Source of the DNA: a virus | Lineage: Duplodnaviria > Caudoviricetes | IMG/VR virus record: IMGVR_UViG_3300029286_000011 | Reading direction: 5' to 3' (one strand) | Length of the DNA: 64,000 nucleotides | Part shown: positions 1 to 64,000 of the stretch, in pieces | Position numbering within the stretch: position 1 is the stretch's first letter | Layout of the letters: each line of letters opens with the position of its first letter | The notes under the pieces: generated by a model | Told to the model about the DNA's origin: nothing | Seen by the model: the letters and a program-made list of their open reading frames with translations, nothing else | Database searches by the model: none | Position numbers and translations under genes: made by a program

Positions 1-447
1 GTTTGCCGAGGGCGCGTGTTTCACATAACAATCTAGGACGTCTTGTGTCCAGGTTGATCCGTCGTAATGCGTAAGGTACAACGTGCCATTGTAGTATTCG
101 CCGCCTATAAGCGTTGTGACATACACCACAACGGCAGCGCCATTTATACCGACAGCGCCAGAGGCGCCTTGAGCCCCTTGCGGACCGGCGACACCGTTCA
201 GGCCGTTTAAGCCAGGCACGCCCTGTGAACCTTGCGGGCCGGCTGCACCAGAAACAGCAGCAGCTAGATCCACAGGAGGTATGGCGCTCAGACCGCTGGC
301 GTCGCAGTCAAAGATGGCTTCTGGCGGATCGGGCAGTTCGCAATTGGTGATATCGGGAATCACCTCGATTGGCTGTACGGCAGGAACCTCACAGTCAGCC
401 GGGTCAAACACGGGATCAAAATTGTATGGTCCGCCTGTATAGCCCAT
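1..447 (-). CDS. Collagen-like virion fibre protein (3'-truncated by the window edge)
   Basis: Not in the ORF track. Hand-translated from ATG at 447: MGYTGGPYNFDPVFDPADCEVPAVQPIEVIPDITNCELPDPP...GPQGSQGVPGLNGLNGVAGPQGAQGASGAVGINGAA..., open to position 1. About 12 G-X-Y triplets. Starts 1 nt after the stop of the upstream gene. Confidence 0.8.
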   Translation of the reverse strand, partial: MGYTGGPYNFDPVFDPADCEVPAVQPIEVIPDITNCELPDPPEAIFDCDASGLSAIPPVDLAAAVSGAAGPQGSQGVPGLNGLNGVAGPQGAQGASGAVGINGAAVVVYVTTLIGGEYYNGTLYLTHYDGSTWTQDVLDCYVKHAPSAN

Positions 448-448
448 A

Positions 449-1408
449 TCAGTTCTCGCCGTAACACACTGCCATGCCCTGCATATTCACAGCCACGGTT
501 ATCGTAGCCGTTACAGGGTCGAACTCTATCTGTACACCGTCGCCGCCTACCAATGAGATAGTCCTGCCGCCCACACCATTGACGGTACGCAGGACTTCGT
601 TACACATAGGACTACCATCGAGTGTAGAGGCAAACTCTGGAGCCTGTTCTAGCTGAAATACAGGCTGTTGCTCACACGGGCTTACCTTATCGTTGTCTAC
701 GTCAGCGCTGACCGTGATGCTGTTATCAACAGAGTTCAGCTCTAGCCTGCAATAGATGCCCTCCTGCAGTCGAAGATCACCACACATGCCTATCTGTCGT
801 GGCCATATGTCTTGAGGCGTTACTGGCCATACGACAGCAGAGCAATCTTCATCAGTTTCAAATCGTGTCCTATCCTCGTTAGCTATGCTGACACTGCGAG
901 CGTAACTTGCCACAAGATTCTGAACTACACCAGGCTCTATGATCATGGTGCCTGTCAGGCTGTTACCGTCTGTCAGCAGCGCTGCCAACTCGGCAAGATT
1001 ACCAAAGACAACGAACCCTTCCCAGCGTACGTCGTCTATCGTATCGCCGGTCGATAGGACAGATTCTGAGATCTCTAGCGGCACAACCTCAGAGACAGGC
1101 TCTTCTTCGTCAGTGTCAGCTTCGACAAATACAGGCACGTACACTGGATCAGAAAGACTTCGGCTAACTTGGAACACACCTTCGTTGAGCCCAGGTGCGT
1201 CCGAGTAGAAGCTGAATACAAACGTATCACCGGTGCGTGCTACGCTTGCCAGCCATATGCTATGAACAGCGCTGTCAAATTCCGATAAGACACCAGCTAT
1301 AAAGCCTGCGTCCACTATCGTTGAATCCGGCACGAAACATGACGACACTTCTGTGAAAGGCCATGTTCGATTTGCGTTGGTGTTATACCAGCCGGCTTGT
1401 GCTTGCAT
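449..1408 (-). CDS. Tail/baseplate-associated protein, paralog family member (N-terminal W..N..R.[WY]PF motif)
   Basis: 319 aa ORF in a tightly packed operon. WYNTNANRTWPF and later blocks align by eye with ORFs at 1419, 2740, 4416 and 11097. Confidence 0.7.
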   Translation of the reverse strand: MQAQAGWYNTNANRTWPFTEVSSCFVPDSTIVDAGFIAGVLSEFDSAVHSIWLASVARTGDTFVFSFYSDAPGLNEGVFQVSRSLSDPVYVPVFVEADTDEEEPVSEVVPLEISESVLSTGDTIDDVRWEGFVVFGNLAELAALLTDGNSLTGTMIIEPGVVQNLVASYARSVSIANEDRTRFETDEDCSAVVWPVTPQDIWPRQIGMCGDLRLQEGIYCRLELNSVDNSITVSADVDNDKVSPCEQQPVFQLEQAPEFASTLDGSPMCNEVLRTVNGVGGRTISLVGGDGVQIEFDPVTATITVAVNMQGMAVCYGEN

Positions 1409-1418
1409 TGCAGAAGTC

Positions 1419-2246
1419 TCACCGAATGCTGTTTAGCTTTTCGCCCACAACCTCAATAAGTAACCCCTGCGCTGTAGAGCGGATACGCAGGATGCTATCT
1501 TCAGCGTCCTGATTGCCTACAGTGAGCTTGAAGTCGCCGTATTGATCCGGAGAACATACAAGGCTTCTCGACGCATCTTTGACAGTGATGGTCTTGATAT
1601 GCCTAGGTGCAACAAATAGCCCTGTACCTAGTCGCCTGTTGAATAACGGATCACCAACAACGTCTATACGAATCGCGCTCAACACCTGTCGGGCCGTACC
1701 ACCCACACCTGCAGGTATTACAGCCTCCTGCGCAGACAATACAATCCCAGCGCCGCCAACAAACCAGACATCGCCTGTTACCAACGTACCGTCATCCAGT
1801 AAGAAACCACGCAGGCCTATTTCTGGTGTAGGTATGCAGCAGCTGGCAACGAACTCAGTTTGATCTTGCTCAAAGCTGAATGCACCAGTACCCCAGGTCT
1901 GGAAAATGGCTAGCCTGTTGGCCTCAGATACTAGCACACCTGCAGCTCGTCCGTAGTAGTCGAACAATGGCAATACGTCAGGCGGGCTCAACAGTGTGAA
2001 GCTGCCGTAGGCTCTAGTGGCTGTAGTTGAATCACCAATAACGATGCGAACTTCCTGCTGCGTCACAACCACCTGCGATAAATACAAACCGACAGTTCCG
2101 CCTACTGGATGCAGTGCAGCATCCAGAAACGTTGTCTCTGGTATAAAGACACCGCCGTCATTAACCAATGTGGCCTTATCAGAGAACGGGTACTTGGTGT
2201 TCTCTAACGACGGACGGAACTCGGGTTGTAGTATGCGCTCACTCAT
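1419..2246 (-). CDS. Tail/baseplate-associated protein, paralog family member
   Basis: 275 aa. Blocks LENTKYPFSD, IPETTFLDAAL, LYLSQV and VTGDVWFVGG are shared with neighbouring paralogs. Confidence 0.7.
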   Translation of the reverse strand: MSERILQPEFRPSLENTKYPFSDKATLVNDGGVFIPETTFLDAALHPVGGTVGLYLSQVVVTQQEVRIVIGDSTTATRAYGSFTLLSPPDVLPLFDYYGRAAGVLVSEANRLAIFQTWGTGAFSFEQDQTEFVASCCIPTPEIGLRGFLLDDGTLVTGDVWFVGGAGIVLSAQEAVIPAGVGGTARQVLSAIRIDVVGDPLFNRRLGTGLFVAPRHIKTITVKDASRSLVCSPDQYGDFKLTVGNQDAEDSILRIRSTAQGLLIEVVGEKLNSIR

Positions 2247-2731
2247 GCAAATCGCAGGCGTTTGCGAATCTGGGCAGACCTAGCGGCCCTGGTAGTGTCC
2301 ACAACAGCAACCGCAGGCTTGAAACACAGCCCGTACCTGGCAGCCCAGACCTCAATGTCTTTGACATTGTCGGCAGTAAGCGGCCCGTGCGGTTTGATGA
2401 GCTTGGCAGGATCAGTGGCCAATAGAGCCGATATGGACTCAATGCCAGTCTCCCAGACTGCATTACGAGTTGCAGCCGTCACCGTTCGAAGCATATCGTC
2501 CCACAGCTTGTTGATGTCGCCCGGCGGCACAGGCTCACCCGGTTCATCTTCGACATCGTATGCATCCTCTTCCTCAGCCGGCTCATCATCAGCCTCATCA
2601 GCCTCTTCGTCCGCAGCAGCTTGTAGCTCGTTTCGCAACGAGTCTATAGCGTTGGCAGCGGCCTCAGCTTGATCTTCGTCAACGGGCTGTTCAGGATAGC
2701 CTTCTTCAAAATCATCTTCTTCAATTGGCAT
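2243..2731 (-). CDS. Hypothetical protein with acidic N-terminal half
   Basis: 162 aa, D/E-rich, 4-bp overlap with the downstream gene, operon-like packing. Confidence 0.65.
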   Translation of the reverse strand: MPIEEDDFEEGYPEQPVDEDQAEAAANAIDSLRNELQAAADEEADEADDEPAEEEDAYDVEDEPGEPVPPGDINKLWDDMLRTVTAATRNAVWETGIESISALLATDPAKLIKPHGPLTADNVKDIEVWAARYGLCFKPAVAVVDTTRAARSAQIRKRLRFA

Positions 2732-2739
2732 ATGTACCT

Positions 2740-4407
2740 CTACGTGTAAACAAGGTCGCCGCTGTTGGTGAAGACAAATCTGTCAAATATTGTGGTGGCC
2801 TTGTAACTCTCTACACCAAAGCGGCTAAGACTACCGTCCCAGGCTACAGCTGTCGGATCTACGCTACAAAGCAAAGCGCCAGTTCCTGCATTACGCACAT
2901 AAGCCACCACCCAGCTGTAATTGGGATCTTCTGAAGGATAGCAGGCAACGACAACTCTGTACAGCGTATCCAGCGCCATCGCGGGCAACGCCGTGAAGTT
3001 CAAAACCGATAACTGGCCTTGGCTACGTACCATCAAAACCAGTCCACGGGTTCCAACATAAAACCCGTCCCAATCCATTGTCACTTGTATCCAGCGATAG
3101 TCATCATCGACAGACTGTATGCCGAATACAACACTGCCGTTGTTTAGCGTGTTGTTGATGTCATTGGTAAGCCGCATGTCCACAACAACTTTGCGGTAAT
3201 AGGCCGTATCTAGCGGCAGATTCCTGTAGGCCAGATTACGGACGCTAAGCTGTGTTGCTTGTATCGTGCCGCTTACGACAGAGTAACCTCCTAGCAGCGT
3301 TGTCCAGCCCACCAGGGAGGAAAGGTTATCAACCAAGGGCAGCGCCGGGTCTTCCTCTGTCTCCTCCACCTCTGAGTCAATGACGAAGGGATCTAGCTCT
3401 TCTTCATCGATGATAGTGATGGACTCGTCGGATATGGACACACACAGGTCTTCGTACTCGTTGGGCAGCGTGCCGTCGTCGGTAGGTAGACGAGCAGCTG
3501 TAACACACATGTCGCCAAGCCCTAGGCCGCAGTCAACAATGACGCCGCACACATCTTCCGTGCTGACAAGTTCGCCATCGTTGTCCAGAAAGGCCTCCCG
3601 GTGTACGTCAGTGATAACACCACAGCCTGTGAACTCGATGGTAATATTGCCGCTGCAGTCTGGTGTGACGGTGCCAATAGCTTCAACAGGTATCGGATCG
3701 CCGCATGTGTTGCTCTCAGGCCTGTCACCGCACGGACCTTTGTAGATATCAAAGACATTACGCTGCTGGCTGTTGTCGGTATTCTTGAGCCTAATGACAA
3801 TAGCCTCACGCGTTGCAGGGCTCTCGCTGTCACATAGATCGCTAGCAACCGGCACATGCCCAGGTATCTCGACACACTCGCGAACTATCTCTATGTCATC
3901 GCCGCCTATGAGTTTGACAATACCGGTCAAAGCTGTTGATACACCTAGCTTGCCAAACGACTGAATTGGCAAGTCACGGTAGGCTTTGGCAATTCTAGGC
4001 AGCAGTTGTGCCTGGCCTACAGAGGAGCAACGCCATGTACGCAGACCGGACTCTGTTATGTTGTCGCCAAACACTATCCAGCCGCCGACACCGGCAGCCA
4101 GTGGTGTGAGCGCATACTGCTTGTCCTGCATAAACGGACGCAGTATCCGTATAGCAGCCAACGGCACTGGTGTTGAGGGCGCAGTCAGACTATCTACGCC
4201 CAGTATCACTGCGCTTACAACAGAGGCGCCAACGGTTATGCCACTGACATAGGCGTATCTTGCCAACGACCGTGGAAAGCAGATATGCAGATCAGAGATG
4301 ATATTGGTAGGAATGCTGACGCCGGCATCGTCCACTAGCGACGCTAGTTCATCAAACGGATAGCACCGTTGCTGATTAAGCGAGTACCATGCCACATTTC
4401 TAGACAT
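2740..4407 (-). CDS. Tail-associated paralog with acidic linker and C-terminal beta-rich (possibly lectin-like) domain
   Basis: 555 aa. WYSLNQQRCYPFD N-terminus, several Cys, aromatic beta-strand-like C-terminus. Confidence 0.65.
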   Translation of the reverse strand: MSRNVAWYSLNQQRCYPFDELASLVDDAGVSIPTNIISDLHICFPRSLARYAYVSGITVGASVVSAVILGVDSLTAPSTPVPLAAIRILRPFMQDKQYALTPLAAGVGGWIVFGDNITESGLRTWRCSSVGQAQLLPRIAKAYRDLPIQSFGKLGVSTALTGIVKLIGGDDIEIVRECVEIPGHVPVASDLCDSESPATREAIVIRLKNTDNSQQRNVFDIYKGPCGDRPESNTCGDPIPVEAIGTVTPDCSGNITIEFTGCGVITDVHREAFLDNDGELVSTEDVCGVIVDCGLGLGDMCVTAARLPTDDGTLPNEYEDLCVSISDESITIIDEEELDPFVIDSEVEETEEDPALPLVDNLSSLVGWTTLLGGYSVVSGTIQATQLSVRNLAYRNLPLDTAYYRKVVVDMRLTNDINNTLNNGSVVFGIQSVDDDYRWIQVTMDWDGFYVGTRGLVLMVRSQGQLSVLNFTALPAMALDTLYRVVVACYPSEDPNYSWVVAYVRNAGTGALLCSVDPTAVAWDGSLSRFGVESYKATTIFDRFVFTNSGDLVYT

Positions 4408-4415
4408 CAGCGCAC

Positions 4416-5924
4416 CTAACCTGTCAGATAGCCTTGAGCTGTAGCCGGTTCAGTTACAAGCCGATACTGTAGCGATTCTGCACCCGGCCCGACCCCAGGC
4501 TGATAGCCAGGAACAAGTGAGCCATACGCATTGATGACAGGGTTAGGCACAGCGTAAGCATCTACAGATATGCCAACCGTGGCTGGAAACGAGCCTGCAG
4601 CCGGTATAAGACCTAGGTTGATGTAAGGCATGCTATAGGGATCAACACGAGCTGCCACAAATCTGAAGTACGGCCACGAACCCTCCGGCGTTGCCATAGA
4701 ATACTGTGACACACGTTCTATGCTGGCCCAGTCATCACCGTAATCTCCGGCGTACCAGATGTGATAGTCCGTGAGCGCGAAGCTGCAGCCAGACAGATCA
4801 ATCTCAAACACCAAGTTGCGTATGCACTGCTGCGTATTGTTGCAGTAGGCTGCTGATAGCCACGCGTAGTTTGGTTGCTGCAGCTTGATCTCGGCTCGTA
4901 GTCGACGGTTATTTCGGCATGATAGCTGTGCATTCCAGCGAGCTACGTTAGTTGCATAGATGTCTCGCACTGATTGCGCTCGGGCTACCATGTCTGCATA
5001 ACGATCACGTAGCTTCCTGATGGCCTCGTAGCAGGCCAGGAAGTCATCGCACTCGCAACACGGCCCACAGTCGTTGTACAGCTGCAGCGTCGCCCCTCTG
5101 ATTTCAACTTGCCTAGGGTCAGCTGAAAGCAGCGTGCGTATAGGCTGCTGCGCACGATAACAAGGATCCAAGTCTATTTTGAAGTTACCTCGTGCATCGC
5201 CTTCCGCTGAGTTGAGCTGCCGCAGGTAAACACTGTCTTCGCTGCAGTCGGCTGGATAACGTCCAGCACCCGCACCGGGTGTTGCGTGCAGCGTCAGTTT
5301 ATTGCTGACTCGCAACGGCTGTGAGGCATAGCCAAATTCATTCGGCGGTGTATCAACAAGATCTACGGAGCTGGCTGTTAGGTCCAGCTTAGTGTTGTAG
5401 CCGCCACGCAGGACAACATTGCCAAAGACTGCCGTGCTGCCGATCTTAATGCTTCTGAGATCTGGCAGTACTTCTGAGCAAACACGCTCGTCTAACTGGC
5501 CTGTAGTGGGCTCGATGTATTGGTCATACGTTATGACAGTCTCGTCATCGGCCCACTCAAGGAAGACAACAAGCCTAAGAATGGTCTGACCAAGGCTCCA
5601 CTGCAAGATACGAAAGCGTGTACCCCAGTCGTTACTGCTGAACTCATCAGCTAGCAAGCTATTGAATACAACAACACCATTGGCGTCACTTATCTGGACG
5701 TCATACGTGTGCACCGGTGTAATGGGCACTGTGACGACCTGATCGCCAAAGCCGTACAGCCAATCGATCTTGAAGGGACGTTGTAACTGATGCCCATCAT
5801 CACTGTAGGCTAGATAGGCGTCTGCTATAAGCTGCTTGATATCGGCCGACGGCGCTACAAACGGGTAGTCGCTGCCGCTGAACGGCTGAATAACACCGAT
5901 GCCCTGTCTGCCGAGTGTTGTCAT
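4416..5924 (-). CDS. Tail-associated paralog with PCCxC motif and coiled coil
   Basis: 502 aa. SDYPF near the N-terminus; DCGPCCECDDF followed by a helical segment, as in 11097..12047. Confidence 0.65.
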   Translation of the reverse strand: MTTLGRQGIGVIQPFSGSDYPFVAPSADIKQLIADAYLAYSDDGHQLQRPFKIDWLYGFGDQVVTVPITPVHTYDVQISDANGVVVFNSLLADEFSSNDWGTRFRILQWSLGQTILRLVVFLEWADDETVITYDQYIEPTTGQLDERVCSEVLPDLRSIKIGSTAVFGNVVLRGGYNTKLDLTASSVDLVDTPPNEFGYASQPLRVSNKLTLHATPGAGAGRYPADCSEDSVYLRQLNSAEGDARGNFKIDLDPCYRAQQPIRTLLSADPRQVEIRGATLQLYNDCGPCCECDDFLACYEAIRKLRDRYADMVARAQSVRDIYATNVARWNAQLSCRNNRRLRAEIKLQQPNYAWLSAAYCNNTQQCIRNLVFEIDLSGCSFALTDYHIWYAGDYGDDWASIERVSQYSMATPEGSWPYFRFVAARVDPYSMPYINLGLIPAAGSFPATVGISVDAYAVPNPVINAYGSLVPGYQPGVGPGAESLQYRLVTEPATAQGYLTG

Positions 5925-5928
5925 ATAG

Positions 5929-7185
5929 CTATATGGTTACTAGGCCTGGTGTACGTCCTGAGAACTTCAGAAGATTGGCACGCACATACGGGATGTTGTT
6001 GAGCTCGTGCCATGGAGACGGGAAGTAGTTGTACTTACGCACCTCTTGGAACTTCACTGGAGTGCCTATGAAGCGTGCCTGCTCGGCATGAGTCCAATAC
6101 AGAAACGAATTGGCATTCCAGAAGCTGCAATGTGTCGGATCTTGAAACGCACCACGACCATCCGTGCTCGGTGTATCGCTTAACAACCAGCCGTTGGGCG
6201 CTAGACAGCGATAGATCTCTCGCATGGTGACCAGTGGATCGCGCAGGTGCTCAAGAGCGTCACTGGCACGGAATACACCAACAGACCCATCAGGGAATGG
6301 CCACGGTGCGCAATTAAGGTCACGCTGTATGACACCCGGCGCTGGAAGTAGATCGATGCCCGTGAATTGCGCAGCCGGCAAGGGACCACTGCACAGGTCA
6401 ATAGCTTCCAACGAATTGTCCCGACACCAGCGCATAACCAATTCTGGCAGGTAGTGATCGCACATACCTACCGTGCCCTTCTGTATCCAATCATTCAGCT
6501 CCAGCCCTGCTGAGCTATTCTCGTCATGGTGATGCTGTATGTACAGACACTTGTCGATGTGGCGTACGTTACCAGACACGTATGTGCGGCATAGAAGGTC
6601 TTGATCATCTAGCGCCGGCAGCAGCGGATCGTGTCCCATTATCGTGTTGTAAAACGAGCTACGCCAAGCTCTGACATGGTTGGGCGCATACCATATGCGC
6701 GAGAAAGACGCAGGCGATGGTGGAAACGCAACAGCCTCCGCAAGCGCACGGCCTTCCCACTCAAACTGACGATACTGCCAGCCATGCTCGCTAGGGTACA
6801 ACACAGGGCTGCCATCTTGATTGACGTCACACCAGTTCGAATAGACAAAATCGATGCCAGGTTCAAACGCCGCGTACAGCTCTGCCAGTGCATTTGGTGT
6901 CAGCTCATCATCGTGGTCGACTTCAACCAGGAATTCGCCAGAAGCTAGCTTACAGCAGAACTTCTTTAGCGAGCCTATACCTGTGTTTCCTGCCGCGTCA
7001 AAATCAATGCACTTTATGTGTTGACAACCGCTGGTCGCCAACAAGTTTCGAACATCGATTGCCTTGGCATCTTTGTTAGCAACGACAACCCACTCAAAGT
7101 CCTTGAATGTCTGTCGCGACAAGCTCTGCGCTAATCGCCGAATATTGGCAGGATTATGCGTAGGCGTAAAGATACTGAATCGCAT
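5929..7185 (-). CDS. Glycosyltransferase family 2 fused to a class I SAM-methyltransferase-like domain
   Basis: GT2 hallmarks: FSIFTPTHN, QTFKDFEWVVV, VEVDHDDEL (DxD-like), DDQDLLCR. C-terminal IDLCSG...DLN..PWPFPDGSV...DALEHL...EIYRCLAPNGWL is Methyltransf_11-like. Confidence 0.85.
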   Translation of the reverse strand: MRFSIFTPTHNPANIRRLAQSLSRQTFKDFEWVVVANKDAKAIDVRNLLATSGCQHIKCIDFDAAGNTGIGSLKKFCCKLASGEFLVEVDHDDELTPNALAELYAAFEPGIDFVYSNWCDVNQDGSPVLYPSEHGWQYRQFEWEGRALAEAVAFPPSPASFSRIWYAPNHVRAWRSSFYNTIMGHDPLLPALDDQDLLCRTYVSGNVRHIDKCLYIQHHHDENSSAGLELNDWIQKGTVGMCDHYLPELVMRWCRDNSLEAIDLCSGPLPAAQFTGIDLLPAPGVIQRDLNCAPWPFPDGSVGVFRASDALEHLRDPLVTMREIYRCLAPNGWLLSDTPSTDGRGAFQDPTHCSFWNANSFLYWTHAEQARFIGTPVKFQEVRKYNYFPSPWHELNNIPYVRANLLKFSGRTPGLVTI

Positions 7186-7212
7186 GATTTAACCCCTCAA
7201 TGTTGTTGTCGG

Positions 7213-7647
7213 TCAGTCAGGATTGACTGATTCTTCCACACCTAGCGCAGCCTCAAGACCTGCGATAGTTGCTTCTGTAGCTGCGATAGCTGCAACGTCA
7301 GGCGTTGACGCCGCCTGCAGCTTAGCAAGAACAGCAGTGTAGTAGCTGTGATAGTAGATTTTGGCAGCAAGCTCGGTCACTGTCTGAAGCATAGCCGCGA
7401 CAGCAGGAAACTTGATAGCCTCGGCGAAGATGTCATGAATAAGAACCTTCTTGGTCAGCTCGGAGTCCCAGGCAATTTCCTTGCTGGCAAAGTTATACGG
7501 CTGGAACATCAGGGACATCCGCTGTGTCAGTGGGTCTCGTTTCGACACACTTACAAGCATCGCCGTCAGATACAGCTCGTTGAACGTCTTGCTTTCGACC
7601 GCAGGCAGTACAGTCGCTTCGGCGCTCGGTATCGGCGTTAGGTCCAT
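7213..7647 (-). CDS. Hypothetical protein
   Basis: ORF track gives 7213..7692. ATG at 7647 (MDLTPIP) has a GGAG 6 nt upstream and is the preferred start. Overlaps the 3' end of the radical SAM gene. Confidence 0.6.
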   Translation of the reverse strand: MDLTPIPSAEATVLPAVESKTFNELYLTAMLVSVSKRDPLTQRMSLMFQPYNFASKEIAWDSELTKKVLIHDIFAEAIKFPAVAAMLQTVTELAAKIYYHSYYTAVLAKLQAASTPDVAAIAATEATIAGLEAALGVEESVNPD

Positions 7648-8806
7648 TAGTGGCTCCATTCTTGTTTCTAGGCTTACGTTTAGGCACGTCACGATTTGGT
7701 CTTGAATCTAGGCTTGCTTGCCACCAGTTAGGATTCAACTCACGAAGCTGTAGATCAATCCAATGTACAATCTTAGCCGACTCTTGCTTGAATCGACAGT
7801 ATACAGGGTTGGGCTTTGACATGTCGCCCGTAGTCTTATAGTTGATATGATAGCAGCCGGAATCGCAACTACGTACAGCAACGCAGCCGGCACACATGGC
7901 TGGGCGTTCTAGGCTTACGACTTTGTGTAATCCACACTTTGCAATGTTACCATAGCCTCTATCTTTGTAATCGAGTATCTCTCTTAGCGTTCCACGGCAG
8001 AACGGCCCATCAGCCGGTTCGCTGCTAAACCGATGACAAAGATAGACATTGCCTTCGCAAGATACACAAGCCATGTTACGGCCAGCGCCGCAACCCATGC
8101 GGTGTATAAAATCATGCTGTTTTGACTTGAATGTAGCGCAAGCCCTATCAATCCAGAACAGGCGAAAGCCCTTACCGGTCTTTTTGAAGTCCTCTACAAA
8201 CTCAATGCCCAGCTGCCACAGCTGTTGACAGAATATCTCTATGTTTTCAGCTGACCAGTCCGGATAGTAGTCGGGCTGTGGCGACATGCCTTTGACAAAG
8301 CCCAAGGACTGAAAGTAGTGCATAGACTCGATAATGTACTTGGCAGCCTGCGGTGCGATCGTACTGCGACGAGTCTTGCCATAGTCTTTCCACAACAGGG
8401 TGGCTTTGTTGTAGCGTTCTAGGGCTTTGACTCCTCGCCCATCTGCCACGGCAGCAGGACAGCCGTCCACAGACCGCTGCACACTCAGCTTATTACGTTT
8501 GCAGTATTCGAAGATCTCTACGTCGTCAGATAGGCCGTTACTCATAACAGAAAAATGAGTTCCAGCCCCTCTTGATTTCAATGTGTCGACAAGATACTTA
8601 AGACTGTCAAACGCCAGCAAAGGTTCCCCGCCGTACAGCTGCAACTTACCTAGACGACCGCGCATGGTTATCTCGATCACGTCGTCCAACACAGCCTTCG
8701 ACATGTCTACATTGGTTTTATGCTGTCCGAGATAGCAATAAGGGCAGTCAAGATTGCATCGCCTGGTGAGCTCGATGTCTAGTGAACGAATGCCGGAAAA
8801 ACCCAT
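7493..8806 (-). CDS. Radical SAM enzyme with SPASM domain (peptide/protein-maturase type)
   Basis: CxxxCxxC (CNLDCPYC), GGEPLL, SNG, RSVDG; SPASM cysteines CGAG..C...CHRF and CAGCVAVRSCDSGC...NPVYC. GGAGGGG RBS. Confidence 0.92.
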   Translation of the reverse strand: MGFSGIRSLDIELTRRCNLDCPYCYLGQHKTNVDMSKAVLDDVIEITMRGRLGKLQLYGGEPLLAFDSLKYLVDTLKSRGAGTHFSVMSNGLSDDVEIFEYCKRNKLSVQRSVDGCPAAVADGRGVKALERYNKATLLWKDYGKTRRSTIAPQAAKYIIESMHYFQSLGFVKGMSPQPDYYPDWSAENIEIFCQQLWQLGIEFVEDFKKTGKGFRLFWIDRACATFKSKQHDFIHRMGCGAGRNMACVSCEGNVYLCHRFSSEPADGPFCRGTLREILDYKDRGYGNIAKCGLHKVVSLERPAMCAGCVAVRSCDSGCYHINYKTTGDMSKPNPVYCRFKQESAKIVHWIDLQLRELNPNWWQASLDSRPNRDVPKRKPRNKNGATNGPNADTERRSDCTACGRKQDVQRAVSDGDACKCVETRPTDTADVPDVPAV

Positions 8807-8817
8807 AAAACCCCTCC

Positions 8818-8843
8818 AGATTTAATTAGCGCTAATTACATCT
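8818..8843. repeat. 26-bp intergenic palindrome, copy 1 (one mismatch)
   Basis: AGATTTAATTAGCGCTAATTACATCT between the fibre gene stop (8855) and the radical SAM RBS. Confidence 0.95.
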
Positions 8844-8854
8844 CCGCCGGGTCA

Positions 8855-10564
8855 CTAGTCGTCTGGATCGCAAGTGCACGCAGGATCCCTGCCGCAGCCT
8901 TCATCCTCAGGACATGGTATGTCTGCACAGTCGGGATCACAACCCTCACATGTGCAGTCTACGCAATTAGGCTCACAGCCTGTCTGTTCGCACACGCAAT
9001 CAGTACAGTTAGGCTCACATTCCTCGCAATGGCAATCTTCCGGAGATCCGCATTCGTCACCATCGCAGTCACAGTTACAGTCACCAGTACTGCAATTAGG
9101 CGAGCAGCTGCCGCCAGATTCATTGCTACAATCAGCTGCGGCGCAGTTAGGCCAACAGGCCTCCTCGTGATCGCAGTCAACCGGATCGTCTTCAGGACAG
9201 CCATCATCTGTGTCACACTGGCACGTAGGGTCAGATCCACAGTGCTGAAATGTTTGAGAGATCTCGGTAACAGAAATGCTTGCACTCCATGAATAGCGTG
9301 CAGCAGCCAAACCCTGGCACCATATCGTCAGATACGGCCCTTCTTCAGGAGTTGCTGAAGGATTAACCGGTGAGACAGTTACCTCCATCCCAAGACTTGC
9401 AACAGAGCTATCATCGGTGAACAATACTTCGTTAGTAGGCGAGCCAACAAGCTCAGCCACACCGTCACTAGCCATCTTAACCACGCCACGCATTTCCCAT
9501 ACGGTTGAGTATCGACTATAGTCGATAGCACCAGCGTGAATTACAAAAGCCCACAGCTTGTCAGCCGTCATCTGTAGTCTACTACCGTTTAGGGTTATTT
9601 CTGTCCAGTTATCATCTTCCGTCTGTGCATAGCCTACGGCTGTAAAGCGACGCACATACGGACCAATTCCCTGAGCAACTGAGGCAAAAATATCGTTTTT
9701 TGTGAATAACCCTGATGTTATCCCGTACGGTGCAGTGACATTATTGGTATAGCCGGAGACTGCAGCGTAGCGGGCCTCGCCGGCTATACTGTTAGCAAAG
9801 CCGCCCAAAACAGCACTGTAATCGCCTAGGTTTAAGTTGCTGACGCCGCCCAGGATAGCCGCATTTTCACCACTTAAGATATTTGATTGGCCTCCGAGAA
9901 TTGCAGCACTTGTTCCAGTGTTCTCGTTATAATATCCGCCCAGCAGTGCCGAATATTCGCCGCGAGCTCTTTGATTGTCGTTACCGCTTAGAAGTTGCAG
10001 ATCTACTGATCGATGACCTAGATTTGTGGTTCCGCCTGTTCTAATGCTGCCTGTGCCGTTGGGGGTTAAGATTATGTCTTTGTTGCCCGTTGTAGTGACA
10101 ATAGCGTATCCGGCTGTATTCAAGTTAGCCGTCAACGTGCTTGTCACGCCGCCTTGCGGTCCTTGTGCGCCCTGCGCACCTTGTGCGCCCTGCGCACCTT
10201 GTGCGCCGTTATTTCCCTGATTGCCTTTAAGACCCTGCACACCCTGTGTACCTTGCGTACCTTGGCTGCCCGCAGCCCCGGTAGCGCCCTGGACGCCTTG
10301 TGTGCCTGCGCCAGTGGCCCCTTGAGCCCCTTGGCTGCCTTGAGCGCCCTGTACACCTTGTGTGCCTTGAACACCCTGACTTCCAGCAGCACCACCTGCA
10401 CCCTGAGCCCCCTGCGGACCTTGCGTACCTTCGCCACCGCCACCGGACTCTAGTGCGTCAGCAATGGCTATGAAGTTGTCATTCAACGCCGAGCCGGCAG
10501 CGCCAGTGGGCGTTGGCGAGACAATGAGCAGTCCTTTGTAGTATTGCAGCGTCGGTGTAGACAT
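8855..10564 (-). CDS. Collagen-like tail fibre/adhesin with YadA-head-like repeats and a C-terminal Cys/Asp/Glu-rich domain
   Basis: About 30 G-X-Q-type triplets. Repeats of the form S/A-A-I-L-G-G-x-x-N resemble left-handed beta-roll adhesin heads. The last 128 aa contain 30 Cys. CACGGAGG RBS. Confidence 0.8.
   Translation of the reverse strand: MSTPTLQYYKGLLIVSPTPTGAAGSALNDNFIAIADALESGGGGEGTQGPQGAQGAGGAAGSQGVQGTQGVQGAQGSQGAQGATGAGTQGVQGATGAAGSQGTQGTQGVQGLKGNQGNNGAQGAQGAQGAQGAQGPQGGVTSTLTANLNTAGYAIVTTTGNKDIILTPNGTGSIRTGGTTNLGHRSVDLQLLSGNDNQRARGEYSALLGGYYNENTGTSAAILGGQSNILSGENAAILGGVSNLNLGDYSAVLGGFANSIAGEARYAAVSGYTNNVTAPYGITSGLFTKNDIFASVAQGIGPYVRRFTAVGYAQTEDDNWTEITLNGSRLQMTADKLWAFVIHAGAIDYSRYSTVWEMRGVVKMASDGVAELVGSPTNEVLFTDDSSVASLGMEVTVSPVNPSATPEEGPYLTIWCQGLAAARYSWSASISVTEISQTFQHCGSDPTCQCDTDDGCPEDDPVDCDHEEACWPNCAAADCSNESGGSCSPNCSTGDCNCDCDGDECGSPEDCHCEECEPNCTDCVCEQTGCEPNCVDCTCEGCDPDCADIPCPEDEGCGRDPACTCDPDD
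10161..10207. repeat. 18-bp tandem repeat (about 2.6 copies) inside the collagen region
   Basis: ccttgtgcgccctgcgca x2 plus a partial copy, encoding (GAQ)n on the minus strand. Confidence 0.9.
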
Positions 10565-10585
10565 CTATCAACCTCCGTGTTTAGT

Positions 10586-10870
10586 TCAAGCCAACAACTG
10601 ACACCGCAAACAAGGCGGGTGCACTTTTGCACCACATCCGGGACAACGCACAGGATCTTTGGTCGCATCAGGATAATGAATCATAACCGACGTGTCGTCA
10701 ATGACAACAACGTCCTCAACTGTGCCCAATACATCGTAGATGTCAGAGAGGTCACACAACAATTTACGCTGAATACGCACCGGCGTATAGCCTTGAGCAC
10801 TCAGGTCAACAATTGTGTACGCCATCTCCTTAGTTAAGCATTTGACGATTGCGCCGGCGGATGGGGCCAT
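10586..10870 (-). CDS. Small protein with C-terminal zinc-ribbon-like motif
   Basis: 94 aa. RCPGCG...PPCLRC; the N-terminal part is loosely HTH-like. Confidence 0.55.
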   Translation of the reverse strand: MAPSAGAIVKCLTKEMAYTIVDLSAQGYTPVRIQRKLLCDLSDIYDVLGTVEDVVVIDDTSVMIHYPDATKDPVRCPGCGAKVHPPCLRCQLLA

Positions 10871-11094
10871 GTCTGTGTTTGTCCTCTGTCTGGCGGCGGC
10901 GTGCCGTCAATGTATTCTTGTAACGTAGGCGACGGTAGTGGAGTTACTAGTGGCTGTGTGTTGAGTCGTGCCGCACCCACTTGTCGTCTAGGCTCAGGAT
11001 TTATCCACTGCGGCATAAGCCCGCGACGTTGCATGTAGTGATCCATTGCGGCAACAGACGACAAATCTAATGGAAACTCATGCACGTTGGCCAT
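10834..11094 (-). CDS. Hypothetical protein
   Basis: 86 aa. Starts 2 nt after the upstream stop and overlaps the next gene. Confidence 0.45.
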   Translation of the reverse strand: MANVHEFPLDLSSVAAMDHYMQRRGLMPQWINPEPRRQVGAARLNTQPLVTPLPSPTLQEYIDGTPPPDRGQTQTWPHPPAQSSNA

Positions 11095-11096
11095 TA

Positions 11097-12047
11097 TCAG
11101 CTACCTGTTATACAGCCTCTATCTTGCAGCTTAGATCCAAGTACGACTTGATCCATCTGAGCCACACGAGCTTCCAAACTAACCAAGAAATTCTCTAACG
11201 TGGTGGCCTGTCTGCCAAACTGTTCCATTGCCTGAGTCAACGTCTCTAGTTCACTGCAACCGCAGCAAGGTGTTGAGCACGGGTTTGTCAGCTTGAGACC
11301 ATTGATCATTGTCTCAACCTGCAAGCACTCAGAACCTAGCAGTGTTAGTCTACCGTTGGCATCAGGCCTGATACCGTTGACGTTTCTGATCGGCGGCGAT
11401 AATGCGTTACCAATGCATACGCAATCGTCATTCAGGCCTTCACCGTCTATTGCGTCTACAACTATCTCAGGATCTGCACCCTCGGCCTGTACAACAGTGA
11501 ATCGTATGTTTCTACCGGCGCTCAACACCACGGTGCCAGTCAGAACTTCACTACGCTCCTGACCATTCTGTACGATCACGCCACTGACACCACGAATACT
11601 CGGACGAACACAATCAGGCTCTATGATCGTGGCGGTAGGATTGAACGTGAATATGCCAGCAGGCTGCTGCACAATATTAGAAAGATCACCCACAACGATA
11701 TGGCCTGTGGCGTCATAGAAGTCACCTTGGCCTAGTAGTCTGTATGACTGCCCATAGGTGTGTGTCGTAGCCGCAAGCATTGCCGACGCTACAGTGGTTG
11801 TGGTCGAGCCGTTGTAGTAACCGATGACAATGTTGTAACCTGTCGTAAACGCACCAAGAGTGGATACGTAGAATCCGGCAGGATTTACAGAGACACCGGC
11901 ATTAAGCGACAGATGCAACGATAGGAGAAAGTCGTTAGGAATGCTAAACGCACCACTTTGGTCTACACCGGCAGCATCAGCCGTCAACGGATAGCGCCGG
12001 CTGGCGTTGTGATTCAACCATTCAAGATTGCGTAAACCAATGGCCAT
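11097..12047 (-). CDS. Tail/baseplate-associated paralog with PCCGC motif and coiled coil
   Basis: 316 aa. WLNHNASRRYPL, IPNDFLL, LTGTVVLSAG, VNGIRPDANG, CSTPCCGC. Confidence 0.7.
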   Translation of the reverse strand: MAIGLRNLEWLNHNASRRYPLTADAAGVDQSGAFSIPNDFLLSLHLSLNAGVSVNPAGFYVSTLGAFTTGYNIVIGYYNGSTTTTVASAMLAATTHTYGQSYRLLGQGDFYDATGHIVVGDLSNIVQQPAGIFTFNPTATIIEPDCVRPSIRGVSGVIVQNGQERSEVLTGTVVLSAGRNIRFTVVQAEGADPEIVVDAIDGEGLNDDCVCIGNALSPPIRNVNGIRPDANGRLTLLGSECLQVETMINGLKLTNPCSTPCCGCSELETLTQAMEQFGRQATTLENFLVSLEARVAQMDQVVLGSKLQDRGCITGS

Positions 12048-12055
12048 AAAGCTAC

Positions 12056-13855
12056 CTATTGGGAAATGCTCAGCACACCGGCCTGACGAATCACATGCAG
12101 TTCACCGCTGTAGGCATCTGTCGATAATCGCTGCAGCGTAAAGAACACGGTGTCGCCAGCCACAACAGAAATTGCAGCAGACTCAGCAGTAAACACCTGA
12201 TTGGACGAGGCAAGCGTAATGCCGGCATCAATCGACGACGCTGAGTCAGCCGTTGGCAGCGCAGCAGCAGTGAGCAGGGCGCTGTCCCTAGACAATACAC
12301 GATATGTGAGACTGAACACATCGTCTGGAACAGTGCCTGTCGTACGCCCAAGCAATTGAAGCCTGAGCTTGAGTACAGTGCCTTCTGGCAAGGTCTGTTT
12401 GGCAGGCACCGATATACGACCACGATAGGCAGCTTGTCTTCCGGCAGGGAAGCCAAGACCCATCACCTCTTCGTAGTACTCGTCTGTGACACCATCAAGG
12501 CGCACCGTGTCCACCTGCAGCTCAGTATTCGTCAGATCGTTATCGACGAATATGCTGACCTTACCCTGGACCGATCCATCTTCGTTAGTGACGTCACCAG
12601 TTAGAGTCACGTTGTCACTACCAGCCACGACAGATTCAACCATCGGGCCTTTAATGAACGTGCCGGCATCGGTCAGACCTTTGAGCGCCGTGTAGCCTGC
12701 AGTGTCCTCTGTCTGCACTGTCAGGGCCAGCTGCAGACCTATCACAAGATGGCCAGTTCCAGCCGTATCGTCAGTGCCGGCGCAAGTGATAGTCAGCGGA
12801 CTACCGTCTTTTACGGTTAGACTGAGTACCGCCGTCTGCAGACTGTAGAACAGCGGCAAGCTGAACCACAGCGTCATGCTAGATTGCAGCGCACGCGGGC
12901 ATTCACAGACTTCCGACACACCCTCACTGATGCTGTCAGGCACTGTAGGCCACGGCACGTCACCAAAGCAGTTGCTCATCCACCATATGCCGTTGCGATC
13001 AATGACAACAAGCTCGTCAGCGCCTGTGGGAACTAGCGTACCGAGTACAGCAAAGTCCTCACCACGATTCCACAGCAGCACAGCGCTTTCGACAGGCAGC
13101 GGCGGCCACAGGGCACTGAACGATGAGGCTGCGATGTTGTAACCAAACTGCGCACCCAGCGGGGCCAGTCCACCAAAGCTTGGATCATCAGCAGGCAGCC
13201 AACCTTCAATGTCCGTGTCTGCGGTTACAGACCATCGTGAATCAGCAAGCACGCTTTCACCAGCAGGCACACACTGCAGAGAGAACTTATGGTGCTTATG
13301 GCCATCCAGCAGTGCACGCGGCAGAGGGTTAACGTATATCAACCACGTGCTTGTTGTGGCTGACTCCATCACAGTTAGTACGGGCACGCTAACGCCGGGT
13401 TCTTGCCGTACAAGCTTGCCGGCCTGCATAGGCGACAAGTAGTAGTCGCCAGGCACTACCGTATCGTCAATCGCCAGAGACATGTCAACAATGTACATGC
13501 CAAACAAAAGAACATCACCGTTCTCGCTGCTGTTTTTGGTGATGCACACTCCGCGCACCTTGGCAGACTCGGCCAAGCTAAGCACCCCTGTAGCTGCGTC
13601 AACCGCCACAGACGCCAATGCCGGTTCGTAGCGATGGTTGGTTGTGTTGTAGTACACAGGCCGACCAACGGCTACGGCAGACGACATATTTTTGGCTCGA
13701 TCAATTACGGTGGAGCCTGCTGAAATCGTGTCTAGCAACGACTTCAGATGGTCTATGTTGCCTTTCAGCTCCAACGTGGGTCGATTTGTAACACCGCCAC
13801 GTACGGCCTCACCGTCGCGAACCGTTCTGATTAGCGTCTGATAGCTCATGGGCAT
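12056..13855 (-). CDS. Virion tail/baseplate structural protein
   Basis: 599 aa. N-terminal VRDGEAV..GVTNRP..EL..N..HLK resembles tail-fibre attachment N-termini; lies within the baseplate block. Confidence 0.55.
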   Translation of the reverse strand: MPMSYQTLIRTVRDGEAVRGGVTNRPTLELKGNIDHLKSLLDTISAGSTVIDRAKNMSSAVAVGRPVYYNTTNHRYEPALASVAVDAATGVLSLAESAKVRGVCITKNSSENGDVLLFGMYIVDMSLAIDDTVVPGDYYLSPMQAGKLVRQEPGVSVPVLTVMESATTSTWLIYVNPLPRALLDGHKHHKFSLQCVPAGESVLADSRWSVTADTDIEGWLPADDPSFGGLAPLGAQFGYNIAASSFSALWPPLPVESAVLLWNRGEDFAVLGTLVPTGADELVVIDRNGIWWMSNCFGDVPWPTVPDSISEGVSEVCECPRALQSSMTLWFSLPLFYSLQTAVLSLTVKDGSPLTITCAGTDDTAGTGHLVIGLQLALTVQTEDTAGYTALKGLTDAGTFIKGPMVESVVAGSDNVTLTGDVTNEDGSVQGKVSIFVDNDLTNTELQVDTVRLDGVTDEYYEEVMGLGFPAGRQAAYRGRISVPAKQTLPEGTVLKLRLQLLGRTTGTVPDDVFSLTYRVLSRDSALLTAAALPTADSASSIDAGITLASSNQVFTAESAAISVVAGDTVFFTLQRLSTDAYSGELHVIRQAGVLSISQ

Positions 13856-13865
13856 CCGTCCGTGT

Positions 13866-14483
13866 TTAACCGAAGGTTAGCGGCCAGTCTATTCCGATTT
13901 GCAGGCTGGGCAACTTGGTCAGTTGACTAGCAGCCTCGTAGTACCACCGACAATAGATGAGGTCTTGTGAATCGTCGGCGTAGTCAGGTGTGACAACCAA
14001 TGCACCACCATACACGCGACTCTGCTGTGTGCTGGAGAACTCCAGACCGTTGATACCAACAGTACCCGTAGTCTGCGCAAAACATGTCAGCTTATTACCG
14101 CGCGGGAATATAAGCTCATTGGTTGACTCTTTGACAGCTGCCACAAGGGGCACGCGCAAATAGTCACGCAGCCCTGACAAGTTGCGATAGTAAGACAGAG
14201 CATCGTCTCGATTGACGGTAGGCGGCGATACTTCAGCGCCGGCGTTATTCTCAAACTCAATGTACATGGCCGAGATGTTGTACGACTTGCCATCAACAGA
14301 GCCGCGAAGCAGTTCGCATTGAACTGTCGCCCAGTCGTACATTATGTCGTTGTGGTTGAACTTGCCACCAGGAAACCACAAACCTGAAACACGCAGTTGC
14401 GGACGGATGTATGTAAAACCGTTCGCTGAAAATTGTTGCCACAACCGTGCAGCGCCGGCTGCATATGTACCAGGCTTAAGCAT
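13866..14483 (-). CDS. Putative baseplate protein
   Basis: 205 aa, packed between baseplate-like genes. Assigned from context only. Confidence 0.5.
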   Translation of the reverse strand: MLKPGTYAAGAARLWQQFSANGFTYIRPQLRVSGLWFPGGKFNHNDIMYDWATVQCELLRGSVDGKSYNISAMYIEFENNAGAEVSPPTVNRDDALSYYRNLSGLRDYLRVPLVAAVKESTNELIFPRGNKLTCFAQTTGTVGINGLEFSSTQQSRVYGGALVVTPDYADDSQDLIYCRWYYEAASQLTKLPSLQIGIDWPLTFG

Positions 14484-14493
14484 AAAGGCTCCT

Positions 14494-16137
14494 TCAAGGG
14501 CAGTAGCAGTCTATATATCGAAGTCTTGGTTGTTCGACTATACGCTCAGTGACCACCGTCTCGCCTGTAGGCTCCGCAGCGTAGTAAGTGCTAGCCGATT
14601 CTAGTATGTTGCCGGCGGGCGTAATTGTGTCGCCTACGCCACTAAGCCTGAACACTAGCAACAAGGAACTAAACGACGGCAGTATGTGTCTAAGCATTCG
14701 TAGCAATGCGTAGTCTAGCCTGTTAGGCCCCAAATAGGCTGTCTTTGCCTGGATCACCAGCGCATGTCGACGTAGAACATTGGCTGCCAAGAATTCAAGA
14801 GGATTGACGGTAGCTGGCAGATTGCCTGCTCTGGGCGGATCCTCTTTGATTGTTCGCGTATCCAGCAAGTCTGCCAAGGTCTGTCCAGCGGCTAATCCAC
14901 GAGAATGTACCTCGTCCCAGAACTTGGCAATGTCCAGTGGCCAGCCACCGACTTCGAATGACACCTTGGCGATGCCTTCAACGTCAGTAACAGTTAGAGG
15001 TACGTCGGCATTACGAAACGTTATGCCGTCTAGGTAGCCTGGAGCCAGATACTCCTTGCCCAGCGTCACGGCAAATAGCGAGTCAGGCACATTTCCACGA
15101 TTAAGGTCAATCGCCTGAAAGGCTTCACCTAGCGTTTGACCTCTGTACAGCACATCGCCAATTGCGACGGTTGCTGTATCGTCGATATGCAGCTTGTAAA
15201 CGTTGTCAGACGTTATGACGAGCAGATTGCGTGAGTCTGTGACAACATCCTCAACCACTTCACCGTCCGTCTCTGCTATAGGCACATCGACAACTGCTGA
15301 CAACAGTTGCCGTATGACGTACTCGGAGCCGCCGTTGGTCAGCCCATTCCAATAGGCCTGCAGAAACCGTCGATAATTCTCACTAGTGGCTTGGCGAAGA
15401 CCTAGCTGATACCCAAGGTGATACCATGGTAAGTCTCTGTCTTCCACAGGCTGAAACATCCACAGCGTTATCTCTGTGTCTGTTACTTCGCTGCCTGTGT
15501 AAACAAGTTCACTGCTGATTCGGCTGTCATCAAACGGCTGGGTGTAGAAAACCAACTGGCCGTTAGCCGCGTCATATTCGTAATCCAGGCCAGCCACCAG
15601 TGTGATGCTAGGCGAGAAAATACGATCAGTCAGCAATAGCGGTGCTGCTGTCAGAGCCAGCGGGCATGGGAAGCTGTATGTGTGTCTGTCCAGCAGTTGG
15701 CCATAATACTTGATGTTACTTACAGCCGGGGAGCCGCCGCCGGATAGTACAAGCTCGTTCCAGTCGTCTTCTGTCAGCTCAAACCAGTCTTCAGGGTTGA
15801 ACTCAAGCCAGTCCTGCGTGATCTCAGACGGTATACCGGCATACGTGACATTCTCACCGTACCGCAGAGCGCTTATGGCGGCAGAATTGCACTCAGAGCG
15901 GCGTAGCTTGATTTGATACCATCTGTGACGTTGCCCGAGCGGCAGTGTCTCCCTGGAAAGCGAGTCCTGCAGATGTCGCAGGTTTGCCTGCGTCTGTCTA
16001 TGCAGAAGCGCCTGGCCTTCTAGTATGTCCTGTAGAAGGAAGCGGCCAGAATACTGCTCAGACCAGAAAGAGCCCAGATAAGTCAACAGGGCTTCTGGCT
16101 GGTCTAGTTCGCCAGCGGGATAGATGGTAGGGGCCAT
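14494..16137 (-). CDS. Putative baseplate wedge protein
   Basis: 547 aa. LGSFWSE N-terminus and 'YRRFLQAYWNGLTNGGSEYVIRQLLSAVVDVP' are typical of wedge subunits that partner baseplate J. Confidence 0.55.
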   Translation of the reverse strand: MAPTIYPAGELDQPEALLTYLGSFWSEQYSGRFLLQDILEGQALLHRQTQANLRHLQDSLSRETLPLGQRHRWYQIKLRRSECNSAAISALRYGENVTYAGIPSEITQDWLEFNPEDWFELTEDDWNELVLSGGGSPAVSNIKYYGQLLDRHTYSFPCPLALTAAPLLLTDRIFSPSITLVAGLDYEYDAANGQLVFYTQPFDDSRISSELVYTGSEVTDTEITLWMFQPVEDRDLPWYHLGYQLGLRQATSENYRRFLQAYWNGLTNGGSEYVIRQLLSAVVDVPIAETDGEVVEDVVTDSRNLLVITSDNVYKLHIDDTATVAIGDVLYRGQTLGEAFQAIDLNRGNVPDSLFAVTLGKEYLAPGYLDGITFRNADVPLTVTDVEGIAKVSFEVGGWPLDIAKFWDEVHSRGLAAGQTLADLLDTRTIKEDPPRAGNLPATVNPLEFLAANVLRRHALVIQAKTAYLGPNRLDYALLRMLRHILPSFSSLLLVFRLSGVGDTITPAGNILESASTYYAAEPTGETVVTERIVEQPRLRYIDCYCP

Positions 16138-16166
16138 AGGCCTATTCTACCAGGAAACCTGATAGC

Positions 16167-16502
16167 CTAAGAACGCCACTTCCGCAGCGTGTCAGGCATG
16201 GGAAAGGGGTTGTCCATCCGTAGAGGACGATAGGCGAATATCCGAAGCACCAGGATTACCGCACCGTTGATGACGAACAACACACGAGACATCAAGGGGG
16301 AACAGTGGTCCGATATGATCGGCATCAGATAGTCAGAGACCCCCAGGAACATGATGAAGACGCCGTACCAGAAGCCTGCGCTACAGTACCACGGCAGATT
16401 GCTTTGTGTGGGCTGCGTACGTTCGGCCAGAGGGCCTAGATCAGCTTGCGTCAGCTGAGGCTCTGTAGTCTCGCACGATTTGTTCTGTGTCGGCTCGGTC
16501 AC
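16167..16502 (-). CDS. Small two-TM membrane protein (holin-like)
   Basis: 111 aa with two hydrophobic helices (GFWYGVFIMFLGVS..., VLFVINGAVILVLRIF) and a basic C-terminus. Confidence 0.55.
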   Translation of the reverse strand: MTEPTQNKSCETTEPQLTQADLGPLAERTQPTQSNLPWYCSAGFWYGVFIMFLGVSDYLMPIISDHCSPLMSRVLFVINGAVILVLRIFAYRPLRMDNPFPMPDTLRKWRS

Positions 16503-16743
16503 GATTCAGCCACCATTTGAACAGCAGATTGATGACTATGGACAACGCCCACAACACAAGTATTGGACTACCGTAGGTTTCCCTGTAGTCCGCTATAGCC
16601 TGCGTCCGTATACGCTTGTCGTCGAAGCCGTTTGTGTCCCACTTGGCAACTATAAGCTTGAGCCATCGTCTGGCAGGCTTGCGTCCAGCTCGAAGTCGAA
16701 TAGATTGGCTGAATAGGGCCTCTTCGAATTCTTCAGGACGCAT
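16441..16743 (-). CDS. Membrane-associated hypothetical protein
   Basis: Likely start ATG 16743 (MRPEEF) with GGAGG RBS. One TM segment (GSPILVLWALSIVINLLFKWW). Confidence 0.6.
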   Translation of the reverse strand: MRPEEFEEALFSQSIRLRAGRKPARRWLKLIVAKWDTNGFDDKRIRTQAIADYRETYGSPILVLWALSIVINLLFKWWLNRDRADTEQIVRDYRASADAS

Positions 16744-16745
16744 GG

Positions 16746-17306
16746 CTACCTCCGACGGAAAAATAGACCTCTCGGCGCATAGCCAGTGCTCTGTTGCGGA
16801 GTGCCGCAACTGCCTGACGGGCACGAGCCAGAGGTCTGACCACCGATCGTGCAGGCTCCGTTTGCACAGTCGCTCTGCTGAAAAGGTGTCCAGGCCTTAG
16901 GCGTTTTGTTGGTCTGTACGGTGATAGACAGGCCGTTGTTCTGCACGTTGTCGAGCAGCGTGTTGATCTTCTGCGCAGTTTGCTTGGCTGTATCCGTCAG
17001 ATCCGAAATGCCTAGCCAGCTGCTGGGAGATCCAGCAGAACCGGAGCTACAATCTGGGCACGGCGTCTGGTGTCCGTCACCGTGTGTAATGTAGCCCGTG
17101 TTGTTGCAGCTAGGGCATACACCTGGAACAGGCGGCGTAGGAATAACTGGTTCGAATGAGGTCAGGCTGACCACGGTCACAGACGCTGCAGCAACATCTA
17201 GTGATATTGCGTCATGACCTCGCCAGTCGTAACGAACACCAGGCACAGTGGTCTGGCAGCCCGACAGACACAGACCAACACAGGCGGCTAACAACAATGA
17301 TCGCAT
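16746..17306 (-). CDS. Cys-rich lipoprotein
   Basis: Signal peptide with lipobox LSGC; CPSC..CPDC; CANGAC and CPSGSCG; ends RGLFFRRR. Confidence 0.7.
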   Translation of the reverse strand: MRSLLLAACVGLCLSGCQTTVPGVRYDWRGHDAISLDVAAASVTVVSLTSFEPVIPTPPVPGVCPSCNNTGYITHGDGHQTPCPDCSSGSAGSPSSWLGISDLTDTAKQTAQKINTLLDNVQNNGLSITVQTNKTPKAWTPFQQSDCANGACTIGGQTSGSCPSGSCGTPQQSTGYAPRGLFFRRR

Positions 17307-17310
17307 AGTG

Positions 17311-18261
17311 TTACCCTAACACGTCTGAGGGGGTGCCGTAGTTCGGCAGCTTCTTAGCGGGTATGCCAACGACGTCGCAGTAGAAGAACATTGAGCGTGA
17401 CCTTAGGAAATATTGAGCCCACATTTCTTCGCTCAACAGGAACGAACCCACAGGCCACGGCCCGTACAGTTCGTCAGGCCACACGCGCGGCTTGTTATTC
17501 CATTTGCCCCAGGAATTTGCGACCAGGAACACGCAGCAGGGGTAAACCTGCTTGGTGTCGTCCATGCCAATGGTGGCCATGTCATGATTCCACGACTTAC
17601 CACGCACAGCCAAGCCGCGAGCATCTGAGCTGGCCTGCACGCCGAATTGCTGGCCTGAGTGGCAGGCGTAGCCAGCTGCGAACAGGGCCTTAGCTTCGGC
17701 TATATCGCCAGGTGCCACGTAGCGTCCGACATGATGCTTCTTGCACTCGGCTATCATTTCAGCCGGCATGCCTCGGAGCCAGTTGTCACATATCCATTCG
17801 TTGAGCTTAGACAAGTCAGCGAACGGGTACTTCTCACGAAACAGGAAACCGGTGTCCACTTCGAAACGTGTAGCTACAGCCGGATCCATACCCTCGCCGC
17901 GCGAGCCACGCGCACCGTACGTAGGCTCGGTGGCTCCACGTTTGTAGTATTCCTCGGCTTCACCCTTGATGTCGATTTCTACCGAGCGAGTAGTGTCTCG
18001 GCAGTTACGAGATCCGTGGCTGACACAGCTACCTCTGACCTGGGCCTCAAGTCCAAATGCTCCTGGGTCATACTTTTCACGAGACTTCCACAGTAACGCC
18101 AAGGCCTTATCACCTATGCCACGAAGATGCGGGCAGGCCGCACCAAATGTCGTGGCCTTGCCATCGGCAAACAGCCGCTCCATCGTGGCCTTGTTGTACT
18201 GCCAACCAAGCAAGCCGCATTCGTAAGCAGACACAATGTCTTGCGGAGTCCGGAAAAGCAT
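17311..18261 (-). CDS. Papain-like cysteine peptidase (C1 family)
   Basis: Q-x4-S-C (QVRGSCVSH), catalytic His in WNHDM, Asn in FLVANSWG. Confidence 0.85.
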   Translation of the reverse strand: MLFRTPQDIVSAYECGLLGWQYNKATMERLFADGKATTFGAACPHLRGIGDKALALLWKSREKYDPGAFGLEAQVRGSCVSHGSRNCRDTTRSVEIDIKGEAEEYYKRGATEPTYGARGSRGEGMDPAVATRFEVDTGFLFREKYPFADLSKLNEWICDNWLRGMPAEMIAECKKHHVGRYVAPGDIAEAKALFAAGYACHSGQQFGVQASSDARGLAVRGKSWNHDMATIGMDDTKQVYPCCVFLVANSWGKWNNKPRVWPDELYGPWPVGSFLLSEEMWAQYFLRSRSMFFYCDVVGIPAKKLPNYGTPSDVLG

Positions 18262-18269
18262 ATATCACC

Positions 18270-18737
18270 TCACTTGGCTTGCAGACAGGCCCAAGCAACT
18301 GCGTTCAAGGCACTAACCAGAGATGCCCGCAACGTAGTGCCATCGGTACGGGGCTTATTGAGGTCAGCCACCTCTAGACCAATTTGCTGCTGCAACACTT
18401 GATCAATAGCAGCAGCAAGCCCTGGTACTTTCGGTGTCAGGATTCCTGCAAAGCGTAGCGTTACAAAACGTGTATTGGCCTCTTTGAAGTCCCTAGTCGT
18501 TTTTATAACGCCGGCATCACGCTGCACAGTATCAGCCAAGGCAGCGTAGGCATAGCCAAGCTCGGCAGCCTGAGCATGACCTTTGAGCAACGTCGTTACA
18601 GGCTTAACCGCGTCTTGCAGACCAGCTGCCGGCGCAGTAATTACCGATGGCGTAACCGTCTCCTGCGGCCCAATCACTCGCGGAGCCACAACCAGAACGA
18701 GCGCCAAAGCAAGTAAGATCCCTCGTAGCTTAGTCAC
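18270..18737 (-). CDS. Exported/membrane-anchored hypothetical protein
   Basis: The ORF-track start at 19028 looks spurious. GTG at 18737 (MTKLRGILLALALVLVVAP) follows an AAGGAGG RBS and gives an N-terminal signal/TM. Confidence 0.65.
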   Translation of the reverse strand: MTKLRGILLALALVLVVAPRVIGPQETVTPSVITAPAAGLQDAVKPVTTLLKGHAQAAELGYAYAALADTVQRDAGVIKTTRDFKEANTRFVTLRFAGILTPKVPGLAAAIDQVLQQQIGLEVADLNKPRTDGTTLRASLVSALNAVAWACLQAK

Positions 18738-18768
18738 GGCAAACCTCCTTGCCTGCACGGTTTGACCG

Positions 18769-19134
18769 TTATTCAGGCTTAGGAATGACAACGTCCGGAG
18801 CCTTTGTCCAATCAACGCGATAATGCGGCGGATCAGCGCCGACAATAAGCGCAGGTAGTACGATGTATCGCAGAGCCTCTGTGGCATTAGCACAGCCCTC
18901 GACACGGGCCATGAGCGCACGGAAGCAGCGATACAGCTCGTAGTCTTCGCCCTGCAGCTTACTGACCTTTGCAGTTTCTGCCGTAGGCACGATCCACGCC
19001 TGCTGCTCAGGCGTCGCAGCTGTGCCACTGGGCTTAATCTTGAATTTCAGCTTGCTGACTACTGCCGGAAGCCATGACGCAACCAGCAACACAACAACAG
19101 CTGCCGCTAACCAATCAGTCAGACTTAGATTCAT
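18769..19134 (-). CDS. Membrane-anchored hypothetical protein
   Basis: ATG 19134 (MNLSLTDWLAAAVVVLLVASWL) with GAGGGG RBS; N-terminal TM. Confidence 0.6.
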   Translation of the reverse strand: MNLSLTDWLAAAVVVLLVASWLPAVVSKLKFKIKPSGTAATPEQQAWIVPTAETAKVSKLQGEDYELYRCFRALMARVEGCANATEALRYIVLPALIVGADPPHYRVDWTKAPDVVIPKPE

Positions 19135-19492
19135 CTGGCCACCCCTCAGTGTTGAATTTGGTGACAAGCTTGTCGATCAGTCGACCTGCAACAGACAACA
19201 TCGTCTGTTTGATCATCGGGTCGATGACCGAAGTTTCCAGGTAGGCGGGCACCAATGGGATATCGAGAGGCTCAATGACCTCGTCGTAGAACTTCTCGAG
19301 CGTGGCGAGGACAAGCTCTTTCTTGATACGGCCAATGACTTCCCACTGCTGCGCAATGAGAACGGCCTTCTCGACCAGCTTGCAGAAGGTATCCCAGATA
19401 TGCCCGATGGCAATCTCGCCGGTCAGCTGGCCTTGAGCGTTGGTCAAAGCACCTTGTAGCTGTTCGGCGATTTTGGTGTAGAGCTGACTCAT
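19115..19492 (-). CDS. Hypothetical protein (possible holin-associated family)
   Basis: ATG 19492 (MSQLYT) with GGGAG RBS. The G..KKE.VL..L..FYD.VI.P.D.P pattern is reminiscent of small phage lysis-cassette proteins. Confidence 0.5.
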   Translation of the reverse strand: MSQLYTKIAEQLQGALTNAQGQLTGEIAIGHIWDTFCKLVEKAVLIAQQWEVIGRIKKELVLATLEKFYDEVIEPLDIPLVPAYLETSVIDPMIKQTMLSVAGRLIDKLVTKFNTEGWPDESKSD

Positions 19493-19577
19493 CTCTGTGT
19501 TCTCCCTCAAAAGTCAAGTCATTGCATGCAATCACTGCTTGTATTGTACTTTTGAGTTACAGTCAGCGTCAACAGAA

Positions 19578-19605
19578 ACGGCCAGGGGGAAAAACCCCTG
19601 GCCGT
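19578..19605 (-). terminator. Putative intrinsic terminator
   Basis: 11-bp stem ACGGCCAGGGG/CCCCTGGCCGT followed on the minus strand by TTCTGTT, just after the 19634 gene. Confidence 0.6.
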
Positions 19606-19633
19606 CGCTGCCACATCCAACCACACTCCCACA

Positions 19634-19936
19634 CTACCGGCAGCAGCGCGTCCTGCGCTCGTGCCGGGCACATCCACGCTTCACAACATGAACAATGGCC
19701 GCGCCAGTCCTGCCAACCACCTTGGCGGTTTTGACGCACAGCTCACGGCTCTCAGCCTTGATTTTGGCTACGACCGGGGCCCGACAAGCCGCAGCAGGCT
19801 CAGCCTGGGCTGCCTCCGGTGCGACAAGCCTGCAGCCGTTGGGCCCACAGACCTTGCCAGGAGCCATCGCATGGCTGTCAGTAACGAAGCTCAAAGCCAG
19901 CGACAGCAGCACAACAAGCAGTAACAGATACTTCAT
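19634..19936 (-). CDS. Small secreted Cys-containing protein
   Basis: Signal peptide MKYLLLLVVLLSLALS; VCGPNGC; Arg/Cys-rich end; GAGGAGG RBS. Confidence 0.7.
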   Translation of the reverse strand: MKYLLLLVVLLSLALSFVTDSHAMAPGKVCGPNGCRLVAPEAAQAEPAAACRAPVVAKIKAESRELCVKTAKVVGRTGAAIVHVVKRGCARHERRTRCCR

Positions 19937-19954
19937 CGGTTTTCCTCCTCGAAT

Positions 19955-19972
19955 GTAATTAGCGCTAATTAC
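19955..19972. repeat. Intergenic palindrome, copy 2 (18-bp perfect core)
   Basis: GTAATTAGCGCTAATTAC between the baseplate J stop and the RBS of the 19936 gene. Confidence 0.92.
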
Positions 19973-19978
19973 GAGCGC

Positions 19979-21640
19979 TCAAACTTCAATCATATTAGCC
20001 GTACGGACAGAAATTGCAATATCGTCTTCGCTGATGAACAGGGCAATGGTCCGACCACTGGACATATTGTCGTCGTCGGCAGGCAATTCCAGCACATCCG
20101 TAGTGGCCGTGTACTGCAGTTCTCCGTTAGGCTTACGAATCACTGCCAATAGCTCTAGCGCCCGAACATGGGCTGGAGAGGACAGATAGGCGTGTATGAC
20201 ATCGGTCAGAGCCGATGTAGACAGCACATTGGTGAAACCAAGGTTGTGGATGTATGCCGCCAGATCGCTACGGATCGCTGCAACGTCTGGCGTTGTTTGC
20301 CCTGGCGACAGTTCTATGGTGAACGACATGTGCAGGAAGCACGGTATCGGGGCTTTGATCAATATGTCGCCAGCGCCATTCAAAAAGCTGCGACGTGAAG
20401 CCCAATCCTGAATGGCAGCAATATCCGGCATACGCTCCACAGTTACATCGTAGTCCTGCGTCGACACGTATGGCGTTAGTGACGCTGTCGGTGTGGTCGA
20501 ATCAACGAACTGGATAACGGCGGTCTGGAATCGACTGTACGTTGACTCTAGGGCTGTAGCAATGTCGGGAAGTAACCCACCGGATTCAAGTGCGCTTATA
20601 TCAGTGCCGCGCACGTCGCTGTAGACTGCGAACGTACCGCTATCTGTGCTGCCAGAAGCCACAATACGTGAGGCATAGTAGAAGCCTGGGGCCTCTTCAC
20701 GATCAATCGAAAACTGCCACAGGCCGCCGCTTCCGTCGCTAGCACGTCCAACATATGTGGCTGTCTTGGCTAGCATAGTGCTGAGTGGTCGGATACGTGT
20801 ACGTACGTACCAGTCTGTGCAGCCACCAACAGAGCACGGCATAAGGCTATGCTGATCTCGCAGCATTCCAGCATCGCCCATTCCAAGTATCGAGTCCGAC
20901 AGTATCTGCGGAAAGGCAGAAGCATCCCTGATCGCGGCACTCATATGGGCGCGACCACCACAGGTCTTAACTGTCAGACCATCGGACAGTCGAGCGATAA
21001 GATCCGTATTGGTCTCCTCGTCGCGGCCATCAGAAAAGTCTGAAGTGACGTAGGCTTTGACAAAGTACGACGGCTGCGGAATGACACTCAACTCAGTGCC
21101 ACGCAACAGCATGTAGCTACTGCCGACTGAGGCAGCCACAAGCTCAATAGTAAAGCTGTAGTTGCCGTCACTCAACTCCTGCAACACGCGGTCCTGATCA
21201 GACACAACATTATCAACAGATGTGCGCGCAGAGAAACTAGCGGCAGTGGTAAACTGCAGACCATTGGCCTCAAAGAGCGTACCCGCCGCTATTGTTACTG
21301 GCTGCAATGCATTGAGCTGAATGGTGACTGTGCCGCCAGCGAAGCTACCTGCACTTCTTACAACGCCGTGGTTGTAGAGTACGGCATCCACCAGATCGTC
21401 TGAGACGAGTGAAGGATTCTCCACCAGGCGTTGCAGGCTCAGAGCATCAGACATGTTTGTCAGCTCGGTCTGGTGCTTAGCTGCAAACATAGCCCCAGGA
21501 ACCAGTAGAAGGCTGCGCAATACGCCTGACCGTAGATCCAGACTAGGATTGTATTCAGCCAGTAGCGCTGTCAGCAATTCAAGCTGCTGCTCAACTAGCG
21601 TAGGATCAAGATCAGAAAAGCTGGCAACATCAGTACCCAT
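19979..21640 (-). CDS. Baseplate J-like wedge protein
   Basis: 553 aa. 'P.LDLRSGVLRSLL', 'GVVRSAGSFAGGTVT', 'IELVAASVG', 'GRDEETNTDLIARL' match the baseplate J/gp6-like layout. Confidence 0.8.
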   Translation of the reverse strand: MGTDVASFSDLDPTLVEQQLELLTALLAEYNPSLDLRSGVLRSLLLVPGAMFAAKHQTELTNMSDALSLQRLVENPSLVSDDLVDAVLYNHGVVRSAGSFAGGTVTIQLNALQPVTIAAGTLFEANGLQFTTAASFSARTSVDNVVSDQDRVLQELSDGNYSFTIELVAASVGSSYMLLRGTELSVIPQPSYFVKAYVTSDFSDGRDEETNTDLIARLSDGLTVKTCGGRAHMSAAIRDASAFPQILSDSILGMGDAGMLRDQHSLMPCSVGGCTDWYVRTRIRPLSTMLAKTATYVGRASDGSGGLWQFSIDREEAPGFYYASRIVASGSTDSGTFAVYSDVRGTDISALESGGLLPDIATALESTYSRFQTAVIQFVDSTTPTASLTPYVSTQDYDVTVERMPDIAAIQDWASRRSFLNGAGDILIKAPIPCFLHMSFTIELSPGQTTPDVAAIRSDLAAYIHNLGFTNVLSTSALTDVIHAYLSSPAHVRALELLAVIRKPNGELQYTATTDVLELPADDDNMSSGRTIALFISEDDIAISVRTANMIEV

Positions 21641-21649
21641 GGCTTTACC

Positions 21650-22120
21650 TCAAACCGTAACCGGAATAGGCAGTAGAATTCGTTGATCGCTGCCGGCTTT
21701 ACTAATGAGCCGAATCACAATGATCAGTCGACCGTGCTGTAGCGTTGTTGATAGAAGTTCAGCAGATTCGAAGCATTCGTCAGCAGGATCGGTGTCGGTC
21801 TCTTCTTTTTGAAACAGTATAGCTATGTCTGATACGGCTGCAGCAAACGCCGTTTCAACGTCACCTTCTGTTTGCAGATAGCCGCCTTCAGCCTCAGTCA
21901 TGAAGTACGAGCCATCCTGCATATCGAATGGGCAGGAGCCACGCTTCTGAAACAAGCGGATCAGAAACTTCTGCGCCAGCTTTTGAGGCCCAGCACAGAT
22001 CTTGCCAGAGTTGCCTTGGCTAGCCAACGTCATCACCAACGGAGTTTCGCCGTACGGTTTGACGTCATCAAAGGCAAACAGGTCCACAGTCCTGCCGGCA
22101 TAGTCTGCTATTGTTGTCAT
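21650..22120 (-). CDS. gp25/W-like baseplate wedge initiator
   Basis: 156 aa. 'GPQKLAQKFLIRLFQKRGS.PFD..DGS' pattern; immediately upstream of baseplate J. Confidence 0.7.
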   Translation of the reverse strand: MTTIADYAGRTVDLFAFDDVKPYGETPLVMTLASQGNSGKICAGPQKLAQKFLIRLFQKRGSCPFDMQDGSYFMTEAEGGYLQTEGDVETAFAAAVSDIAILFQKEETDTDPADECFESAELLSTTLQHGRLIIVIRLISKAGSDQRILLPIPVTV

Positions 22121-22560
22121 TCAGAGCTATCCTTGTTAGCTTTCTCAATACGCTCTAGATAGCCTCGCAGCAGCATCTGGATAGGCCCGCCACTATTACC
22201 ATGACCTGCGGCCCGCCCTGCTGACATAGCCATACAGCGACAGAAGGAACTGTGTCGCAATCTATAGGCTCGCTCCAGCACAGCTATGAAGTCGTGTTGA
22301 AGCTGTACAAGTGCATAATCTCCATCCACACCGATGCTGGACTTACTCTCCAGAATAGACGCCATATCCTGCACTAGCGCGGTTCTGTCGAAGCTGTCGC
22401 TAAGCGACTCCCAGTCCTGCAGATCCGGGGCCTCCCCAGGCGGAACATACCAATCCGACTGACCATTATTGGTCGTCTCTTTACCAAAGGCAGTAGACCA
22501 TTCGCATAAACGGTCTATCTGCTTCAGAAATTCATCTCGCAGTTTGCCTTTGGCCGTCAT
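22117..22560 (-). CDS. Hypothetical protein
   Basis: 147 aa with 4-bp overlaps on both sides. Confidence 0.6.
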   Translation of the reverse strand: MTAKGKLRDEFLKQIDRLCEWSTAFGKETTNNGQSDWYVPPGEAPDLQDWESLSDSFDRTALVQDMASILESKSSIGVDGDYALVQLQHDFIAVLERAYRLRHSSFCRCMAMSAGRAAGHGNSGGPIQMLLRGYLERIEKANKDSSE

Positions 22561-23300
22561 TGGAATAGTCCAAGCTGTTCTTGTTGATCTAGCATGGCCT
22601 GAATCTTAGCACGCCGCTGACTAATAGCGCCAGGAGACAGCTTAAGCTTAGTTGCAATCTGTTGTGTAGATAGCGGCCTATGCCCGTACATACCTAGCGA
22701 GTGTTCCAGTATCAGTTTGTCTTGATCCGGCAGGCTGGAATACACAGCTTCCAACCAAGGCTGGTCGCTGCTGGCTATAGTGGGCGAATGACCAGCTCCG
22801 CTTCCGGACTCATCGCGCTCTATGAAGTACCCCTCAGACACCGGAGGCTTGTACTGTCTTACACGAGCAATACGGGCAACAGACAAGCCGGTACTGTCAG
22901 CTAGTTCTTCGGTAGTAGGGTCGCGACCATACCTGTCACGAAGATCATTCTCTGCAGAGCTCAGATGGGCCTGATCTAGAGACACACGCTCAGGTGTTCG
23001 AATTATCTGCTGCTGTTCTCTAGACACTCGACGCAGGCCTTGCAGCGAATTGATAACAAACGTGCTCAGCTTAGACTCGGCAGGATCGTATCGTTGCAGT
23101 GACTGCAGAAGGATGCGCTTTGCGTGGCCTTGTATGGTCGGCCCGGCGTCTGATCCGACATGGGCCTGTATGCCCTTATCAATACTAGGCTGTATGGCCC
23201 GCAGCATTCTATTGGCGCTCTCAGGCGTCGGCATTTTACGCCACTCAGAGAACTCAGCCGGCGTATCGGTCTTTGTGCTGAACTGCTGTCTAGTAGGCAT
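22557..23300 (-). CDS. Sigma-70-family RNA polymerase sigma factor (FliA/SigF-like architecture)
   Basis: Region 2 (LQRYDPAESKLSTFVINSLQGLRR), region 3 (GRDPTTEELADSTGLS), region 4 HTH (LPDQDKLIL..SLGMYGHRPLSTQQIATKLKLSPGAISQ). ATG 23300 with GGAGG RBS. Confidence 0.85.
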   Translation of the reverse strand: MPTRQQFSTKTDTPAEFSEWRKMPTPESANRMLRAIQPSIDKGIQAHVGSDAGPTIQGHAKRILLQSLQRYDPAESKLSTFVINSLQGLRRVSREQQQIIRTPERVSLDQAHLSSAENDLRDRYGRDPTTEELADSTGLSVARIARVRQYKPPVSEGYFIERDESGSGAGHSPTIASSDQPWLEAVYSSLPDQDKLILEHSLGMYGHRPLSTQQIATKLKLSPGAISQRRAKIQAMLDQQEQLGLFQ

Positions 23301-23304
23301 GAGC

Positions 23305-24957
23305 CTAGCCTCCAAAATGATACGCATCGACAAGCGGAGCACCTACAAAGGCTGACTTGTACAGCGGGTGGTCTGCTGTTGATGTTCTATCACTACTATT
23401 CTCGTCAATTGTGCGAAGCTGTGATAGCTGCATTGTTGTTCCGGCATACAGCGGCGCTGCATTGATCTGTGTAGAGACACGAGCCACGGTGCCAATAAGA
23501 TCACCCGCAAGCACGTCGGATTCACCGATATGCACGTCACCAGTATTCTCTACTTTTATGTTGGATCCAGGCGCTATGTCGAATCGCAGCTTACCCTGCA
23601 CTATGCCAGACCTGCCACGCAATGCCTCTTCAACATAGATAGCTTTTGCCAATTTCTCGTACAGCTCAGGCAATGACTTATAGATCTCTGCGGCTGTAAT
23701 ACCGTCGTCATTTCCGGTTGTTGACTGTCGTGCACTTGCAGGTGTTGTGGCTGTAGCGATGGTGACATCGCCAAAGCCTACTGTTCGTCTGAAGTCACTC
23801 GTATACCCTGGTGCTGTGCCCATCCAAGACGGAACACGTTTGACCAGCAGCATTCCTTTGGCGGCAGGGTCAGGGCAGTAACACCCGCCGTCGTCCCAGG
23901 CAATCTCGTGAAATGCACCTGTGTCGTCGGTAGTCGGCGATATGAGCTGCACGCCGCGAACAGGTCGATTTATCATCCCCGATATCTTGATATCGTCTAC
24001 ATCACGAGAATATATCTGTTTGTCGAATAGCTTTCGCATACCGGCAAGTCTAGGCACGATCATGACTGTACTAGCGCGTGGCACGACTGACAGCATGAAA
24101 GCCGGGCATATGTTGTTGATCAACACATCCCATAGCGTAGTGCTCCACATGGACTGCACTGTCATGCTCTTTATGGCACCGCCAATGGCCTCTGCCAGCG
24201 GCATACGCGAGTTACCAACAGCCAAAGCTGCTGGCACATGCCATTTGCTTTTCTTTACGCTGCCGGCATCACCCTCTATATGATCCAACGCAGCCAACGA
24301 CTGTGAGTTCTTCTTCTCAGTGCCAAAGCAACCACTGTCACCGCTGGTGCCAAGCTGCAAGATGTCGAAGTTGGCAACTGATCTAAAGAATGGAGCCAGG
24401 CACTTACCCCACAGGTCGTCCTGTATGTTATCTTCCGAGAACACCTCGGCATCACCGGCAATACTGAGCAACGTCATCTGGTTGGCCTTCAGAGAGGCCA
24501 TTGTCGCTATGCCGCCAGCGAACCCTGCACTAAACCTATAGTTGAAGGGATTACTGGGATGACTCTGATTGCTGAACACAGATGAGAATGCCAGGTTGGA
24601 CAACCAATGGATCACAGGTATCTGTAGCTGGATCTCTCCATGCCGTTTGTGAAACATTGCGCCAGTCATGTAGCCTTCAAACAATGTTTGTCGACCGGCA
24701 TCTGACCAATCATCACTGCTGCCAGGCTCCCAGGGACCTTCAGCCTGCATACGAATAATAACAGGCAGCATGAAGCCAAACTTACCTGAATGCACTTTCG
24801 AAGCTACGGTGGATCTTATGTCTCGACCAACGGCTAATGACACTGCAGCTTCAGGTACCGCATTGAGCCCGTAGTGCATCGCTACATTGCTGCAGGTGTA
24901 CTCGGTACCGCCTATAGACACTGTAGTTTTGAGCTTAACCCTGTTAGATCTAGCCAT
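23305..24957 (-). CDS. Putative baseplate hub (gp27/VgrG-N-like) protein
   Basis: 550 aa from MARSNR. N-terminal 'MHYGLNAVPEAAVSLAVG' and C-terminal 'LRFDIAPGSNIKV...GTVARVSTQI' are hub-like; position fits. Confidence 0.55.
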   Translation of the reverse strand: MARSNRVKLKTTVSIGGTEYTCSNVAMHYGLNAVPEAAVSLAVGRDIRSTVASKVHSGKFGFMLPVIIRMQAEGPWEPGSSDDWSDAGRQTLFEGYMTGAMFHKRHGEIQLQIPVIHWLSNLAFSSVFSNQSHPSNPFNYRFSAGFAGGIATMASLKANQMTLLSIAGDAEVFSEDNIQDDLWGKCLAPFFRSVANFDILQLGTSGDSGCFGTEKKNSQSLAALDHIEGDAGSVKKSKWHVPAALAVGNSRMPLAEAIGGAIKSMTVQSMWSTTLWDVLINNICPAFMLSVVPRASTVMIVPRLAGMRKLFDKQIYSRDVDDIKISGMINRPVRGVQLISPTTDDTGAFHEIAWDDGGCYCPDPAAKGMLLVKRVPSWMGTAPGYTSDFRRTVGFGDVTIATATTPASARQSTTGNDDGITAAEIYKSLPELYEKLAKAIYVEEALRGRSGIVQGKLRFDIAPGSNIKVENTGDVHIGESDVLAGDLIGTVARVSTQINAAPLYAGTTMQLSQLRTIDENSSDRTSTADHPLYKSAFVGAPLVDAYHFGG

Positions 24958-25748
24958 TAGTGAGCCCTCTGATAGAGCGCCCACAGGCGATACAACAGTG
25001 CTAACAAGAAGCCGCTGAATCGATACGGAAATTCAGCATGACTTGTCCACAGCTGATAGAAAGTTCTATACGGCTCGGACTTAATGTCATTGTCTGCTAG
25101 GCCGAATAGCGGCATTGTCATGTTACTGCCCACGGACTGCAGCTGTGCAGCAATATCACCCAATGATCGTGTCGGCTTGGCGTACGCCTCAACACGCCAT
25201 GAATCCCCAGGGTCTGCACTAAACACCGCACGAAGTTCATCGCCGGATATGTCAAATACAGAGCTAAGGTCATCAGTGTAGCTGTAATCATAAGTGACGC
25301 TTGCGATAGGGGCCGTCTGTCTGGATACGGCTACTCGCGACTCGTCTATAACGCTGACCAACCAACGATGATAAATGCCTATGTCGTCAGCGGCAGGCAT
25401 ACTGCCCAGCAGTGTCAACGTACCAGTGCCTTCTCTGGCTGCCACGTATGTGCCAAACAGACCGGCAAAATCTGAATCAGCTAGCCCAGGTGAATATGTG
25501 AACCTGTGATCGAGATCGGTCACATACTCCACAAACTCTGTCGAGTGTAACACGGTCAAAAGCTGTCGTACCCGATAGAACTTCAGCATGTCGTCAGGTC
25601 TGGGGCCGTACAAATAGCCAAAGATTGACGATATGTAGCTAGGCAACACAAGCGGCTGGAAGTCCGGCGGCATATACTCTTCGCCAGGACGGCCAGTAGC
25701 TTTCTGCGAAGGCATATTGAGCAGAAGTTGTCGTGCTACATTTATCAT
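24957..25748 (-). CDS. Putative baseplate/tail protein
   Basis: 263 aa; assigned from context only. Confidence 0.5.
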   Translation of the reverse strand: MINVARQLLLNMPSQKATGRPGEEYMPPDFQPLVLPSYISSIFGYLYGPRPDDMLKFYRVRQLLTVLHSTEFVEYVTDLDHRFTYSPGLADSDFAGLFGTYVAAREGTGTLTLLGSMPAADDIGIYHRWLVSVIDESRVAVSRQTAPIASVTYDYSYTDDLSSVFDISGDELRAVFSADPGDSWRVEAYAKPTRSLGDIAAQLQSVGSNMTMPLFGLADNDIKSEPYRTFYQLWTSHAEFPYRFSGFLLALLYRLWALYQRAH

Positions 25749-25757
25749 CGGGCTATC

Positions 25758-26228
25758 TCACGGTACTAGCATGAAGCTCAGCTGAAACTGAAACATCCTG
25801 GTTGCTGGATCTACAAGCTCACCGCGCAGACCTATTAAGTAGCCCCGCAGTATTGATGATGGGCTGATGCGTATCTGTAGTGGTTCCGCGCGAGCAACAA
25901 TTCGATTGGCTTTGTAAAACTCCAATACACGTCCAAAGCCACTTCCTGAGCCATTGCAGTCGTTAGCAACGCTTATACCCTCAACGGCAACTTCGCCAAC
26001 CTTGTCGCCTGTGACGTAGACGTAGATATCGTTGCCAATAGTGTGTTGTACGAATACATTGCACGACGCAGACATCACCAGTCGCTGAAACATGCTGCGC
26101 ATGGATTCAAAACCACCCCATCCATCCACAGACACGATGCTTCCAGACACTAGTGGACCTGCCAAGGCTTTGACGACGCCCATGTTAGATGAGCCGCGTC
26201 CACCGTTGGTGTATAGAACTACGCTCAT
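25758..26228 (-). CDS. Putative tail tube initiator/baseplate-tube junction protein
   Basis: ATG 26228 with GAGGTG RBS. 'HTIGNDIYVYVTGDKVGEVAVEG' is tube-fold-like; directly downstream of the tape measure gene. Confidence 0.55.
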   Translation of the reverse strand: MSVVLYTNGGRGSSNMGVVKALAGPLVSGSIVSVDGWGGFESMRSMFQRLVMSASCNVFVQHTIGNDIYVYVTGDKVGEVAVEGISVANDCNGSGSGFGRVLEFYKANRIVARAEPLQIRISPSSILRGYLIGLRGELVDPATRMFQFQLSFMLVP

Positions 26229-26235
26229 AGGCACC

Positions 26236-28941
26236 TCACGTCGCGCTTGGCGAACTGTCCATTTGTGCACCGCCGCTGACTTCGTTCTTGCCGTCGGACT
26301 TCAACTCTAGCGTGCCCGATAACACCAGCTTACCACCACCGCCTACGCCACCAGCGGATTGCGCAGCGGCGGCTGATTCTGCCTGCCTTCCGGCTGCTTC
26401 GAGTCTTGGTATCAATTCACCATAGAAGTCATTAGGCGATCTGGCGCTGTCTGCCAGCCTACCAAAGTCAGAATCGGCGCCGGCGTCACGAAGAGCATCG
26501 CGATCACCCTGGGACAGCTTATCAACGACTTGTGCGTAAGTGGCATTATCATCAACACCGGTTCTGGACCGCATGCTCTGATAAAGCTGCATCCGCCTAG
26601 ATACGTCATTCAGGTATTTAAGCTGGCCTGTACGAGAGGCCCCCTTCTTCATGACGGCGTCTATGGACGACTTGCCCTTGGCATCAGCGCTGACACCAAA
26701 CGCACCTAGAGCTTTGTCGCGTGCAGTTTCGTTGGCTTTAACAGCGTCCAAGAAACTATCCGAGGCCGGGCCACCTACGTCTAGATTGGCGGAATGAGAT
26801 ATGTCATTCAATGCGGCTACAGCATCGTCAAAGCCCTTGGCCGAAGCTGCGGTATCACCGCCAGCTCGCATGGCTGACGCCTGTGTTCGTAGGTTGGTAA
26901 GCGTAGACTCAAGCCTCGCCTTATCACCCTCGCTTACAGTGACACCACCCAGTGCGCGAGCCACCAGATCTGGAATTGATGTCGAAGGATCTGAGCTAAT
27001 CACAGCCTCGGCCAGATTTCTGGTTATGCTGTTGCTGCCTAATGGCGCTAGCGCACTCTCTAGCTTGGCACCGGCACTGGCAGCGGCATACGCCCGACGA
27101 CCGCCGTCGCGAACACGGCCATTTGTTAAAGCCCAAGCATCAACTAGGCTGCTGTTGAATTGTGAGCCTTGCAATGAGTTGTTCATGCTGCCAGTGACAA
27201 CACTGGACAGACCCATCAATCCTTCCTCTAGCTTGTCCCTACCGCCGTACCTGTTAATCATCTGACGAGCTGCAGCGGCATTTGGCCCGTTGCCATCAGC
27301 GATTGCAGTCAGGTTAGCGGCCATGGAGCTGGCCATGTACTTGTCTCGGTCAGCATCGCCTAACTTAGCATTGTCACTCAACGCTGAGGCAGCTTGTCGG
27401 GATGATAGTTCAGCGGCCAATGCACCTCGCTGCTGGGCGCTACCACCGACACCGGCAGAGTCCAGGGCACCGGCAATAGCCGTACGACCAGCACCGCCAA
27501 TCTGTTTAAGCACAGCCTGTTTCTGCAGTGTGCCCTGCACATAGCCTTGGACATTGTTCTCGTGAACGTACTGTTGATTGCTAGACCGCTGGCTGTACAT
27601 GCGGTCTATATCACCAGCAGCTAGCCCGAGTGTATTGCCGCTGGCTAGAATGGATGTCATTCGGTCAGAACCAATGTCGCTGATATTAACGTCCCTACCA
27701 CCAAGCCGCACTGTTCCCTGTCCGGCCTGTACAGCCTGCATAAGCTTGGCCGCGTCAGAGCCTGCAGTAAATGTTCCAGCGCCGCCCAGGGACTGCATAC
27801 GATACATTACACCCAGCCTATTGCTTATGCCGGATGCCGCCGCATTAGCTGACAGGGCCTGGGCAGACTGTGTAAGCTGGCTTAGACCAGACATACCCCA
27901 CGCCTGCATACCGCCGAGACCAGCAGAGCTATATCCCGCCATGAATTGCATGCCTGACATCGCTGTGCTGGCCGAGAAGGCTGGGTTTAGGCCTAATGAG
28001 CCTGTCATCTGTATGGCTGACTGCTGTAACGCCACAGCGCCTTCTAGGCCTATGCCTACGTGCTGTGCCATTCTGTTTGTGGTTCGAACTAGCATCTCAG
28101 CGCTGCCAGTCGACATCTGCTGCATGCCACCACCGGTCAGGCCGTCCAGAGCTTTCAGCAGCTGCCCCATAGGTGCGTTGGGCTTGCCGGCCTCGCCAAA
28201 AATCTCGGACATAGCCGAGACGACTTTCTCGTAACCCTTCAACGTTCGAATGACTTTACCGGAATCAATCGATCCAGCCTTGTCTCCACCTACCCCGCCA
28301 GACAAGTCGCCAAATACACCTCGCTGCTGCTGTGCGCCAAACAGGGCACCCTGCTGACCCATACTTAACGTACGGTCCCTGTAGTTGTCTCCAGCATACA
28401 TGCTCTGCTGGATTTGGTTGCCTAACGTCGTAACAGTCTCGACGCCTAGCCCCAATCGTCCGGTCATCGGATCTATCATGTTCTGACCGGCTGTCATCAG
28501 ATGACTAGCCAGCACAGTACGACTACCGCGACGACCACCAAAGCTATCAAGGAAGTTAGGCGACATTCGCGCCATCATTGGCGCTGCGCCGGCAGCTGTA
28601 TCTGCCAGCGTGTTGGCTGCTGCTTCTGTCTGGTCATTCCAGGCAATGCCGGCGATATTGGCACTACCGCGCAACCAGCCCCTGAACATCGCACGTTCGT
28701 CAGGAGCAGCCGCACGCATGGCAGCGTCGTGCATCAGCGAGAAGCGCTGCTGCTCCATACGCCGATACGGATTCCGACCAGTTAGCCCGCCAAGGAATAG
28801 ACCGTGGTTGTTGGCGTAGCCTGATAACAGCGCGCCACCAATGGCCTGTATGCCCATGGCCATAGGGTCACCACCGCCATCAAGGCCTTCAAGACCGTTG
28901 TATGACGGGCTCATGCTGAACGGCCAGTTATCGCTTGCCAT
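26236..28941 (-). CDS. Tape measure protein
   Basis: 901 aa, Ala/Gly/Met-rich and helical, downstream of the tail chaperone pair. Confidence 0.8.
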   Translation of the reverse strand: MASDNWPFSMSPSYNGLEGLDGGGDPMAMGIQAIGGALLSGYANNHGLFLGGLTGRNPYRRMEQQRFSLMHDAAMRAAAPDERAMFRGWLRGSANIAGIAWNDQTEAAANTLADTAAGAAPMMARMSPNFLDSFGGRRGSRTVLASHLMTAGQNMIDPMTGRLGLGVETVTTLGNQIQQSMYAGDNYRDRTLSMGQQGALFGAQQQRGVFGDLSGGVGGDKAGSIDSGKVIRTLKGYEKVVSAMSEIFGEAGKPNAPMGQLLKALDGLTGGGMQQMSTGSAEMLVRTTNRMAQHVGIGLEGAVALQQSAIQMTGSLGLNPAFSASTAMSGMQFMAGYSSAGLGGMQAWGMSGLSQLTQSAQALSANAAASGISNRLGVMYRMQSLGGAGTFTAGSDAAKLMQAVQAGQGTVRLGGRDVNISDIGSDRMTSILASGNTLGLAAGDIDRMYSQRSSNQQYVHENNVQGYVQGTLQKQAVLKQIGGAGRTAIAGALDSAGVGGSAQQRGALAAELSSRQAASALSDNAKLGDADRDKYMASSMAANLTAIADGNGPNAAAARQMINRYGGRDKLEEGLMGLSSVVTGSMNNSLQGSQFNSSLVDAWALTNGRVRDGGRRAYAAASAGAKLESALAPLGSNSITRNLAEAVISSDPSTSIPDLVARALGGVTVSEGDKARLESTLTNLRTQASAMRAGGDTAASAKGFDDAVAALNDISHSANLDVGGPASDSFLDAVKANETARDKALGAFGVSADAKGKSSIDAVMKKGASRTGQLKYLNDVSRRMQLYQSMRSRTGVDDNATYAQVVDKLSQGDRDALRDAGADSDFGRLADSARSPNDFYGELIPRLEAAGRQAESAAAAQSAGGVGGGGKLVLSGTLELKSDGKNEVSGGAQMDSSPSAT

Positions 28942-29413
28942 ATCGGCGCTTCCTTGCTGGTGTCACAGGCCTGCTAACCGGCCGACGCTGCTTACTCTCT
29001 CTGGCCTCTTTATGTCGGGCCAACATGGCAGCGGCAGCTGCTTCGATCTTTTTGCGAACTTCAGGATCGTTGCTATCACCGAAGCGTTTGTTCCAGCCAC
29101 CGACCATGGCCTTAACTGAACGCCTATTAGCATCTTCCCTGTTTTTGGTTGTTTCAGGGAAGTACATATTCTGCAGTTCATTCAACAGATCGAATGATCC
29201 GTCTCGCGCATAGTTGAAATAGCTGTCCTCCAGGTGATTGATTTGTAGAAACGCTAGATTATGCTGCAGCAGCAGTTTCAGCATTTCTACCTTTTGCTGC
29301 CTATCGAATTCGCGCAACACTAGCGATTTATGAAGCCCCCACTGTTGATCAAACGGCTTGCATTTGCTGACATCTAAGCGCCCGGCTACGGCGGCCCTTA
29401 CAAGTAGGCTCAA
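28928..29413 (-). CDS. Tail assembly chaperone, frameshifted C-terminal part (GT-like)
   Basis: Only a TTG start. It is exactly the -1 frame of the upstream gene from the A_AAT_TTC slippery site. Confidence 0.65.
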   Translation of the reverse strand: MSLLVRAAVAGRLDVSKCKPFDQQWGLHKSLVLREFDRQQKVEMLKLLLQHNLAFLQINHLEDSYFNYARDGSFDLLNELQNMYFPETTKNREDANRRSVKAMVGGWNKRFGDSNDPEVRKKIEAAAAAMLARHKEARESKQRRPVSRPVTPARKRRYGKR

Positions 29414-30471
29414 CCCTGGCCGGGTTTCCAGAAATTTGCGTTTCTGACATTCTCCTCCATGCGCTTAGCAAGCAGTTCGAAGTCATTGATCAGCTGACCG
29501 ACAATACGATGTAGACCCTCAGACTTGAAAATCCGGTCATACACGTATTGCTGTATGGCAACCAACGGGGACTCAACGTCGCCAATCTTCTGTTTCCAAG
29601 CCTCGATAGACTGAGGGAAGTCGGCGCTCCACTCAGTAGTGCGAATGTCTACAAGCTGCATACAGGCTTTGTAGCGTGTTAGCTGCTCGTAGGGGTCCAT
29701 TGTCTTGTTAGCACGTTGTTCGCTGTGCACCTGATTGAAGCACAGGTCGAGTTCCGCCGGTGACACCTGCCGAATGGTTACCTGCAGCTTACCACCAAGA
29801 CATGAGTAGCATTTCTGCCACGGTGTCAGCGCCAGTGTCGATTCAACAAACGACTCAAGATCCTCGGCTGACGGCTTAATAGGGTCGGCAGCCAAGTCGC
29901 TGAATCCGCAATTCCGACACTTGGTTACCTTATCTAACGCGCCGGTCTGATCTTTCTCTTCAGTAGTGCCTTCAGCAATCTCCGCAGCAAGCTTGTTAGG
30001 CTCAACATCCATGTCGACTTCTATGTTGGGCTGCGAAGATGCCTGGATAGCTGCCATCACACCTGGGGCGATAGGCCCTTGTGCAGGCCTAATCGGATCC
30101 TCGGCTACTGTGCTTGTCTGTGCTGCTTCTGCAAACAGGGAACGAACACGACGCATTCGTTCAGGCGTAGCTTGCTCAAGCGGAACAGACGGCGGCTGTC
30201 GTAGTGGTGGCTGATCTGGCGACACAGGCAAAGGCATTTGGCCGATATCGTACGCCGATGTCTGCGCTTCGGCCATGGCTTCGGCTAGCAGCTGTGGCAG
30301 GTTCTCAGGAATAGGCTCTCCATCGCGCCAGCCCAGCTCCTCCAGCTGCTCTCGTTCGGTATCAGTCAAACGCTGCACACGCATAGGCCGTCCTGGCGGC
30401 AACGGCAGATTAGAGCCCGACAGTTCCTTCAGTGACGGCATTGGACGATTTCTAACTGGTTTATCTTGCAT
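29410..30471 (-). CDS. Tail assembly chaperone (G-like)
   Basis: 353 aa. Pro-rich N-terminus and helical C-terminal domain; upstream of the tape measure gene; slippery heptamer 5 codons before the stop. Confidence 0.65.
   Translation of the reverse strand: MQDKPVRNRPMPSLKELSGSNLPLPPGRPMRVQRLTDTEREQLEELGWRDGEPIPENLPQLLAEAMAEAQTSAYDIGQMPLPVSPDQPPLRQPPSVPLEQATPERMRRVRSLFAEAAQTSTVAEDPIRPAQGPIAPGVMAAIQASSQPNIEVDMDVEPNKLAAEIAEGTTEEKDQTGALDKVTKCRNCGFSDLAADPIKPSAEDLESFVESTLALTPWQKCYSCLGGKLQVTIRQVSPAELDLCFNQVHSEQRANKTMDPYEQLTRYKACMQLVDIRTTEWSADFPQSIEAWKQKIGDVESPLVAIQQYVYDRIFKSEGLHRIVGQLINDFELLAKRMEENVRNANFWKPGQG
29431..29437 (-). promoter_or_regulatory. -1 ribosomal frameshift slippery site A_AAT_TTC
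   Basis: Minus strand GCA AAT TTC TGG AAA CCC GGC CAG GGT TGA. The -1 frame reads AAA TTT CTG GAA ACC CGG CCA GGG TTG AGC CTA CTT GTA into ORF 28928..29413. Confidence 0.7.
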
Positions 30472-30481
30472 CGCTTTCCCC

Positions 30482-33295
30482 TCAAGAGTTAACTGACTTG
30501 GCTATTACCTTGTAGCCCGAGTCAAATGACTTCGGATCCCAGCCTTCCCATTGCGGGTCCGTATAAGCGTCATCGGCACGTGACTTGTCGTAGCCTTCTT
30601 TGACGATGTAATACTTGTGCTGAAGCTGTAGAAAAGAACTGTCGTCAGTCCAGGCCTCACGGCCAGGATGTGGCTGCATCTTCTCTCCGTGATACTCGAC
30701 GTCCTGCTCTTTCCAGGCCGTTCCACCAGACGAGGCGTCAGCAATACACTGCCACCAAGCCTGAGGTAGCTTGAAGCTGGCCGTATTCATTTGATCTGCT
30801 GTACGCAGACTGAACTGCAGCTTCTCTTGCAAAATGCTACTACCAATGCCGTTGTCCGAATAGAGCTCGTCTGTGAACGTAGCAGCGAATATGTCGCTCA
30901 TCGTGGTCTTTATACGCGACATGTAGTCATCTTGTGTCGCCATGTCGCTTGTATAGTCCCGGCCCTTCTCCATCTCACCGATACGACCTTCGTAGATTCT
31001 GGATTTGGCCGAGGCATAGTGGCCATCAACGGACAACGAATAACCACGGAATAGATGACCGCCTCGTAGGTTGCACAGCATGCCATTGATGATTAGCGGT
31101 GAGCCTATGCGACAGCAAGCAGGATGCCACGAATTAACAGCTGTCGGAGTGCCCTTCTGTTTCTGTGAGGCTCCGCTCCAGAAAGCATCGGCTGCATACG
31201 AGCTAATGAACCTGAATACCTTGTCGGCAACAACGTTTACAGTCTGTTGACCTTGATCGGCATCTATAGTGATAGGACCTGCATCTATCTTGCCATCCGT
31301 GCTGCCTGTGCGTAGATATAGCTCTTTGCCCATCAGCGCTACCTTACTGTGCGCTGCTTTGAACAAAATGCCTGATCCTCGTATCTCTTCGCCGGCAGCG
31401 TCTGTCCATTCTTGCAGATCGGACGCTGCCCTGTTCTCAAACAGCATGCGTCCTTGTTTTCCACCGTTACCGGCCAGGAATTCTGTGTTGTACTGAGCTT
31501 TAATGCGTACATCGGCATTAGAGCTCGTCACATCAACAGAATTCTGAGCACGAAGCACAATATCGTCGCCGCTCCAGACTATCAGGCTCTTGCCAGGCAT
31601 AAGCATGACGTCACCGGCTGGTCGCAGCAGTATATTGCCGCCGGTCATCAAGATTTCGCTGCCGTAGGCATCTCTGAACACCAAACCGCCGTCAGGTGTC
31701 TGCCAGAAGCCTGAAGTAGACTCGAAATACTCTGTTTCTCCGTATCGACCGTCAATACGCACAGATTTCTTGTCTGGTGGAGGCAGCCAAGTGTCAGATT
31801 CTAGTGAAGAGAACTCTGGAGGGGACGCTAGAACGCTAAGAGGCGAGTCTCCAGACTCAGAATGCTCTTCAGGCAGCGAAAAGTCCTTGTTGTGGTAGTG
31901 AAAAGGATGCAACATCTTCCAATTGAAGTTATGTGCGTCCGAATCAGCCACATGCTGCGCCTGCAAGACGTGCGGTAGCTCGTCGTCAGGCATAGGCATA
32001 GCTTTGACTTTATGTTCTTCATCGCCAATGCCAGAGAAAGAATAGCCACCGGTATCTGTGTATCTATCTCCTTGCGGATCTTCAGGTAGCCTGAGTTGCT
32101 TAGCTATGGGTATCAGCGCACGCTTTGTAATCGAGATACTGTGCGCGCTGGTAAGCGAATACGACCCATCAAGGCCCACGCTCTCTCGAAATAGACCTAT
32201 AGGCGTGCTTTCCGTGTCGGAAAACGTCCACGGACCCTTGGCATTAGCCGGCGGGGCCATCAATTCACGCAAATAGCCCTGCCCTAGGTAGCCACGCCAC
32301 TCACGCCAGCGGAAGAATGGGCTCTGATCGTCCTCTTTTGGCTCGTACGCAGCCCATATAGCCTGCTTATGTACGTCATCAGCAGACTTTTCGTCGATAG
32401 ACCGTTCGTCTTGTTCGAAATACCCTGCGGCTTCCCACGGATACACCGCCGAAGCATAGCAGTTGTAGGCTTCACCACTGTCGTTTCGTACCTGCCACTG
32501 ACTGTTTGCAGTGTTCCAGTCCAGGTTGTAGGTCGACAGGCGGGCAAAACGGTCTGCGTAGAACAAAAACAGGCCACAGATCTCGTCGATGCTTAGCTGG
32601 ATGTGTGCATCGTCAATGAAAACGCTGCCACCAAGGTCACTAATGCGTCCCCACTCGCCAGCAACAGTGGCATCTAGCGGTCGTGAGTCAGAATAGTCAC
32701 GCACACCACAGTTTTTGGACAGCATCGAGAACAGCTGCTTGTACAAGCCACCCTCAGCCACGAGGCATGATCCACCACCCTGGACAATCCAGTCAGGTTG
32801 AGACAGATCGCCACACTGCACAAGCCCAGGCACAGCACAAAGTATGATGCCAGTGGTGGACTCAGCGGGTCGATGGACAAGTACGAACTGCCCAGGCCCT
32901 AGTGGAGATGTTTCGCGTACTGAGAACGGGTAGAGACCCGTTTCAGAGCCCTTGCTACAGCCTATATCGCCTCCACCGTCAGATAACTGCACTTTGTACC
33001 AGTTGCAGTACGGTATGGCTATGACGATACGGCCCAGACACAGTAAGCCTTGCTTGCCCAGGCTCATCTGGTGCAAGCCAGCAGACTCACGTGTGTTACT
33101 GGCCAAAGTAGCCTGCGAAGCCATCTCAGGGGCCGTAGACGAGTCTATTCGAAGCTCGTTGGCTCTGAGTCTGGCTTGCAGGTTTTGAATTTGGTCAGTT
33201 GTAAGGGCACGCTCAGAAAAAGGAGGCTCGGGCATTAGTAATGGCCTATTGGTATGGGCTCTAGGTCCCTCGGGTGGCAGTCCGCTGTCACCCAA
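30482..33295 (-). CDS. Baseplate central spike (gp5/VgrG-like)
   Basis: 937 aa. OB-fold-like N-terminus (LGRIVIAIPYCNWYKVQL...FVLVHRP) and beta-helix-like repeats (GLVFRDAYGSEILMTGGNILLRPAGDVMLMPGKSLIVWSGDDIVLRAQNSVDV). Confidence 0.7.
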   Translation of the reverse strand: MGDSGLPPEGPRAHTNRPLLMPEPPFSERALTTDQIQNLQARLRANELRIDSSTAPEMASQATLASNTRESAGLHQMSLGKQGLLCLGRIVIAIPYCNWYKVQLSDGGGDIGCSKGSETGLYPFSVRETSPLGPGQFVLVHRPAESTTGIILCAVPGLVQCGDLSQPDWIVQGGGSCLVAEGGLYKQLFSMLSKNCGVRDYSDSRPLDATVAGEWGRISDLGGSVFIDDAHIQLSIDEICGLFLFYADRFARLSTYNLDWNTANSQWQVRNDSGEAYNCYASAVYPWEAAGYFEQDERSIDEKSADDVHKQAIWAAYEPKEDDQSPFFRWREWRGYLGQGYLRELMAPPANAKGPWTFSDTESTPIGLFRESVGLDGSYSLTSAHSISITKRALIPIAKQLRLPEDPQGDRYTDTGGYSFSGIGDEEHKVKAMPMPDDELPHVLQAQHVADSDAHNFNWKMLHPFHYHNKDFSLPEEHSESGDSPLSVLASPPEFSSLESDTWLPPPDKKSVRIDGRYGETEYFESTSGFWQTPDGGLVFRDAYGSEILMTGGNILLRPAGDVMLMPGKSLIVWSGDDIVLRAQNSVDVTSSNADVRIKAQYNTEFLAGNGGKQGRMLFENRAASDLQEWTDAAGEEIRGSGILFKAAHSKVALMGKELYLRTGSTDGKIDAGPITIDADQGQQTVNVVADKVFRFISSYAADAFWSGASQKQKGTPTAVNSWHPACCRIGSPLIINGMLCNLRGGHLFRGYSLSVDGHYASAKSRIYEGRIGEMEKGRDYTSDMATQDDYMSRIKTTMSDIFAATFTDELYSDNGIGSSILQEKLQFSLRTADQMNTASFKLPQAWWQCIADASSGGTAWKEQDVEYHGEKMQPHPGREAWTDDSSFLQLQHKYYIVKEGYDKSRADDAYTDPQWEGWDPKSFDSGYKVIAKSVNS

Positions 33296-33335
33296 GCCTT
33301 AACCGCGCTGTGGGCCAGTCAGCGCGGCAATGTCA

Positions 33336-33827
33336 TCAGGTGCTGTAAATCAGCGAACTGAACATGAGTCGCAACGACTCATTGATCAACATGTCCGCTG
33401 AAGTAACACCGACGCCGACAGTCGTAATGACGCAGAAGTAGCATTCATACGACACCGTGGACATCGACGTGGTATCACAGCCGCTGGTAAGTTCCATGTG
33501 CACAGTGTTTCCATCCGCAGCGCAGATGTCGCCGTACGTCTGGTAGAAGGCTGCCGTGATGGTCTTCGGGCCGATAACGCGCTCGATAGACACCTCGCCA
33601 GCCGTTCGGCCGCCCACGTAGTATATGCGCGGCTGTCCGACCTCGTAAAGCCTGGTGATCTGCTGTTGATAGCTCAGCTGCAGGCGCTGAACAAGCAGTC
33701 CAACATCGGCACCAAGCTGAATGTCGGCAGACCCGTCGGTAATACGAGGAAACGTCAGTGTGGCCTGCTCTGCAGAGAAAGCACCACCGAACGTATCAGA
33801 GTTGCGATTGAAGACGTCTCTACTCAT
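33336..33827 (-). CDS. Tail tube protein
   Basis: 163 aa directly after the sheath. 'QRLQLSYQQQITRLYEVG...YYVGGRTAGEVSIERVIG'. CACGGAGG RBS. Confidence 0.8.
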   Translation of the reverse strand: MSRDVFNRNSDTFGGAFSAEQATLTFPRITDGSADIQLGADVGLLVQRLQLSYQQQITRLYEVGQPRIYYVGGRTAGEVSIERVIGPKTITAAFYQTYGDICAADGNTVHMELTSGCDTTSMSTVSYECYFCVITTVGVGVTSADMLINESLRLMFSSLIYST

Positions 33828-33848
33828 TTTTTGCCTCCGTGCTGGGTT

Positions 33849-33876
33849 GAGATGTAATTAGCGCTAATTACATCTC
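33849..33876. repeat. Intergenic palindrome, copy 3 (28-bp perfect)
   Basis: GAGATGTAATTAGCGCTAATTACATCTC between the sheath stop and the tube RBS. Confidence 0.97.
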
Positions 33877-33883
33877 GTCCCGG

Positions 33884-36685
33884 TTAGCCGACAACCAAGT
33901 GCGATTCGATATTGTTCAAGGCATGCGGCAGTGACAGCGTAGTGTCGATCACGATACGGTTGGCCAGCGTGCTGTGCCGACGGATATCGTCAATCGTGCC
34001 TTCGATAAGCTGCGCACCAAGATGTCGGACGTAATTACGTCCAGTCAACACCTTGAACGCGGCCTTGAGCTCGCTGCGTATCTTGGTGATCAGCGAGTCG
34101 GAAACATTCGAGATACCGACGTACGGATTGTACACTTCGTCCAAGAAGTACGAGATGGAGTCCAAGTTACGGGTGATGGACTCTTCTCGCTCGTTGTCGT
34201 CGTCCGTACTGCCGGTAGTGACAGCATGTCGCGTGTAGACCGCGCCACTACGCGGATTGGCAGTCACAAGCCACACACCGTTTCCAGCCATCGAGTTCAA
34301 CTGCGTGTAACTGAACGCAGTCGTACGCGACATGTCGTCGAATCCAGCCAACGAGACACGCGTCATCGGTTGGTGCGGCAAGATACCGCCGGACTGTGCG
34401 GACAAGGCCGCGCACAAATGGTATCCGGCAAACGTGTAACCGCTGCCACCAACAGAATCAGGCCACACAGCGCGGACACGGCGAGTGCTGAATCCGTGCT
34501 GCAGAGGAATCTCGATAGCCCGCTGCGTGTTGTTAAGTGAGCGCCAAATCTCAATCTTCTGCGGCGTGTTCACTGCAACGGTATTGCCGGAATACAGACG
34601 AATGGTGTCCTCGTTGATGACGGCATCAACAATGAACTCCGTGTAGCTGACGTTGTCCCAGCCGTCCGTCGTATACAGGTAACGGACCACATCGCCGGCA
34701 GTGACGTTATTGGCAACAAAGTTACCGTTGCCCGCAGGCACTTCCAGCCACGTGTATTGCGTGCTGGTTGTGTACGGGTCATCACTGAGCTTGGCCAAGA
34801 CCTCTTCGCCATCCTCAGAGGTGGCAGTGCTGACCACAGCCTTCTCAGCCACATCGTCCAGATTGATCCACAACACGCGCCAGCGGGCGTATTCAGGAGT
34901 GGACATTGTGGCCACGTGAGCGGCAAACAAGCCCCACACGGTGGCGTTACGGGTCAGAGGGACGAGGCCATACAGCCTGTCTTCTCCACCGATCACGTCC
35001 AGCGCCTGAGCCCAGCTGTCGACATCGGACGGGTCACTGACAGCCGTGAAATAGACCGGCACGCCGTTGTTGTTCTGCAGGCCCATGTACAAGGCCCACT
35101 TCAACTCGTTGTCAGGGTGAGTAGCGCCGGAAACAGCGGTGTCCAGATCTTCAGGATCTGCCACGTTGTACACAGCGTCCACCAGATCGGCCAGCCATGC
35201 ACGATACTCCACAAACAGCTGACCGTAGCCCTTGCTGGACTCAGAGATGACGTCCAAGGCCATAGCCGTTCCGCCATCCGTCCAGGTCTCGTCGTAAGCC
35301 ACGAGAGAGTCGTTGACGGTAAGCTGCGTCGCAGACTGCTCCCAATTGACCAGAGGGGCAAATCCAGTTCGTTGTTCACCGATCTGGATGTCCTTCATGA
35401 TGTACAACGACAGATCAAGTTCGACTGCCGTGCCAGAGCTGGCAATTGCGCTGGGCAGGTTATGCCCGAGCACCAGGGTCCTGTAGGCCCCATTGCTTTC
35501 AGCTGTGGCTTCGATGGAATAGCGGTCACCCTTGCGCAGACCAGCTTGGCTGAACGCAACGGTGATGCCCTTCGTTCCAACAACAACAGCAGAACCAGCC
35601 GCCGTGACATTGGTCGGACCACTGATATCAACACCACGGTCGGTGGTGACAGTAATCTGCGGAACATCGACCCACAGGCCACCCTTCGTGACTTCGATGA
35701 TGTAAGTCACGTCTTGCGTACCTGTGTAGTTTCCACCCGACGTAGCCACAGGTGCCGTCCAGGCTTGTCCAACGACAACTTCCCACTCCTGGCCGACAAC
35801 AAAGTCTGAAGGCGACACGCCATCGACGTCAGCCGACAACGAGCACTCTTCACTGCCGGTGTTGTCCCAGGTGACGGTGACACCACGGTCACCAATCGTT
35901 GTCGGAACACCAAAGGCCGACGGAGTAACGTCGGAGTCATTGTCACGGCCAGACAGCGAGGTCACGCGAAGCTTGGCAGTCGTGGCGTCACCATCAATCG
36001 AGCCTTCAATGACACGAATCGTGTAAGTCTCGTTGATGTCGCCATCGGCAAGACCATCGTAAGCTGCCGAAGACGTAGCCGTAACGGTGACACAGTTCTC
36101 TGCGCCATCTTCCTGGGTGGTAGCGGCAACAGGGGCAGACTGCGTGCTAACATTACTGGCGTCTGCAACTGCAGAGCCGATAACATCGGCAACAGTCTCG
36201 GCCACAAAGTCCTTGACGTACGTCCACAGCTCGTAATCGACATCGGCAACCACGGCACGAACCTTGACGATATCGCCAGGCGTGACATCGCGGTCGTAGA
36301 AGTCGGCAGAACGAGGATAGGACACGCCATTCGACTTGAAGCTCAGCGTCGGGCTGGTGATACGGCTGGCTCGCGACGGCACGGATTCAATGGTATCGCC
36401 GCCACCGATGGTGTCGGTGAAGTAGCGCAGCAAGGCATTGTCCATGTACAGCTTGGTATAGGCCGCATCAATCACACCGCCGGCAGGGCGGTTAGGCCAA
36501 GCGTAATCCGTATCGGTCAACGGATCGTAGTAGCCAAGATAACCCTCTTGCTTCTCATCACTCTCAGCATAGCGAACGAGCTTGGCATGCCCGCCCGTGT
36601 AGTGTGCGGGTAGTTCCGGCGTGGTCGCCGAGACAGACTTGTTGAAGTCCTGGTAAATCAGATTGCCGGGGACGATGTACGCCAT
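33884..36685 (-). CDS. Contractile tail sheath protein
   Basis: 933 aa. C-terminal sheath core (HLCAALSAQSGGILPHQPMT...YTRHAVTT...EESITRNLDSISY...NRIVIDTTLSLPHALNNIESHLVV). CACGGAGG RBS. Confidence 0.88.
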   Translation of the reverse strand: MAYIVPGNLIYQDFNKSVSATTPELPAHYTGGHAKLVRYAESDEKQEGYLGYYDPLTDTDYAWPNRPAGGVIDAAYTKLYMDNALLRYFTDTIGGGDTIESVPSRASRITSPTLSFKSNGVSYPRSADFYDRDVTPGDIVKVRAVVADVDYELWTYVKDFVAETVADVIGSAVADASNVSTQSAPVAATTQEDGAENCVTVTATSSAAYDGLADGDINETYTIRVIEGSIDGDATTAKLRVTSLSGRDNDSDVTPSAFGVPTTIGDRGVTVTWDNTGSEECSLSADVDGVSPSDFVVGQEWEVVVGQAWTAPVATSGGNYTGTQDVTYIIEVTKGGLWVDVPQITVTTDRGVDISGPTNVTAAGSAVVVGTKGITVAFSQAGLRKGDRYSIEATAESNGAYRTLVLGHNLPSAIASSGTAVELDLSLYIMKDIQIGEQRTGFAPLVNWEQSATQLTVNDSLVAYDETWTDGGTAMALDVISESSKGYGQLFVEYRAWLADLVDAVYNVADPEDLDTAVSGATHPDNELKWALYMGLQNNNGVPVYFTAVSDPSDVDSWAQALDVIGGEDRLYGLVPLTRNATVWGLFAAHVATMSTPEYARWRVLWINLDDVAEKAVVSTATSEDGEEVLAKLSDDPYTTSTQYTWLEVPAGNGNFVANNVTAGDVVRYLYTTDGWDNVSYTEFIVDAVINEDTIRLYSGNTVAVNTPQKIEIWRSLNNTQRAIEIPLQHGFSTRRVRAVWPDSVGGSGYTFAGYHLCAALSAQSGGILPHQPMTRVSLAGFDDMSRTTAFSYTQLNSMAGNGVWLVTANPRSGAVYTRHAVTTGSTDDDNEREESITRNLDSISYFLDEVYNPYVGISNVSDSLITKIRSELKAAFKVLTGRNYVRHLGAQLIEGTIDDIRRHSTLANRIVIDTTLSLPHALNNIESHLVVG

Positions 36686-36718
36686 GGATTGTGCCTCCGT
36701 GCGACAGGCAGAAAGGTT

Positions 36719-37345
36719 TTAAGGATTCAGCAGTACGTTGAGCGAGACGCGCTTCAGGCGAGGTGCCTGCTGTCTAAGTGACCAGCGCTCTGAGAACGCA
36801 TAGCCTACATTGACAGGAACAACAAAGTTTTCAGTAGACTCCTCGAGTTTAGCTACGGCTCCAACCTCAAGTACTGCGAACCGGTATAGACCAAGTTCTT
36901 TGCTGATCTGCTGGCCAAATTCGTGAATTTGTCGACTGACTTCCGTTGCCAGTAGGTCAGCCTGCGATCCTGTGCCGCCTATGCAAAACAACGAATGGCT
37001 ACCAATCCAAAACGTCTCGAAATGGGTGAAGCCAAACTTGTCCGAGGCAGGTCCTTGGCGCTTATCCCCAATACCAACACGGTGATTGGTGTAAGCGTTA
37101 CGTTTGATTAAAACCGCTGGACGCTTGCCAGTCGTGGCAGGATTCCAGCGCCAAACACTCTCTATCAGTATATTTGTTCGCTCACCGTCACGCCATACAA
37201 GGTGACGTAGGTCTGGGTTCTCTATAAGGTCTTCGGCGGCAAAATGCCTGGTAAGTTCGTCTCTGAAGCAGCCAGTTAGCGTCTGTGCCGCTGAGTACAG
37301 CGAACAGATGGAACTAAGGGTAATTGGATCAAAGTCAGTGCTCAT
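36719..37345 (-). CDS. Putative tail terminator/sheath stabiliser
   Basis: 208 aa. 'PAVLIKRN...CIGGTGSQADLLATEV' pattern; between neck and sheath genes. Confidence 0.6.
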   Translation of the reverse strand: MSTDFDPITLSSICSLYSAAQTLTGCFRDELTRHFAAEDLIENPDLRHLVWRDGERTNILIESVWRWNPATTGKRPAVLIKRNAYTNHRVGIGDKRQGPASDKFGFTHFETFWIGSHSLFCIGGTGSQADLLATEVSRQIHEFGQQISKELGLYRFAVLEVGAVAKLEESTENFVVPVNVGYAFSERWSLRQQAPRLKRVSLNVLLNP

Positions 37346-37353
37346 GGCTAATC

Positions 37354-37506
37354 CTACAGGCCCAGTAGACGCCGGATACGCTTATGATTTGGCTCATAGT
37401 CCGTGACACTAAGCGTTCGGATCATCTGCCGTTCCTTCGGCTTATCTTTACGCTCAGGCTTTTGCACAGGGGCGCCTGAACCCTTTTTGGGTGGAATATA
37501 GGGCAT
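37354..37506 (-). CDS. Small basic protein, 50 aa (below the ORF-track cutoff)
   Basis: Hand translation MPYIPPKKGSGAPVQKPERKDKPKERQMIRTLSVTDYEPNHKRIRRLLGL*. Fills the gap, starting 1 nt after the upstream stop and ending 8 nt before the next start. Confidence 0.55.
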   Translation of the reverse strand: MPYIPPKKGSGAPVQKPERKDKPKERQMIRTLSVTDYEPNHKRIRRLLGL

Positions 37507-37507
37507 A

Positions 37508-38347
37508 CTAGGTCCTATCTATTGCCAGACCGTAGATGGTGTGACTGAACGGGGCGTGTCGAAGCTCAGCCTCAACAATAACCGGTACACCGCGATACTC
37601 GGCAACATGCTTGATGCTCTGTATGAACCAGCGCATGTCCGATTCGTCCTGCACCCACACGTCCTCTGTATCTAATTGCGGTACGGACAGAAACTTACCG
37701 GAGATGACGATGTTGTTTGTTGTAGCTGTGGGCTCCTGCACCTGCTCTCTACGCACTTTCTGGGACAGCTCGGCCCATATGCAAGGTGTGGCTGCAAAGT
37801 AGCCGCCCTCGAAGCCTGTTCCAAAACACAGCGGACAGTCTGGGTTAAGGTTCTCGCCAGTTTGGTAGTCTATATGGCCGGCAGAACATGCAGCACCGTA
37901 TAGCTTACGTTTGAGCAGATAGCCACGACAACCGGCATGAGTAGCCTGATAGCGAACACGCCACTGGCGCTGAATCTCACGCACTAGCCTGTTGTCACGA
38001 ACATCTAGACCACCGTAGCAAGAGGCAGGCTGTGAGTAGTACGTGCCAAGGCTGGTTACAAGCTTAACACGATAGTGTGTCCACTGTGTTTGGCCAAAAA
38101 CTCGTTGCGTGTCATCGACAAGATAGAAAGTGTCTTGGGCCGTTGCGCCCACATTTGTCCAATCATCGGCAGTAGACGTGCCTGTACGGCCAATCTGTAA
38201 TTGGAACGTATGAGGGGCCGGGTCATGAAACGTAGGGACCAATGCCCATTCAACGACAGTGCCGCCCTGTATGACCACAGATACGCGTACATACTGGAAC
38301 ACTGCCTCGCAGACATTTCCGCAAGACGCTGTGCAGGATTCAGGCAT
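37508..38347 (-). CDS. Neck/head-closure protein
   Basis: Likely start ATG 38347. 'CSAGHIDYQTGENLNPDCPLCFGTGFEGGY' Zn-like insert and 'DTEDVWVQDESDMRWFI' are typical of large-phage head-tail connectors. Confidence 0.65.
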   Translation of the reverse strand: MPESCTASCGNVCEAVFQYVRVSVVIQGGTVVEWALVPTFHDPAPHTFQLQIGRTGTSTADDWTNVGATAQDTFYLVDDTQRVFGQTQWTHYRVKLVTSLGTYYSQPASCYGGLDVRDNRLVREIQRQWRVRYQATHAGCRGYLLKRKLYGAACSAGHIDYQTGENLNPDCPLCFGTGFEGGYFAATPCIWAELSQKVRREQVQEPTATTNNIVISGKFLSVPQLDTEDVWVQDESDMRWFIQSIKHVAEYRGVPVIVEAELRHAPFSHTIYGLAIDRT

Positions 38348-38363
38348 ATTGCGACCTGTGATA

Positions 38364-38403
38364 GCTAAAAGAAACGACAGGGGCCGAAGGCACCCCTGTC
38401 GTT
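38364..38403 (-). terminator. Intrinsic terminator closing the 38427-39281 accessory module
   Basis: Stem AACGACAGGGG/CCCCTGTCGTT (38373-38403) followed by TCTTTTAG on the minus strand. Confidence 0.7.
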
Positions 38404-38426
38404 CATTGTACATCTACCTACGGCCC

Positions 38427-38711
38427 TCAGCGAGGGCTAGCGACGCCAACGAGCGTCCGCGTTGCATAACTGGGCTCCGCCGGGAGCCTGTCAACTTTCG
38501 GCAACACACGTGGCAACACACGAAACCTGCACCTGTCTTGGGCGATCACCCTACAGACAGCCAGGCTGTTCATGTGTCGACACCGTTCACAAAAGTTCAG
38601 TCGCCCGACGCGACTGCGCAAGATCCGGATCGGTTCCCCACAAACACCACATGTGTCTGCGAAGAACTGAGAGTCATGACCAACCCTACGCGGAACTTGA
38701 CTGACGATCAT
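38427..38711 (-). CDS. Small zinc-ribbon-like hypothetical protein
   Basis: ATG 38711 with AAGGA RBS; CGVC...CERC. Confidence 0.45.
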   Translation of the reverse strand: MIVSQVPRRVGHDSQFFADTCGVCGEPIRILRSRVGRLNFCERCRHMNSLAVCRVIAQDRCRFRVLPRVLPKVDRLPAEPSYATRTLVGVASPR

Positions 38712-38792
38712 CACGGTTTCCTTTACATCCCTGAGAAACAAAAAACGCCAAGACAAACAGCTTGGCGTATCCTACCGACGCTAATCACGCAA

Positions 38793-39281
38793 CTATCTAC
38801 CGTTTGGGGTTGTGGAGTACCTCAGTCCACCTCCATTTCCAAAGACATTGGTGCTTCCAAACGGATTTGGCACTGTATAAGTGCCGCCGCTGGTCGTCTG
38901 ACCGCCAAACGAATTTGGCGTTGTCCGGCCTTGGTACATACCGGAGCTACTATGGAAATTCTGACCCCCAGAGAAGTTGGGAGTGCTGCTGCCCTGGTAC
39001 ATTCCAGAGCTGCCATAGAAGTTTTGCCCGCCGGAGGAGTTGGGCGTGCTGCGACCTTGGTACATTCCTGAACTTCCGTAGAAGTTCTGGCCCCCGGCCG
39101 AGTTGGTTGTTGTCTGGCCCTGGTACATCCCAGAACTTCCGTAGAAGTTCTGCCCGAAGGACCCACTGTTTCCGAACGCGCTTTGCTGCCCGTTCGCCGT
39201 CGGCAGCAGGACCGTGACCGCAGCCACAACTAATGCAAAGATCGCCAACACACACACCATTCTCAAAACAGAGCCAACCAT
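38793..39281 (-). CDS. Exported protein with four 21-aa Gly/Ser/Tyr-rich repeats
   Basis: ATG 39281 with AGGAGG RBS. Signal/TM, then (GQNFYGSSGMYQGxxTxNSxG) x4 at a 63-bp period. Confidence 0.75.
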   Translation of the reverse strand: MVGSVLRMVCVLAIFALVVAAVTVLLPTANGQQSAFGNSGSFGQNFYGSSGMYQGQTTTNSAGGQNFYGSSGMYQGRSTPNSSGGQNFYGSSGMYQGSSTPNFSGGQNFHSSSGMYQGRTTPNSFGGQTTSGGTYTVPNPFGSTNVFGNGGGLRYSTTPNGR

Positions 39282-39340
39282 GACAAACCCTCCTGAGTTA
39301 AAGAAATAGTGGCCCACCAAAACTAAGCACTACCTATAGG

Positions 39341-39350
39341 ATTATGCCAC
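39341..39350 (-). promoter_or_regulatory. Putative extended -10 promoter GTGGCATAAT
   Basis: TG-n-CATAAT-like. An identical 10-mer occurs at 43709-43718. Sits just after the stop of the neck gene and upstream of the accessory module. Confidence 0.55.
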
Positions 39351-39370
39351 GGTAAGCCACAATCTTTTAC

Positions 39371-40282
39371 TCAGGCATAGCCAGATCCAAGAGATCCTCG
39401 GAATAGCTTGGCATTAAGCTCGACCTTTTTGTAGCGAACAAAGTCGTGCCATTCTGACTTGAGGGCAGAGGCCAGCTGAATATACTCTCCGTTCTTGTCC
39501 TTGTCATTGATGACAACACCGGAGGCACTGGCACCAAGCTTATTGCGCATATAGTGGTGTACGGCAATCATCAGAAGCTCAGCAACAATGGCCTTAAGCC
39601 AATGTTCTCTGAACGGAAAGTTCTTGCAGTTGTAACGGGCAATCGGCGGGGGCTCTTCATTCCAATATCGAATAGGTCCTAGAATAGCCGACACGATCTC
39701 GTTGTCATCGAACTCAACGTCTTGCAGAAGATCGTTCTCAACACCTGTGTCCCGCATCCGTATACGAATCTCTGACAATGACGGCGGTCCTACTCGTTGT
39801 TGAATATCACCGAAGAGTGACTCTTCAATCGACAGCAAACCACTGTTCAAGACAACAATATCACCGGCAGCATTCTTGACGGCCACATTGACCCTATAAA
39901 TACCAGCGATGTCGTAGATGGCCCTAGGTATGGCAAAACTGATCTGTCCGGAAGAAGCAGCTGAGAACTCACCAGTTGCAGCGATTATGCGACCACCTGC
40001 GCAATCGGCAATTCGCACATCAACACTTGCCGTATCGGCATCTTCCGATTCGCTAATAGAATCGGACACTGTAATCAAGCTAGACAGATCGACAGGTGCA
40101 CCGCTCTTGTCACGTACTAGCCAGGTAACAGTGCTAGCTACGCCTTTATCACCAAGGACAACGGGCCGTTTTGTGTTGATAGGGCAGCCTTCGTGCGTTG
40201 GCACATTAGGCTGTATCGTAGACGACAGCGGAAGACCTGCATCATCAGACGGCTGCGTTACCTGTGTACCTGTGACGGGCAT
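39371..40282 (-). CDS. Head-tail adaptor/neck protein
   Basis: 303 aa. Ig/BppU-like N-terminus and 'SEIRIRMRDTGVENDLLQDVEFDDNEI...YWNEEPP...NFPFR' C-terminal adaptor-like domain. Confidence 0.6.
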   Translation of the reverse strand: MPVTGTQVTQPSDDAGLPLSSTIQPNVPTHEGCPINTKRPVVLGDKGVASTVTWLVRDKSGAPVDLSSLITVSDSISESEDADTASVDVRIADCAGGRIIAATGEFSAASSGQISFAIPRAIYDIAGIYRVNVAVKNAAGDIVVLNSGLLSIEESLFGDIQQRVGPPSLSEIRIRMRDTGVENDLLQDVEFDDNEIVSAILGPIRYWNEEPPPIARYNCKNFPFREHWLKAIVAELLMIAVHHYMRNKLGASASGVVINDKDKNGEYIQLASALKSEWHDFVRYKKVELNAKLFRGSLGSGYA

Positions 40283-40291
40283 GCTGTGTTC

Positions 40292-42412
40292 CTAGCTGAC
40301 AGTGAGTGACTTGTAATCAGGCCCGTAATAACCCTGTTTGAAATACAGCAGGACATAGTTGCCTGGATCAAGCATCATGGGCGTTACCCATCGACCAAGC
40401 AGGGTTGTAACGCTGCGCGCGACGGCGTATGCCGCTGTTCGATTTCCAGCTTCCCAGTCGGACTGTGTAAATGCCCATATTGTCGCGTTATCAATTCCAG
40501 CGCCATTAGCAGCGGCATAAGCCAATGCGTCATCGCTGCCATAGTTGTGATCAACAGATACAGCATCATCGCTGGAAGTATCTACAACAATCGTATCAGT
40601 CTTGGCCTGAATGTCTTCCAGGTACTTGTCGATACTGCCGTCTGCCGAGGTGGTGCCTGTGGCTGCAAGCTGTAGGGCGTTACGGAAGTCCTGAGGATCA
40701 AATGACACAGAGACAGAGCTAATTGCCTCTGGCAAAGTTGTGCCTGTGTCTTCGCTGATCTGCGCTAGCAACGAGCCCTCAGCCTCCATAGCTGTTTTCA
40801 CATCTGAGGCTGAATGAGTAGAAAATCCAGCGGCAGTTACCCAGTGTATGTCGCCATAAGCTGCCAGCGCAGTTATTGCTGCATCCATCTCAGCCTTGGT
40901 TGGTCCGGCATAAGTGCTAAATGCCGCAGTCAGGTCGTTAGTTGTCAGTGTGCTGGTGCCTATGGTGGGCGGATTAGATACGTCTGCAGCCCAATTTAGC
41001 GTTGCTGGCGATTTGGCAACTGCCGCGCCGGCAGCGTGTCGACTTGTTATCGTCGTATCCAAGTATCCGGCCTTGGTGTTTGTCCATACAGCTGTACTGA
41101 GCGCTGTAGACGCCAGGGCCAGCGGGCTAACCGCTGAATCCAACTCGGCCTTCGTAGGCGGGCGGTAGGCCGTAATCGCGGCGGCGCAGGCGGCTTGCGT
41201 TTCGGCCTGGTTCAACCCGCTTTCGACGGCCGTTTCCAATTGCACAAGTACCGGCTGCGCGGAGTAGGTTGCCGTCTTAACTAATGCGACGATGAGACTC
41301 TTAGCGCCGGCTATAGCTGCGATAGTAGGATGCAGGCTGATTGAGTACGCGCCAGGGTGATTGGTATGCTCGATTTCAGTAATGCGACACCGCGAGTTGT
41401 CCACTGATGCGTTGTATTGGACGGCTGCGCCGACAACGAGCGTGTCATTGGTTGTGGCATACGTCCATGAATCGCCGGTTTCTGGGCACAGAATGTGTAT
41501 TTCAGCGTTAGCGTCAAGAGCGCTGGCACCTGTCTGCTCCTCGCTGAATGCAAATGATCCTTCACCCTGAATCATGGTCACGGTCATTAGTGGTTGTGGC
41601 ATACCAGCTAGCGCCCCCGTGAATTCCACCAACACATCGGATTGATCCATTGAGCAAGACACATCTCCAACGCCGATGTTTGGCAGCGCCTCTAAGGCTA
41701 TTTGCATCGACGCACTGTCACGGCCATAAAGCGAAACGGTAGTCTCGCCGTCAAAAGTGACCGTAAATTCCTGCGGTTCGCCAGGGTCGGATACCTCGTA
41801 AAGTCGCTGGATGGCATTGGCTTGCACGCCGGTCATCAGCGTCGTGGCGTCCCCGGCCGGATCGACCACAAACAACGGCACCATCGGCTCCGTCTCACCG
41901 TGCGGCATCACAATCGTGATCATGTCGCCTGTCGGTCTAGCTACGGAACTCGCCGCCAAGACCGCGTCTAGTTGGGTGTCCAGATCATCGTCGGCCATGC
42001 CCAACGCCGTGCGGATGTCGGCGGAACTGAGCGTCGATGCAGCGGCATCGAACCAATCGACCTGCCATGAGGCGTTGGTGTCGCTGGCGTTGCTGCTCAG
42101 GACTTGGATCGTGTAATCGGTGGCCGTAGCCGAACCGCCGGCCAGGTAGTACGGGCCGAGGTGCAACGTCACGCCCGTATCGGTCGCAACATCCTTCGCC
42201 ACCGCGAACTGATCGAGCGTTCGGCTGTCGGTCGTGTTGCGGATCTTGACCGTGATCGTCGCCGCCGTGTTGGTCAGTCCGGTCAGCATGACCTTCGCCG
42301 CCACCCGCAGCGTCGTGGCTGCACTGACCGTTAGTTTGGCTGTTGCCAGGGACTGCAACGTGGTCACGTTCAACGCGCTGCCGGTCGTGCTCTGTAGTGC
42401 TGTTACTGCCAT
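40292..42412 (-). CDS. Mosaic virion accessory/fibre-like protein
   Basis: 706 aa. 'FTVTFDGETT...IALEALPNIGVGDV...VEFTGALAG' module, two PTKAE[LM]D repeats, visibly patchy GC content. Confidence 0.6.
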   Translation of the reverse strand: MAVTALQSTTGSALNVTTLQSLATAKLTVSAATTLRVAAKVMLTGLTNTAATITVKIRNTTDSRTLDQFAVAKDVATDTGVTLHLGPYYLAGGSATATDYTIQVLSSNASDTNASWQVDWFDAAASTLSSADIRTALGMADDDLDTQLDAVLAASSVARPTGDMITIVMPHGETEPMVPLFVVDPAGDATTLMTGVQANAIQRLYEVSDPGEPQEFTVTFDGETTVSLYGRDSASMQIALEALPNIGVGDVSCSMDQSDVLVEFTGALAGMPQPLMTVTMIQGEGSFAFSEEQTGASALDANAEIHILCPETGDSWTYATTNDTLVVGAAVQYNASVDNSRCRITEIEHTNHPGAYSISLHPTIAAIAGAKSLIVALVKTATYSAQPVLVQLETAVESGLNQAETQAACAAAITAYRPPTKAELDSAVSPLALASTALSTAVWTNTKAGYLDTTITSRHAAGAAVAKSPATLNWAADVSNPPTIGTSTLTTNDLTAAFSTYAGPTKAEMDAAITALAAYGDIHWVTAAGFSTHSASDVKTAMEAEGSLLAQISEDTGTTLPEAISSVSVSFDPQDFRNALQLAATGTTSADGSIDKYLEDIQAKTDTIVVDTSSDDAVSVDHNYGSDDALAYAAANGAGIDNATIWAFTQSDWEAGNRTAAYAVARSVTTLLGRWVTPMMLDPGNYVLLYFKQGYYGPDYKSLTVS

Positions 42413-42418
42413 GCTGGC

Positions 42419-42754
42419 TTACTCCTGGCTCGGCTGCGGTTCGGGCTCGACGGCCTCGGGCTGTTCTGGCATCGGCGGGAACTGATACGGGCTGTTCGCC
42501 TCCCAGAACGCTTGCGTACTGTCGAACGTCGCGGACAGTGCGGCGGCCACTTCGACCGGCAGCGCAGCCAGGATGTTGGCCTTGCCGTGCGCCTTGCAGC
42601 GATCGGAAATCATGGAACACTGATAGGCCATCTCGCTCCAGGTCCGTTCGATACCCTGGAGGATGTCGGCCACCGCCGTTGCGATCTCGCTGGTCGTCTG
42701 CGCCTGCCGCGCGAACTCGACGAGCACCGCCGCGGGTTTGGCTTCTTCGGGCAT
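42419..42754 (-). CDS. Hypothetical protein (GC-rich cassette)
   Basis: 111 aa, tightly packed between neighbours, GC-rich codons. Confidence 0.65.
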   Translation of the reverse strand: MPEEAKPAAVLVEFARQAQTTSEIATAVADILQGIERTWSEMAYQCSMISDRCKAHGKANILAALPVEVAAALSATFDSTQAFWEANSPYQFPPMPEQPEAVEPEPQPSQE

Positions 42755-42755
42755 G

Positions 42756-43517
42756 TTAGCACCTCGTATGGGCTAGGCCGTTTTTTCCGGCCAGGTAGTG
42801 GTATTGGATGCGGGCCGCGGCCAGGGCGTAGGTGTAGAGGGCCACGCCGAAGATCCGGCCATCGTAATAGGACGTGGCCCCGGCGCCATTGGCCGCAGCG
42901 CCGATTTTCAGCGGACACGTCGCGTTGTAGATCGCGGCGATCGCACCAGCAGCAACCTTCGCGGGCGTTTGCAATACACCATTCACATAGAGCGCGAGGG
43001 TCGTACCGTTCCACGTAAACGCAACGTGGCTCCACTCGCCAACCGTCAGGCTGGCGGTGCTGTTGTACCGCTTGACGTTACTCCCGTAGAGCCCATCAGC
43101 GGAAATGGTCACTTGAAGTTTCGGCGGATTCGACGTCTCGACCTGCATCAGCCAGGACCGCTGATTGATGCTTGAATCGTATTGTCCGCAGATCGACCGA
43201 TTGAAGGTGCTGCCCTGCCTCACCCAGGCTTCCACGGTCATCGCCGAGGATACAGCGATCGCGGCGGAATCGGCGATCGAGACGCATTGGCTCGACCCGT
43301 TGAACGTCGGTGCGCCGGAAGCACTACGGTTGATCGGTCCCGGCATGACGCCCAGAGTTGGCGAACCCACATATGTGCCAGCATTGTTGGTCCCGCGCGC
43401 GGCCAGCATCAGATCCGCAGCCGCTATTCCACTGACCTCGTCGAGCATCCATGCAGCGACCGGCAGACCGCCGTAGGCGGCCTCGCTCAAGATCACGTTG
43501 CGGTAGTCTAGATACAT
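42756..43517 (-). CDS. LamG/concanavalin-A-like jellyroll protein
   Basis: VAAWMLDE, FNGSSQCVSI, MTVEAWV, GEWSHVAFTWNGTTLALYVNG, LKIG, YYDGRIFGVALYTYAL are the Laminin_G_3 signature. Confidence 0.85.
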   Translation of the reverse strand: MYLDYRNVILSEAAYGGLPVAAWMLDEVSGIAAADLMLAARGTNNAGTYVGSPTLGVMPGPINRSASGAPTFNGSSQCVSIADSAAIAVSSAMTVEAWVRQGSTFNRSICGQYDSSINQRSWLMQVETSNPPKLQVTISADGLYGSNVKRYNSTASLTVGEWSHVAFTWNGTTLALYVNGVLQTPAKVAAGAIAAIYNATCPLKIGAAANGAGATSYYDGRIFGVALYTYALAAARIQYHYLAGKNGLAHTRC

Positions 43518-43548
43518 CTGCTGCCTCGTTGTGACGCTATCTCAACAC

Positions 43549-43554
43549 ATTATA
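43549..43554 (-). promoter_or_regulatory. Perfect -10 hexamer TATAAT upstream of the LamG cassette
   Basis: TATAAT about 30 nt upstream of ATG 43517, just after a terminator. The -35 match is poor (TTTAGC). Confidence 0.5.
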
Positions 43555-43574
43555 AGCAATAACCCCTGATAGCT

Positions 43575-43602
43575 AAAGAAAAGGCCATGCGACTGCATGG
43601 CC
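43575..43602 (-). terminator. Intrinsic terminator
   Basis: GGCCATGC-AGTC-GCATGGCC then TTTTCTTT on the minus strand. Confidence 0.75.
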
Positions 43603-43708
43603 CCTTCTACACTTGTGACTCATCCATGAGACTAGCCTCCATGCTAAAACAAATGACGTACAGGTAGGACAGGAGCGTATTAGGTTCCGTACGCCTAGTC
43701 TCCTACCT

Positions 43709-43718
43709 ATTATGCCAC
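43709..43718 (-). promoter_or_regulatory. Putative extended -10 promoter GTGGCATAAT (second copy)
   Basis: Identical to 39341-39350; points into a short non-coding segment ending at the 43575 terminator. Confidence 0.5.
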
Positions 43719-43979
43719 CTAAACGGTCTGCCGTTCAGGGGCCGTCGTGTGACCGTACTGCTCCAGCAGCGCGGTCAGCGCCTGTCGCGACGCAAGCTGC
43801 AGGCTCCGAGTCTCCTCGAAGACCTCCGGCTCGCTCATCGCCAGATCGGCCAGCTCGTCGATGTTGATGACAAGCTGAGTGACCTTCACGACGACGTCGT
43901 TCGGGACGTCGTCACAAAGTGCCACCTGCCAGTGCCTATGATCGGCGTCTGGCATTTCGCAGTAAACGTCGAGTAGCAT
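43719..43979 (-). CDS. Hypothetical protein, 86 aa
   Basis: True start likely ATG 43979 (MLLDVYCEM) with AGGAG RBS and an ACTAGCC motif upstream. Confidence 0.65.
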   Translation of the reverse strand: MLLDVYCEMPDADHRHWQVALCDDVPNDVVVKVTQLVINIDELADLAMSEPEVFEETRSLQLASRQALTALLEQYGHTTAPERQTV

Positions 43980-44101
43980 CGTGTTTTCTCCTATTACGAG
44001 GCTAGTTATGCGACACGAAAACGCTGCGTCCCCCATATTCTTTCGGAGGACGCAGCGTATTGGAAGAGAATTTCGCCAGAAAAGTACACAATCTGACGAA
44101 A

Positions 44102-44572
44102 TTATTCTTTGCCAGCTGCCGATTTGGCCCGCTTTGTGATCACGGACCACGCAAAATTGGACAATGCTTTTCCTATGTGCCAGCAAACGAATACCGACAC
44201 CAGTAAGGCACCTAGAGTGCATAGCGAATCGTCACGATTCGAGCCCTCGTTACGCACTACGGCTCGCGTACGAAGGCCGTCCTCCTCTGTTAGAGCCTTG
44301 ACGCTAGAGAAGCGTCCGTTCAGCTCTTGGTTGTTGCTGCTGACGTCAGTAGACAAGTTGTCTAACTTGGCCGATAGGGTGACCAGTCGAGCATCTAGCC
44401 CGCTCATGCGGGCTGCCAAAACGTTGGCCTCATCGCTGATCTTGCCCATCAGCACGTTCTGACCGGACACGACTTGCCCGGTTGTGCGGCCAATGTAGCT
44501 TGCCAGCAGCACAGAGAACAACGCAACAACAACGAGAATTACGGTGGTGTGAATAGCGGACTTGTCATTCAT
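44102..44572 (-). CDS. TM-coiled coil-TM membrane protein
   Basis: 156 aa with hydrophobic N- and C-terminal helices, a heptad-like middle and a basic tail. Confidence 0.7.
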   Translation of the reverse strand: MNDKSAIHTTVILVVVALFSVLLASYIGRTTGQVVSGQNVLMGKISDEANVLAARMSGLDARLVTLSAKLDNLSTDVSSNNQELNGRFSSVKALTEEDGLRTRAVVRNEGSNRDDSLCTLGALLVSVFVCWHIGKALSNFAWSVITKRAKSAAGKE

Positions 44573-44608
44573 CTTGAATCCCCTTGGCTAGTTAGGGCTA
44601 GAGCAAAC

Positions 44609-45184
44609 TCACGAACGTACGGTCAGCTTCTTAATAAGCTGCCATATCTTACGCGACAAGAACTTTAGTGCGTGCCAGCTAACTAGCACGCCGATAAGCA
44701 CGGCAACAGTGAACCATGGAATCTCTTCCGTGCAGGTAACGACATGGTATCTCAGATTGCTTATCGAATCCTTCTGAGACACCAGTCGGTCCAGAATCCG
44801 GTAGTCATGCTCATGAGCCTCCTTCGAAAGAGTCTCGACCGATTTCTGCAGCTGCATGATCATGTCGACCGGAGGTCGTTGATCACGGAGAAGCTTTTTC
44901 ATCTCCTCGTGATCCTCGGCGTATACGCGCGCCGAGTTCTTCAGAAGGTTCTCTAATGCCGTCAACCGGCCTAGGACACTGTACACCTCGTCCAGCACTT
45001 TTTGATTATCGCTGGTAGGTGCTTTGACCGTGTCCGACGGCGCAAACACAGCCGGTGTGATGCAGTCCACGGCGCGATGTTCGCTCTGCTTGAGCCTTTC
45101 AGGCTCACTAGGTGCCAGGGCGTAAAAGCCCACGGCCACCAGTGCCATGACCAACACGACGAACAAGATCTTTTGAGTCTTCAT
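44609..45184 (-). CDS. TM-coiled coil-TM membrane protein
   Basis: Start ATG 45184 (MKTQKILF) with AAGGA RBS; same architecture as its neighbours. Confidence 0.7.
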   Translation of the reverse strand: MKTQKILFVVLVMALVAVGFYALAPSEPERLKQSEHRAVDCITPAVFAPSDTVKAPTSDNQKVLDEVYSVLGRLTALENLLKNSARVYAEDHEEMKKLLRDQRPPVDMIMQLQKSVETLSKEAHEHDYRILDRLVSQKDSISNLRYHVVTCTEEIPWFTVAVLIGVLVSWHALKFLSRKIWQLIKKLTVRS

Positions 45185-45226
45185 GAAACATTCCTTTTGG
45201 CTAGTGACGTGATGACAAAACATACG

Positions 45227-45616
45227 TTACGCTGATTGCTTTGCTGCCAACTCTGCTCGTGCCGCCTTCCAGGCACGAATTATGTTGCGTATGCACAGGT
45301 ATACGCCCATAGCAGATAGTATCAACACGGCCGTATTCCATGTCGATTCCTGTACGATCGTGCGTGTATACACATGATCCGATGTCGCCTCCTTAGAGGC
45401 ATTGGATTGTATCTCGCGCCACTTGGCGGCTGTGCTGTGTGTATCTGCCTGCAGCGTTGTAAGCTGCATTCGCACCTCGTTGATGACCTTGTCTCGCTGA
45501 CGTTCAGCGGACATGATCGAATTCAGTGTACTGGTGTTCGACGACACCAACAGCAGTGTACACAAACTCATGGAGACAGTTGCCGTCATGCAGACGGACA
45601 TGTATTTGCTAATCAT
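45227..45616 (-). CDS. TM-coiled coil-TM membrane protein
   Basis: 129 aa, AGGAG RBS, same architecture. Confidence 0.7.
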   Translation of the reverse strand: MISKYMSVCMTATVSMSLCTLLLVSSNTSTLNSIMSAERQRDKVINEVRMQLTTLQADTHSTAAKWREIQSNASKEATSDHVYTRTIVQESTWNTAVLILSAMGVYLCIRNIIRAWKAARAELAAKQSA

Positions 45617-45649
45617 GACATCTCCTAAGGCTAGTTAGGTGGTGAAAAA

Positions 45650-45772
45650 CTACTGGCTGAGGGACAGCAGGGCCTGCGCCCCGCAGTAAACCGTCCCGGC
45701 CAGAATCAGAAGCTTGACCACCGACATGGCGATCACAGACACCACGCTATCTACGTGAGCTGACTTACGCAT
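45650..45772 (-). CDS. 40-aa single-TM small protein (not in ORF track)
   Basis: MRKSAHVDSVVSVIAMSVVKLLILAGTVYCGAQALLSLSQ*. AAGGAG RBS overlapping the upstream stop. Confidence 0.6.
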   Translation of the reverse strand: MRKSAHVDSVVSVIAMSVVKLLILAGTVYCGAQALLSLSQ

Positions 45773-45774
45773 GT

Positions 45775-46764
45775 TTACTCCTTAAAGAGGGCGGGTAGTA
45801 ACTGAACGGCTAGCTCCCGGCTGAGATGCAGCCGGAAGGGTTCGTTGCTGATGATCCCATGTTGAGGGCCGCGCCCAGGGATCTCAGCGACAGTTTCACG
45901 CAGGTCGATACCGTCGTGTAGGGCGGTGAATATGACCTGCTTGGTAGACAGTCGGGATGCAATTGCACCCTTTGTGCTGATGACGACCAGCACATCTGCA
46001 TTCAGGTCGACAGCCGTGGCCTGTAGAATGTGGCTGTCGAACTTGTCGCTGACGTTGGATACGTCCAGCACGGCCCATCGGCGGTCGTACACCGTCGAGA
46101 TGCGCATGCTGTCCAACACGTCTAACGTGTCCCGCACCACAACGTCGTGGTTCAGCGCCATGACATTCAGACGCTTCTCAGCTTCGCGGCCAACCAACAT
46201 GTCCACAAACAGCTGGTAGGCTTCCTGATGGCCGCGCGCATCTTCGCGCTGCAATACGGCCGTCGACCTAACGAATAGCTGGCCGATATCTGAGAAGAGA
46301 TGCAGCTTGGCCGCATAAGACGGCCCGTCCAGCCGCATCGCATCCTCAACCAAATCGACGTAGGTGAGGCCTACGGCGCGCAGTGCTGCAAACAGTCCAT
46401 CGCCGTCGGCGTGAGCGATGATCACATCTTTGTCGCCGATGCAGCCGATATCGATCAGCTGGGCACAGGCTAGAGCGTTCTTACGGGTGACACACAACGC
46501 GTCTACTAACGGCCGTGCCCGTATTAGCTCGTATACGTCATCGTACAACTCGCTGCCGGTATCTGGTTTGTGATGGTCACGTACCATCACCTTGTGCTTC
46601 ATCGCTAGGTCTGAAATCAGATCATGGCACACCACTGGCGACAGATCGGCTATCAGAACCTTGGAGGCACCCTGGCAGCATCGGATCAGTACCGACGATA
46701 TCTGTTCGATTTCAGACGGCTGGACGAACATCGCCAGCGTCTTACGAAGCATTAACGAAAACAT
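45775..46764 (-). CDS. DHH-family phosphoesterase-like protein with rearranged motif order
   Basis: VLIADL, VRDHHK, then IIAHADGDGL. TAGGAG RBS. Confidence 0.55.
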   Translation of the reverse strand: MFSLMLRKTLAMFVQPSEIEQISSVLIRCCQGASKVLIADLSPVVCHDLISDLAMKHKVMVRDHHKPDTGSELYDDVYELIRARPLVDALCVTRKNALACAQLIDIGCIGDKDVIIAHADGDGLFAALRAVGLTYVDLVEDAMRLDGPSYAAKLHLFSDIGQLFVRSTAVLQREDARGHQEAYQLFVDMLVGREAEKRLNVMALNHDVVVRDTLDVLDSMRISTVYDRRWAVLDVSNVSDKFDSHILQATAVDLNADVLVVISTKGAIASRLSTKQVIFTALHDGIDLRETVAEIPGRGPQHGIISNEPFRLHLSRELAVQLLPALFKE

Positions 46765-46795
46765 GAAAAACTCCTAGGCTAGTGTTGCGATACAT

Positions 46796-46836
46796 AAAAA
46801 AGAAAGACCGACCGGCGTTTGCCAAGTCGGTCTTTC
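46796..46836 (-). terminator. Intrinsic terminator
   Basis: 11-bp stem GAAAGACCGAC/GTCGGTCTTTC followed by TTTTTT on the minus strand. Confidence 0.8.
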
Positions 46837-46857
46837 CGTGGCGACCTCTGAGTCGGC

Positions 46858-47691
46858 CTACAAGTCGGAATACTTATAGTCGGCTAAGAACGCCAACGCC
46901 GCCTCGCGGCGTTGCGTAGTCGGTTCGTACAGGAACCGGTGCGCCGGACTATCCGACGAAGTATTATGGTTCGACCAGAACGTCCTCAGGTCGAATCCAG
47001 ACTCGGCCATAATGGCTATGTAGTCGTCTAGCCACAAGCCTGCACGCCAGCAGGCTAGCGCATGTGACGATACGCCGTCGCCGGTGTAAATGGCCGGCAT
47101 CATGATGCCTCCATCTTGCTGACGAATAGCCAGCAAAGGGAAGGCCGAAAACGACGTCATGGCCGTCAGAAGAATCTGACAGAGCCCGGCTGCTGGCAAT
47201 GTTGTAGACGCCGGCAGCTGCGCTCCAATGGCCCACAGATCGTTCTGAAGACGGGCCATTGGGTTGTCCTCGAACTTGACCTCGTCGGTTTCCGGGTCAA
47301 GTAGCATGGCATGGCCGTCCGTGACCACCGCATGTACCTGATTGCCAATCAGGCACACCTGTCGCTCTTCCGCCGTCATGGCAGCCAGCTTGGCCATCAG
47401 CTGCTCATGATCATCGAGCCTGTCATGCGACGGCACGGACCCCGTAAGGTCCGTCAGCGGAATGTCCAGACAGGACCAGTTGTTCTGATCCATTGTACGG
47501 ACAACGTCCAGTGAACGACTGCGCATGACAGCCCTGGACAAAGCTGTCAGCGCTTTTGGCAGCATGGTCCTTGGCGCTTGCTGCTGGCTTCTTTCCAAGC
47601 CAACGAGCTTCTCCACCAGCACCGGCATATTGACGATGCTGATGTTCCAGGGCCACCCAAACGGGCGTTCCTTCGCAAGCTTCATACTCAT
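46858..47691 (-). CDS. Hypothetical protein
   Basis: 277 aa, AAAGGA RBS, no recognisable family. Confidence 0.65.
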   Translation of the reverse strand: MSMKLAKERPFGWPWNISIVNMPVLVEKLVGLERSQQQAPRTMLPKALTALSRAVMRSRSLDVVRTMDQNNWSCLDIPLTDLTGSVPSHDRLDDHEQLMAKLAAMTAEERQVCLIGNQVHAVVTDGHAMLLDPETDEVKFEDNPMARLQNDLWAIGAQLPASTTLPAAGLCQILLTAMTSFSAFPLLAIRQQDGGIMMPAIYTGDGVSSHALACWRAGLWLDDYIAIMAESGFDLRTFWSNHNTSSDSPAHRFLYEPTTQRREAALAFLADYKYSDL

Positions 47692-47715
47692 TCCTTTACA
47701 CTAGTGAGGGCTAGT

Positions 47716-47760
47716 AAAAATGGCCTCCGGACGGATCACTAGCCTAATCCGCCGGAGGCC
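47716..47760 (-). terminator. Long hairpin plus U-tract (terminator-like) with GGCTAG in the loop
   Basis: Minus strand GGCCTCCGG-CGGAT-TAGGCTAGTG-ATCCG-T-CCGGAGGCC-ATTTTT. Confidence 0.7.
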
Positions 47761-48020
47761 CCACACCACAAAACTCAATAATAGCGCCCTGTTCTGGCTC
47801 CTATGGCCAGCACTCAGGGTCTGTTACCACGGAGTAAAACTGCAAGTTAAGAACGAAGCTAACACACTGGATACCTGTAGGGCAGGCCGGTCAACCGCAA
47901 GCGGTCCACATTTATCGGCGTTCGTTGCCCTAACAGGCTCCAGTGCCAGCGGCAGGAGCCACCGCCGTTGCGACCCCTGTGTAACTTTTTTGCCGAATTA
48001 CACAGAGGTAAGCGCTCCTG
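47761..48020. ncRNA. Candidate structured non-coding RNA (continues into the 47716-47760 hairpin)
   Basis: About 300 nt with no credible ORF and five further hairpins (47787-47819, 47874-47886, 47894-47905, 47936-47960, 47977-48005). Confidence 0.4.
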
Positions 48021-48022
48021 AA

Positions 48023-48319
48023 CTACACTCCGTCGTTCCACCAGGCCTGCTGGCTCGGTAGCCACGTGGCCTCCTCGCGCCACGTCCGTCCACCGTTGAC
48101 GTTATCACCGCCCCTGGCCACAAAGTGCGCCGACTTTGACGGGTCGATCACGCGAACAAGGTCCGGACCCGAAACGAATCCGTTGTCGCGGACTCCTTCG
48201 GTGACGCAGTTGATGCAGCAGAACACTTGACCCCAGCAGGCACCGCTGCCGAAGTAGGAGCGGCCGTAGATGTGCCCTAACTCCCGCGTCAGGACTACCT
48301 CTTGTACGTTCGTTGACAT
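48023..48319 (-). CDS. Hypothetical protein, 98 aa
   Basis: Start ATG 48319 (MSTNVQ) with AAAGGA RBS and ACTAGCC motif. Confidence 0.6.
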   Translation of the reverse strand: MSTNVQEVVLTRELGHIYGRSYFGSGACWGQVFCCINCVTEGVRDNGFVSGPDLVRVIDPSKSAHFVARGGDNVNGGRTWREEATWLPSQQAWWNDGV

Positions 48320-48357
48320 CGCAAAATTCCTTTGGCTAGTGACTATAAACACAAAAC

Positions 48358-48556
48358 AGACCGAAAGGTCTGATAATTGGCGCCTGCCGCAAGTAGGGAG
48401 ACCTACGGCAGGTTCGTTGCACAGGTACCGTAGCAGGCCTGGAGTTATCCAAGCCTCCACAGCGTAAAAGCAACGAAGGACTGCAATGCCGGACTGCAGT
48501 CATAAGATGGCAGCGACCTCAGAACTATGTCCGGTCGCCGCGTATTAAGGCGGTAC
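48358..48556. ncRNA. Candidate structured RNA or leader
   Basis: Hairpins at 48358-48371, 48383-48412, 48435-48456 (enclosed by an 8-bp helix 48413-48420/48470-48477), 48479-48501 and 48513-48538. Confidence 0.45.
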
Positions 48557-48588
48557 TAAGCTAAAGTCGATATGCCAAGGAGATTGGA

Positions 48589-48614
48589 AGATGTAATTAG
48601 CGCTAATTACATCT
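48589..48614. repeat. Intergenic palindrome, copy 4 (26-bp perfect)
   Basis: AGATGTAATTAGCGCTAATTACATCT between the capsid-operon terminator and the accessory region. Confidence 0.97.
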
Positions 48615-48691
48615 CTGATCCGTGGCAGCGACGATAGCTAGTTAGCGCCTCCAATATAGTATGACGCGTTTTGGGCCTTTATTTACCAATG

Positions 48692-48729
48692 AAAAAAGCC
48701 GGCAGGTGCCTCATGCACCCACCGGCTTT
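48692..48729 (-). terminator. Intrinsic terminator of the capsid operon
   Basis: AAAGCCGG..GGTGC/GCACC..CCGGCTTT followed by TTTC on the minus strand, just after the 48748 gene. Confidence 0.8.
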
Positions 48730-48747
48730 GCCAACCTTCCGTGGTTG

Positions 48748-49101
48748 TCAGACGCGGTATTCCATCTCCGAATCGGTCAGGCTCGTAAGCCAGCACGGTG
48801 CGGCGACAGCCAGCGTGTTGTTATTCAGCACGAGCATCTGGGACTGATCCAGAGTAGCATCGTACAGAATAGGAGCAGGAGTCGACACAAGCTCAAGCCA
48901 CCCAGCTTCGAGGGCCTCGAAGAACTTCTGCACGCCACGGGCGCCGAAGATCCGACCAATGGTATCGACGACATGGCCGCTAATCGAGACTTCCTCGTTG
49001 TTGTCCAGCTCAGCCCCGTGGGGCGGCACAATGCTAATCTTGCGCTTCGAGCCGGCAACATTGCGAATGGTGGACACCAAACAGCTGATATCAACAGCCA
49101 T
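48748..49101 (-). CDS. Small virion-associated protein
   Basis: 117 aa, CACGGAGG RBS, last gene of the capsid operon. Confidence 0.65.
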   Translation of the reverse strand: MAVDISCLVSTIRNVAGSKRKISIVPPHGAELDNNEEVSISGHVVDTIGRIFGARGVQKFFEALEAGWLELVSTPAPILYDATLDQSQMLVLNNNTLAVAAPCWLTSLTDSEMEYRV

Positions 49102-49166
49102 GGTTTTCCTCCGTGATCATCCACACTTGCTAACAGCCTCGCGGCCGTTCGAAAAAGCTGGCAATG

Positions 49167-49607
49167 TTACTGGCCAGCCGCCAAAAGTTCTTCCTGCGCA
49201 GTCTTGAGCAACAGTGCCGAATTGTAGATGGTCGGGTTCTGGGCGAGTTCCCAGGCAGCGGCCATCGCAGCATCCGTACGATTGGTCTCGTTAGCGCTCT
49301 TGATAGCGCCCGACACAGGGCTGTCTTGCAGCACATTGTGCAGAGCTTGCTCGGCCACGGCGAACGGGTCAGCCTGGGCCGGCGCTGTCTCAGCAGTCTT
49401 GGTCGCCAGCATCAACGTGGCGGCAGTATTCATCATGCGCTGAACCTGCTCCTCGTTCTCCGGCTGGTACCCTCGACTGGCGAGTTTGGAAAAGAAGACG
49501 CGCTTGTGCACACCTTCCATGACGTTATGGAAAGCCACTTTGATAAGCTCTTCGCTATTCGGAGCTTCCTTCGGAGTGACTTCCGTATTGCTGTTCGCAG
49601 TCGACAT
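49167..49607 (-). CDS. Putative internal head protein (K-x-A motifs)
   Basis: Likely start ATG 49607 with GGAG RBS; KTAE, KSAN, KTAQ. Confidence 0.6.
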   Translation of the reverse strand: MSTANSNTEVTPKEAPNSEELIKVAFHNVMEGVHKRVFFSKLASRGYQPENEEQVQRMMNTAATLMLATKTAETAPAQADPFAVAEQALHNVLQDSPVSGAIKSANETNRTDAAMAAAWELAQNPTIYNSALLLKTAQEELLAAGQ

Positions 49608-49688
49608 GAGTTTCTCCGCAGTCGATAGCACAACGAGATCCGCCAAGGCTGATTTACATCAGCCAAGGCGGACTCGCGAGGGGTGTCA

Positions 49689-50630
49689 TCAGATGAACTC
49701 GGCTCGGGCCACGGCGTTGGTATTGCCGATGGTGCAGCCGTTCTCTTCGTACGCAAAGAACTCAATCATGAAGGCTTTGCGCTCGATGAACATCGTGACC
49801 GGTTCCAACTCAAAATGCTTGCCAAGGAACTTCGGGTCGGCAAACAGGTAGATGTTGTTCGTCTCGACGATGTCCTTCTTGATCGTGACGATCCAGTCGA
49901 TGCCCATGAAACGCTGCAGCGACCAACCATCACGCATCACATCCATCGACAAGTCGCCGCCCATTTCGTCTCGGCGGAACTTACCAACTTCCTTGATGGT
50001 CAGCATATTGCAGACCGCCAACTTGGTCTCAAGGCAGCTGGGCGTCGAAGGCAGAATCTTCAGCATGTCCCAGAGGCTGTCGCGGTTGATCCCGCCGCCG
50101 ATCTGTTCGTACTGAGCCACACCGGACGTGGGCAAAATGACACCAGGGCCAACAATAGCGTTGTTGACGGCCCGGAACCATTTGGCGTCCTCTTCCGCCA
50201 ACATGTCCTTGATAGCATTATCAGAGAACACCTGGCGAATATCCATGACCCAAGTACGCAACTCGGACACGTCCTTGGTGAAGCGGGTCGTCATGATCCG
50301 CTCGAAACCAACGGGGTAGCGAGGTCCCTTGATGTACATGTTGCTGGGCAACATGGCGAAAGGAACGCTGACAGCCGCCGGAGAATCCGGTTCCTTGTCG
50401 ATGATCTTGATCGGCTTGTCGTCTTCGATCATGCGGTCAAGGTCGTCGGTGATAGTCACCGGCGGGAGAATCTTTCGGAGGACGCCATCTTCACGCATCT
50501 TGTAACGCGTGTAGTCGTTGGCGGCATCCACAGCTTCTTTGCGCTGTTGCCAATCGGTAGAACCGAGCTTTTCGCAAAGCACCCGGTTGACCACCTTCGG
50601 GTCCAGGCCTTCTTCCAAAAGGGCGCTCAT
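49689..50630 (-). CDS. Major capsid protein (HK97-fold inferred)
   Basis: 313 aa from ATG 50630 with CACGGAGG RBS. Strongly biased codons. Order is protease-scaffold-decoration-MCP. 'DMLAEEDAKWFRAVN', 'FLGKHFELEPVTMFIERKAFMIEFFAYEE'. Confidence 0.8.
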   Translation of the reverse strand: MSALLEEGLDPKVVNRVLCEKLGSTDWQQRKEAVDAANDYTRYKMREDGVLRKILPPVTITDDLDRMIEDDKPIKIIDKEPDSPAAVSVPFAMLPSNMYIKGPRYPVGFERIMTTRFTKDVSELRTWVMDIRQVFSDNAIKDMLAEEDAKWFRAVNNAIVGPGVILPTSGVAQYEQIGGGINRDSLWDMLKILPSTPSCLETKLAVCNMLTIKEVGKFRRDEMGGDLSMDVMRDGWSLQRFMGIDWIVTIKKDIVETNNIYLFADPKFLGKHFELEPVTMFIERKAFMIEFFAYEENGCTIGNTNAVARAEFI

Positions 50631-50675
50631 ATGCACCTCCGTGTTAGCTAAGTTTCAGTGGTGTCCGTACCAATA

Positions 50676-51266
50676 TCAGCTTTCGAGACCGCTGACGCTA
50701 GTCGTCAGCTTCGGCAGCCAGACAGGCCAGAAGGCCAGGACATTGCGACGGAAAGTGTTCGCACGAACGGCGCGGCTGACCACACCGCAAATCGGCTTCT
50801 CGTAAGCAGCGGCCCTGGTAATACGGCCACCAGTAGCGGCATCCGTGTTGCTAGCAACGGCCGTGAGGCAGTCACCAGGAGCATAGGTGTCGCCAAGAGA
50901 CGACTCGGGTTCGAACTCCGTGGTCTCCAGCTCCATGGCCGCAGCGGCGGCAAAGCCACCGATGTTGCCAGAGGGCGTGGCCGCCACGTAGACGTCGGCC
51001 TCGGTGGCCGGATCGCCGCCACCGACGGTGACGTCGTTGTCGGTCGAGGTCTGGAAGAGGAAGATCGCCATGTGACCAGCCTGCACAACGTCAGGCAGCC
51101 CCATCTCGTAGTCCCCGTCCGCATTCAAGTGAGCCACGCGACCGCCCCACACTTGGTCGATGGTCACAACAGACGCAAGCTTCGCCACGAAGTCCACCGC
51201 TTGCTGGCTCGGCCAGCCCTTCAGCGGGTTCAGACCGTGGACAGTCATTTGGGTAGGAGTCTTCAT
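50676..51266 (-). CDS. Head decoration/cement protein
   Basis: 196 aa, beta-rich, immediately upstream of the MCP, CACGGAGG RBS. Confidence 0.65.
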   Translation of the reverse strand: MKTPTQMTVHGLNPLKGWPSQQAVDFVAKLASVVTIDQVWGGRVAHLNADGDYEMGLPDVVQAGHMAIFLFQTSTDNDVTVGGGDPATEADVYVAATPSGNIGGFAAAAAMELETTEFEPESSLGDTYAPGDCLTAVASNTDAATGGRITRAAAYEKPICGVVSRAVRANTFRRNVLAFWPVWLPKLTTSVSGLES

Positions 51267-51309
51267 ACTGCTGTTCCTCCGTGAAAAGAAATCGTCGGTG
51301 GACGAAAGG

Positions 51310-51756
51310 TCAGCTCGTCAGACCAAGCTTAGACAGGAAAGCTTGATCAGCCGCGCTGGGAGCTCCACGCTCACCGATGTAGTTAGGGTTGGTTCGACCA
51401 ACAGCTGAGGCGCTCTTTTCGGGAACGCCACGGCCCTGCTGAAGCATGGCCACTTTTTGCTGCAGCTCAGTAATCTGAGCGGCGTGTGCCGTACGTTCGG
51501 CTGCCAACTTTTGGCAAATACGGCGAATGACACGTAGCGTCCCAGGATGCTGGTTCAGGGTCTCTTCGGCCAGCTTCGATTCCTTCTCAGGGTCGAACAA
51601 CTGCACGGAGACCATCGCCTTGAGCGCCTCAGGGATGGCCGAGGTAACTTCCGCAGCTTGCTTCTCTTGTTGAGCAACAAGGTCCGAAGCCGCAGCAGCA
51701 ATCTTTCCCGTAGTCTCGACATAGCCGAGCACTTGGGTAGTCAATGCTTTATCCAT
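51310..51756 (-). CDS. Putative internal head/scaffold-associated protein
   Basis: 148 aa, helical; EKQAA, EKSAS. Confidence 0.6.
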   Translation of the reverse strand: MDKALTTQVLGYVETTGKIAAAASDLVAQQEKQAAEVTSAIPEALKAMVSVQLFDPEKESKLAEETLNQHPGTLRVIRRICQKLAAERTAHAAQITELQQKVAMLQQGRGVPEKSASAVGRTNPNYIGERGAPSAADQAFLSKLGLTS

Positions 51757-51779
51757 GGAATCCTCCGCAATATCGATGC

Positions 51780-53027
51780 TTACTTACCGCACAGGTCAGT
51801 AATAGACTTGAGAATGGCCTGAAACTGTTGAGCCTGTGCCGCATTCTTCGGTTGCCACTTGGGCTTAGCCGAAGCCTGCTTGTTGGCCATTTGAACGAGT
51901 TTGGCAGCTGCCTTGGCCTGAACCGCAGCAGGATCAACGTTGGCCTGCGACAAGGCTTCCTGCAGCATTGCAAGCAGATCGGCTTGCTGACCTTCACCGC
52001 CGGCCATGCCGGCAAGAGCAGCGTCGCCACCTACGTCGCCCATCGGGGGCATTCCCTCAGGGCCTGCGCCCATCGGAGGCTCTCCCATCGGAGGAGCGCC
52101 ACCACCGCCGGCCCCGCCAGCGCCCTGCAGAAGCTGCAGCAGGAGCTCAGGAGGGATCTCGTCGCCGCCACCGGCCATTCCCGCAGGAGCAGCGCCTGGC
52201 ATGTCGCCCATCGGGGCTTCCGCCGCAGGATCTTCCGTCATCGAAGGCTCAGACGACTCGGTCTCTTCCTTCGGAGGCTTCGGATCCTCTTCTTCGGAGT
52301 CTTCACACTCCTCGGCCTGCTTCTGCGCTTGTGCGAAAAAAGCATCGTAGTAGTCTGCCAGCTTGGTAGCAGCTTCGTCGGCTATCAAGATGGTGTCGCG
52401 CAGAGACGTGACAACACCAGCCACTTCGGCTTGCTTGTCATTGGCCGCAGCACCAACAACGGCTTGAGCCAAGGCGGCACCGGCCTGAGAAGCAGCCTTG
52501 GAAGGCTGAGCCGGCTTCTGAGCTTCCTTGTTCGAGGAGTCAAACGCCACAGCCAGCTTCGCAAGGATGCTTGTCCCCTGCGCATTGGCCTGATTGATAA
52601 GCGTTCGAAGCTCAGCAAACTTCTTCCCGTCTAACGAACTGTTGTCGGTACGGGCGGGGTGGCTGGATCCGGGATCGTCCTTCTCGGATTTGGCCGAGGA
52701 GGTTTCGTTGCTCGGATCTTCGCCAGTGGCCGCAACGGTAGCTCCGATATTCATCTGGAACTGATCCTGCGTACCAGGCGTGTTTTCCTTGGCGTTGTTG
52801 ACGCCAATGGGTTGATCATCCTTGTTGTCCTTTTCGTTCTCCGAAGAACGAGCACCTTCTTGCGCAGGTGCAGTTCCATCATCGACGTTCTTGGACGGAT
52901 GGGTCGTAGCGCCGCCAATGTTAGCGGGCTCACTGTTTGCCGAAGCCGACTTCTCCGGATTAACTTGCTGCAGCAAAGCAGCAATGCTGTTCCGAAGACT
53001 GGCTTGCTTATTGAACAAAGTAGTCAT
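51780..53027 (-). CDS. Putative scaffolding/inner-body protein
   Basis: 415 aa. Acidic and Gly/Pro/Met low-complexity blocks, at least eight K-x-A motifs, between protease and capsid genes. Confidence 0.6.
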   Translation of the reverse strand: MTTLFNKQASLRNSIAALLQQVNPEKSASANSEPANIGGATTHPSKNVDDGTAPAQEGARSSENEKDNKDDQPIGVNNAKENTPGTQDQFQMNIGATVAATGEDPSNETSSAKSEKDDPGSSHPARTDNSSLDGKKFAELRTLINQANAQGTSILAKLAVAFDSSNKEAQKPAQPSKAASQAGAALAQAVVGAAANDKQAEVAGVVTSLRDTILIADEAATKLADYYDAFFAQAQKQAEECEDSEEEDPKPPKEETESSEPSMTEDPAAEAPMGDMPGAAPAGMAGGGDEIPPELLLQLLQGAGGAGGGGAPPMGEPPMGAGPEGMPPMGDVGGDAALAGMAGGEGQQADLLAMLQEALSQANVDPAAVQAKAAAKLVQMANKQASAKPKWQPKNAAQAQQFQAILKSITDLCGK

Positions 53028-53072
53028 CCTTGAAATCTCCGTAGGATGATGAATGTGCTGTCTCGCAAAGTG

Positions 53073-54596
53073 TTACGCGACAACCTTATTTTGCAGGACT
53101 ACACATTCAAGTGTCAACGGTAATAGTTCTTCGGGCGTAGCCATACTGGCCAGGGCAGACAACTGATACAGGGCATACTGCTCTGCAATCTTCTGCGCCA
53201 ACTCTCCACATGCCCCTGATTTGATCAACGTACTTTTGGAGCGCAAACGTGTTTCTGCGTCCTTATACAAGGCAGCTCGTTGCGCACGATCTACGATTGA
53301 AGACAGCTCAAGCGAATGATCTCGGGTGAACTTATCAGCCCAGCTGCGCCGTTGTGCTGAGACCGGACCAACAGTAACGGCAAACGCACTTGAGGCAATC
53401 TTCGTGTAAACCACTGGATCCGAAGCCAGTCGGCCAAAAACACCAGGCAGTTCGTCTTCCGACAGCGATAAAAGCTGTGCTGTCTTTTCACGGTTATCTC
53501 CGGTTAACAACCGGACAAAATCGCGGAACGGCAAAAGTACTCTCCGGCTAGCCATGGCTGCTAGCTTCAAGTTTACCTCACCGGTATCCAGCGGTCCCAA
53601 TTCTCGAATCTCTATCGGGCGCTGCTTACTCTCAGCTAGACCCAGGGCAAGAGCCTTGTGTCGTTCCGTCGTGTTTCCTTCCATAGCCGTCTCAAGCTGC
53701 GCCAGTTTGTGCAGCAAGACAGCCTGCTTCTGCGATGCCTTCTGATCGTTAAGGCGCAGTATTGTTCCGTAGCCGTTCTGATTGGCGTATATCTCGGCCA
53801 GTTCGGCACCACCGATAACATGACCAGCGCTGGCTGCCTTTGTCATGTAGTCGGCTTTAGCACCCCAGGCACTAGGATCGGCAGGACGCCCGACCTTGGA
53901 TATATCGAACCATCCGGGATTGGGATTGTCCACAAATTGCTGCAGACCGTCCCATGCCAATTTGGTGAGTCCGTCACGGCAGCCAAACATACGTCGGCCA
54001 GTTTCCGGACTGATGCACGTATCTTCAGTGCAGTACTCACTTCGATTGGCTGCCTTGTTATGGCAGTTTTGGCAGACATCGTAGTCGATTGTAGTGGCCA
54101 TGCTCCACGGCAGGGCGTCACCACGGTTCAAGGCATGCAGGTCGTCGTCAGGCATCACAAGACCGCCGTTACGTTCGGCAGCTTCCTTGGTGCCATTGCC
54201 GACAACTAGCAGCTCAATCCTGCGCATTGGCTCGTTGTATGCGGATGCAGCAACCTTGCCATAGCTCTTGTCAGGATCTTTGTTTTTGTGATTTCGGTAG
54301 TAACGGGCCTTAGTAACAAAGCGACCATGATGCTCACGGCAATCAGCTTCCTTGAAGCCATCGCCATTGCGATTAGATCCAAAGCCCTCGGTGGCACAGA
54401 CAGCGATCAAATGTATAGGAATGTCGCCACGGGCAATCTTGACGTTCTCAAGTGCCTTCGTCAGGGCATGATCAGCGCGCTTTAAGAATACGGCGCGGTC
54501 ATGATTGGCAAGGCCACCGCTGGCCATCTTTACCAGTTGAGCGGGTTCTTCCGTCAACCTATCCCATGAGCCTACGCCTACAATTTTGTGCATCAT
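53073..54596 (-). CDS. Prohead maturation protease
   Basis: GSNRNGDGF, RNHKNKD (putative His), IELLV, WSM (putative Ser), DVCQNC...YC Zn-like insert. This is the pattern of large-phage prohead proteases; a C-terminal extension follows. Confidence 0.75.
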   Translation of the reverse strand: MMHKIVGVGSWDRLTEEPAQLVKMASGGLANHDRAVFLKRADHALTKALENVKIARGDIPIHLIAVCATEGFGSNRNGDGFKEADCREHHGRFVTKARYYRNHKNKDPDKSYGKVAASAYNEPMRRIELLVVGNGTKEAAERNGGLVMPDDDLHALNRGDALPWSMATTIDYDVCQNCHNKAANRSEYCTEDTCISPETGRRMFGCRDGLTKLAWDGLQQFVDNPNPGWFDISKVGRPADPSAWGAKADYMTKAASAGHVIGGAELAEIYANQNGYGTILRLNDQKASQKQAVLLHKLAQLETAMEGNTTERHKALALGLAESKQRPIEIRELGPLDTGEVNLKLAAMASRRVLLPFRDFVRLLTGDNREKTAQLLSLSEDELPGVFGRLASDPVVYTKIASSAFAVTVGPVSAQRRSWADKFTRDHSLELSSIVDRAQRAALYKDAETRLRSKSTLIKSGACGELAQKIAEQYALYQLSALASMATPEELLPLTLECVVLQNKVVA

Positions 54597-55828
54597 TTCG
54601 GTTGTACCTTATCCTTAAATCGCTGCGCAAAATTAGACGAACCGCCCCATATCGCCGGCAAAACGAGACCAAGCAAGCTGGGCAATTTCTTTACCATGCC
54701 GGCACGCCCGACCCTAGACAGGCCACGTACCTGGGAATTCGAAAGGGTCGGCATATATTTGTTGGGCAGTGAGGGATCGTGCTGATCGGCCACGGCAGAC
54801 AGCTGCGCCCTTAGTCGCGTAAACCACGAGGCATTCGTTAGTTCTTGCTTGAGCAATGCCTGAGCTTCGGTTGCCAGTCGTTGTTCTTCTACTAGCGACT
54901 TGATCCTATCATTAACGTGCTTCACGTTATCAGAGACAGTCTTACCCATACTGTGATAATCTGCCAAGATCTTAGGATCATTCACTTTGGCATCTTGCAG
55001 CTTCTTTATCAGGCCGTTGGTGTCCTTGTGCAGGGTCGAAAAAAGGCCTTCGTTTGTACTTGCTGCCGCTAGATCACTGGCAATTTCGGCAGACGACCGC
55101 AGGGGTATGCCTTCTGTAGGGTTAAACACGTCGAAACGATGTGTAGGCTGTGTTAACCAAGACTTGCCAAATTCAAAAGGCTTTTCGGCAGTACCTGTTA
55201 TAACATTTGAAATATTACTTGGGTTGAATCTGCGAATCATCTCGGCCAAACCAAACAAGCCTGCACCGATTGGCATTTTTCTAGCCACATCGCCCACCAA
55301 CGTAGGCTGTGCTTGTGCTGCCTCCTGGCTACGTCTAGTCAGCTCGTCAACCGCTGGATTGCCTGTGGTGGCATTTGGAGCCGCAGCAGGTGCAGCCGGT
55401 GTTACAGGTGCTGCTGGAGCTGCCGGGCCGCTAGAGGCAGCAGGAGCCGATGCTGACTCCTCAAGCTTCCTCTTGATAACCTCGTTCCAGTCCTTGCCTG
55501 TAGGCGTGCCAGGAAGCCCTTGGTAGGCCTTATACGCCAAACCAGCGCCACCACCAAGCAATCCACCGGACAGCGCCCCAGTCAGCATGGACTTGGGCAT
55601 ATTACGTTCTTCCTCGTCGCCCGCCAGGCCGGTGAGTCCACCAAGCAACGCCCCGCCACCAGCGCCCAGCAAAGCGCCGGCAATAGGCGTATGGTTTGTG
55701 GCAAACTCTTTGAGCTGTTCTATAGCATCAGCCTGCTTCTCTGCCCGTAAGGCTTGGGCCGTAGATGCAATAGCCGCCAACTTGCGTGCCGCGTCTTGAA
55801 CGCTGCCTTCAAACAAAGATTGAATCAT
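54593..55828 (-). CDS. Putative internal/ejected virion protein with glycine-zipper segment
   Basis: Likely start ATG 55828. GALLGAGGGALLGGLTG and GALSGGLLGGGAG glycine zippers after EKQA; Pro/Ala linker. Confidence 0.6.
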   Translation of the reverse strand: MIQSLFEGSVQDAARKLAAIASTAQALRAEKQADAIEQLKEFATNHTPIAGALLGAGGGALLGGLTGLAGDEEERNMPKSMLTGALSGGLLGGGAGLAYKAYQGLPGTPTGKDWNEVIKRKLEESASAPAASSGPAAPAAPVTPAAPAAAPNATTGNPAVDELTRRSQEAAQAQPTLVGDVARKMPIGAGLFGLAEMIRRFNPSNISNVITGTAEKPFEFGKSWLTQPTHRFDVFNPTEGIPLRSSAEIASDLAAASTNEGLFSTLHKDTNGLIKKLQDAKVNDPKILADYHSMGKTVSDNVKHVNDRIKSLVEEQRLATEAQALLKQELTNASWFTRLRAQLSAVADQHDPSLPNKYMPTLSNSQVRGLSRVGRAGMVKKLPSLLGLVLPAIWGGSSNFAQRFKDKVQPK

Positions 55829-57173
55829 CGTGCAGTACCTCGGCACCCTTGGTTCTATCTAGCCCGATGGCTTCCGTCTGCCGCATCGTTTTCTCGATGT
55901 TGGCAATCTGCTCAGCCTCAAACGGCGCGACAGCGCCTTGTGTCAGCCGCTGACGTAACAAAGGTCGCATAATAGCTGGCTGGCTCGATACGTGCTGGCC
56001 CAGCTGAGCGATCTCGTTGTAGGCCGACAACACTTCATCAGGCTCGTGGCTGCTGATAACTTCATCGTTGTCCAGAAAGTCCTGCAACATGGCTCGCGCA
56101 TAGATCTGGCGTATCTCATTCTGATCGCCAGGAGTCGCAAGCTCGTCTGCAATAGACGAAGACATTTCACCAGGAGTCTTATCAGCGCCAGTCTGTCGGC
56201 CCCAGTTAGCTACGCCCGCCGTCATACCGCCCATCAGAGCCGGAAAAAAGTTCGCTTCTTTCATCGTCGAAGAGTCCTGAAAGACAGACGAGCATATCTC
56301 GGCGTGTGATGGGCTCAACACAAAAGGGCGCAATTCGTCCTCCGCTACGTTGAACATAGCCATCTTGCAGTGTCGCTTTTCGGCTTCGGCCTTGTTGACG
56401 GCCTGGGCGCACTTGATCACATTGTGAATCAAGTTGTACGGCTCTTGTGTTTCAGCCACAGCAGTCAGCCTTGGCTTGAATGCAGCCTTACGCAACTCAA
56501 GATATTCGTTGCTCGCGTAGGCAATATCCATAGCTAGCTTGGCTGGAGGGCCAAACAACTGACAGGCATAGTATTCAACTTCCGGTGTCTGAAGCCGGGC
56601 TATAGACGACTTTCGGAAGTAGTCATTCATCTCTTTTACCGACTCTCGGAAGTTATCGGTAAACCTGGCGGCAACAGAGCTCGCGTATTCGTAAGCCTGC
56701 TTGGCCTTCGTAATGGCCTTCATCGGCTGCTTCTTTGCCGCCGGCTTCTTATTGGCGCAGGCTGCTTCCTTCTCAGTAAGCAACGACGGCAGCTTGGTTG
56801 ACCATACGCCTGTTGAAGACTCAGGCCACGGATCAGGCGGTCGATCATACTCATCGGACACAGACAGAGCCGGCTCAGCTGAGGCGATCTTTTCCGGGTA
56901 CAGTCTGGCCATGATGTTCTCGATACGAGCAATCGGGAACTCGGCCAATTTCTCAAGAACACCGGTGTTCTGTTCACGCTGATACGCAGACCGGCCGACG
57001 TTGAAGGATCGAACAAGCAGTGGAATGTACGTGGAAGGTAGCCTGTGATCGGTGGCCACCTTAACAATGGCGTCATCAGGCGACACACCGTCGTCTGTGA
57101 TAGACGCCATGCATTCTCGCACAGCTCCAACTAGCCGATCTTCAGCGGCCTTATCAAAGGGGGCAACCGCCAT
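55809..57173 (-). CDS. Putative internal head protein (K-x-A motifs)
   Basis: ATG 57173 with AAGGAG RBS; DKAA, EKIA, EKEA, MKEA. Confidence 0.6.
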   Translation of the reverse strand: MAVAPFDKAAEDRLVGAVRECMASITDDGVSPDDAIVKVATDHRLPSTYIPLLVRSFNVGRSAYQREQNTGVLEKLAEFPIARIENIMARLYPEKIASAEPALSVSDEYDRPPDPWPESSTGVWSTKLPSLLTEKEAACANKKPAAKKQPMKAITKAKQAYEYASSVAARFTDNFRESVKEMNDYFRKSSIARLQTPEVEYYACQLFGPPAKLAMDIAYASNEYLELRKAAFKPRLTAVAETQEPYNLIHNVIKCAQAVNKAEAEKRHCKMAMFNVAEDELRPFVLSPSHAEICSSVFQDSSTMKEANFFPALMGGMTAGVANWGRQTGADKTPGEMSSSIADELATPGDQNEIRQIYARAMLQDFLDNDEVISSHEPDEVLSAYNEIAQLGQHVSSQPAIMRPLLRQRLTQGAVAPFEAEQIANIEKTMRQTEAIGLDRTKGAEVLHDDSIFV

Positions 57174-57174
57174 G

Positions 57175-58125
57175 TCACGCTCCTTGCTTAACGAATATCT
57201 CGGCACCGGGCATCGGCTCTAGCGTAATAGTCTGATCATTACTGATCAGCAGCGTTTCTTCGGCCCGCAACTCAGCAGCCGTTTCGGCAAATGGCTGCAG
57301 CGACTTGATCTGATTCTTCAGCGCTTCCTGACCGATCAACCACGGCAATGTGGTTAGGGACGCATGAACATTGGCACCCAGGTTCTGCCGTTGTGTATCG
57401 ACGTGACCAATACGATCATCATAGGCCTGTTTGAGCCGCGCTGTAATGTCAAACAACTGCATCACATTCAGACGGTTCACCTGAAACACACGGGCGGCTA
57501 TAGTCGATTTCCTAAGGAGGTAACGTTCCCAACAACGAAACATCCAGTCGTGGACCTGATGCTGCGTTGTTGGGAGTCCTTCGTGTGTGCCGGCAAAAAT
57601 GATTGCGTCGAGTACAACAGGCCCGCCAAAATAGCCAAACAGCTTATACAGCATTCCAGCGTAAGCGACGTCACTTTCAGTCGGCGCTTGGTGAATGGCA
57701 AAGTCACGAAGCACCGTGGTGAAGATGTAGTCTTTGAACGGCAGCCTGTCTCTAACATTGAAATATAGCTTCTCATACCAGTCCACGGAGGCTAGCGGCA
57801 GGCCGCTGTAGCTGTAAATTGAGTAATCATCCTGACCAGCCAAGATACGGGCCTGTAACACCTCACGCTTCAGCACATCCGGCCCAAAATGCATGTTGTA
57901 TGCTAGGGCTATCGGAATGAAGCGACCCAGTACAGCGTCCTGTGCCTCAGCCGTAGCTGCGTCCCTGTACTGCTTGAGGAATCGGTTGTATTGCCGTATA
58001 GAATCGTCGTCGCCACGGCGAGAAGGATTACCACGAGGCGAACGCTCTACCAGCTGGGCAACACGCTGATGCCGCCAGGAAGGGTTGCGAAACGGGTTCA
58101 GTTGTTGGAATTCTGAAGTGAGCAT
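57175..58125 (-). CDS. Hypothetical protein
   Basis: 316 aa. Its ATG abuts palindrome copy 5. Confidence 0.65.
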   Translation of the reverse strand: MLTSEFQQLNPFRNPSWRHQRVAQLVERSPRGNPSRRGDDDSIRQYNRFLKQYRDAATAEAQDAVLGRFIPIALAYNMHFGPDVLKREVLQARILAGQDDYSIYSYSGLPLASVDWYEKLYFNVRDRLPFKDYIFTTVLRDFAIHQAPTESDVAYAGMLYKLFGYFGGPVVLDAIIFAGTHEGLPTTQHQVHDWMFRCWERYLLRKSTIAARVFQVNRLNVMQLFDITARLKQAYDDRIGHVDTQRQNLGANVHASLTTLPWLIGQEALKNQIKSLQPFAETAAELRAEETLLISNDQTITLEPMPGAEIFVKQGA

Positions 58126-58151
58126 AGATGTAATTAGCGCTAATTAAATCT
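58126..58151. repeat. Intergenic palindrome, copy 5 (one mismatch)
   Basis: AGATGTAATTAGCGCTAATTAAATCT, the exact reverse complement of copy 1. Fills the whole gap between the TAG (58150-58152) and the ATG (58123-58125). Confidence 0.95.
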
Positions 58152-58581
58152 ACATGCCAGATTCGGTAAGAATCGTGTATCCGATGTGGAATGTAGCGGC
58201 GCTAACAGACTCCAATTCGATGTAAAGGGCTCCGGTCTGCCGAATGGTTACCGGACTTCGTTCGTCCATGTTCTCGTAGGCCCTGTCCAGCCCAAGGTCG
58301 GTGACGACCGTAGCTCCAGCGGCGGCAACGCCGTTATGCACAACGTGCACGTCAGGGTGGTGCAGGCTGATGAGGTCATCCGGATTGTCACTATCTTCAG
58401 AAATAGACGAACAGGCGTCTTCTCTGTCGAAAATAGAGAACGTGAAACCCTCGGCCGTACCGTCAATCTGCTTAATAATGAAGCGGTTGATGACACCGCG
58501 AATCGGTGCGCGAACAGCGAAGCACGATTTGATACCGGCCTCTACCTCCACGCTTGTTACGTAGCTGATGGGCAGACCCAT
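58150..58581 (-). CDS. Hypothetical beta-rich protein
   Basis: 143 aa, operon packing. Confidence 0.6.
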   Translation of the reverse strand: MGLPISYVTSVEVEAGIKSCFAVRAPIRGVINRFIIKQIDGTAEGFTFSIFDREDACSSISEDSDNPDDLISLHHPDVHVVHNGVAAAGATVVTDLGLDRAYENMDERSPVTIRQTGALYIELESVSAATFHIGYTILTESGM

Positions 58582-58592
58582 GTGTCACCTTT

Positions 58593-61088
58593 CTATATCG
58601 AAGCAACGTCTTCAAGACTGGGTGCGGTCATCGAGCTGCCTAGCAGCGGCGATGCGTCCTTCTCTTGCAGATAAAGCGTGGTATCGCCAAGCGATTCGAA
58701 CGAGTTGCGCAAGGTATCTTCCAGCTCAGGCAGGTCTGCCTTGCCGTACTGATCCATGAACTCTTCGTTGTGCCAGTAGAACATGAAAAGGATACGGCCA
58801 AGCCTGTCCAACGCCTTGAGCAAGTCAGGGATGAACTTTTTGACCAACGAATCCTTATGCACAGCCTTTACAAGGCCGGAGATCATGGACGTATCCATAA
58901 CCTCTTTCTGGCCGGTCTGCGCTGCCTGCATAGCAGACTGCATAGCATACGGATCAGGTAGAGCTTCGGGGCTCTGGTCGTATACCGACGGATCTGTATT
59001 TCCGGCTGAGAAGGCATCTACCGGCAGCAATTCCTGCTGTGGCATGATCGACGGCGCATAGTTGCTGGCCTGACTTACGTCGTACACCGGCGCAGGAAAG
59101 GACGGGGCAACCATGCCAGGGTCTTGGGCGTACTTGATGAAGACCGTTGCAGACAGGCCATGAATGGCGGCCTTTTCTGCCTTGGCCATCAGCGCCCGTG
59201 CAGCCTTCTCACGCAAGCCGTGACGCCAGATCAGGTCAAACAACGTGGCTTTCTTCGTCTTGCGCACGCTGTCGTTAATGACGGCCTCAGAGCCCAGAAC
59301 GCTTACCCTGAGCATCGGGAAAAGAGACTTGGCAGCATCTTTGATAAGTGTGCTGCTTCCAAGCTCAAATCCAGATTTGTACTGCAGCTTCAGTTCAATG
59401 TCGGGCAAACCAGACAAGATGAACGGCGCATTCTTACTCTCCCACGAGCTGCCGTATGGACCTGACATCGAAGTGCCCGGTTCATGGTCTGCGCCAGACT
59501 TGGAGATGCGCAGAACCTTGGAGTCCTCTGGGACATACAACGTGTCTCCTAGAACCCTGAAGGACGACCCGCGATGCTCGTTGAATATAACGTGCTTACG
59601 GCCATAGGAGCATTCACCCACCGGGTAAGAACTGTCCATGGATTTGGGCGTCCATGACGGTTGAGGCTCGCCATAGTCCTGCCAATCAACAACGCATGTA
59701 TTGCCGTTCGGCTTGTCGTCGATACGGAACGGACAAGTAGCGTCACCATTCTTGGTTACGACTATATATCTGTGGTCGTAGCCTGCCGTGAGCTCGGCAG
59801 ACGACAGACCTTCGTACCATTTGCCAAAGTCCTTGTCGTCGTCCTTGGCAGCTTCTCCGGTGCGCACGAAAATGTTGTTACGGTGCGTGTTCTTCCAATC
59901 GCGTGGATCCAGCTGGACAACAACAGACAAAGGCTTGTGTCCGCCGGCAGCCATTGGCTGGGAGGCAACAAAGCAGCGCTTGAAGACGCCAGGCTGCATC
60001 AACACGTCGTACAATCCGGTCTTATCCGGGTTTGTAAGCTGTATCGGACTGGTGGTTTCGTAGGCGGTGGAAACTTCGTCAGCCGCACGCTTGTCCTGAA
60101 CGATATAGCCGTTGCGTACGATACGCTCACGGTCTGCATCGTTCAACCATTGCGGGCAGTAGTCTAGCGTTGACGAATCGTACGTCAGAATGCGCAGCTT
60201 AGTCTCGGCACTCTTCTGTCCGAAAATGCCTTCCAGCTCGTCGCTGTCAGGCAGATCGCCAAATACGCTATCATCGGCGGCAGACTTGTTATCGACGGCG
60301 TTAAGCAGCGTCTCCAGCGCTGTTTTAATGAGGTCAGGGCCGTAATGCGTGTCAAGCATATGCTTGACAGCTGGGTACTTTTTGTAGGCCGCATATGCCA
60401 GCTTGCAGAACTCAATGTCCTGAGCCAACACACACGGCAACGACAGCCGGTCATCCAAACCGGCATACTTAGCAAGTTTCCACGGGTCATCGACGGTCAG
60501 GCTGCCGTACACAGGCAGGAAGTCCAAAGACCAATCGCGGAAATGCTTCGGAAGTTCTTCTGAGAACTTACCAAACGGCGGCGTCGAAAGACGAGTGAGG
60601 TCCGGTTGGCGAACGCCAAGCTGCTGCGCAGACCTTGAATCGCCTTCACCAAGAATGTGCGGACGCTGCGCCAGAATGTAATTGATCCAGTTTTCCTTCA
60701 GCGGCACGAACTGGTCTTTGCCCTTGAGATACAACAGCTCGTGGCCCTTCATGTCGCCATTCATGAACATGACAGGCGCATAGGCCCACTGCTCACCGAT
60801 CTTGAATCCGAAGATACCAACAGCCTTGGTGGAATCTTCGTTACGATCAACAAGCTGGAAGCCTATAAGGAAGTCAAGCAGACGAGGGGCCTTATCACGA
60901 ATGTGCGTATAGGCCAGGCTTGCAAAGGCCTGCTCGAATGACTGTTCCTGATCTCCACCAAGCGATGCCGCCTTGGCCAGACCTGCGGCCACTGCGACTA
61001 ATGTCTCACGTTGACGCTTAGCTTCCGCAGCGAGCTTCACGTTACGAAAACGATAAGATAGCTGTCGGTTGAAAGCAGGGGCAACCAT
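58593..61088 (-). CDS. Large putative internal head protein (K-x-A motifs)
   Basis: About 831 aa from ATG 61088. KLAA, KAAS, KSAA, KSAE, KYAQ; globular N-terminal block; Pro/Gln-rich linker before a helical C-terminus. Confidence 0.6.
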   Translation of the reverse strand: MVAPAFNRQLSYRFRNVKLAAEAKRQRETLVAVAAGLAKAASLGGDQEQSFEQAFASLAYTHIRDKAPRLLDFLIGFQLVDRNEDSTKAVGIFGFKIGEQWAYAPVMFMNGDMKGHELLYLKGKDQFVPLKENWINYILAQRPHILGEGDSRSAQQLGVRQPDLTRLSTPPFGKFSEELPKHFRDWSLDFLPVYGSLTVDDPWKLAKYAGLDDRLSLPCVLAQDIEFCKLAYAAYKKYPAVKHMLDTHYGPDLIKTALETLLNAVDNKSAADDSVFGDLPDSDELEGIFGQKSAETKLRILTYDSSTLDYCPQWLNDADRERIVRNGYIVQDKRAADEVSTAYETTSPIQLTNPDKTGLYDVLMQPGVFKRCFVASQPMAAGGHKPLSVVVQLDPRDWKNTHRNNIFVRTGEAAKDDDKDFGKWYEGLSSAELTAGYDHRYIVVTKNGDATCPFRIDDKPNGNTCVVDWQDYGEPQPSWTPKSMDSSYPVGECSYGRKHVIFNEHRGSSFRVLGDTLYVPEDSKVLRISKSGADHEPGTSMSGPYGSSWESKNAPFILSGLPDIELKLQYKSGFELGSSTLIKDAAKSLFPMLRVSVLGSEAVINDSVRKTKKATLFDLIWRHGLREKAARALMAKAEKAAIHGLSATVFIKYAQDPGMVAPSFPAPVYDVSQASNYAPSIMPQQELLPVDAFSAGNTDPSVYDQSPEALPDPYAMQSAMQAAQTGQKEVMDTSMISGLVKAVHKDSLVKKFIPDLLKALDRLGRILFMFYWHNEEFMDQYGKADLPELEDTLRNSFESLGDTTLYLQEKDASPLLGSSMTAPSLEDVASI

Positions 61089-61236
61089 GGCGTCGTCCGT
61101 GAACAAAGGTGATGAAACGTCCGTGCTGTATTGCGCAGTGTACAGTTTACGGCTTCAGTTGTTCTGCAAGTGCTGTCCCGATCATGACTACGGAACAGCC
61201 CCTTACTAAAATTCTATTCGCTTTTCGACGAAGCTG

Positions 61237-63999
61237 CTACCCAATTCGGCCGATGGGCTTCGGCGCCTCGGGCAACTTTGGCTTAGCAGCAACCTGTGTA
61301 GCAGGCGCCGTAGTAGGTGCAGACATAGGCTTCGGTGCAGCAGGAGCCACCCAACCTTGTGGGGCTGTCTGGGCAAATCTGGCCTGAAAATCTGTATCCG
61401 GATTGGCCTTCAGAAACTCCTGCGTAGGCATATGTTGCTGCAACTTGTTGTCGTAATACCAGCTATCGTCTGGAGCTGTGTTGTAGAAACCTTGCAGCGC
61501 TTCTCGTGAATATGGTGTTCCACGCTGCTGTTGCACATGCTGTAACTGTGCTTGCCCTTGCTGCACGCCCCTAGCTGCCCCAACGGCATTTCCAACCTCT
61601 TTGCTAGCTGCGTACGCCTCTCCAGGCAAATTGATCAAGGAGCGTATGGGCTTCATATTGGCGTTTATCGCTGCGCCTGCGTAGCTGAGCAAACCATTAG
61701 TTGGATCCTTGAAACCTAGAATAGTATTGTCTGGTGTCACATCATTCATAAACTTCTTGTGATCGCTCCAGCCAAATCCTGTTTCTCTCTTGCCGCCGAG
61801 CATCTCCGGTAACAAACCAACACCGTCGACAAGTTCCAACGCACCATTTATAGGCGTAGCCCATAAACTAGCCGTGCCACCAATTCTTTTAGCAGCGGCT
61901 TGTCCAAGTAAGCCCATGCCAGTTGAGGCTGCCGCCGATGGAGCAACAGCCGCAGTCACAGGCAGAATGTAATCAGTGAAGCCCGGCTTAGGCGGTGGCA
62001 CAGTAGGAGGCGGCACAGGAGCAACGGATTGCTCAGCTGGCGACTGTGGTGCATCGGACTGCTCGTTTATAGGTTGCCTTGGTTGCACAGGTTGTGGCTG
62101 CGCAGGTGCGGGCTGAGGCTGTACGGGGGCTGGCTGTGCCACTGGCTGAGCAGCAGGTTGTGCGGGTGCCGGCGGCTGTACAGGTGCTGCAGGTTGCGTA
62201 GTGTCAGGTGTTAACGGCTCTGTCGGCGTAGCCGGATTACCGCTAAACAGCATATCTTGAGCTGCAGACGGGTTCATCATGGCCATGAATAGCATCTGGC
62301 CTAGTGGTCCCATCTTCTCTAGCAAAGGCAACAGCATCGGCATAATGCCGGCCATTGAGAAGCCCTGGCCGTCATTTTGTTCCGGCATCAACTCTGCAGC
62401 AGTCTTTGGTGCAGCCAGTTCCGCAGGTGTGTAATCTCTTGGCGTTCGTACCTTGCCCTTGCCGATTTGACCTGTGGCCAGCGCAGGTACAAAGCTAGTG
62501 CCCATAGGATCGCTGATAGCACCTCGTTGCGCACCCTCAAGTACGCTGCCCTTCAGACCGCTGCCAAACATGCGTGTAAGCCAGTCTGGATCATGCTGCA
62601 AATTAGCCATGCCGCGAATCATCTCTGGTTCAAACGGCGGCGGATCGGCATGAACGTCGATGTTCTCCACGCCAAACTTCTTCAGCTGTTTGACAACACT
62701 TGGTCGTATCTTGGTGCCAATCGAATAATGCAGATATGGGCGTTCTAGATACTTACCAACTGCTCGTGCGGTTGGCAAACTATCGTAGCCATCTCGTGGC
62801 CGATACTTCTTCTCAACAACGTCATAAGGCACAACGTCATCAGGAGCCAAGTCGTCGAGTTCGTCAGTCAGTCTGACGTGATTTATGAGACCCTTGGCCA
62901 ACAGCTCTATGTTTCGACGATGCCCGCCGATACGGGCATTGGCATAGGCCTTCCTGAAGGCATCAAGAAAGTAACGTCTGCCTTCACCAACACCTTTATG
63001 CTCTGTAATGACAGCTGGGTTGGGCTCACCCTCGCTAAGCATGTCACCGGCTTCTATGTTATCGCCAGGCTTAACGACAGGTTCGAAGCCTTCGCCTACA
63101 TAGTGCTTGGTGCCATCGACGGATATGTACTTACCACCGGCTGGTGCAGGGTCGATGGACTCAACATGACCATCAACAGTGGCATGTACAGCGCCGCCTT
63201 TGAAGGTCTTAGGAACCTGCACAAGCTGATTGATCCAATCAAAACCGGAGATAGCTGCAGAGCCACCAGCACCAGCTACACCGCCCGTATGCTTGCTCGA
63301 ATTAGACACAATCAGACCATTGGCAAGTACGAAAAGGTGATCTTCGTGTGCCACTTCTAGGTCATGTGTATACTGATGACCGATAGCAATCTGCTCTTTC
63401 CTGTACAGTCTGTTACGCGACGCAGTAGGTCTAGGTCTCCATGTGGCCAAACAAGCTACCAGCGTGTGTCTCTTAACACCGTACAACGGGATATTAGCGG
63501 CAAACTTTAGCAGGCTGTCACGAAATGTGATTACGAAGCTGTAAAGAACGTGCTTTCGCTTATCCGCCCCGCTAGGTTTTGGTATAGAGGCATATATGCC
63601 AAAACGCCATTCCAGCAGCTCTTTGACCTGCTCTACAAGTCTTAGTGATGTTGATCCGAATGAGATATGTACGGCCCCTCCTTTTGCTTTATTTTGCTCG
63701 GATACGTACACAGACCCATCTGTCACCATCAGTCCGGCTATCAGCTCTGCCACAGACGCATTGTTCCAGCTGTAAGCCTCGTGAGGTATGATCTTTTCGT
63801 AGGCATATTTACCTGCCATTCCGTACCGCACCAGCATTTGCATTGCTGGATTTCTATACGATCCGTTAAATCGACCAGTTGTGGCATCCTGAGCTGTACG
63901 TGCTTGGTCAATCTGACTTACTCGATAATAGCCTCGCTGACCGGCCAATAGGGTAGTCTTCAAGTTCAGCGCGGATAGGCGTGGCGCTATATCGGTAAT
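61237..63999 (-). CDS. rpoC: DNA-directed RNA polymerase beta-prime subunit, C-terminal part, intein-containing, with about 390-aa low-complexity extension (5'-truncated)
   Basis: Frame is open to the window edge. After the intein: SKHTGGV (trigger-loop His region), VKPGDNIEAGDMLSEGEPNP..ITEHKG, RRNIELLAKGL and DWLTRMFGSGLKGSVLEGAQRG. These align by eye with bacterial beta-prime regions G and H. Confidence 0.85.
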   Translation of the reverse strand: MTDIAPRLSALNLKTTLLAGQRGYYRVSQIDQARTAQDATTGRFNGSYRNPAMQMLVRYGMAGKYAYEKIIPHEAYSWNNASVAELIAGLMVTDGSVYVSEQNKAKGGAVHISFGSTSLRLVEQVKELLEWRFGIYASIPKPSGADKRKHVLYSFVITFRDSLLKFAANIPLYGVKRHTLVACLATWRPRPTASRNRLYRKEQIAIGHQYTHDLEVAHEDHLFVLANGLIVSNSSKHTGGVAGAGGSAAISGFDWINQLVQVPKTFKGGAVHATVDGHVESIDPAPAGGKYISVDGTKHYVGEGFEPVVKPGDNIEAGDMLSEGEPNPAVITEHKGVGEGRRYFLDAFRKAYANARIGGHRRNIELLAKGLINHVRLTDELDDLAPDDVVPYDVVEKKYRPRDGYDSLPTARAVGKYLERPYLHYSIGTKIRPSVVKQLKKFGVENIDVHADPPPFEPEMIRGMANLQHDPDWLTRMFGSGLKGSVLEGAQRGAISDPMGTSFVPALATGQIGKGKVRTPRDYTPAELAAPKTAAELMPEQNDGQGFSMAGIMPMLLPLLEKMGPLGQMLFMAMMNPSAAQDMLFSGNPATPTEPLTPDTTQPAAPVQPPAPAQPAAQPVAQPAPVQPQPAPAQPQPVQPRQPINEQSDAPQSPAEQSVAPVPPPTVPPPKPGFTDYILPVTAAVAPSAAASTGMGLLGQAAAKRIGGTASLWATPINGALELVDGVGLLPEMLGGKRETGFGWSDHKKFMNDVTPDNTILGFKDPTNGLLSYAGAAINANMKPIRSLINLPGEAYAASKEVGNAVGAARGVQQGQAQLQHVQQQRGTPYSREALQGFYNTAPDDSWYYDNKLQQHMPTQEFLKANPDTDFQARFAQTAPQGWVAPAAPKPMSAPTTAPATQVAAKPKLPEAPKPIGRIG

Positions 64000-64000
64000 T
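63301..64000 (-). mobile_element. Intein with LAGLIDADG homing endonuclease (C-terminal part)
   Basis: ELIAGLMVTDGSV (LAGLIDADG), QVKELLEWRFGI, block F/G THDLEVAHEDHLFVLANGLIVSN, followed by extein Ser at 63298-63300. Confidence 0.9.

Follow-up and report, generated by a model that had tools for sequence, protein, structure and literature searches.

Described systems closest to the element

In virulent Pseudomonas phages, 42 terminators inside 5'UTRs give RNAs of less than 250 nt whose 5' end is that of the read-through mRNAs, from which 29 ncRNA candidates were obtained (Putzeys et al. 2024, PMC10914365); 17 of these come from the jumbo phage phiKZ. The 5'UTR ncRNA candidates of phiKZ appear to be the closest known case to the element described here, a densely base-paired stretch within 64,000 nt of phage DNA (the window, to whose numbering all positions refer unless otherwise stated; it comprises bases 70258-134257 of a 185-kb IMG/VR record rated 89% complete). 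The order promoter, structured stretch of less than 250 nt, intrinsic terminator in the 5'UTR and gene, with one 5' end for the short and the read-through transcript, is predicted for the element as well. The phiKZ-type RNAs were detected experimentally, with ONT-cappable-seq and on northern blots, and close relatives retain them, whereas the element is predicted and private to one phage. It is also longer and far more paired than the quoted 71-nt and 141-nt examples from Pseudomonas phages.

The PeSL cassettes of T4-type phages recur between small non-essential genes in the variable region of these genomes (Arbiol et al. 2010, PMC2839356). They resemble the junction at the terminal hairpin of the element, P5, in that a stem-loop terminator is joined to a short conserved signal. 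Unlike the element, a PeSL is a compact sigma-70 promoter with one hairpin, which leaves the extra 165 nt of hairpins P1 to P4 unexplained, and the likeness, taken as a stem-loop terminator joined to a repeated, putative expression signal, holds for 48334-48372 only and not for P1 to P4.

Type III toxin-antitoxin loci of the ToxIN type consist of a promoter, a structured non-coding RNA, a Rho-independent terminator and a small protein gene, in this order. The element shares this order, with a predicted promoter and RNA, and the phage/defence context. However, ToxIN antitoxin RNAs are tandem direct repeats, of which there are none at the element, and the model of p98, encoded by the gene that follows, is a beta-sandwich and apparently not a ToxN/AbiQ-like endoribonuclease fold, with no PADLOC match. 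A tandem-repeat RNA was rejected as an identity for the element since there are no tandem repeats at 47600-48800 (0 rows in Tandem Repeats Finder at score 30).

The put RNA of HK022 is about 70 nt long, has two stem-loops and acts on the host RNA polymerase. Like the element with its presumed promoter, put RNAs place stem-loops right after a phage promoter and ahead of several terminators, but the element has four or five hairpins over 200 nt and a terminator of its own. The phi29-type pRNA is likewise a phage-encoded structured RNA of similar size located beside head genes; the element differs in having no Rfam match and in being absent from relatives with the same head module. A pRNA-like core assembly part was rejected on the latter ground, none of the related phages with this head module having the element.

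The element appears to be a candidate of a known kind, the phage leader-derived structured RNA, for which no relative was found. With its expression predicted only, it should for now be regarded as a clearly bounded candidate rather than a discovery.

Layout of the locus

All substantial ORFs near the element are on the minus strand. Read in that direction, the locus is composed as follows (energies in kcal/mol, minus strand unless marked).

48748-49101, minus: p117, the last head-module gene, just before the element
48695-48729, minus: strong intrinsic terminator, 15-bp stem and U6, -26.8; closes the head-module gene p117
48589-48614, no strand assigned: palindrome copy, 26 bp, AT-rich, core TAATTAGCGCTAATTA; presumed source of the element's transcript
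48542-48588, minus: 5' linker of 47 nt, with a weak CCAA/UUGG hairpin, loop UCUCC, -1.4
48510-48541, minus: P1, 9-bp stem, 3-nt UGA bulge and 4-bp apical stem; 2 G.U pairs; -17.8 against -12.2 on plus
48479-48501, minus: P2, 9-bp stem, loop CCGGC; 1 G.U pair; -10.7 against -8.4 on plus
48413-48477, minus: P3, 8-bp outer helix and symmetric 6x6 internal loop UUUUAC/ACCUGU; 4 G.U pairs; -35.0 against -22.7 on plus
48463-48427, minus: P3a, 16-bp inner hairpin of P3, loop UAAC
48383-48412, minus: P4, 12-bp stem, pyrimidine loop CUCCCU; 2 G.U pairs; -19.6 against -16.4 on plus
48345-48372, minus: P5 hairpin and U-tract, 6-bp GC-rich stem, loop UUUC, then UUUUGUGUUU
48340-48334, minus: ACTAGCC leader box, 5' of the Shine-Dalgarno sequence
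48320-48340, minus: region with the Shine-Dalgarno sequence AAAGGAA (48333-48327) and spacer, preceding ATG 48319
48023-48319, minus: p98, 98-aa gene, the first of the island; 56 homologues; AlphaFold pLDDT 90.6

P4 adjoins P3 without a linker, and 10 nt separate P4 from P5. The p117 terminator at 48695-48729 probably shields the element from upstream transcription.

Fold, strand and bounds of the element

The element is a real, strand-specific and exceptionally stable fold in a regulatory position. The minus strand of 48600-48320 (281 nt) folds at -112.1 kcal/mol, compared with -77.2 +/- 4.9 in 200 dinucleotide shuffles (z -7.2, 0/200), while the plus strand of the same region reaches -97.3 kcal/mol (z -3.7). 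Measured against the background of the phage itself (638 windows, each 200 nt long and corrected for GC by regression), the 200-nt core 48345-48544 has a z of -4.5 on minus and -1.4 on plus. The lowest z among the 638 other windows is -3.39, making the core the best-folding 200-nt stretch in the 64-kb window. A finer scan shows a structured domain with sharp edges, flanked by the unstructured coding sequences of p98 and p117.

The helices named in an earlier sequence-only reading are all present: AGACC-GAAA-GGTCT at 48358-48371, CCTGCC...GGCAGG at 48383-48412, the 8-bp helix TTCGTTGC/GCAACGAA at 48413-48420/48470-48477 that encloses the hairpin 48435-48456, GACTGCA/TGCAGTC at 48479-48501 and GCGACC/GGTCGC at 48513-48538. 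The dense base pairing that it described is borne out by the shuffles as folding beyond chance. Its possible long-range pseudoknot fares less well. The complementary sequences GTACCG and CGGTAC do occur at 48425-48430 and 48551-48556, but as evidence of structure they are a chance-level 6-mer match, several 6-mer complements being expected by chance per ~250 nt by our own estimate, and the pairing overlaps the base of the inner hairpin.

The sense of the element is minus, the same as that of the neighbouring genes, and the strand is not ambiguous as had been supposed. Besides the difference in z (-7.2 against -3.7), P1 to P4 are each 2 to 12 kcal/mol more stable on minus than on plus, and together they contain nine G.U pairs on minus that become A.C mismatches on plus. 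The terminal hairpin alone, with its GAAA loop on plus, slightly favours plus (-8.8 against -7.9). The asymmetry between the strands and the minus-only G.U pairs suggest that selection has acted on a minus-strand RNA and speak against a cruciform in double-stranded DNA.

Known RNA families and DNA-level function

Rfam 15 at gathering scores gave no match anywhere in the window, with riboswitches, ribozymes, leaders, phage RNAs, 6S, pRNA and Y RNA among the families covered. At E values up to 10, the only matches in 47600-48800 were to miRNA families, fell on the palindrome and on the p117 terminator and are spurious; the element belongs to no Rfam family even at this level. ARAGORN found no tRNA or tmRNA gene in the window. 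The description of the region as an undescribed structured ncRNA or leader fits: the exceptional, strand-specific fold lies between a promoter-like palindrome and a terminator-like hairpin and matches no Rfam, tRNA or tmRNA model.

The same reading also offered an origin-type DNA structure, and a replication origin, packaging, recombination or cruciform site would fit the dense inverted repeats, which border a variable region and have a copy of the dispersed palindrome beside them. Such a DNA-level role is nevertheless very improbable. The region has no iterons and no direct-repeat family, the GC and skew profile is flat, with no AT-rich dip and no skew turn, and there are no direct or inverted repeats of at least 10 nt between the two borders of the island, hence no island-flanking direct repeats. 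Nine of the pairs are G.U-dependent and mismatch on the other strand.

The dispersed palindrome

The palindrome is present in 14 copies in the 185-kb record and in none in the reversed control. Of the 13 other copies, 10 lie 2-45 nt ahead of the start of a minus-strand ORF, often right after the terminator of the preceding gene, which suggests promoter- or operator-like behaviour. The palindrome is thus a putative promoter or operator signal, a promoter function being suggested by its positions. The copy at 48589-48614 is 275 nt away from a start codon and is the sole intergenic copy ahead of a long non-coding stretch. The palindrome core, used as a pattern, had no match in IMG/VR.

Two other sites are related to the palindrome. 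Between the p117 terminator and the palindrome, at 48636-48648 of the window, a 6-of-7 copy of the island box (ACTAGCT, minus) overlaps a palindrome-core half-site, TTAGCGC, and may be an extra operator half-site. Outside the window, a palindrome copy near G000:C1 about 61330-61400 is followed on minus by a hairpin and U-run within about 20 nt, with no gene directly after it; it could be the source of a second, very short palindrome-driven RNA.

P5 and the leaders of the island

P5 is a predicted intrinsic (Rho-independent) terminator, a designation that applies to the P5 hairpin alone. The consensus scan, which asks for 5 bp or more in a GC-rich stem, a loop of 3-8 nt and a U-rich tract beginning within 2 nt, places it on minus at 48372-48357, with 6 pairs (4 GC), a 4-nt loop, the tail TTTTGTGTTT and -7.9 kcal/mol. 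The same scan also picks up the strong terminator upstream at 48729-48695. Additional terminators are found inside the island at 47760-47716, about 46830-46790 and 44058-44021. At -7.9 kcal/mol, P5 is weaker than the other four terminators in the region (-13 to -32 kcal/mol), which agrees with partial read-through. It lies ~240 nt past the promoter-like palindrome and 26 nt before the start codon of p98, and is likely to be the 3' end of an RNA of ~240 nt.

A leader of the form T-run-N(9-12)-ACTAGCC-SD precedes seven consecutive genes of the island, from 43979 to 48319, and in four of the seven, P5 included, a hairpin comes first. P5 with its T-run and ACTAGCC box is the first of these seven junctions. 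The T-run after P5 may serve another purpose, since the leader motif to which it belongs also occurs at genes without a hairpin. In the leader of the 277-aa gene (47709-47699), the T-run directly abuts the ACTAGCC box, and the functional copy may be a second near-box, ACTAGTG, which has the usual distance of 10 nt.

It is possible that the leader acts in cis as a sensor or regulator, either by binding a ligand or protein (riboswitch, attenuator or thermometer) or by modifying RNA polymerase as HK022 put does, and so controls read-through of P5 and of the three further island terminators. The order of parts, from promoter-like signal to structured leader, terminator and gene, is right for this, and the additional terminators would give a processive antiterminator something to overcome. 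This reading is unlikely, however. The fold is of the beads-on-a-string kind with no multi-helix junction, and none of the riboswitch and leader families in Rfam matches at E up to 10. A terminator and an antiterminator that exclude each other at similar stability were not found: P5 competes only with a 6-bp AGGUCU/AGACCU pairing that involves the 5' arm of P4, and this arm is held in a hairpin of -19.6 kcal/mol that would have to melt. Occlusion of the p98 ribosome-binding site by the leader was rejected, the predicted accessibility being independent of the leader (scored over a region lying a few bases off the Shine-Dalgarno core). The riboswitch-like character proposed in the sequence-only reading is not upheld, as the element has no match to a known aptamer, no convincing antiterminator alternative and no homologues that would reveal a conserved pocket.

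The p98 gene and the coding question

p98 is a real gene, and its product is predicted to be a beta-sandwich domain. The protein has 56 homologues besides itself among 1.84 billion representatives. Its AlphaFold model is an all-beta sandwich (pLDDT 90.6), for which PDB offers no significant match, the highest-ranking ones being Ig-like folds of a generic kind (Z up to 4.2). Pfam, PHROG and PADLOC gave no match to p98, and a protein atlas gave a weak lead to FGE-sulfatase fragments (score 0.90, about 95-101 of 256 features in common). The family is built on a rare domain of ~80 aa with the motifs YGxSYFGSGG, DNGF, GGDxIG and RxW. This domain (p98 and P0122-P0177) stands alone or is C-terminal in longer proteins, some of whose N-termini are CxxC zinc-ribbon-like.

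The segment containing the element is non-coding. Two frames are open across it, one that would extend p98 at its N-terminus from GTG 48460, as the sequence-only reading had considered, and a 55-aa ORF at 48503-48336. Translation of either is highly improbable. Conservation among the homologues of p98 sets in only at about residue 12 of the 98-aa protein, near where the short members of the family begin. The start at ATG 48319 is preceded by a Shine-Dalgarno sequence and by the ACTAGCC box common to six neighbouring genes. The 55-aa ORF has no Shine-Dalgarno sequence.

The minimum free energy structure also pairs 48581-48565 of the linker with the ACTAGCC box and the p98 Shine-Dalgarno sequence in a duplex of -12.6 kcal/mol. 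This anti-Shine-Dalgarno pairing was rejected as a candidate, since 16% of all windows match or beat the duplex.

Relatives and the private island

No relative of the element was found by blastn against 50,697 GenBank phage records, and no paralogue is present elsewhere in the same genome. A 20-base pattern from P4/P3 had three matches in JGI metagenomes, which are chance matches in unrelated DNA. A single-sequence covariance model of P1 to P4 found only itself among 41 whole related phage records, from all of which the DNA of the island is absent. Used as single IMG/VR queries, p98, p117 and the capsid protein gave no close relative.

The capsid protein has more than 1000 relatives, the nearest being 66% identical, and its alignment led to 60 related loci in which the order capsid-p159-p117 is kept. 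This set leaves out three contigs with an identical capsid protein. In the 60 loci, a strong terminator follows right after the p117 homologue, with a gap of roughly 10-340 nt to the next core gene, and none of them has p98, the island or the element. The element is missing from the relatives along with the island, and is thus part of a private insertion.

In most relatives (L009-L067), the gene after the p117 homologue matches the 418-aa gene at 5929-7185 of the window, 41 kb off in this phage; in others it matches the 303-aa gene at 39371-40282. With the genes that follow p117 in the relatives sitting elsewhere in the window, the head-tail junction of this phage appears to have been rearranged in addition to the insertion of the island.

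The island itself is rich in structure on the minus strand. The mean z in 120-nt windows is -1.34 for 43700-48600, against -0.18 for the rest of the window, and its coding windows alone average -1.38. Among coding stretches, the 277-aa ORF at 46858-47691 shows the most structure (mean z -2.0). When 200-nt windows are ranked by structure across the 64 kb, 11 of the top 15 fall in the 5-kb island. Part of the fold signal may therefore be an island-wide trait and not that of a dedicated RNA gene. The element is the extreme of a regional trait, and confidence in such a gene is lowered accordingly.

Taken to its limit, this would leave the element without a dedicated function, as the far end of an island-wide richness in sense-strand hairpins (brought along with the donor DNA, or serving to stabilise island mRNAs in general) or as a decayed remnant. 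That the element is private to one phage is compatible with such an origin, which is judged unlikely though among the more serious of the alternatives. Against it, the element is sharply bounded and still far more extreme than any other window of the island, and it is non-coding and lies at a specific regulatory position. The 20 kcal/mol by which the strands differ also suggest selection at the RNA level.

Folds upstream of other p98 homologues

Loci with a p98 homologue were obtained from IMG/VR (four, three of them distinct) and from GTDB genomes (one), with none in GenBank phages. The comparison covers the four other distinct loci, the contigs of the 57 p98-family representatives lying outside it. 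Two of the four, L073 and L077, have a strongly folded stretch upstream with no evidence of coding, of 310 nt (z -9.3) and 230 nt (z -8.6), respectively. In L077, a 66-aa ORF overlapping the fold has no homologue among 5.8 billion proteins, and the span 1499-1699 is annotated as a hypothetical protein, yet it is homologue-less and has a z of -8.6. The single-sequence model of the element matches L077:1521-1645 at 28 bits, 9 bits over the next match in the contig, with four hairpins in the same order and an alike P4 apex. There are six other model matches below E 0.1 in L077. This contig is JAHIVA010000073.1, binned as Patescibacteria, with z of -2 to -5.7 along all of its 4.2 kb (1-4234), and like L073 (2550-3150) it is hairpin-rich almost throughout.

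These loci raise the prospect that the p98 family has an RNA partner, forming with it a recurrent module of structured RNA and small beta-sandwich protein in phage accessory islands. The RNA would then work together with the protein or upon it and be more than a simple leader; the pair might be an RNP, or an RNA antitoxin and protein whose ratio is set by the terminator, or the RNA might be an antidote or decoy. In this phage, L073 and L077, which are unrelated contigs, an apparently non-coding fold of 230-310 nt lies directly upstream of the p98 gene, and in this phage a structured tail of 300 nt also follows p98. The match in L077, with its hairpin order and P4 apex, points the same way. The module is decidedly unlikely all the same. 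A multi-hairpin model fits easily to contigs as hairpin-rich as L073 and L077, the pair counts from two sequences were fitted to the model, and the model finds no match in L073. At the two remaining distinct loci, protein domains fused at the N-terminus take the place of a structured leader. The element lacks tandem repeats of the type III antitoxin kind, and p98 has no match to a nuclease or RNA-binding fold and none in PADLOC. The folds upstream in L073 and L077 are thus a lead and not evidence.

Proposed mechanism

The layout, in which a palindrome is followed by 240 nt of hairpins, a weak terminator, and then a leader and gene, makes a leader-derived RNA the best supported reading. The element is tentatively predicted, at somewhat less than an even chance, to give a structured minus-strand RNA of ~240 nt through premature termination, with partial read-through into the island. 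Transcription would begin at or just past the palindrome copy at 48589-48614, and the nascent RNA would fold into the four independent stable hairpins P1 to P4. Most polymerases would halt at the weak terminator P5 and its U-tract (about 48350), freeing a short RNA expected to be stable and nuclease-resistant. A minority would continue into the p98 leader, with its ACTAGCC-SD motif, and on into the accessory island, which is private and 5 kb long. In this way, the element would both yield a leader-derived ncRNA, which might also act in trans, and attenuate the island or insulate it from the palindrome-driven class of transcription.

Significance

If the RNA is made, few leader-derived RNAs predicted in phages would equal it in length and density of pairing. 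The position of the element at the entry of a private island offers a concrete place to study how acquired genes are walled off or dosed. If the link to p98 is real, the two would represent a new RNA-protein module of phage accessory regions.

Follow-up and report, generated by a model that had tools for sequence, protein, structure and literature searches.

Why does a subunit of this phage's RNA polymerase run on for 409 in-frame residues beyond the last conserved block of the enzyme, and could the extension bring the polymerase into the virion? The first-pass annotation proposed that the extension is a packaging or ejection module cut off during head maturation, and offered a lost stop codon that fused two genes as the alternative. 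We examined the locus in the window (the whole 64,000-nucleotide stretch of DNA that was analyzed) and in related phages.

A polymerase subunit with an extended C-terminus

The beta'C reading frame is open on the minus strand from 63999, where the gene overruns the window edge, to a stop codon at 61237-61239, and in the phage record the whole gene encodes 1804 aa (L002:495-5909). By homology through the trigger loop and the conserved regions that follow, we assign its product as the C-terminal half of a bacterial-type RNA polymerase beta' subunit. The last beta'C extein (residues 1118-1395; 62467..63300, minus strand), which extends from the trigger-loop SKHTGG to ..GTSFVPALATGQ at the end of the polymerase core, shares 52-67% identity with 95 relatives. 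A profile of residues 1116-1400 matched solved bacterial beta' chains (Thermus 1242-1386, E 8e-15; E. coli 1189-1287) over its first 162 positions only, and Pfam Rpb1_5 matched weakly in the middle extein. The catalytic NADFDGD is encoded in the upstream gene, the beta-beta'N fusion, rather than in beta'C, and these two genes form the only polymerase gene set found in the record, which is 89% complete.

The first-pass annotation placed the limit of beta' similarity near FVPALATGQ (residues 1387-1395; 62467-62493), the final beta' block. Sequence up to ATGQ is kept in all relatives, and those that lack a tail terminate 13-55 aa beyond it. Here the subunit departs from the bacterial-type ending: the frame stays open through PKTAAELM, which begins at residue 1415 and has its Lys codon at 62404-62406, the position first reported for it. 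Contigs, not raw reads, of three separately assembled lake-water runs, possibly including the source sample, span 61000-63000 with zero differences at word depths of 14-24, leaving the junction intact at the contig level. The identical 1804-aa protein is present on nine contigs; a 209 kb ENA assembly and Logan contigs encode it. No RNA dataset containing the sequence is listed among public runs.

The extension is a separable module

The tail, which we call module X, is rich in Ala (61 of 409 residues), Pro (60), Gln (35), and Gly (34), and its parts follow one another along the minus strand. A linker, IGKGKVRTPRDYTPAELAAP (residues 1396-1415; 62407..62466), ends in ..YTPAELAAPKTAAEL, which resembles the N-termini of the separately encoded X proteins P0017, P0026, and P0032. 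It leads into K1416-T-A1418 (62398..62406), a candidate prohead-protease site at the boundary between polymerase and X and the sole K-x-A in the tail. The Met-rich segment GFSMAGIMPMLLPLLEKMGPLGQMLFMAMMNPSAAQDMLFSG (residues 1430-1470; 62242..62364), with nine Met in 45 residues, resembles Met/Gly/Leu/Pro-rich segments that recur among other types of fused tail and among X proteins encoded separately; as the sequence is of low complexity, this recurrence falls short of proving homology. Beyond it lies a Pro/Gln/Ala-rich low-complexity spacer (residues 1471-1557; 61981..62241), the sequence and length of which vary freely between relatives. The X core (residues 1558-1675; 61627..61980) comprises a Gly/Ala-rich stretch and a conserved domain (..LWATPINGALELVDGVGLLPEMLGG..FGWSDHKKF..AINANMKPIRS). 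It is succeeded by a C-terminal part with a Gln-rich helix and a ..DDSWYYDNKLQQHMPTQEF.. motif (residues 1676-1763; 61363..61626), which aligns with the separate proteins P0017, P0023, and P0026 (..FYHDTQLGHMMPTAAFF..), and by a Pro/Ala/Lys-rich end with the stop codon (residues 1764-1804; 61237..61362).

This layout bears out the Met-rich segment of the first description and modifies the rest: its QPAAP/QPQP "repeats" are a P/Q/A-rich composition in which the DNA holds no tandem repeat beyond one 15-bp unit in two copies, and the Gly/Ala stretch is only mildly hydrophobic before globular sequence resumes. Hydropathy does not support a membrane helix there, peaking at a Kyte-Doolittle mean of 1.2 over 19 residues, below the classical membrane-helix level. 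An internal start for X was likewise not supported, since no strong ribosome-binding site precedes Met1422. AlphaFold2 (AF2) modeled the C-terminal part as helices and a small sheet (pLDDT 70-83), while the X core was modeled with low confidence (pLDDT 64.5 overall, dropping under 50 across the most conserved motif).

The X core, about 100 aa with the pattern ..TPINxAxExxDxxGLLPxWxGG..GW.., had only 34 matches among 1.84 billion representative proteins. Its profile (E 1e-10 to 1e-33) picked up the tails of other beta'C subunits, X proteins encoded separately, a single unrelated phage, and proteins of Oligoflexales. The core shares 51% identity with P0018 and 41% with P0012, and tail residues 163-368 align with the separate protein P0017 at 30% identity over 219 aa (E 1e-16). 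In the unrelated phage (L104) the core occupies a stand-alone gene within the structural module, downstream of the portal gene and with no polymerase gene beside it, and in an Oligoflexales bacterium it forms the C-terminus of signal-peptide proteins; a genome-contig scan with P0012 as sole query matched only its own Oligoflexales MAG. Sequence and profile searches with the tail and its stand-alone homologues gave no match in Pfam, PHROGs, or the PDB, and no nucleic-acid-binding or sigma-like domain was found in the tail in the Pfam and PDB searches. Foldseek found no match to the X core model below E 0.2 in BFVD. A word-indexed protein search with the isolated tail came back empty, and scoring the tail within the full-length sequence recovered just this protein. 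A viral-contig scan with the last 245 tail residues returned nothing, and protein atlases offered no useful clue to either the tail or the neighboring head-region protein g837. As judged from these comparisons, the X core is an undescribed conserved domain family.

Metagenomes contain at least 412 related loci, of which our survey covered the best 80. Among 81 relatives with a complete 3' end, tail lengths were bimodal: 43 carried a fused tail of 163-822 aa, and 38 stopped within 60 aa of the core. At least 15 relatives have an X-like protein in a gene of its own immediately behind beta'C, and the stop codon of the one gene frequently overlaps the start codon of the other (L101/P0017, L108/P0035, L110/P0021, and L102/P0023, with further separate X loci in L064, L075, L097, L083, L071, L094, L099, L020, L031, and L066). 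In 13 others beta'C runs straight to the next conserved head-region gene without X. At least 10 changes between the fused, separate, and X-less states are needed on the beta'C-core tree, at least three of them forced by starred branches, and no member of one clade of 12 has X (10 scored X-less, two unscored). Profile searches found no X-core domain in the whole records of four X-less relatives, each 93-100% complete. With profiles A2 and A4 of the X core, five relatives without a tail yielded no copy, which is weak evidence of absence since both profiles likewise fail to detect the divergent tails of L006 and L007. Because X is absent from complete relatives, it cannot be essential for the polymerase or its packaging. 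Domains characteristic of injected phage proteins occur in the tails of some relatives: an InPase domain in P0030 (PF18823, E 5e-56), and an acylphosphatase, a P-loop kinase-like domain, and DUF5661 in L090.

The fusion is real, and X is an independent module, gene-sized and distinct from the polymerase, that has been fused to and split from beta'C repeatedly; the slot between beta'C and the head-morphogenesis genes is hypervariable. The early suggestion of a lost stop codon was right in that the tail is a separate gene in many relatives, although the joining is natural and recurrent rather than an error, and the tail is far from being separate in all of them.

K-x-A at the boundary and in head-region proteins

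The first-pass annotation also noted that the junction matches a K-x-A motif abundant in the adjacent head proteins, and the wider comparison upholds both halves of that observation. In 32 of 41 non-redundant fused tails a K-x-A lies within 80 aa of the end of the beta' core (15-18 in shuffles, maximum 27), and 15 of 27 separate X homologues have one among their first 30 aa (four expected in shuffles, maximum 10); relatedness among tails, which the shuffle tests ignore, inflates these statistics. In a control over all patterns K.A ranked eighth, outranked by patterns drawn from the alignable stretch that immediately follows the core. Fused tails without K-x-A have K-x-S or K-x-G at the boundary, and an exact K-x-A is missing from four of the fused relatives nearest in path length (L027, L040, L072, and L079). 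Composition alone gives a chance of about 0.2 for a single K-x-A in a 30-aa linker. K-x-A is, on these counts, conserved at the N-terminal boundary of X. Lys at codons 2-3 of separate X proteins (MDKQA, MKKMA) may reflect translation-start bias.

Genome-wide, K-x-A exceeds expectation only in g415, g507, g465, g837, and three other open reading frames; it stands 3- to 5-fold over shuffles in g415, g507, g465, g837, and g159 and at chance level elsewhere. The 837-aa g837 (58593..61106, minus strand), a conserved head-region protein, always follows beta'C or X and is syntenic in nearly all relatives at 30-42% identity. It has 16 K-x-A against five expected, including a K-x-A-S-L-G-G motif with K45 invariant and A47 nearly invariant. 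It had no Pfam, PHROG, or PDB match that would identify it as a portal or other known head protein, and hhalign detected no similarity between it and an 878-aa protein of L104. The acidic, low-complexity g415 (51780..53027, minus strand; 13 K-x-A against five expected), scaffold-like in sequence, sits between g507 and g315 (49689-50636), which has a weak major-head-protein match (phrog_2522, E 0.001).

A candidate enzyme for the motif is encoded in the same morphogenesis module. g507 (53073..54596, minus strand), four genes downstream of beta'C, is predicted from its AF2 model (pLDDT 82.7) to be a prohead maturation protease with the T4 gp21/herpesvirus assemblin fold and a helical C-terminal domain. 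Its residues 17-238 superpose on T4 gp21 (5jbl) with Z 9.4 and an rmsd of 3.1 Å over 140 residues, the next structural matches are about 25 herpesvirus proteases (Z 4.7-7.3), and H62, H103, and S165 are invariant. The protein itself has 16 K-x-A against 3.7 expected, with a conserved K253-A-A-S in a disordered interdomain linker. All homologues examined of g507 (30 of 30) and of g837 (10 of 10) keep the K-x-A excess. The polymerase subunits do not share it: whole beta'C has five sites against 8.9 expected and beta-beta'N has 13 against 12, neither enriched nor depleted, and a test for avoidance in these subunits was negative. Since the motif occurs at chance level there, it gives no sign of selection for or against it in the enzyme.

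Interpretation of the fused module

We tentatively propose, at somewhat less than an even chance, that a K-x-A-specific protease frees X in the prohead and that beta'C is packaged as a virion polymerase. The self-contained module consists of a short leader ending in K-x-A, the Met-rich segment, the low-complexity spacer, the core domain, and the C-terminal helical part, and it would be an internal head or ejection-type ("polyvalent-protein-like") component. The gp21/assemblin-fold protease would recognize K-x-A, a candidate recognition motif that may also be the cleavage site, and would cut the beta'C-X fusion at K1416-T-A1418. Because the two parts are translated as one chain, polymerase and X would enter the prohead together and be released there, and the freed enzyme would be a virion polymerase delivered with the DNA; X, also in the virion, may then act at the host envelope. 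That X is joined to the polymerase at a protease-site-like motif is what suggests that the polymerase may be loaded into the particle. As we infer both cleavage and virion packaging, the packaging or ejection interpretation first put forward is supported in part.

An alternative that we consider unlikely is fusion by adjacency, in which X merely opens the head module and has merged repeatedly with the beta'C gene upstream as the short stop/start overlap was lost. The polymerase would then be purely cytoplasmic, and the exposed beta' C-terminus would tolerate the appendage or have it clipped off without any packaging role. The overlapping stop and start codons of separate forms fit it well, as one small change can then fuse beta'C and X, and so do the alternation of fused and split states on the tree, the X-less relatives, the L104 core with no polymerase gene beside it, and the chance level of K-x-A in the polymerase subunits. 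Yet fused forms are the majority (43/81) and occur in many sublineages, and X or X-like genes hold their position beside beta'C. Because prohead proteases normally act only within proheads, entry of the X part of a fusion would bring beta'C into the prohead as well.

We regard it as distinctly unlikely that X is instead an accessory polymerase subunit in the infected cell, acting in promoter or template choice, as a tether to a membrane or replication compartment, or as a partner-recruiting disordered tail loosely like the Pol II C-terminal domain, with K-x-A unrelated to proteolysis. X is constantly beside beta'C and often fused to it, and constant adjacency with frequent fusion commonly signals physical interaction; no sigma-like or alpha gene was seen beside the polymerase genes, and disorder over the long P/Q/A and Met-rich segments would favor multivalent binding. 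Counting against this are the occurrence of the X core among the structural genes of an unrelated phage and at the C-terminus of Oligoflexales signal-peptide proteins, the InPase and kinase-like domains in relatives' tails, the K-x-A at the boundary, the complete relatives that have the same polymerase without X, and the lack of a nucleic-acid-binding or sigma-like domain in the searches above. An assembly or sequencing artefact, in which overlooking a stop or frameshift at the junction has merged two genes that the real phage keeps apart, is extremely improbable despite the low-complexity, GC-rich sequence nearby and the relatives with a separate arrangement, given the agreement of separate assemblies and the in-frame fused tails of 43 relatives from unrelated samples.

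Comparison with known systems

The phage resembles the multi-subunit-RNAP-encoding Caudovirales (mReC; Weinheimer and Aylward 2020, PMC7481178), which are also large uncultured tailed-phage contigs from aquatic metagenomes with bacterial-like beta and beta' and intact catalytic motifs including NADFDGD. A term search of that paper turned up neither a C-terminal extension of beta'C nor inteins nor virion packaging. The T4-like capsid, portal, and protease families (PF07068, PF07230, and PF03420) had no Pfam match in this genome; only 8 of 97 mReC contigs had the T4-like capsid protein PF07068 (PMC7481178).

In phiKZ-like phages (SPN3US and 201phi2-1; PMC5694885, PMC10052503) the head holds a multi-subunit polymerase that is later ejected and whose genes lie among those of head proteins. 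Many of the head proteins are processed at a three-residue motif by a gp21-like prohead protease, which also cuts itself C-terminally. The initial analogy, that phiKZ-like virion polymerase subunits are packaged and cleaved, thus holds for packaging; cleavage of the virion polymerase is described only for beta of 201phi2-1, which loses a long propeptide, and not for SPN3US, and the motif ends in Glu rather than Ala (PMC5694885). Further differences are that phiKZ-like enzymes are highly diverged, have five subunits, and are accompanied by a second, non-virion set, whereas we found one bacterial-like set; that their motif is S/A/G-x-E and the candidate here K-x-A; and that their processed part is N-terminal while the extra module here is C-terminal; packaging is in our case a proposal.

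Polyvalent proteins, including the N4 virion RNA polymerase, join an early-acting enzyme to other modules and are packaged, delivered with the DNA, and sometimes processed (Iyer et al. 2017, PMC5512222). They carry at least two catalogued effector domains in a single chain, often together with an MPTase peptidase. In the Pfam, PHROG, and PDB searches neither a catalogued domain nor an MPTase peptidase was found in the tail of this phage, and the N4 polymerase is single-subunit in contrast to the multi-subunit enzyme here. The capsid-targeting sequences and internal proteins of T4 (PMC10052503) share with X a short N-terminal leader ending in a three-residue protease motif; in T4, too, the motif is abundant in scaffold and core proteins, and the gp21 protease shares the g507 fold. 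T4 cuts after Glu in L/I-x-E, whereas the candidate motif here is K-x-A. Leaders of separate X proteins are as short as five residues, and in the fused form the "leader" would be the whole 1415-residue polymerase subunit.

Implications

A broader and more speculative reading, on the unlikely side in our judgment, is that widespread large aquatic phages load a bacterial-type two-gene RNA polymerase by way of a chain of beta'C and a head or ejection protein, released by a K-x-A-specific gp21-like protease. This route would be independent of those of N4, phiKZ, and crAss-like phages, and the X core, shared with secreted Oligoflexales proteins, would be an envelope-acting entry module. Were the polymerase packaged via the fused module, these phages would bring a bacterial-like transcription enzyme of their own into the cell and could be independent of the host polymerase from the first minute of infection, by a large-enzyme capsid-loading route not described in the systems compared. 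Whatever the mechanism, the locus provides a gene slot in which fusion and splitting recur, an undescribed conserved domain family, and a candidate K-x-A motif that is directly testable.

A C-terminal tail on the phage RNA polymerase

The window covers bases 70258–134257 of a 185-kb IMG/VR phage record. The polymerase region of this phage (window 63301–64000 and L002:495–13900, L002 being the locus with the whole beta'C gene; G000:C1:131494–144899 in the record) encodes two large proteins: beta-beta'N (2197 aa), a fusion of beta with an N-terminal portion of beta' that extends past NADFDGD, and, downstream, beta'C (1804 aa), the C-terminal part of a bacterial-type RNAP beta', whose minus-strand gene (L002:495–5909) runs off the window and was read from the record. 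Two LAGLIDADG/Hint inteins interrupt each gene, four in total, and the two genes are separated by three small ones (260, 86 and 96 aa). The record was searched, and just one polymerase set of this type was detected. Bacterial-like beta and beta' have been described in phages before (PMC7481178).

The final beta' block ends ..GTSFVPALATGQ at residue 1395 (window 62467), and the frame stays open for 409 more residues, to a stop at 61237–61239. This tail, hereafter X, includes the K1416 codon (62404–62406, minus strand), a Met-rich segment (residues 1430–1470), a Pro/Gln/Ala-rich spacer (residues 1471–1557) in which no DNA-level tandem repeat was found, a mildly hydrophobic Gly/Ala stretch and then ~200 residues of ordinary sequence; these coordinates and compositions agree with those of the first-pass annotation. 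A membrane helix in the Gly/Ala stretch is not supported, its hydropathy being under the threshold.

The tail is repeatedly fused and detached

The last beta' extein, used to find relatives, gave 15 viral contigs plus, from metagenomes, the best 80 of 412 loci (52–67% identity), and tail lengths were scored in the 81 loci with the gene end on the contig. beta'C stops 13–55 residues past the core in 38 of these and runs on for 163–822 residues in 43, with no locus in the gap between. The tails are low-complexity, modular and highly divergent in sequence, and the gene following beta'C or its tail encodes, in almost every case, a homologue of the head-region protein g837 (837 aa, 58593–61106). 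The slot between them has three arrangements: a fused tail, a short beta'C with a separate gene downstream, and a short beta'C with g837 immediately downstream (13 loci). The separate gene (L064, L075, L097, L083, L071, L094, L099, L020, L031 and L066) is tail-like and begins a few bases from the beta'C stop, frequently overlapping it; such genes share with the tails NIMP and Met-rich motifs, or the core domain, or a coiled-coil part (..DETADW..GGHKFRDA..). An exhaustive core-profile search added more separate X genes. The order in L101/P0017, L108/P0035 and L110/P0021 (locus/protein) is beta'C, an X gene that overlaps it by 1 or 4 bases, and the g837 homologue, and P0023 starts 3 bases past the upstream ORF on L102, a 1.9-kb contig that ends before g837. 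Residues 163–368 of the window phage's tail are 30% identical (E = 1e-16) to the separate P0017 (370 aa).

On a maximum-likelihood tree built from the beta'C core, one group of 12 contains no X; the fused, separate and absent states need at least 10 changes, of which well-supported branches force at least 3, and our sequence belongs to a group with alternating fused and separate forms. Given the three arrangements, the separate X homologues and these state changes, the tail is a module in its own right, the size of a gene, which has fused to beta'C and split from it many times. Orthologs thus take both forms that the first-pass annotation had weighed (fused in 43 of 81 loci, a separate gene in others), and its alternative, the fusion of two genes through a lost stop, holds as evolutionary history but not as an error. 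Unrelated small genes, for example for a P-loop kinase-like protein and Cys-rich proteins, replace the X-like gene in L004:6943–10538, L012:6888–9092 and L096:2651–5013; in general, the slot is a hotspot for insertions.

A conserved core in X and enzyme domains in related tails

Residues 1558–1675 form a core with near-invariant Asp, Gly, Pro, Gly-Gly, Gly, Gly-Trp and a later Pro (core alignment A4: ..TPINxAxExxDxxGLLPxWxGG.G...GW...F......N...P[LI][RK]S). Its profile has 34 matches at E ≤ 0.001 among 1.84 billion representative proteins, no counterpart was found in Pfam, PHROG, PDB or BFVD, and its predicted structure is of moderate quality (pLDDT 64.5). Away from polymerases the core has two settings. 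P0018, a stand-alone 336-aa protein with a 51% identical core, is encoded after the portal gene in the structural block of an otherwise unrelated phage. This closest core lies at L104:8001–9011 (JGI 3300052879 contig; also L105 and L106), with a 946-aa portal-like protein upstream and 878-, 475- and 996-aa proteins downstream. The second setting comprises proteins with an N-terminal signal-peptide-like sequence and the core at the extreme C-terminus; P0012, the one traced to a genome, is from an uncultured Oligoflexales. On its MAG contig (CAZLMG010000048.1; L103/L111), gene L103:8001–9218 carries a core 41% identical to the phage tail and is followed by four further genes of 376–441 aa without a Pfam match, the domain profile matching the first gene only.

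Enzyme domains occur in the beta'C tails of relatives P0030 (InPase domain PF18823, E = 5e-56, a polyvalent-protein-type inorganic pyrophosphatase) and L090 (L090:3601–5889; acylphosphatase, P-loop AAA_18/33 kinase-like domain and DUF5661), a hint that the slot holds injected proteins. The N4 virion polymerase is listed among phage polyvalent proteins (Iyer et al. 2017, PMC5512222).

The prohead protease and its putative motif

The prohead protease gene g507 (53073–54596, minus strand, 507 aa), four genes downstream of beta'C, is conserved (>400 homologues). The N-terminal domain of its model (pLDDT 82.7) matches T4 gp21 (Z 9.4, rmsd 3.1 Å, 140 of 164 residues), the next-best matches being ~25 herpesvirus proteases (Z 4.7–7.3), and His62, His103 and Ser165 are invariant. 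Between this domain and a helical C-terminal one runs a disordered linker with conserved K253-A-A-S, an arrangement reminiscent of related proteases that cleave themselves C-terminally (PMC10052503). An acidic scaffold-like protein and a weak major-head-protein match adjoin g507. Homologues P0092, P0095, P0117, P0129 and P0156, of ~870–885 aa, carry LAGLIDADG/Hint intein domains; to our knowledge, inteins are uncommon in capsid maturation proteases.

Counted genome-wide, K-x-A exceeds its compositional expectation in few ORFs: g507 (16 vs 3.7 expected), the scaffold-like g415 (13 vs 5), g465 (13 vs 3.7), g837 (16 vs 5) and g159 (6 vs 1.3), which bears out the first-pass claim that the junction motif abounds in head proteins. 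Three ORFs outside the window, G000:C1:59662–60861 (plus strand, 18 vs 3.5), G000:C1:148028–149164 (minus, 7 vs 1.7) and G000:C1:162946–163557 (minus, 3 vs 0.6), may be further protease substrates; the first is on the strand opposite to nearly all other genes. g417 (54593–55846, minus), with a weak Gly-zipper match (PF13441, E = 2.7e-4, below the cut-off), has no K-x-A excess, unlike its neighbours. The excess is kept in all 30 protease and all 10 g837 homologues examined, and in the g837 motif K-x-A-S-L-G-G, K45 is invariant and A47 nearly so, which would be consistent with a propeptide of ~47 residues being cut from the N-terminus. Protease motifs of T4-like and phiKZ-like phages are distributed like K-x-A here, and its small P1 residue recalls herpesvirus assemblins, which cut at Ala|Ser sites. 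We infer that K-x-A is the cleavage motif.

beta'C has five K-x-A sites against 8.9 expected, no enrichment, and its tail a single one, at the junction. Alone, this site is unremarkable, but the relatives give another picture. Among 41 non-redundant fused tails, 32 have a K-x-A no further in than tail residue 80 (15–18 in shuffles, maximum 27 in 2000 trials), and the other nine show K-x-Ser or K-x-Gly in the equivalent position. A K-x-A also falls in the first 30 residues of 15 of 27 separate X-like proteins, against 4 expected; kinship among tails inflates these counts, and start-site bias is another possible source of Lys at codons 2–3 of the separate proteins. Their N-termini (e.g., MDKQA.., MYKQA.., ..ELGVKLAA.., ..ELGIKTAA..) are similar to our junction, ..YTPAELAAPKTAAEL... 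Among all spaced residue pairs, run as a control, K.A ranked 8th, behind pairs from the alignable block just past the core.

Possible packaging of the polymerase

Precedents exist both for virion polymerases and for head proteins processed by a protease. In the literature consulted on such phage polymerases, we found no earlier description of a module at the C-terminus of beta'C, of its recurrent fusion with and splitting from an adjacent gene, of the X core domain, or of the K-x-A boundary motif with matching head-protein enrichment.

The main rivals to packaging are that neighbouring genes were fused and the fusion tolerated, the polymerase staying outside the virion, and that X is an accessory in transcription inside the cell. 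Some complete relatives lack X, which makes it an accessory element; this counts against packaging, as do the neutral K-x-A frequency in polymerase subunits and the absence of the exact motif from some close fused relatives. That an assembly artefact created the fusion is very unlikely, given the fused relatives together with identical contigs from three lake-water runs, each assembled separately (zero differences over 61000–63000 at word depths 14–24, the frame continuous in all; contigs rather than raw reads, and the source sample may be among these runs); the exact 1804-aa protein is on nine contigs, including a 209-kb ENA assembly and Logan contigs.

The phiKZ-like precedent invoked in the first-pass annotation holds for packaging of the polymerases, but cleavage is reported for one 201phi2-1 subunit and not for SPN3US (PMC5694885). 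The evidence best supports a reading of X as a module internal to the head, possibly ejected. X and beta'C are translated as one chain in this phage, and the prohead protease probably separates them at K1416-T-A1418; one-chain translation with such a cut would place the polymerase in the prohead.
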